Shown piece by piece: positions 1 to 11,801 of a DNA stretch of 11,801 nt (position 1 is the first letter of the stretch; every line of letters begins with the position of its first letter). A program made the position numbers and the translations under genes. The notes under the pieces are model-generated. The model was not told the origin of the DNA. It made no database searches and saw only the letters and a program-made list of their open reading frames with translations. This stretch comes from Ignisphaera sp. (lineage in GTDB: Archaea; Thermoproteota; Thermoprotei_A; Sulfolobales; Ignisphaeraceae), in assembly GCA_038889075.1 (NCBI GenBank), contig JAWAHS010000019.1, positions 1-11,801 on the forward strand, given 5' to 3'.

Positions 1-899
1 ATTGCAATCAATTCCACTATTATTTTAGCTGATATAAATGCCGTTACCTCCGAGGGATCATATAGCGGTGTCATTTCAACCACGTCTACTGCATATTCAT
101 TTCCATTTACTATCTTATTTAGAATGCTCAGCAGCGTGTACGGACTTAATCCCAGTGGTTCAGGTGTCTGAACCCCAGGAGCATATGATGGATCCAGAAC
201 ATCGATATCTATGGAGATGTACTTTGCTTTACACATAGAGATCTCATTCTCTATAGTATTCATTAGTTTTGCGTCTACGGTATCCCCTACAATTTTAAAT
301 ATTTCTATATCTCTTTGTTTACTAATACCTCTATAGAATTCCTCTTCCTCCCTACTTACGGCTCTTGCTCCAATTATTATTATCCTTGGTTTTATTTCAT
401 CCCAAATTCTCCTAATGACTGTCGCATGGTTGTATATCGAACCCAGGTACTCACTTCTTAGATCTGTATGAGCATCAAAAACCACTAGACAGGGCTTATT
501 ATGATTCTTTATGTATGCTTTAAATGTTGCTAGAGTTAATGTGTGTTCTCCGCCTAATATAAATACCATTCTATTTCTCTTCCTAAAAATATTGTCCATA
601 ACAAGCTCGACCTTAGATATTGTCTCTATAAGATTTCCTGGAACGATTGAGATGTCACCTAAATCATTAACACCTATAGACTCAACATCAACACCATTTA
701 GAGCCGAGCATAGCTCTAACGATTTCGAGGCTCTTCTTATAGCTTTAGGTGCTAAAGCAGTACCACTTCTATATGAGGTTGACATATCTAAAGGTACTCC
801 AATAATAGAGTACGGTGTTTCACCTTCACTTTTATTAAATCCTAAAAAAGCCTCCGAGTCTGATAAGCTACTTATAAATATCTTATATTCGTCAACCAT
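1..899 (-). CDS. speB: Agmatinase (ureohydrolase family), 3' end truncated by the window edge
   Basis: Manual translation from ATG at 899 stays open to base 1: MVDEYKIF...GVPLDMSTSYRSGTALAPKAIR...LGGEHT...VFDAHTDLR...YNHAT...ISIDIDVLDPSYAPGVQTPEPLG...VDVVEMTPLYD. These are the GGxH, DAHxD and SxDxDxxDP metal-binding motifs of ureohydrolases. A GAGGT RBS lies 8 nt upstream. It is missing from the ORF track because there is no stop in the window. Confidence 0.93.
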   Translation of the reverse strand, partial: MVDEYKIFISSLSDSEAFLGFNKSEGETPYSIIGVPLDMSTSYRSGTALAPKAIRRASKSLELCSALNGVDVESIGVNDLGDISIVPGNLIETISKVELVMDNIFRKRNRMVFILGGEHTLTLATFKAYIKNHNKPCLVVFDAHTDLRSEYLGSIYNHATVIRRIWDEIKPRIIIIGARAVSREEEEFYRGISKQRDIEIFKIVGDTVDAKLMNTIENEISMCKAKYISIDIDVLDPSYAPGVQTPEPLGLSPYTLLSILNKIVNGNEYAVDVVEMTPLYDPSEVTAFISAKIIVELIA

Positions 900-1036
900 G
901 ATATCTTTACCTCAGATAAGTCTATTAACTTAAATACCCATAAGCGCTACCTTATAGTGGTAAAACTCTTAATAACCTATTAGTCCTAGATGTGTTAAAC
1001 CTTGTAGTATAGTGTATGGAAATATGGTGTCGTACA
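900..1036. promoter_or_regulatory. Divergent promoter region between speB and glyS
   Basis: AT-rich intergenic region with TATA-like TATTTAAG on - (~929-936) and AAAACT-CTTAATAA on + (~962-975). GGTG RBS at 1026-1029 precedes ATG 1037. Confidence 0.5.
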
Positions 1037-2797
1037 ATGAGCATCTCAAAATACGAAAAAGTAATTGATTATGCCATCAAGAGAGGGTTTCTATGGCAGT
1101 CATATGAAATATACGGTGGTCAATCAGGCTTTTATGACCTTGGACCACTCGGTGTTTTGCTGAAAAATAATATTATTGATTTATGGAGAGAATTTTTTGT
1201 AAAGAGGCATCAGGAATTTGTCGTAGAAATAGAAACTCCTATTATTACACCATCGATTGTATTTAGAGCTAGTGGCCATGAGGAGAATTTCACTGACTAT
1301 GCAGTCGAGTGTACACAGTGTCATAGAATATTTCGTGCAGATCATTTAATTGAGGAAAAACTCGGTATCTCTGTTGAAGGTCATCCAGCTGAAGAACTTG
1401 AAAAACTAATCAACGAAAACAACATCAGATGCCCTTTATGCAACGGTGTCCTGGGAAGCGTTCGAAAATTCCTTCTTCTATTCCAAACATATATAGGTCC
1501 ATACTCTCCCGAAAATCTAGCCTATCTAAGACCTGAAGCTGCACAGGGAATGTTTATAAATTTTAAACGCGTATATGATTTAGCTAAACGTAGATTACCG
1601 CTAGGTATTGTACAGATAGGTAAGGTTGCTCGAAATGAAATCTCACCTAGACAAGGTCCTATAAGACTTAGAGAATTTACTATAATGGAGATAGAGTTCT
1701 TCTACGACGAGGCTAATCCCAACTGTGATTTACTCTATGAATGTTGTAAAGAGGGGAAGATACGCATTCTAACTGCTGAACAGAGGCAAAGAGATGACGA
1801 TAAGCCAATAAGCATCTCACCTGCTGAGGCTTTTAGTGACGGCATTATAAAAAGTCCGTGGCTTGCATACTGGATGTGTATGGCAAATAATTTCATAAAT
1901 GCTCTAGGTGTTCCTAGTAGCTATAGCTATTTCGAGGAGAAGCTTCCACATGAACGTGCACACTACTCTAGGCAAACATTTGATCAAATGGTTATTGTTG
2001 ATAAATGGGGAAAGCTTGAGGTCTCCGGACATGCATATAGATACACCTATGATTTAGAAAGACATATCATGTTTAGCAAGGCTGATTTATATGCACTAAG
2101 ACAGTTGAAAACACCTAAAACAGTCAAAAAAATTAGCGTACAGTATGATAAGGTAGCCATTCTAAAATTGTTTGGATCTAGAGCTGGGGAAGTATTCAAA
2201 GCTATATCGGATATTAATAAGGATGAACTAGTAAAGATTATAAACTCTACACAATCTGACAGCATAGTATTGAACGGCATTGCAATACCGAAAAACATCT
2301 TTAGCATTGTAGAGACTGATGAACAGCAATGGGTAGAGAAATTCGTTCCATCGGTTTCGGAGCCTTCATTTGGTGCTGAAAGGCTTCTATACATAGCACT
2401 AGAATATGCATATAGTGAGCAAGGTGATAGAATTGTACTAAGGCTTCCTACTAGGATTGCGCCAATAAAGGTAGGTGTTACTCCACTTGTAGATAAGGAA
2501 CCTCTTAAACAGTTTGCAAGAAGAGTCTACGAAGCATTAAAGGAGCGACACTATGTCCTATATCTTGAGGGAGGCACTATAGGCAAAAAGTATGCTTTAG
2601 CTGATGAACTAGGCATACCATTTGTAGTTACTGTAGACTACGATAGTATCTCAAATAATGATGTTACTGTTAGAGATAGAGATAGTAGGAAGCAGATACG
2701 TGTACCATTCAATGATTTACTGAGGGTTATAGACCTAGGACTCAGCAACTACGACATATTCAGTATTGGTTATCCAGTAATTGAATACTATAGCTAA
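1037..2797 (+). CDS. glyS: Glycyl-tRNA synthetase, archaeal/eukaryotic homodimeric type
   Basis: Motifs EIYGG..GFYDLGPLG, LRPEAAQG, QIGKVARNEISPRQG.IRLREF, ERAHYS and EPSFGAER, plus a C-terminal anticodon-binding domain (IGKKYALADELGIPFVVTVD). The ORF track starts at 1016. ATG 1037 is preferred because of the GGTG RBS. Confidence 0.97.
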   Translation: MSISKYEKVIDYAIKRGFLWQSYEIYGGQSGFYDLGPLGVLLKNNIIDLWREFFVKRHQEFVVEIETPIITPSIVFRASGHEENFTDYAVECTQCHRIFRADHLIEEKLGISVEGHPAEELEKLINENNIRCPLCNGVLGSVRKFLLLFQTYIGPYSPENLAYLRPEAAQGMFINFKRVYDLAKRRLPLGIVQIGKVARNEISPRQGPIRLREFTIMEIEFFYDEANPNCDLLYECCKEGKIRILTAEQRQRDDDKPISISPAEAFSDGIIKSPWLAYWMCMANNFINALGVPSSYSYFEEKLPHERAHYSRQTFDQMVIVDKWGKLEVSGHAYRYTYDLERHIMFSKADLYALRQLKTPKTVKKISVQYDKVAILKLFGSRAGEVFKAISDINKDELVKIINSTQSDSIVLNGIAIPKNIFSIVETDEQQWVEKFVPSVSEPSFGAERLLYIALEYAYSEQGDRIVLRLPTRIAPIKVGVTPLVDKEPLKQFARRVYEALKERHYVLYLEGGTIGKKYALADELGIPFVVTVDYDSISNNDVTVRDRDSRKQIRVPFNDLLRVIDLGLSNYDIFSIGYPVIEYYS

Positions 2798-2864
2798 TCT
2801 TATAACCTTATTTACAAGCTATATTTATGAACAAATTTAATAGGTTAGCCGAAGGTTAGAAAAG

Positions 2865-3284
2865 ATGTCTGGGTCTTCAAAATTTGGTGAAAACACCATG
2901 TCTAGCGAACAAGGTGTTGAAGAGAAAGAAGAGATTAAAAAGGGCGAGGAGGGGGAGACTAAAATCGATGTTAAGAAGCTGGTCTCTATAATTCCTCCTC
3001 CAGCAACACTATTCTCGAAGCAGAAATCTGGTGTAAGAGAAAAAAGATTGAGATTGAAATACGATTCAAGTGTTAAAGAAGGTGAGGCAAAGGTGTCATC
3101 AATGCTAGCGAGGGAAATGGGTATAAAGGACTATATAGAGGTAACCGTTGCAGGTAGAAAAAGGATTAGACTGAAAGTTGTTATCGTAGATGAACTAGAC
3201 GCTAACTATGTAAATGTGAATCCTGACCAAATGAAACACCTCGGTGTTTCAGATAATAGCATATGTACCATAAGACCTGCATAG
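2865..3284 (+). CDS. Hypothetical protein, acidic N-tail plus stand-alone double-psi beta-barrel-like domain (Cdc48/VAT N-domain-like)
   Basis: Two repeats of the strand-helix-G-strand pattern: GEAKVSSMLAREMGIKDYIEV and NYVNVNPDQMKHLGVSDNSICTI. TATA TTTAATAG at 2836-2843. An alternative start ATG 2898 follows GGTGA (2886-2890). The fold call is pattern recognition. Confidence 0.75.
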   Translation: MSGSSKFGENTMSSEQGVEEKEEIKKGEEGETKIDVKKLVSIIPPPATLFSKQKSGVREKRLRLKYDSSVKEGEAKVSSMLAREMGIKDYIEVTVAGRKRIRLKVVIVDELDANYVNVNPDQMKHLGVSDNSICTIRPA

Positions 3285-3342
3285 AGGTTGCATAACCATA
3301 GAGAATGCCAAACTACTACAACTTTTAAAATCCTTTGAGGAA

Positions 3343-3726
3343 ATGGTGCATCTCCACACTAAGTATGTAGATAAATGTCGCAGGATAATGATTTCGGGAT
3401 CCGGATCGATAGAAGATAGATACGTCAGTAGATTACGTAAACTAAAAAGAATTTCAGAAAAACTTGAAAAGATCCTGCAGAACATGCTAGACGTAGTTCA
3501 TAGTGGTATCTATGACTCTGAAACTATTGAGAGGCTAGAACTCCTACTATTCTATGTTAATGAAACTGCTCTTCCAAGTGAAAGGGAAGTTTGGAAGAGG
3601 CTGGGAGATATACTGTTAGCAACGATAAATCTTGATTTGAGTGAACAGTTAAATAGAATTGACAAGGTGGAGCTGCTTACAAGATCCATACACAATATCA
3701 TCACCGGCCTTGATAGAGGTAATTAG
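3343..3726 (+). CDS. Hypothetical alpha-helical protein
   Basis: 127-aa ORF co-directional with its neighbours, with GAGG upstream and Leu/Ile/Glu/Arg amphipathic heptad-like composition. No family recognised and the start is uncertain. Confidence 0.7.
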   Translation: MVHLHTKYVDKCRRIMISGSGSIEDRYVSRLRKLKRISEKLEKILQNMLDVVHSGIYDSETIERLELLLFYVNETALPSEREVWKRLGDILLATINLDLSEQLNRIDKVELLTRSIHNIITGLDRGN

Positions 3727-3771
3727 CTTTCTATTCGACATATAGTTGTCAAAGAGCTTACAATCGTATCC

Positions 3772-3785
3772 CAAAGTTTATATAC
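3772..3785 (+). promoter_or_regulatory. BRE-TATA box upstream of the DUF47-like/endA pair
   Basis: CAAAG-TTTATATA, with TATA at 3778-3785, about 50 nt before ATG 3835. Confidence 0.6.
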
Positions 3786-3834
3786 CCTTATCTAAATTAG
3801 GTAAAGTAAACAAGTCTAGCTAGGCTTTATAAAA

Positions 3835-4506
3835 ATGAGCAGCGATGTAATTGAACCAAAACAACTCCAGATACAGGCTGTACTTGCTGAGGAAAATCTA
3901 ATAGAACAATTAGATGGCTTCTTCAATAGAATATCAAACATTATCAGCGAAATAGATGAGATGTTTAATGATATATTTCAGAATCGTTTAGAAGTTTTAA
4001 GGACAAGAATTATAAAGACGCTAGGGATGAGTAGAGATGCTAGAAACAGCTATAGGAATATCCTTGAATACGCTTCTCGAGTTGCTCCAGCACTAATAAC
4101 AGGTAGCTACTATCTCAATATGTTGAGCAACTCATCGGAATTGCTCGAAAGAATAAACAAATTATGCAAACACCTCTCCCTACTACAGTTTCCTCATCAG
4201 CCGAATGAAGATGTAATAATATCTGTTCAGAAGACATTAAATATGTTGGTAAGTAGCATAGATAGATTGCGAAATGTATTAAAAGCGTATGTAGAATTCC
4301 CAGTAAAGGCAGATGGACTTCTCGCTGAACTTCTAAAGATTGCCCAGAATCTCAGAACATATTACGACGAATCGTATCTGAGTCTAGGGAAGAGCAATAT
4401 TGATACCGTGTCCATCATTGTGATAGACGACATAGATGGTATTGTGGATTCATTTATAAAAATATATGAGGCTCTGTCATGTCTTCATGTAATGAAGAGA
4501 AGGTAG
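3835..4506 (+). CDS. Degenerate DUF47/PhoU-like tandem helical-bundle protein
   Basis: All-helical 223-aa protein. Segments ARNSYRNILEYASRVAPALITGSYYLNMLSNSSELLERI and IDDIDGIVDSFIKIYEAL follow the DUF47 helix pattern (D-x-I-x-D). The family call is inference. Confidence 0.6.
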   Translation: MSSDVIEPKQLQIQAVLAEENLIEQLDGFFNRISNIISEIDEMFNDIFQNRLEVLRTRIIKTLGMSRDARNSYRNILEYASRVAPALITGSYYLNMLSNSSELLERINKLCKHLSLLQFPHQPNEDVIISVQKTLNMLVSSIDRLRNVLKAYVEFPVKADGLLAELLKIAQNLRTYYDESYLSLGKSNIDTVSIIVIDDIDGIVDSFIKIYEALSCLHVMKRR

Positions 4507-5060
4507 GTAATGCAAAAAGAGTTTTCACCATAGGCCAAAAGGGTTTCCTATTCGATTCAACTCTGGGAAATGAATTATTTAAGAAATTCTTTGGCAAACC
4601 TATGGAGGAATCCAAGCCAAGTCCACTAAAAAATTACGATCAGCCATTTGTTTTATCTATCTATGAAGTATTCTATCTGTGTAGTAAGGGTCTAATTTCA
4701 GCCTCTATTGGCAGTAGCGAAGCTAAATGCAGCGAGCTTGCAGACTATGCTAATAAGGTTGTCAGCAATTTTAGCCTAAAGTACCACGTTTATAGGGATC
4801 TTAGAGAGAAGGGATATATAGTTAGAAGTGGTATGAAGTTTGGTGCTGATTTCACCGTATACGAGCTAGGCCCCGGATTAGAGCACGCACCATATGTCGT
4901 TACCGTAACTTCAGCTACGAATCTACTGCGATCCATAGATATTGTAGGTCTTGGTAGGCTTAGCCATAGTGTTAAGAAAAAGTCTGTACTTGCAGTCGTT
5001 GATAATAGAGAGCATCATACTGGAATTAACTATCTAGTTTTTAAGTGGGTTAAACCATAA
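4479..5060 (+). CDS. endA: tRNA-splicing endonuclease, catalytic alpha subunit, crenarchaeal type
   Basis: YHVYRDLREKGYIVRSGMKFGADFTVYELGPGLEHAPY...GRLSHSVKKK contains the Tyr-His-Lys triad. The N-terminal FFGKPMEESKPS...PFVLSIYEVFYL matches the crenarchaea-specific loop region. Overlaps the upstream gene by 28 nt. Confidence 0.96.
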   Translation: MSSCNEEKVGNAKRVFTIGQKGFLFDSTLGNELFKKFFGKPMEESKPSPLKNYDQPFVLSIYEVFYLCSKGLISASIGSSEAKCSELADYANKVVSNFSLKYHVYRDLREKGYIVRSGMKFGADFTVYELGPGLEHAPYVVTVTSATNLLRSIDIVGLGRLSHSVKKKSVLAVVDNREHHTGINYLVFKWVKP

Positions 5061-5103
5061 GCTTATCTGCTAGAGCTAGCTCTAAACTATTTGTTACTAA
5101 GCT

Positions 5104-5580
5104 ATGGTGAAGCTCTTGCGGAAACCAGAAAGAGGAAGCCCTTCTACAACATTACCGTCTAGGAGAGAAGAAAGATACACACATTATAGGGAAAGAGAAT
5201 ATAGAGAACGACGTGATAGCTATAGAGGAAGGGAAAAAGCTGAGGAGGCTACGCCTAAGCCCATAGGGTCTATGTGTAGCCCTCTATGTCCATTATTTAG
5301 ATGTAGCAAACGAGCGCTATTTATCAATTTAATAAATGGCAGATCTACACCATATTGTAACTGGGTTAACGATACTTGTATAGGCTACAAATGCCAATAT
5401 GCAACATGCGTATCCAGATACCTACTACCTGATGGTAAGTGTTTAACTGTAGTAAAAAATGTTTCAAAGAATGAAGATGAATTCATGAAAGAGCTTGAGA
5501 ATAGAAAGACCGATACCACTCTCAAAAGCTTACTGAGCCGAAGAGGAATCCACAAAGATTTAGGAATAGAAGATTTTTAA
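5104..5580 (+). CDS. Hypothetical Cys-rich (8 Cys) putative metal-binding protein with an Arg/Glu-rich N-terminus
   Basis: 158 aa with spacing Cx3Cx4Cx17C-x6-Cx4Cx4Cx10C and a low-complexity RREERYTHYREREYRERRDSYRGRE segment. Confidence 0.85.
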   Translation: MVKLLRKPERGSPSTTLPSRREERYTHYREREYRERRDSYRGREKAEEATPKPIGSMCSPLCPLFRCSKRALFINLINGRSTPYCNWVNDTCIGYKCQYATCVSRYLLPDGKCLTVVKNVSKNEDEFMKELENRKTDTTLKSLLSRRGIHKDLGIEDF

Positions 5581-5589
5581 CCAAATACT

Positions 5590-5610
5590 TTCTATATAAA
5601 TAGAATTTTT
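5590..5610 (+). terminator. Possible terminator: weak AT hairpin plus T5
   Basis: TTCTAT-ATAA-ATAGAA-TTTTT starts 10 nt after the stop at 5580, in the convergent intergenic region. Confidence 0.35.
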
Positions 5611-5716
5611 AAATCTAGGTAGAGTGCTACCTTCTTAGCTAATTTACGCCAAGACAATTACTTAAAACCAATCAAAGCAGTGCAATATAGAGCTGTATCC
5701 ATTTTAATTAGAAATA

Positions 5717-5771
5717 GTCTCAGACCTGCGCGAGTCTATCACTTTTCAACCCTTTCGAGCTTCATCATCAG
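5717..5771 (-). ncRNA. Box C/D guide sRNA immediately downstream of tRNA-Asn
   Basis: On -: C ATGATGA (5768-5762), 12-nt guide AGCTCGAAAGGG, D' TTGA (5749-5746), AAA, C' GTGATAG (5742-5736), 12-nt guide ACTCGCGCAGGT, D CTGA (5723-5720). This is canonical archaeal spacing in an intergenic location. Confidence 0.88.
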
Positions 5772-5782
5772 ATATAGAATAG

Positions 5783-5855
5783 CGCCGGGGGGAGGATTCG
5801 AACCTCCGACCACGGGGTTAACAGCCCCGCGCTCTACCAGCTGAGCTACCCCGGC
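5783..5855 (-). tRNA. tRNA-Asn (GTT), intronless, CCA not encoded
   Basis: GCCGGGGTAGCTCAGCTGGTAGAGCGCGGGGCTGTTAACCCCGTGGTCGGAGGTTCGAATCCTCCCCCCGGCG folds into a full cloverleaf with anticodon loop CT-GTT-AA and G discriminator. Confidence 0.98.
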
Positions 5856-5898
5856 ATGCTTGTAGCATACCGCTGAAAACTGATTTAGTGTGCTGAGG

Positions 5899-5911
5899 CT
5901 ATAAGCTTATG
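5899..5911 (-). promoter_or_regulatory. Putative BRE-TATA of the tRNA-Asn(-sRNA) transcript
   Basis: CATAAG-CTTATAG on -, about 45 nt upstream of the tRNA 5' end. The same CATAAGCTTAT precedes the 5104 ORF on + (5056-5066). Confidence 0.55.
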
Positions 5912-5933
5912 TAAATTCATCGGAAATGTTAGG

Positions 5934-6812
5934 TCACAGGCTTTCCAATAGCGCTACCATTGATATTAGAATACCATAAATTGGAGCAGTAAATGGATCT
6001 GTATTAATCCTCAGATCTATGAGCTGATCTCTTTTCAATCCCTTTCTTAAAGCTTCTATAATGAATTCATTTACAATGTGGTCTTCTACAGATGAATATG
6101 CTAGCATAAAGGTCTCATGTAGGTGGCTAGATTTCTTAAATAATTCTTTGAGTAATTCGCTGATCATATATATGTTGTAATTGTGTTCCTCAAGGTATTC
6201 ACCTAGAGGTATCATACTCTTAGACACAATTACATTTCTACACGATTTTAACAGCTTTATAGCATCCATATATCTGTTCGCAGCTTCTTCTACTATAGAG
6301 GAAACCTCTACTTCACTCTTTATCCTATTTATCCTAGCTACCATGTCTCCTATGTCTATAGCGATCTTTAGCGCTGCGAGTAGGGATGCTAATCTATATA
6401 TACCGCTATCTATTTCAATTATATCTATATTTTCAAATTCTCTGCTCCACTGCACCCTATGCTTCTCATACACTACGTTGGGGATTATGAATACCGATCT
6501 TATATTATTTAATAGTATAGAGTGTAGGAGTCTTAGAAGGGCCTTTTCATGCATGGCATCGCTATATACTATTGCTAGGTCTAGCGATTCGGCTATGTAG
6601 GGCAACACTACATTGTATGTATAATCGCCATCGATAGCCATTAGTGCGAGCTCAGGTTTCGATATCTTTAGAATTGATACTATATGCTGGACCAATCCGT
6701 ATGTTGCTCCACAATATGCAATTAGAATATTCTTTGAGCTTTTTATGATACTTGTGAGTTTTTGCGATATTCTTTGCGAAACATCTTCAGATCTCTTGGC
6801 AAACTCCATCAC
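5934..6812 (-). CDS. Hypothetical protein, possibly a degenerate SIS (sugar isomerase)-fold protein
   Basis: 292-aa ORF with alternating strand/helix pattern. KNILIAYCGATYGLVQHI...DLAIVYS resembles the first strand/loop and IxxS strand of SIS domains. The fold call is weak inference. Confidence 0.7.
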   Translation of the reverse strand: MMEFAKRSEDVSQRISQKLTSIIKSSKNILIAYCGATYGLVQHIVSILKISKPELALMAIDGDYTYNVVLPYIAESLDLAIVYSDAMHEKALLRLLHSILLNNIRSVFIIPNVVYEKHRVQWSREFENIDIIEIDSGIYRLASLLAALKIAIDIGDMVARINRIKSEVEVSSIVEEAANRYMDAIKLLKSCRNVIVSKSMIPLGEYLEEHNYNIYMISELLKELFKKSSHLHETFMLAYSSVEDHIVNEFIIEALRKGLKRDQLIDLRINTDPFTAPIYGILISMVALLESL

Positions 6813-6823
6813 TCTCGTTATAT

Positions 6824-7123
6824 CTATGTCTCTTCACCGCCGTATTCTTCCTCATGTAGAAGTTCTAGGAATAGCTCCTTATAGTACTCCTCTTTCTCCT
6901 GCTCTATCTCCTCCTTCTTCCTAGCTATTGTCTTGCCGTTACTTATAACTGAGGTTGTGTGAATCCTGGTGTTGGTAGACGTTGTGGTCTCTATTTTATA
7001 GGATGATGGCTGTTTGGAAATTTCGTATCCACATTTGGAACACTTCAATACTGCAGATCCTTCTCCTTTCTTAGTTGGTACTAGGAGATTTCCACATTTT
7101 GGACAAAATTGCGTAATCACCAC
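6824..7123 (-). CDS. TFS/RpoM-family paralog with N-terminal zinc ribbon only and an acidic C-terminal helix
   Basis: QFCPKCGNLLVP...LKCSKCGYE is the RpoM/TFS N-terminal ribbon. There is no second CxxC pair and no catalytic (R)SADE hairpin. The protein ends EEIEQEKEEYYKELFLELLHEEEYGGEET. Confidence 0.85.
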   Translation of the reverse strand: MVITQFCPKCGNLLVPTKKGEGSAVLKCSKCGYEISKQPSSYKIETTTSTNTRIHTTSVISNGKTIARKKEEIEQEKEEYYKELFLELLHEEEYGGEET

Positions 7124-7157
7124 CCAGCCATGTAGGTATGTACTTGCCTGTTCACAG

Positions 7158-7172
7158 CTTATAAATTTATGC
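7158..7172 (-). promoter_or_regulatory. BRE-TATA box for the TFS-like gene and its downstream partner
   Basis: GCATAAA-TTTATAAG on -, TATA at 7165-7158, about 35 nt before the start at 7123. Confidence 0.6.
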
Positions 7173-7188
7173 CTTTCTATTTCTCAAT

Positions 7189-7255
7189 CATCAGCGTCTA
7201 GCGTCTTCTTCATTACCTCTATAAGAGGCTACGTGGTAATACCTGTCATCATCTG
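7189..7255 (-). ncRNA. Box C/D guide sRNA nested in the 3' end of the 95-aa ORF
   Basis: On -: C ATGATGA (7252-7246), 12-nt guide CAGGTATTACCA, degenerate D' CGTA (7233-7230), stem GCCTCT-TAT-AGAGGT, C' ATGAAGA (7213-7207), 12-nt guide AGACGCTAGACG, D CTGA (7194-7191, TGA = ORF stop). Confidence 0.78.
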
Positions 7256-7478
7256 GTATAGCTATCTCTATATTTTTGTAGAACTCTATAATCTTTTTGC
7301 ACAGCTTAGCCTCGCTTACGCTAATACATGGTGTACACAGCATTTCTCCGGTATTGAGCTCTACTACTACCCTTTCTCTATTATCATCGCATACCGTGGT
7401 GGTGGCTGAGACTATCATCCCCATCATTGCATACCCTTCGATATCCATGGGTTTTACATATTCCTTGCAGCTATCCAT
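7191..7478 (-). CDS. Hypothetical protein, 95 aa
   Basis: Starts 3 nt after the argS stop and is co-directional. Contains 5 Cys including CTPC. No family recognised. Confidence 0.75.
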   Translation of the reverse strand: MDSCKEYVKPMDIEGYAMMGMIVSATTTVCDDNRERVVVELNTGEMLCTPCISVSEAKLCKKIIEFYKNIEIAIPDDDRYYHVASYRGNEEDARR

Positions 7479-7481
7479 TTT

Positions 7482-9398
7482 CTATAACCTCTCTAGAGGT
7501 TCTATGCCGAGTACCTTAAATGCTCCTCTAAGTATCTGGTTTACAGCATATGTTATAATGAGTTTAGAGTTTCTCACACCCTTAATAGTTTCAAGTACTA
7601 TAGGCTCCTCATCATACCATGAATTGAATTCGTCTGCTAGTCTAATTATATATGTGGCTATTATTGAGGGGTCTAGCTCGGTATAGCTCCTATAGAATAC
7701 ATCTGGGTACTCGGAGACCATTTTTACAAGTCTCCATCTTCTTGGGCTATTCTGTGCAAAGTGTAGATCTGCTTCCCTAAGAATTGTGCTCCAGTCAAGT
7801 TCTATACCAAGCTCCTTGGCTTTTCTAAACACACCTTCAGTTCTTGCAAATGTGTAGAGTAGATATGGTGCTGAGTTCCGTTCAAAGTTTAGCACATTAT
7901 CCCACGAAAATTTGACCGGTCTCGATGGATTTACTGAGAGTAGGTAGAATCTTACGGCTGCTATACCTATAGCCTCTGCTATTTCTTCAGATTTCATACC
8001 CCTCTTTTCAAGTTCTGCTAACGATCTCACCTTAGCTTCCTCGAGCACGCTATCTAGCGTTACTATTCTTCCTCTTCTAGAGCTCATCTTAGTTCCCTCC
8101 ATGTTTACTATTTCATAGCTATAGTGTACCAGGTTTTCTGCCTCTCTATGGTATCCCAGCATGTATAGAGCCAGTCTAAGCTGCGCCTGTGGCAGTATTT
8201 GTTCAGATGCAATGACATTTACAACCTTATCAGCATTGTAGTCTCGGAATTTTTTTATCGAGTATGCTATATCTCTAACTGTGTATAGCGATGTACCATC
8301 GCTTCTTAAGAGTACTAGTGGTGGTATCTCTAGATTCTTCGGTATTCTTAATCTATTCCTTATACCCTCTGTGGCTAGAATCTGTCTAAAATCTACTGCT
8401 ACGGTCCCTTTGTATTCAGATGATATCTTCTTTAAGGCTTCTATAACCTTGTCGACTTCTCCACTCCAAACCAGATCGCTTTCCCAATCCCATACATCTA
8501 TATCTGCTTTGAATCTCTTAAGCGTCTGGTTTAAACCTTCTATACACAGGGATACCGCCTTCCGGGCTACTCTACTAACCTCCTCTTCCCCCTCTTCGTA
8601 GCCTTTCATTATTCTCGAAATTTCCCTCTCAATATCTGTATTCTTTAACCTCTCTAGTATCGTATCGAATACATCAGGTGCCTGTTCTCTCAGTCTTGCC
8701 GCATCTACTATAAGACTATCTAATTCTCTCTGTATCTCTCTTCTCCTCTCTTCACCACCCTCTATCTCCAGCCTCCTCTTTAGGTATGTTATCTCTATAA
8801 TAGTGTTAGTTATAGCGTATACGAGTCCTATCCAATGGTCCGGCTTCATACCCTTTGGAGGCTCTACATCTCTCAGCTGGCTAATTCCTAGTGTTAGTAT
8901 GGCTACCTGTCTACCGACATCATTTATGTAGAATCTTGTCTGAACATCGTTACCTACAGCCCTATTTATATTGGCTATGAAGCTCCCTATTGCTGCATTT
9001 CTAGCCGCTCCTATATGTAGGGGGTGGACAGGGTTTGCAGAGACGTACTCAACAACGACCCTTTTCCTATCACTCTCTCTATAGACTCCGTATTCCGCTC
9101 CGCTAGATACTATCGATGTAAATACGAGCTCTGTAAATTTGGGTCTATTAAACCACATATTTACATACAATCCAACGATGTCTACCTTCGATATATAGCT
9201 ACAAGTTTCTACGGACTTTACTATCCTATCGATATACTCGTTTCCCTGTGGTAGTTTAGATAATACTATAGTTAGATCTCCGTATTCCTCACGAGGAATT
9301 GTAAGCGATTCTCTAACGGCAGCAGGTTCTATACCTAGCTCCCTCGATATCTCTATAGATATGCAACTCCTAATGGTTTCAAGAGGATTTGCAGTCAT
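7482..9398 (-). CDS. argS: Arginyl-tRNA synthetase
   Basis: VEYVSANPVHPLHIGAARN (HIGH-like), YINDVGRQ, LRSDGTSLYTVRDIAY, KMSSRRG (KMSKS-like), APYLLYTFAR and C-terminal LGIEPLERL. Confidence 0.98.
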   Translation of the reverse strand: MTANPLETIRSCISIEISRELGIEPAAVRESLTIPREEYGDLTIVLSKLPQGNEYIDRIVKSVETCSYISKVDIVGLYVNMWFNRPKFTELVFTSIVSSGAEYGVYRESDRKRVVVEYVSANPVHPLHIGAARNAAIGSFIANINRAVGNDVQTRFYINDVGRQVAILTLGISQLRDVEPPKGMKPDHWIGLVYAITNTIIEITYLKRRLEIEGGEERRREIQRELDSLIVDAARLREQAPDVFDTILERLKNTDIEREISRIMKGYEEGEEEVSRVARKAVSLCIEGLNQTLKRFKADIDVWDWESDLVWSGEVDKVIEALKKISSEYKGTVAVDFRQILATEGIRNRLRIPKNLEIPPLVLLRSDGTSLYTVRDIAYSIKKFRDYNADKVVNVIASEQILPQAQLRLALYMLGYHREAENLVHYSYEIVNMEGTKMSSRRGRIVTLDSVLEEAKVRSLAELEKRGMKSEEIAEAIGIAAVRFYLLSVNPSRPVKFSWDNVLNFERNSAPYLLYTFARTEGVFRKAKELGIELDWSTILREADLHFAQNSPRRWRLVKMVSEYPDVFYRSYTELDPSIIATYIIRLADEFNSWYDEEPIVLETIKGVRNSKLIITYAVNQILRGAFKVLGIEPLERL

Positions 9399-9400
9399 AT

Positions 9401-9703
9401 CTATGATACACCAAATTGGACTAGAGGATCTTCAAAATCTACTGGAAGGGGCTTTCCAGCAGAAGTAATCTCTTCATACCGTCTATCGAGAAATCCTATA
9501 AATATTGCACAGTTATCGAATTTACCATCATATGGACACCTCTCACCAAGTTTAAGGAAACAGAGCTTCTTCTTTCTATCATAGAATGGGCAGAGCTTGT
9601 GATGCAGTTTAGCACTTCTAATCATCTTCTGTATCCAAATCTTTTTCTGATCCTTTGATCTATCCGCTGATTGCATCTGTTTACTCGATTCATTACTATC
9701 CAA
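9401..9703 (-). CDS. Hypothetical 4-Cys protein, first gene of the argS operon
   Basis: TTG start preceded by a GAGGTG RBS. Cx9Cx7Cx8C (CPFYD...CFL...CPYD...C). Stop lies 2 nt before the argS ATG. Confidence 0.85.
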   Translation of the reverse strand: MDSNESSKQMQSADRSKDQKKIWIQKMIRSAKLHHKLCPFYDRKKKLCFLKLGERCPYDGKFDNCAIFIGFLDRRYEEITSAGKPLPVDFEDPLVQFGVS

Positions 9704-9892
9704 CTAAACCACCTCATTGCAGCAATGGTATGGCACCTCAGTTCTATTTTTAATATAAGAAGTATTATAAGCTAATACACAAACGGTGAACAAACCAATA
9801 AGTAAGGGAGATGCGGACACCAACCAATTGCTACATTAAAATGCTGTACCGATGAGCACTGTACAGGCCCACTTGTACCTGGCCCCACCCCA

Positions 9893-11801
<1,909 letters not shown>

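Follow-up and report, generated by a model that had tools for sequence, protein, structure and literature searches.

The closest described counterparts of the locus reported here are box C/D sRNAs that act on the wobble position of archaeal tRNAs. In Pyrobaculum, sR27 is assigned to U34 of tRNA-Gln and sR46 to U34 of tRNA-Thr, and the list of position-34 guides also includes sR51, whose target is printed as 'C24Glu' (Lui et al. 2018, PMC6009581). According to the same paper, the N+5 nucleotide of a guide must be Watson-Crick paired for methylation to occur, and ~80% of tRNA-targeting sRNAs use only one of their guides, the other being empty. In Sulfolobus acidocaldarius, Um34 has been observed by mass spectrometry in tRNA-Gln (Wolff et al. 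2020, PMC7668247). A second type of tRNA site is known from prediction: a Pyrococcus furiosus guide listed in snoRNAdb is directed to G47 of tRNA-Leu(UAA); the predicted methylation went undetected there, according to Wolff et al. 2020 (PMC7668247). Finally, dicistronic genes in which a tRNA is joined to a C/D box sRNA involve tRNA-Ser in Ignicoccus hospitalis, tRNA-Pro in Thermoproteus tenax and tRNA-Val in Nanoarchaeum equitans (Tripp et al. 2017, via Breuer et al. 2021, PMC7994747). The sRNAs of S. acidocaldarius and other species have been catalogued with their tRNA complementarities 'not compiled' (Dennis et al. 2015), and several monomethylated nucleotides of Sulfolobus tRNAs still await guide RNAs (Wolff et al. 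2020, PMC7668247).

Here we consider a short element in an 11,801-nt stretch of an Ignisphaera sp. genome, referred to below, at its full length, as the window. We are confident, short of certainty, in the reading that this element encodes a box C/D sRNA guiding methylation of two tRNA sites, U34 of tRNA-Glu(UUC) and G47 of tRNA-Leu. Like Pyrobaculum sR27, sR46 and sR51, the predicted RNA lays a 10-12-nt antisense stretch over the anticodon loop of one isoacceptor, with N+5 on position 34; unlike them, it is aimed at U34 of the UUC isoacceptor, and its second guide looks functional and addresses a different tRNA family. It shares with the Sulfolobus tRNA-Gln guide a crenarchaeal box C/D architecture and a target in the wobble uridine of a two-codon-box tRNA, yet the tRNA is a different one, and in the Sulfolobus case both guides act on the same tRNA (PMC7668247). 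The second predicted site belongs to the same class as that of the P. furiosus prediction, namely the G immediately 5′ of C48, at the base of the long variable arm in tRNA-Leu, although that guide is euryarchaeal and the likeness is one of predicted site alone. Given that about four-fifths of tRNA-targeting sRNAs are reported to use a single guide, a conserved dual-tRNA guide is the less usual arrangement. Neither target was found in the main text of the literature searched, and the text of Wolff et al. 2020 (PMC7668247) records no experimental Um34 in tRNA-Glu or Gm47 in tRNA-Leu. Literature searches with the guide and target 10-mer strings returned, among the matches listed, unrelated uses, none of them archaeal. 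What is new is tRNA-Leu as a second, co-varying target, guides to U34 or C34 having already been published for other tRNAs.

The element lies on the minus strand at window 5768..5720, a C-to-D span of 49 nt, and reads in the order C box, 12-nt guide, D′ box, 3-nt spacer, C′ box, 12-nt guide and D box. On that strand it is preceded by CTG (starting at 5771) and followed by GAC (ending at 5717). The C box, ATGATGA (5762..5768), was read from the sequence and is kept in the relatives found by BLAST. It is followed by the D′ guide, AGCTCGAAAGGG (5750..5761, 12 nt), whose N+5 nucleotide is window position 5754, and by the D′ box TTGA (5746..5749), a variant of CTGA. The spacer AAA (5743..5745) differs in both sequence and length among homologues, and those with a long D′-C′ spacer have a small hairpin in it. 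Beyond the spacer come the C′ box GTGATAG (5736..5742), a variant of RTGATGA, and the D guide, ACTCGCGCAGGT (5724..5735, 12 nt), with N+5 at window position 5728. The D box, CTGA (5720..5723), likewise read from the sequence and kept in BLAST-found relatives, stands at the head of the sequence-model match described below. The element thus has the features expected of an archaeal box C/D sRNA: a C box (RUGAUGA) near the 5′ end, a D box (CUGA) near the 3′ end, and two guides that are both 12 nt long, where about 10-12 nt is expected. An earlier note on this DNA had given a 49-nt C-to-D span, two 12-nt guides, and the D′ guide with its complement, all of them correctly. It had also called the element unannotated, with which our sole check, against Rfam, agrees: a cmscan run over the full window, with an E-value limit of 1, returned no box C/D family, its three matches being an LSU rRNA, a tRNA and a spurious IRES.

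While the C and D boxes are canonical, the internal D′ (UUGA) and C′ (GUGAUAG) boxes are not, a point left out of the earlier note. Variation among homologues bears on how these internal boxes should be read. The pattern used to collect homologues left the first two D′ bases and the last three C′ bases free, and the first D′ position and the sixth C′ position are nevertheless Watson-Crick partners in 111 of 121 unique sequences, through four pair types (C:G 67, U:A 23, A:U 20 and G:C 1). The remaining ten comprise seven A:G combinations and one each of C:U, C:A and U:G. In the window itself, the T at D′ position 1 pairs with the A at C′ position 6. This covariation indicates that the internal boxes can fold into a K-loop or K-turn, in which the UUGA and GUGAUAG of the window are a compensated pair and not a sign of decay.

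Secondary-structure prediction gave the sRNA no stable fold (z = -0.55 against shuffles), and neither the sequence nor the fold prediction contains a terminal stem flanking the C and D boxes. Box C/D RNAs are normally without a significant fold. The case for a real gene rests on comparative data. When the genomes of 40 relatives and the Ignisphaera sp. genome were searched with BLAST, followed by short-query BLAST on the fetched loci, an element with the same architecture and the same guides was recovered in 26 of the 40. Across the resulting alignment of 27 genomes, which includes that of the window, conservation covers the boxes and both guides and does not extend to the D′-C′ spacer or to either flank. 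A pattern in which the box cores and the 10-nt core of the D′ guide were the only fixed parts was then run against public genomes, one per species, and at least 119 stretches matched. Among the matches listed are Ignisphaera, Zestosphaera, Thermogladius, Acidilobus, Caldisphaera, Fervidicoccaceae, Thermofilaceae and Thermofilum, as well as Metallosphaera yellowstonensis, Ca. Acidianus copahuensis and many metagenome-assembled genomes (MAGs). Several loci titled Ignisphaera sp. have sRNAs that do not differ from those of relatives in the same genus.

A sequence model built from 121 unique sequences found exactly one copy in the Ignisphaera sp. genome (E 1.7e-14). Applied to 151 genomes sampled across the phylum, the model matched 28, made up of all 19 of the sampled genomes from the same order, the genome of the window and 8 of 131 genomes from outside the order; homologues were found in all five sampled genomes of one family (f13). 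In the alignment of the 121 unique sequences (A1), the TGA of the C box and the G that follows it are invariant, although the pattern itself required them in 98 of 121 rows, and the D box is invariant only because the pattern by which rows were picked required CTGA. Weak model matches in three genomes from outside the order (G097, G182 and G057) were set aside as different sRNAs, since they carry other guides, and the same applies to the second matches in G159 and G192. On the evidence of these homologous sequences, a guide RNA family is present across a large group of hyperthermophilic Crenarchaeota.

This distribution is hard to reconcile with box-like motifs that arose by chance within the 3′ trailer or the terminator of a tRNA-Asn gene. 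Such a reading could point to the position of the element, 14 nt behind a tRNA, and to its having no significant fold, no Rfam match and no expression data. Against it, 113 of 145 family rows have the sRNA and no tRNA within 150 nt upstream, the element recurs in several families and orders, and its boxes covary. A chance pattern is therefore barely credible and, in effect, refuted, whereas window 5768..5720 almost certainly encodes a genuine archaeal box C/D sRNA.

The first of the two predicted targets follows from the D′ guide. The tRNAs of the Ignisphaera sp. genome were called with ARAGORN, which returned 45 calls, one of them false and situated inside the rRNA operon. The sole tRNA-Glu(TTC) gene of the genome (G000 C2:106667-106744, minus strand) encodes the anticodon arm GCCTTTCGAGCC and carries CCTTTCGAGC, which forms ten contiguous Watson-Crick pairs with the D′ guide. 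Guide positions N+2..N+11 pair with C31-C40 of tRNA-Glu(UUC), N+1 and N+12 are mismatched, and the A at N+5 stands opposite U34 in a Watson-Crick pair. The tRNA gene thus bears out what the earlier note had predicted from a typical archaeal tRNA-Glu(UUC), a perfect 10-bp duplex over C31-C40 with N+5 on U34, and the analogy drawn there with sRNA-guided U34 methylation of Sulfolobus tRNA-Gln agrees with Wolff et al. 2020 (PMC7668247). As an interpretation of the locus, that reading is supported as to the tRNA-Glu target and was incomplete in three respects, as it lacked the strand, the tRNA-Asn context and the tRNA-Leu target.

Among the 44 tRNAs and the rRNA operon of the genome, the tRNA-Glu arm is the only site with two or fewer mismatches to the D′ guide. 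tRNA-Glu(CTC) and tRNA-Asp(GTC) have the same arm and differ at position 34, so that they mismatch exactly at N+5. Given the reported need for a Watson-Crick pair at that position (Lui et al. 2018, PMC6009581), the mismatch with tRNA-Glu(CUC) and tRNA-Asp(GUC) suggests that the D′ guide is specific to the UUC isoacceptor. Fibrillarin would then 2′-O-methylate the wobble U34 of tRNA-Glu(UUC) only, in keeping with the N+5 rule. As a control, 1000 shuffled D′ guides were compared with the tRNAs and rRNA of the genome, and 11 gave a Watson-Crick run of at least 10 through N+5.

Conservation of the D′ guide follows the predicted duplex closely. Its outer positions vary among homologues, N+1 being A in 9, C in 14, G in 53 and T in 45, and N+12 being A in 43, C in 5, G in 59 and T in 14. 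Across lineages, constraint thus falls on precisely the ten positions that pair, in a set in which the core was fixed by the pattern. In searches free of that restriction, namely the BLAST set and the model search, every change in the core preserves pairing through G.U: a U replaces C opposite G37 in L016, from the BLAST set, and likewise in G052 and G161, and a G replaces A opposite U35 in G136 and G128. The N+5 base of the D′ guide is the same in 18 of the 19 same-order model matches, in a search that did not require it. On the side of the tRNA, the arm GCCTTTCGAGCC and the same pairing were found in all five further lineages named, and the arm also occurs in G052, G161, G136 and G159. The tRNA-Glu(UUC) of G128, a genome in which ARAGORN mislabels intron-rich tRNAs, was not recovered and is left out of these counts. 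Since the tRNA-Glu arm never varies, what the D′ guide displays is conservation with wobble-tolerant drift, and no true compensatory change.

A departure from this pattern occurs in G159, a genome from outside the order with a weaker model match. Its D′ guide is GCTCGAGAGG, with G at N+5, and the guide GGCTCGAGAGGT pairs with tRNA-Glu(CUC) through 11 Watson-Crick pairs and one G.U pair, placing N+5 on C34. C34 of tRNA-Glu(CUC) is the kind of target printed for Pyrobaculum sR51, the two being compared by target label only.

Could the D′ guide have another true target, the match to tRNA-Glu being a coincidence? An exact 12/12 complement of the guide does exist on the same contig (C19:15877-15866, minus strand), and 187 rRNA bases of the genome read N, leaving room for a hidden rRNA site. 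The 12-mer lies in AT-rich DNA about 410 nt upstream of a tRNA-Ala(TGC) gene, with 16S rRNA also downstream. We judge it to be a chance match, as the outer two guide positions that it requires are not conserved; by our own estimate, chance alone would supply about 0.1-0.2 exact 12-mer matches per genome. As for rRNA, a scan of the rRNA operon of the genome, with its 187 N bases, returned no target. In unmasked rRNA of congeners, covering 23S 5′ halves from four genomes and 16S from two, there was no D′ site scoring at least 18 other than one weak 18, and for either guide the exceptions were this weak 18 and a non-conserved 21 upstream of a 23S. Further, N+1 and N+12 vary freely while only the 10-nt core matching tRNA-Glu is constrained, and the tRNA-Glu arm matches in every lineage checked. 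Another true target for the D′ guide is, consequently, very improbable, and we hold it to be quite probable, on the strength of the pairing and its conservation, that this guide directs methylation of U34 in tRNA-Glu(UUC).

The D guide points to a second predicted target, one that the earlier note did not give, at the junction of the variable arm and the T-stem of tRNA-Leu. It pairs at 12 of 12 positions (9 Watson-Crick and 3 G.U) with GCCTGCGTGGGT, which is carried by all five tRNA-Leu genes of the Ignisphaera sp. genome. A scan restricted to Watson-Crick pairs gave no tRNA or rRNA target for this guide at 10/12 or better; when G.U pairs were allowed, three tRNA-Leu genes were among the matches listed, each of them fully paired. 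In the tRNA, the paired stretch runs along the 3′ strand of the variable arm, across C48 and along the 5′ strand of the T-stem as far as U54. N+5 of the guide is C and forms a Watson-Crick pair with the G directly 5′ of C48, here termed G47, so that the guide would place a methyl group on G47 of every tRNA-Leu.

Within this one genome, the duplex has only six contiguous Watson-Crick pairs through N+5, and 23 of 1000 shuffled D guides also paired 12/12 somewhere. Given that frequency, the genome alone is weak evidence for tRNA-Leu, and the comparative evidence is the stronger. The D guide is 12 nt long in 119 of 121 unique homologues, and N+5 is C in 117 of the 119 guides of that length. Positions N+2..N+11 are conserved although the pattern scan left them unconstrained. 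Unrelated D guides were found in two loci only, both titled as Woesearchaeota MAGs.

The D guide co-varies with positions 49 and 50 of the tRNA-Leu T-stem across lineages. In the Ignisphaera sp. genome, in Thermogladius and in a Fervidicoccaceae MAG, tRNA-Leu has G,U at 49/50 and the guide has C,G, giving a G-C and a U.G pair. Caldisphaera retains G,U in its tRNA-Leu and has C,A in its guide, which yields G-C and U-A pairs and a duplex of 11 Watson-Crick pairs and one G.U pair overall. In Metallosphaera yellowstonensis the tRNA-Leu bases are G,C, the guide bases C,G and the pairs G-C and C-G. Two Thermofilum-type genomes (G041 and G042) combine C,C in tRNA-Leu with G,G in the guide, for two C-G pairs. 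There are exceptions to this correspondence. Mismatches occur at N+3 in both Thermofilum-type duplexes and at N+7 in G043, and G044 has two adjacent G.U pairs. One of the five Metallosphaera tRNA-Leu genes is unmatched, and the D guide of G045 is degenerate (11 nt) and has no tRNA-Leu match.

These exceptions, together with the three G.U pairs and short Watson-Crick run of the D duplex, bear on whether the sRNA methylates its partners at all. A real sRNA that pairs with tRNA-Glu and tRNA-Leu might serve mainly as a partner in folding or quality control, with methylation weak or absent at one or both sites. Chaperone roles for guides of this kind are discussed by Dennis et al. 2015, some lineages are mismatched at N+3 or N+7 as described above, and the failure to detect the methylation predicted for P. 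furiosus tRNA-Leu G47 (Wolff et al. 2020, PMC7668247) would be in line with such a role. However, N+5 is Watson-Crick paired in both duplexes, it is constant in 117 of 119 D guides and in the D′ guide of 18 of 19 same-order matches, and the D guide follows the T-stem changes of tRNA-Leu. We therefore consider a role mainly as a chaperone to be unlikely for the sRNA. Where it is most plausible is at the G.U-rich D guide on tRNA-Leu. Methylation of tRNA-Leu G47 directed by the D guide is the reading we favour for that guide, with a confidence that is real and lower than for U34.

The physiological role of the sRNA is likely to be twofold. Methylation of U34 would yield a rigid wobble nucleotide and hence faithful decoding of GAA and GAG, and methylation of G47 would stabilise the core of tRNA-Leu at high temperature. 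On a broader evolutionary scale, the family may represent an ancient, order-wide dual-tRNA guide that has long coupled Um34 of tRNA-Glu(UUC) to Gm47 of every tRNA-Leu, with only the D′ guide occasionally re-aimed; we lean slightly towards this view. On this view, re-aiming would account for one lineage, whose D′ guide is directed at C34 of tRNA-Glu(CUC), and for one family, whose D′ guide is unrelated.

The locus adds a well-supported gene to the unannotated genome of a hot-spring archaeon, and concrete, testable targets can be attached to a guide RNA family whose tRNA targets published surveys did not compile (Dennis et al. 2015). The family is a candidate for two of the Sulfolobus sites that lack a guide. 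That the D guide and the T-stem of tRNA-Leu vary together makes a clean computational example of guide-target coevolution, and nothing here changes the known working of box C/D RNPs. Should both targets be real, a single gene would give access to the role of wobble ribose methylation in the Glu/Asp split codon box at high temperature.

The genomic surroundings of the sRNA offer a plausible route for its expression. It lies in an intergenic region extending from 5581 to 5933. Immediately upstream, and read in the same direction, is a gene for tRNA-Asn(GTT) (5783..5855, minus; called by ARAGORN and matched by Rfam RF00005 at 75.8 bits). The 3′ end of the tRNA is separated from the C box by a 14-nt spacer (5769..5782, minus strand), the sequence of which is not kept among relatives. 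Such a short spacer leaves no room for an archaeal promoter, from which we infer co-transcription with tRNA-Asn. The tRNA gene would be the likely source of the promoter, and tRNA 3′ processing may free the 5′ end of the sRNA. A scan of positions 5600-5960 for bacterial-type promoters and terminators, which does not cover archaeal promoters, found nothing. In placing the sRNA directly 3′ of a tRNA gene, the locus resembles the dicistronic tRNA-sRNA genes, for which tRNA 3′ maturation has been proposed to make the sRNA 5′ end (PMC7994747). Unlike in those dicistrons, the partner here is tRNA-Asn, and the linkage is limited to relatives from the family of the Ignisphaera sp. genome: of 145 family rows, 32 have a same-strand tRNA-Asn gene at a distance of 9-68 nt upstream, and every one of these comes from that group. 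The linkage with tRNA-Asn is thus lineage-specific and not essential to the sRNA, and the adjoining tRNA-Asn is not one of its predicted targets.

By analogy with the box C/D family, the RNA would join L7Ae, Nop5 and fibrillarin. Genes for two of these proteins adjoin each other in the same genome, fibrillarin (PF01269, 341.5 bits) at C17:11857-12528 and Nop5 (Nop, PF01798, 250.5 bits) at C17:10992-11669.

Metagenomic and metatranscriptomic data were consulted for traces of the locus. Of the words sampled from a 1.3-kb stretch that includes it, 59% occur in one metatranscriptome among the 24 runs listed, two sister RNA runs adding nothing usable. Contigs from this metatranscriptome fall on 5100-5568 and 6097-6400, which belong to the flanking protein genes, and none falls on 5569-6096, contigs being unable to capture a 50-nt RNA. 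In a DNA run from the same habitat type, a 6.3-kb contig matches the window only at 5720-5772, with one difference, which fits an sRNA conserved in a neighbouring organism.

The family of box C/D guide RNAs to which the window sRNA belongs is larger than the at least 119 loci counted in our pattern scan of public genomes, a figure that is an underestimate because the scan required a CTGA D box and was therefore blind to any other. Non-canonical D boxes (CGGA, TTGA and CCGA) occur among the homologue loci L251, L252 (genomes G131 and G146), L254-L257 and L258, and for this reason the scan missed all of them.

The two guides of the sRNA are not always found together. In one family of the same order (f9), the sRNA at locus L259 (G032:C1:806798-806833) keeps the D guide of the sRNA family, CCCGCGCAGGG, and carries a D′ guide, GAGTTTCAAGGG, that is unrelated to that of the family. 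The presence of the one guide beside an unrelated other suggests, from sequence comparison, that the D′ guide has been swapped in f9 and the guide predicted to target tRNA-Leu retained. Two metagenome-assembled contigs deposited under the title 'Candidatus Woesearchaeota' (L056 and L082) encode sRNAs with the same D′ guide as the family and D guides unrelated to its own. The 0.7-Mb genome of L056 also has a tRNA-Glu(UUC), whose anticodon arm is identical to that in the genome of the window.

Spacing between the D′ and C′ boxes varies among homologues, reaching 13-30 nt in L045, L059, L061, L067, L147, L023/L060 and L255. These long spacers, which belong to homologues titled Acidilobaceae and to some others, form a small GC-rich hairpin that would give the internal K-loop a stem and make it a K-turn.

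Judging by Pfam domains in the window, the neighbourhood of the sRNA is rich in translation and tRNA genes. These include an aminoacyl-tRNA synthetase of class II that carries an HGTP anticodon-binding domain (1016-2797, +), a tRNA-splicing endonuclease (4479-5060, +; PF01974, PF02778), an RPB9/TFS-type zinc-ribbon protein (6824-7123, -) and an arginyl-tRNA synthetase (7482-9398, -; PF00750, DALR). The two ORFs adjoining the sRNA (5104-5580, +, and 5934-6812, -) have no Pfam matches.

Of the 23S rRNA gene, the window has the 3′ two-thirds, at 9891-11801 (-), and the operon extends along the contig (C19), with tRNA-Ala(TGC) and 16S rRNA upstream. Two stretches of this operon are recorded as N in place of bases, and the 'tRNA-Thr with a 1247-nt intron' reported inside it by ARAGORN is a false call. 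An exact 12/12 complement of the D′ guide outside the window, at C19:15877-15866 (-) in the same genome (G000), lies in an AT-rich stretch that precedes the tRNA-Ala gene by about 410 nt, and we judge it to be probably a chance match.

Follow-up and report, generated by a model that had tools for sequence, protein, structure and literature searches.

The minus strand of the window, that is, of the whole stretch of 11,801 nt analysed here, carries at positions 7252-7191 what is very probably a functional archaeal gene for a dual-guide box C/D sRNA. The RNA lies wholly within the end of a small ORF, whose stop codon is the UGA of box D, and both of its guides match helix 18 of the 16S rRNA. The window belongs to an assembly of 25 contigs, 1.95 Mb in total and about 40% G+C. 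The parts of the RNA and the ORF that hosts it are listed below.

7191..7252, minus strand: core of the whole box C/D sRNA, 62 nt, located by the sequence, the strict pattern and the covariance model
7252-7246, minus strand: box C, AUGAUGA, translated within Asp-Asp-Asp
7245-7234, minus strand: D' guide, 12 nt, CAGGTATTACCA as DNA and CAGGUAUUACCA as RNA
7233-7230, minus strand: D' box, CGUA, degenerate
7229-7214, minus strand: D'-C' spacer, GCCUCUUAUAGAGGUA, 16 nt, a hairpin of 6 bp with a 3-nt loop
7213-7207, minus strand: C' box, AUGAAGA
7206-7195, minus strand: D guide, 12 nt, AGACGCTAGACG as DNA and AGACGCUAGACG as RNA
7194-7191, minus strand: box D, CUGA, of which the UGA at 7193-7191 is the stop codon of the 95-aa ORF
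7478..7191, minus strand: host ORF, 95 aa, with a domain of about 70 aa and a tail (residues 76-95), ending in DDDRYYHVASYRGNEEDARR before the stop codon

This layout agrees with the initial annotation, which had read boxes C and D, two 12-nt guides and a C' box AUGAAGA in the last 20 codons of the ORF; all of these are present on the minus strand. Box D does double as the stop codon, as had also been proposed, because its UGA ends the 95-aa ORF. The span given at that time, 7189-7255, covers the right element, but is a few bases wider than the core at 7191-7252.

The box C (RUGAUGA), the box D (CUGA) and the two guides that characterize an archaeal C/D sRNA are all found, and both guides are exactly 12 nt long. 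The C' box departs from the consensus at one position and the D' box at two, although the final A of D' is invariant in the homologs. Because of these two departures, the D' guide may pair with its target without directing methylation. The register of D' as CGUA, which had been fixed earlier from this one sequence, is confirmed by relatives that have the canonical CUGA, or CAGA or CCGA, in the same column; the variants counted in this column are CUGA (6), CAGA (7), CCGA (1), UUGA (2), AUGA (2), CGUA (6), CCUA (1) and CUUA (1). The spacer hairpin consists of the pairs G.U, C-G, C-G, U-A, C-G and U-A with the loop UAU, and is present in the centroid fold. It is followed by an A, then by the AU of C' and then by GA, which amounts to a 3-nt bulge ahead of GA. 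Both the 6-bp hairpin and the bulge had been pointed out before; they are seen in the sequence, and their register is backed by the covariation described below. The tandem repeat of the 7-nt unit AGACGCT, which had been raised as a caveat, is real, but it is simply the D guide continuing into box D, and in its place AGACACTAGACGCTGA is found in two of the three closest relatives. The flanks of boxes C and D offer about 2 bp when read from the sequence, which is no convincing terminal stem, and the fold energy of the sRNA is unremarkable (z = -0.15; 80 of 200 shuffled sequences fold at least as well).

For the statistical evaluation of the layout, we used a strict C/D pattern consisting of RTGATGA, 12 nt, 4 nt, a spacer of 2-20 nt, TGA[ATG]GA, 12 nt and CTGA. 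This pattern has 16 matches in the 1.95-Mb genome and 0 matches in each of 10 shuffled genomes. The segment 7191-7252 is its sole match in the window outside rRNA, and the other 15 matches in the genome, whose spacers are 2-14 nt long, look like C/D sRNAs of the ordinary type. In addition, a covariance model, R1, was built from 25 homologous sRNA sequences. It scores 67.3 bits at 7188-7255 of the window, and it has matches at E <= 0.01 in 128 of the 151 genomes of the order and matches of at least 40 bits in 53 of the 151. Since the second match of R1 in the window's genome is an unrelated C/D RNA that scores 21.7 bits, scores in the 20s are read as generic C/D matches. The family with larger genomes (f13) mostly has no R1 match (5 of 18 genomes, all weak). 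In the window's own genome, which is 99.6% complete, the sRNA is single-copy.

Rfam gives no match at the sRNA site at the gathering thresholds. When the E-value is relaxed, four generic C/D families align there with 10.7-18.3 bits; for example, sR11, sR2 and sR1 score 18.3, 16.1 and 10.7 bits, whereas their gathering thresholds are 39, 42 and 45. The generic box C/D layout of these three families aligns over the full model length (7189-7256, minus strand), but with scores below the gathering thresholds the window's RNA is no member of them. Low scores of this kind are to be expected of an RNA that has the generic C/D layout but unrelated guides.

The initial annotation named no target for either guide. 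We find that both guides match helix 18 of the 16S rRNA, that is, the 530-loop in the decoding-centre region. The genome's own 16S rRNA gene (contig C19:13466-14971) contains AAGUCUGGUGUCAGCCGCCGCGGUAAUACCAG; here the D' guide CAGGUAUUACCA forms 9 Watson-Crick base pairs with GGUAAUACC at guide positions 2-10, and the D guide AGACGCUAGACG forms 10 base pairs with GUCUGGUGUC at positions 2-11, two of which are G.U. By the fifth-nucleotide rule, methylation is directed to the nucleotide opposite the fifth base of the guide, counted upstream from box D or D'. The complementarity covers this position in both guides, and the predicted 2'-O-methyl sites are A488 for the D' guide and U469 for the D guide in the gene's own numbering, 19 nt apart. 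A488 corresponds to A532 of E. coli and to A509 in the numbering of Dennis 2015, and U469 is one nucleotide 5' of G491 in the latter. Each match is only weakly significant by itself, as an equally good one is reached by 434 of 20,000 shuffled D' guides and by 1418 of 20,000 shuffled D guides. Because this single-guide null is weak, we used a joint test together with the comparative data below; both matches fall within 100 nt of each other in 2 of 20,000 guide shuffles. The proteins of the modification machinery are also present in the genome, which encodes fibrillarin and Nop5 side by side, plus two L7Ae-family proteins (Pfam PF01269, fibrillarin, 341.5 bits; PF01798, Nop5, 250.5 bits; PF01248, L7Ae, 100.1 bits). 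We know of no sRNA catalogue for the Ignisphaera lineage, and with the predicted RNA, this uncultured hot-spring archaeal lineage would gain a well-supported guide RNA whose target nucleotides in the 16S decoding centre can be named.

To place the RNA among known guides, we compared it with those described by Dennis et al. 2015 (PMC4644070), of which part of the text and supplement was available. According to that part, helix 18 is predicted to be a hotspot of methylation, and three species have a predicted site at A509 (E. coli A532); in the family of Sac-sR115, Pca-sR28, Tte-sR114 and Iho-sR21, the D' guide is directed to A512 and the D guide to G491. The guides of Sac-sR115, as given there, pair with the same two segments of helix 18 as those of the window's RNA, and the two RNAs have GGUAUU in the D' guide and a GACAYCAGA-like sequence in the D guide in common. 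The sites, however, are slid by 3 nt (A509 instead of A512) and by 1 nt (5' of G491), so the combination of A512 and G491 that marks the family is replaced in the window's RNA by A509 and the nucleotide 5' of G491. The RNAs of the Sac-sR115 type in this source have short spacers, unlike that of the window, and homology with them is read from the guides alone. The window's RNA is thus either a relative of Sac-sR115 with slid guides or a separate family. Another RNA in the available data of PMC4644070, Iho sR104, has the D' guide UUGGUAUUACCG with the same GGUAUUACC core and a predicted site at 16S A509, a likeness that again comes from the guides alone; its D guide and the predicted targets 16S G1130/G438 are unrelated to those of the window. 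Iho sR104 resembles the variant found in two of our loci (L023 and L025).

A search of the genome for a second sRNA directed to A512/G491, made by looking for complements of 16S positions 451-510 beside box-like motifs, gave no convincing candidate. As a separate observation, contig C1:36229-36239 (minus strand) of genome G000 contains AUGAGGA followed by GACUUGCCCCCA, which is complementary to 16S GGGGGCAAGUC. This 16S segment is directly 5' of the target of the D guide, and AUGAGGA-GACUUGCCCCCA may belong to another helix-18 C/D sRNA.

Homologs of the host ORF were sought in 61 related genomes. The host protein has homologs in 34 of the 61, including all 16 genomes of the same genus, and the ORF was located in 28 of the 30 loci compared. 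Note that the compared loci are kin, and counts across them overstate their independence. With this reservation, 25 of the 28 loci have, at the 3' end of the ORF, a C/D sRNA whose guide cores are the same; it was not found at this place in the other three (L024, L028 and L031). All 25 aligned loci agree in TGATGA, GGTATTAC, the final A of D' and CTGA. The initial annotation had suggested aligning homologous loci as a check, and the outcome is the one expected of an RNA gene: boxes and guide cores are kept at the nucleotide level, and the peptide tail is absent or different, the ORF of most homologs ending earlier, in box C.

The variation in the guides follows the target. A 32-nt stretch of 16S that contains the target is identical in all 12 genus genomes that hold it, and it is found with at most 3 mismatches in 36 of the 61 genomes, those without it mostly lacking an assembled 16S. 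Positions 3-10 of the D' guide form Watson-Crick pairs in 25 of 25 homologs, and the D guide forms at least 9 contiguous base pairs at the same site in 22 of 25. The changes in the D guide turn Watson-Crick pairs into G.U pairs (position 6 in 10 of 25 homologs and position 8 in 8 of 25), while positions 1 and 12 of the guides are mostly unpaired and free to vary. Exceptions are an 11-nt guide with the same core in L016 and a different D guide in L023 and L025. Since variation is limited to changes from Watson-Crick to G.U against a fixed target, the alignment bears the signature of selection on guide-target pairing.

When one genome per species was scanned with the pattern, the sRNA was found in 46 archaeal records, which are titled Ignisphaera, Zestosphaera, Desulfurococcaceae or Desulfurococcales, or Sulfolobales MAGs. 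The sole non-archaeal match (L049, titled as a bacterial MAG) is without a comparable C' box or ORF context and was taken as chance.

The comparative data also bear on the structure of the internal motif. In the homologs, 79.3% of the cells of the spacer helix are paired, compared with 64.9 +/- 3.3% in shuffled alignments, none of 500 of which reaches the observed value; helix registers slid from the proposed one pair 13-49% of the cells. Changes on both sides occur at five of the six pairs. The D' box ends in UA in nine loci, all of which have spacers of 10-16 nt with stems of 2-6 bp in the correct register, whereas D' ends in GA in all four loci whose spacers measure 3 nt (K-loop type). This coupling between D' boxes of the UA type and stem-bearing spacers is suggestive, the loci being kin. 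Since the key A of the G.A pair is kept and the spacer helix is real, it is reasonable to predict that C'/D' in this RNA forms a proper kink-turn with its own stem and not a K-loop. The K-turn geometry that had been ascribed to the D'-C' spacer earlier is judged reasonable on the strength of this covarying stem.

The position of the host stop codon differs among the 25 loci, as follows.

Inside box C (A-UGA-UGA): 12 of 25 loci
Overlapping the first base of box C: 2 of 25 loci
13-24 nt upstream of the sRNA: 4 of 25 loci
Within the RNA: 3 of 25 loci (the UGA of C' in L016, a UAG in the spacer in L026 and L027)
The UGA of box D: 4 of 25 loci (the window and its three closest relatives, L003-L005)

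Among these loci, therefore, the subclade of four species alone reads through the whole RNA to box D. Between the conserved Tyr codon and box C, a count gave 22 or 25 nt for two of the read-through species, the window and L003, and 23 nt for L008, which stops in box C; this shift in spacing implies a net frame change that put the UGAs of box C out of frame. We also examined the wider set of 46 archaeal loci, which is selected by the pattern, overlaps the 25-locus set and excludes the window's own genome. In this set, the stop codon is upstream in 8 loci, in box C in 10, internal in 20 and in box D in 8. Many of these loci translate the RNA in another frame (...MMxGITYDL...), and at least three more lineages have their stop in box D, with tails ending in DDRDTRS, NDYDARR and HEEDTRR. 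From this spread over upstream, box C, internal and box D positions, the stop codon is seen to hop among the UGA-bearing motifs of the RNA, in two reading frames across the family.

Such a history is best explained as follows. In the ancestral state, the sRNA is attached to the 3' end of a small conserved gene downstream of argS, and box C normally contains the stop codon of this gene. The subclade of four species has undergone a frame change ahead of this box, by which its UGAs were moved out of frame, and the ORF is now read up to the UGA of box D, which adds a tail of 20 aa with a sequence set by the RNA.

The codons of the four read-through species show what this does to the protein. In the folded domain (74 codons), 30 first, 28 second and 55 third codon positions are variable, whereas in the tail (19 codons) the corresponding numbers are 5, 2 and 3. 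The contrast at third positions, 3 of 19 in the tail against 55 of 74 in the domain, is significant (Fisher p = 4.6e-6). The few substitutions in the tail affect the bases right ahead of box C, guide position 12, the D' box, the spacer and the site of G.U/A-U alternation in the D guide, and those in the spacer preserve the stem. In the AlphaFold model, the tail has a pLDDT of 44-56, compared with 91-97 in residues 11-70, and is predicted to be disordered. Frozen third positions together with this predicted disorder lead us to conclude that it is the RNA that sets the sequence of the peptide tail. This supports the earlier suggestion that the tail may be a by-product of the overlap. The C-terminal motif RYYH.A..G.EED.RR of the four species would then be conserved as a guide RNA and not for the protein, which makes a clean natural case of an RNA gene dictating a protein sequence and calls for caution by annotators and users of dN/dS.

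Overlap of archaeal C/D sRNAs with ORF ends, which the initial annotation had mentioned as frequent, is already described. According to the part of PMC7994747 available, which cites Tripp 2017, 25% of the sRNA genes include the stop of the gene that lies upstream, in any of the four boxes, and almost half of these stops fall within box C. Lui et al. 2018 (PMC6009581, likewise available in part) report 23 cases of a stop in box C. In Pyrobaculum, the same source gives 10 of 526 sRNAs as fully internal to a gene, 9 of these being antisense, and states that no target is predicted for 61% of the guides whose overlap with a 3' end is in sense. The window's sRNA shares the stop codon in a box with the cases described in these parts of the two papers, but it is wholly translated in sense and both of its guides have targets. 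A fully translated sense sRNA with both guides targeted is thus a rare configuration of a known phenomenon. The loci collected here provide a larger comparative set that illustrates the stop-codon plasticity described by Tripp 2017 and Lui 2018 (via PMC7994747 and PMC6009581).

Several other readings of the same segment have to be weighed. One is that the D guide alone directs methylation and the D' guide merely pairs with the 530 loop, either as a chaperone or inactively. This would fit a D' box that is without the G of the second sheared pair, U being there in 9 of 25 homologs. Kink-turns with U at this position are known, however, and the nine loci of the UA type have 10-16-nt spacers with stems of 2-6 bp that could compensate; moreover, no other part of the RNA is as conserved as the core of the D' guide, whose positions 3-10 form Watson-Crick pairs in all 25 homologs. 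We therefore consider an inactive D' guide rather unlikely. It is very improbable that the sequence in the read-through subclade is a relic that is retained for coding alone after loss of the sRNA function. Full embedding in sense is indeed rare, and gene-overlapping guides often lose their targets, according to the available part of PMC6009581, but a relic should not have frozen third positions (3 of 19 against 55 of 74), nor should each of the four species have kept every box and both pairings of guide and target, as they all do. The segment is also the sole copy in the genome, and selection at the protein level is an unlikely cause of its conservation, as the tail is predicted to be disordered. 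Finally, an acidic tail made of GAT and GAA codons might happen to spell C/D boxes, since GATGATGA and GAAGAAGA easily arise from Asp and Glu codons. The probability of this is close to nil: relatives have the same RNA outside any ORF and in another frame (MMxGITYDL), the strict pattern does not occur in any of the 10 shuffled genomes, and we regard chance resemblance as already refuted by the conserved RNA in the relatives' loci and other frames.

The genes around the sRNA are as follows.

7482..9398, minus strand: argS, arginyl-tRNA synthetase (Pfam tRNA-synt_1d and DALR_1)
6824..7123, minus strand: TFS/RPB9-like zinc-ribbon gene (Pfam/NCBIfam), downstream of the sRNA
5782-5855, minus strand: tRNA-Asn
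5720-5772, minus strand: second C/D-like sRNA, about 10 nt 3' of tRNA-Asn
9891-11801: partial archaeal 23S rRNA

As the initial annotation had proposed, the sRNA is probably made from the transcript of argS and the small ORF and then trimmed. The gap between the end of argS and the start codon of the host ORF is 3 nt, a GAGGU motif is located 9-13 nt upstream of this start codon, the order argS, ORF, sRNA and TFS-like gene is conserved in 20 of the 28 loci, all in the window's family, and no T-run follows box D in the window sequence. All of these fit co-transcription, as does the literature on promoterless sRNAs: in the accessible part of PMC7994747, most archaeal C/D sRNAs have no promoter of their own and depend on neighbouring transcription, and maturation needs the internal box motifs alone, in a transcribed context (citing Tripp 2017). 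A sequence TTTATAA is found about 35 nt past box D, and 'tttataa' downstream of the sRNA is conserved in close relatives. One contig of an RNA library, which comes from the single RNA run among 20 sequencing runs matching the window, spans 6930-8583 with argS, the ORF, an identical sRNA and the TFS-like gene; an assembled contig cannot show a transcript, its ends or a small RNA, and as the library may contain DNA, it is neutral evidence. Alternatively, the sRNA might be transcribed independently of the argS/small-ORF mRNA, from its own promoter within the coding sequence. A/T-rich, TATA-like stretches (attataga and aaaaatata) are indeed present 17-40 nt upstream of box C, and about 20% of archaeal C/D sRNA genes have a TATA-like motif of their own, again according to the accessible part of PMC7994747. 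On the other hand, these stretches encode the conserved I-I-E-F-Y-K-N-I, their distance is not conserved in the relatives, and such strings are common because the genome is A/T-rich. The linkage to the 3' end of the ORF in 25 of 28 loci also fits dependence on the host promoter, as does the reliance of most sRNA genes on neighbouring transcription. An internal promoter thus retains some probability, albeit a low one, and processing from the host transcript is preferred.

In a C/D RNP, L7Ae binds the C/D kink-turn and C'/D', and Nop5 and fibrillarin then assemble. In the present case, assembly of the RNP would shield the body of the RNA within the argS/small-ORF transcript while nucleases trim the flanks. 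Each 12-nt guide would pair with helix 18, and fibrillarin would methylate the riboses of A488 and U469; pairing at two nearby sites would also fit a proposed chaperone role in rRNA folding. Because the sRNA lies wholly in translated mRNA with box D as the stop codon, a ribosome and the particle of L7Ae, Nop5 and fibrillarin cannot occupy this 3' end together. One might go further and suppose that host translation and RNP assembly are mutually exclusive in such a way that guide production is inversely coupled to host translation, but we consider this quite improbable. If true, the activity of ribosomes would be linked to their maturation by a built-in sensor, and the moves of the stop codon among box C, spacer, C' and box D would be a tuning of the coupling and not neutral drift.

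The host protein itself has a domain of about 70 aa that is conserved across the order and is predicted to adopt an alpha-beta3-alpha fold (pLDDT > 90). It has no Pfam family at E up to 0.01, the 28 members giving chance-level Pfam matches; NCBIfam gave nothing meaningful, and a profile search against the PDB gave chance matches (E > 0.2). Values of at most 0.90 to transposase-like bacterial clusters in a protein atlas were treated as noise. In fold searches with the predicted structure, eL38 ribosomal proteins come out on top (Foldseek E = 0.05; VIA Z 7.5, 6.8 and 6.8, the last being the 50S L38e chain of Pyrobaculum calidifontis). This likeness is a lead only, as it does not reach the level at which a small fold of a common type would be excluded. 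A separate candidate for eL38 is encoded in the genome (contig C3, 68 aa), and its profile comparison with the host protein gives a probability of 0.2%.

The product of the downstream TFS/RPB9-like gene matches solely by its N-terminal zinc ribbon (TFS_arch, 40 bits with a cut-off of 64.75; TFS4, 25 bits), and residues 1-68 alone are conserved in relatives. It may be a TFS paralog without the catalytic C-terminal ribbon.

The second C/D-like sRNA, beside tRNA-Asn, is probably the one that the initial annotation had counted as the first. It consists of UGAUGA, the guide UGAAGCUCGAAA, a degenerate D', a C'-like GUGAUAG, the guide ACUCGCGCAGGU and CUGA, and may be co-transcribed with tRNA-Asn. 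A search for its rRNA target gave none that is clear, the best pairings, in which G.U pairs are included, having 7-9 bp. The two guides are similar to those of Sac-sR114, which is without a predicted target in the available part of the PMC4644070 supplement.

With regard to the wider neighbourhood, the sRNA in the host ORF and the 3' end of the 23S gene are separated by about 2.6 kb, and the distance of the sRNA from its own 16S target is about 7 kb, on the same strand. The 16S target and the sRNA are also on one contig, about 6-7 kb apart, in other genomes (for example, G008, G007, G006, G016, G004, G003, G015 and G012), and from this proximity in several genomes of the genus the guide gene appears to keep company with the rRNA operon. 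In addition, a gene for a tRNA-intron endonuclease, with both Pfam domains, is located at 4479-5060 on the plus strand, a few kb from the sRNA and tRNA genes.
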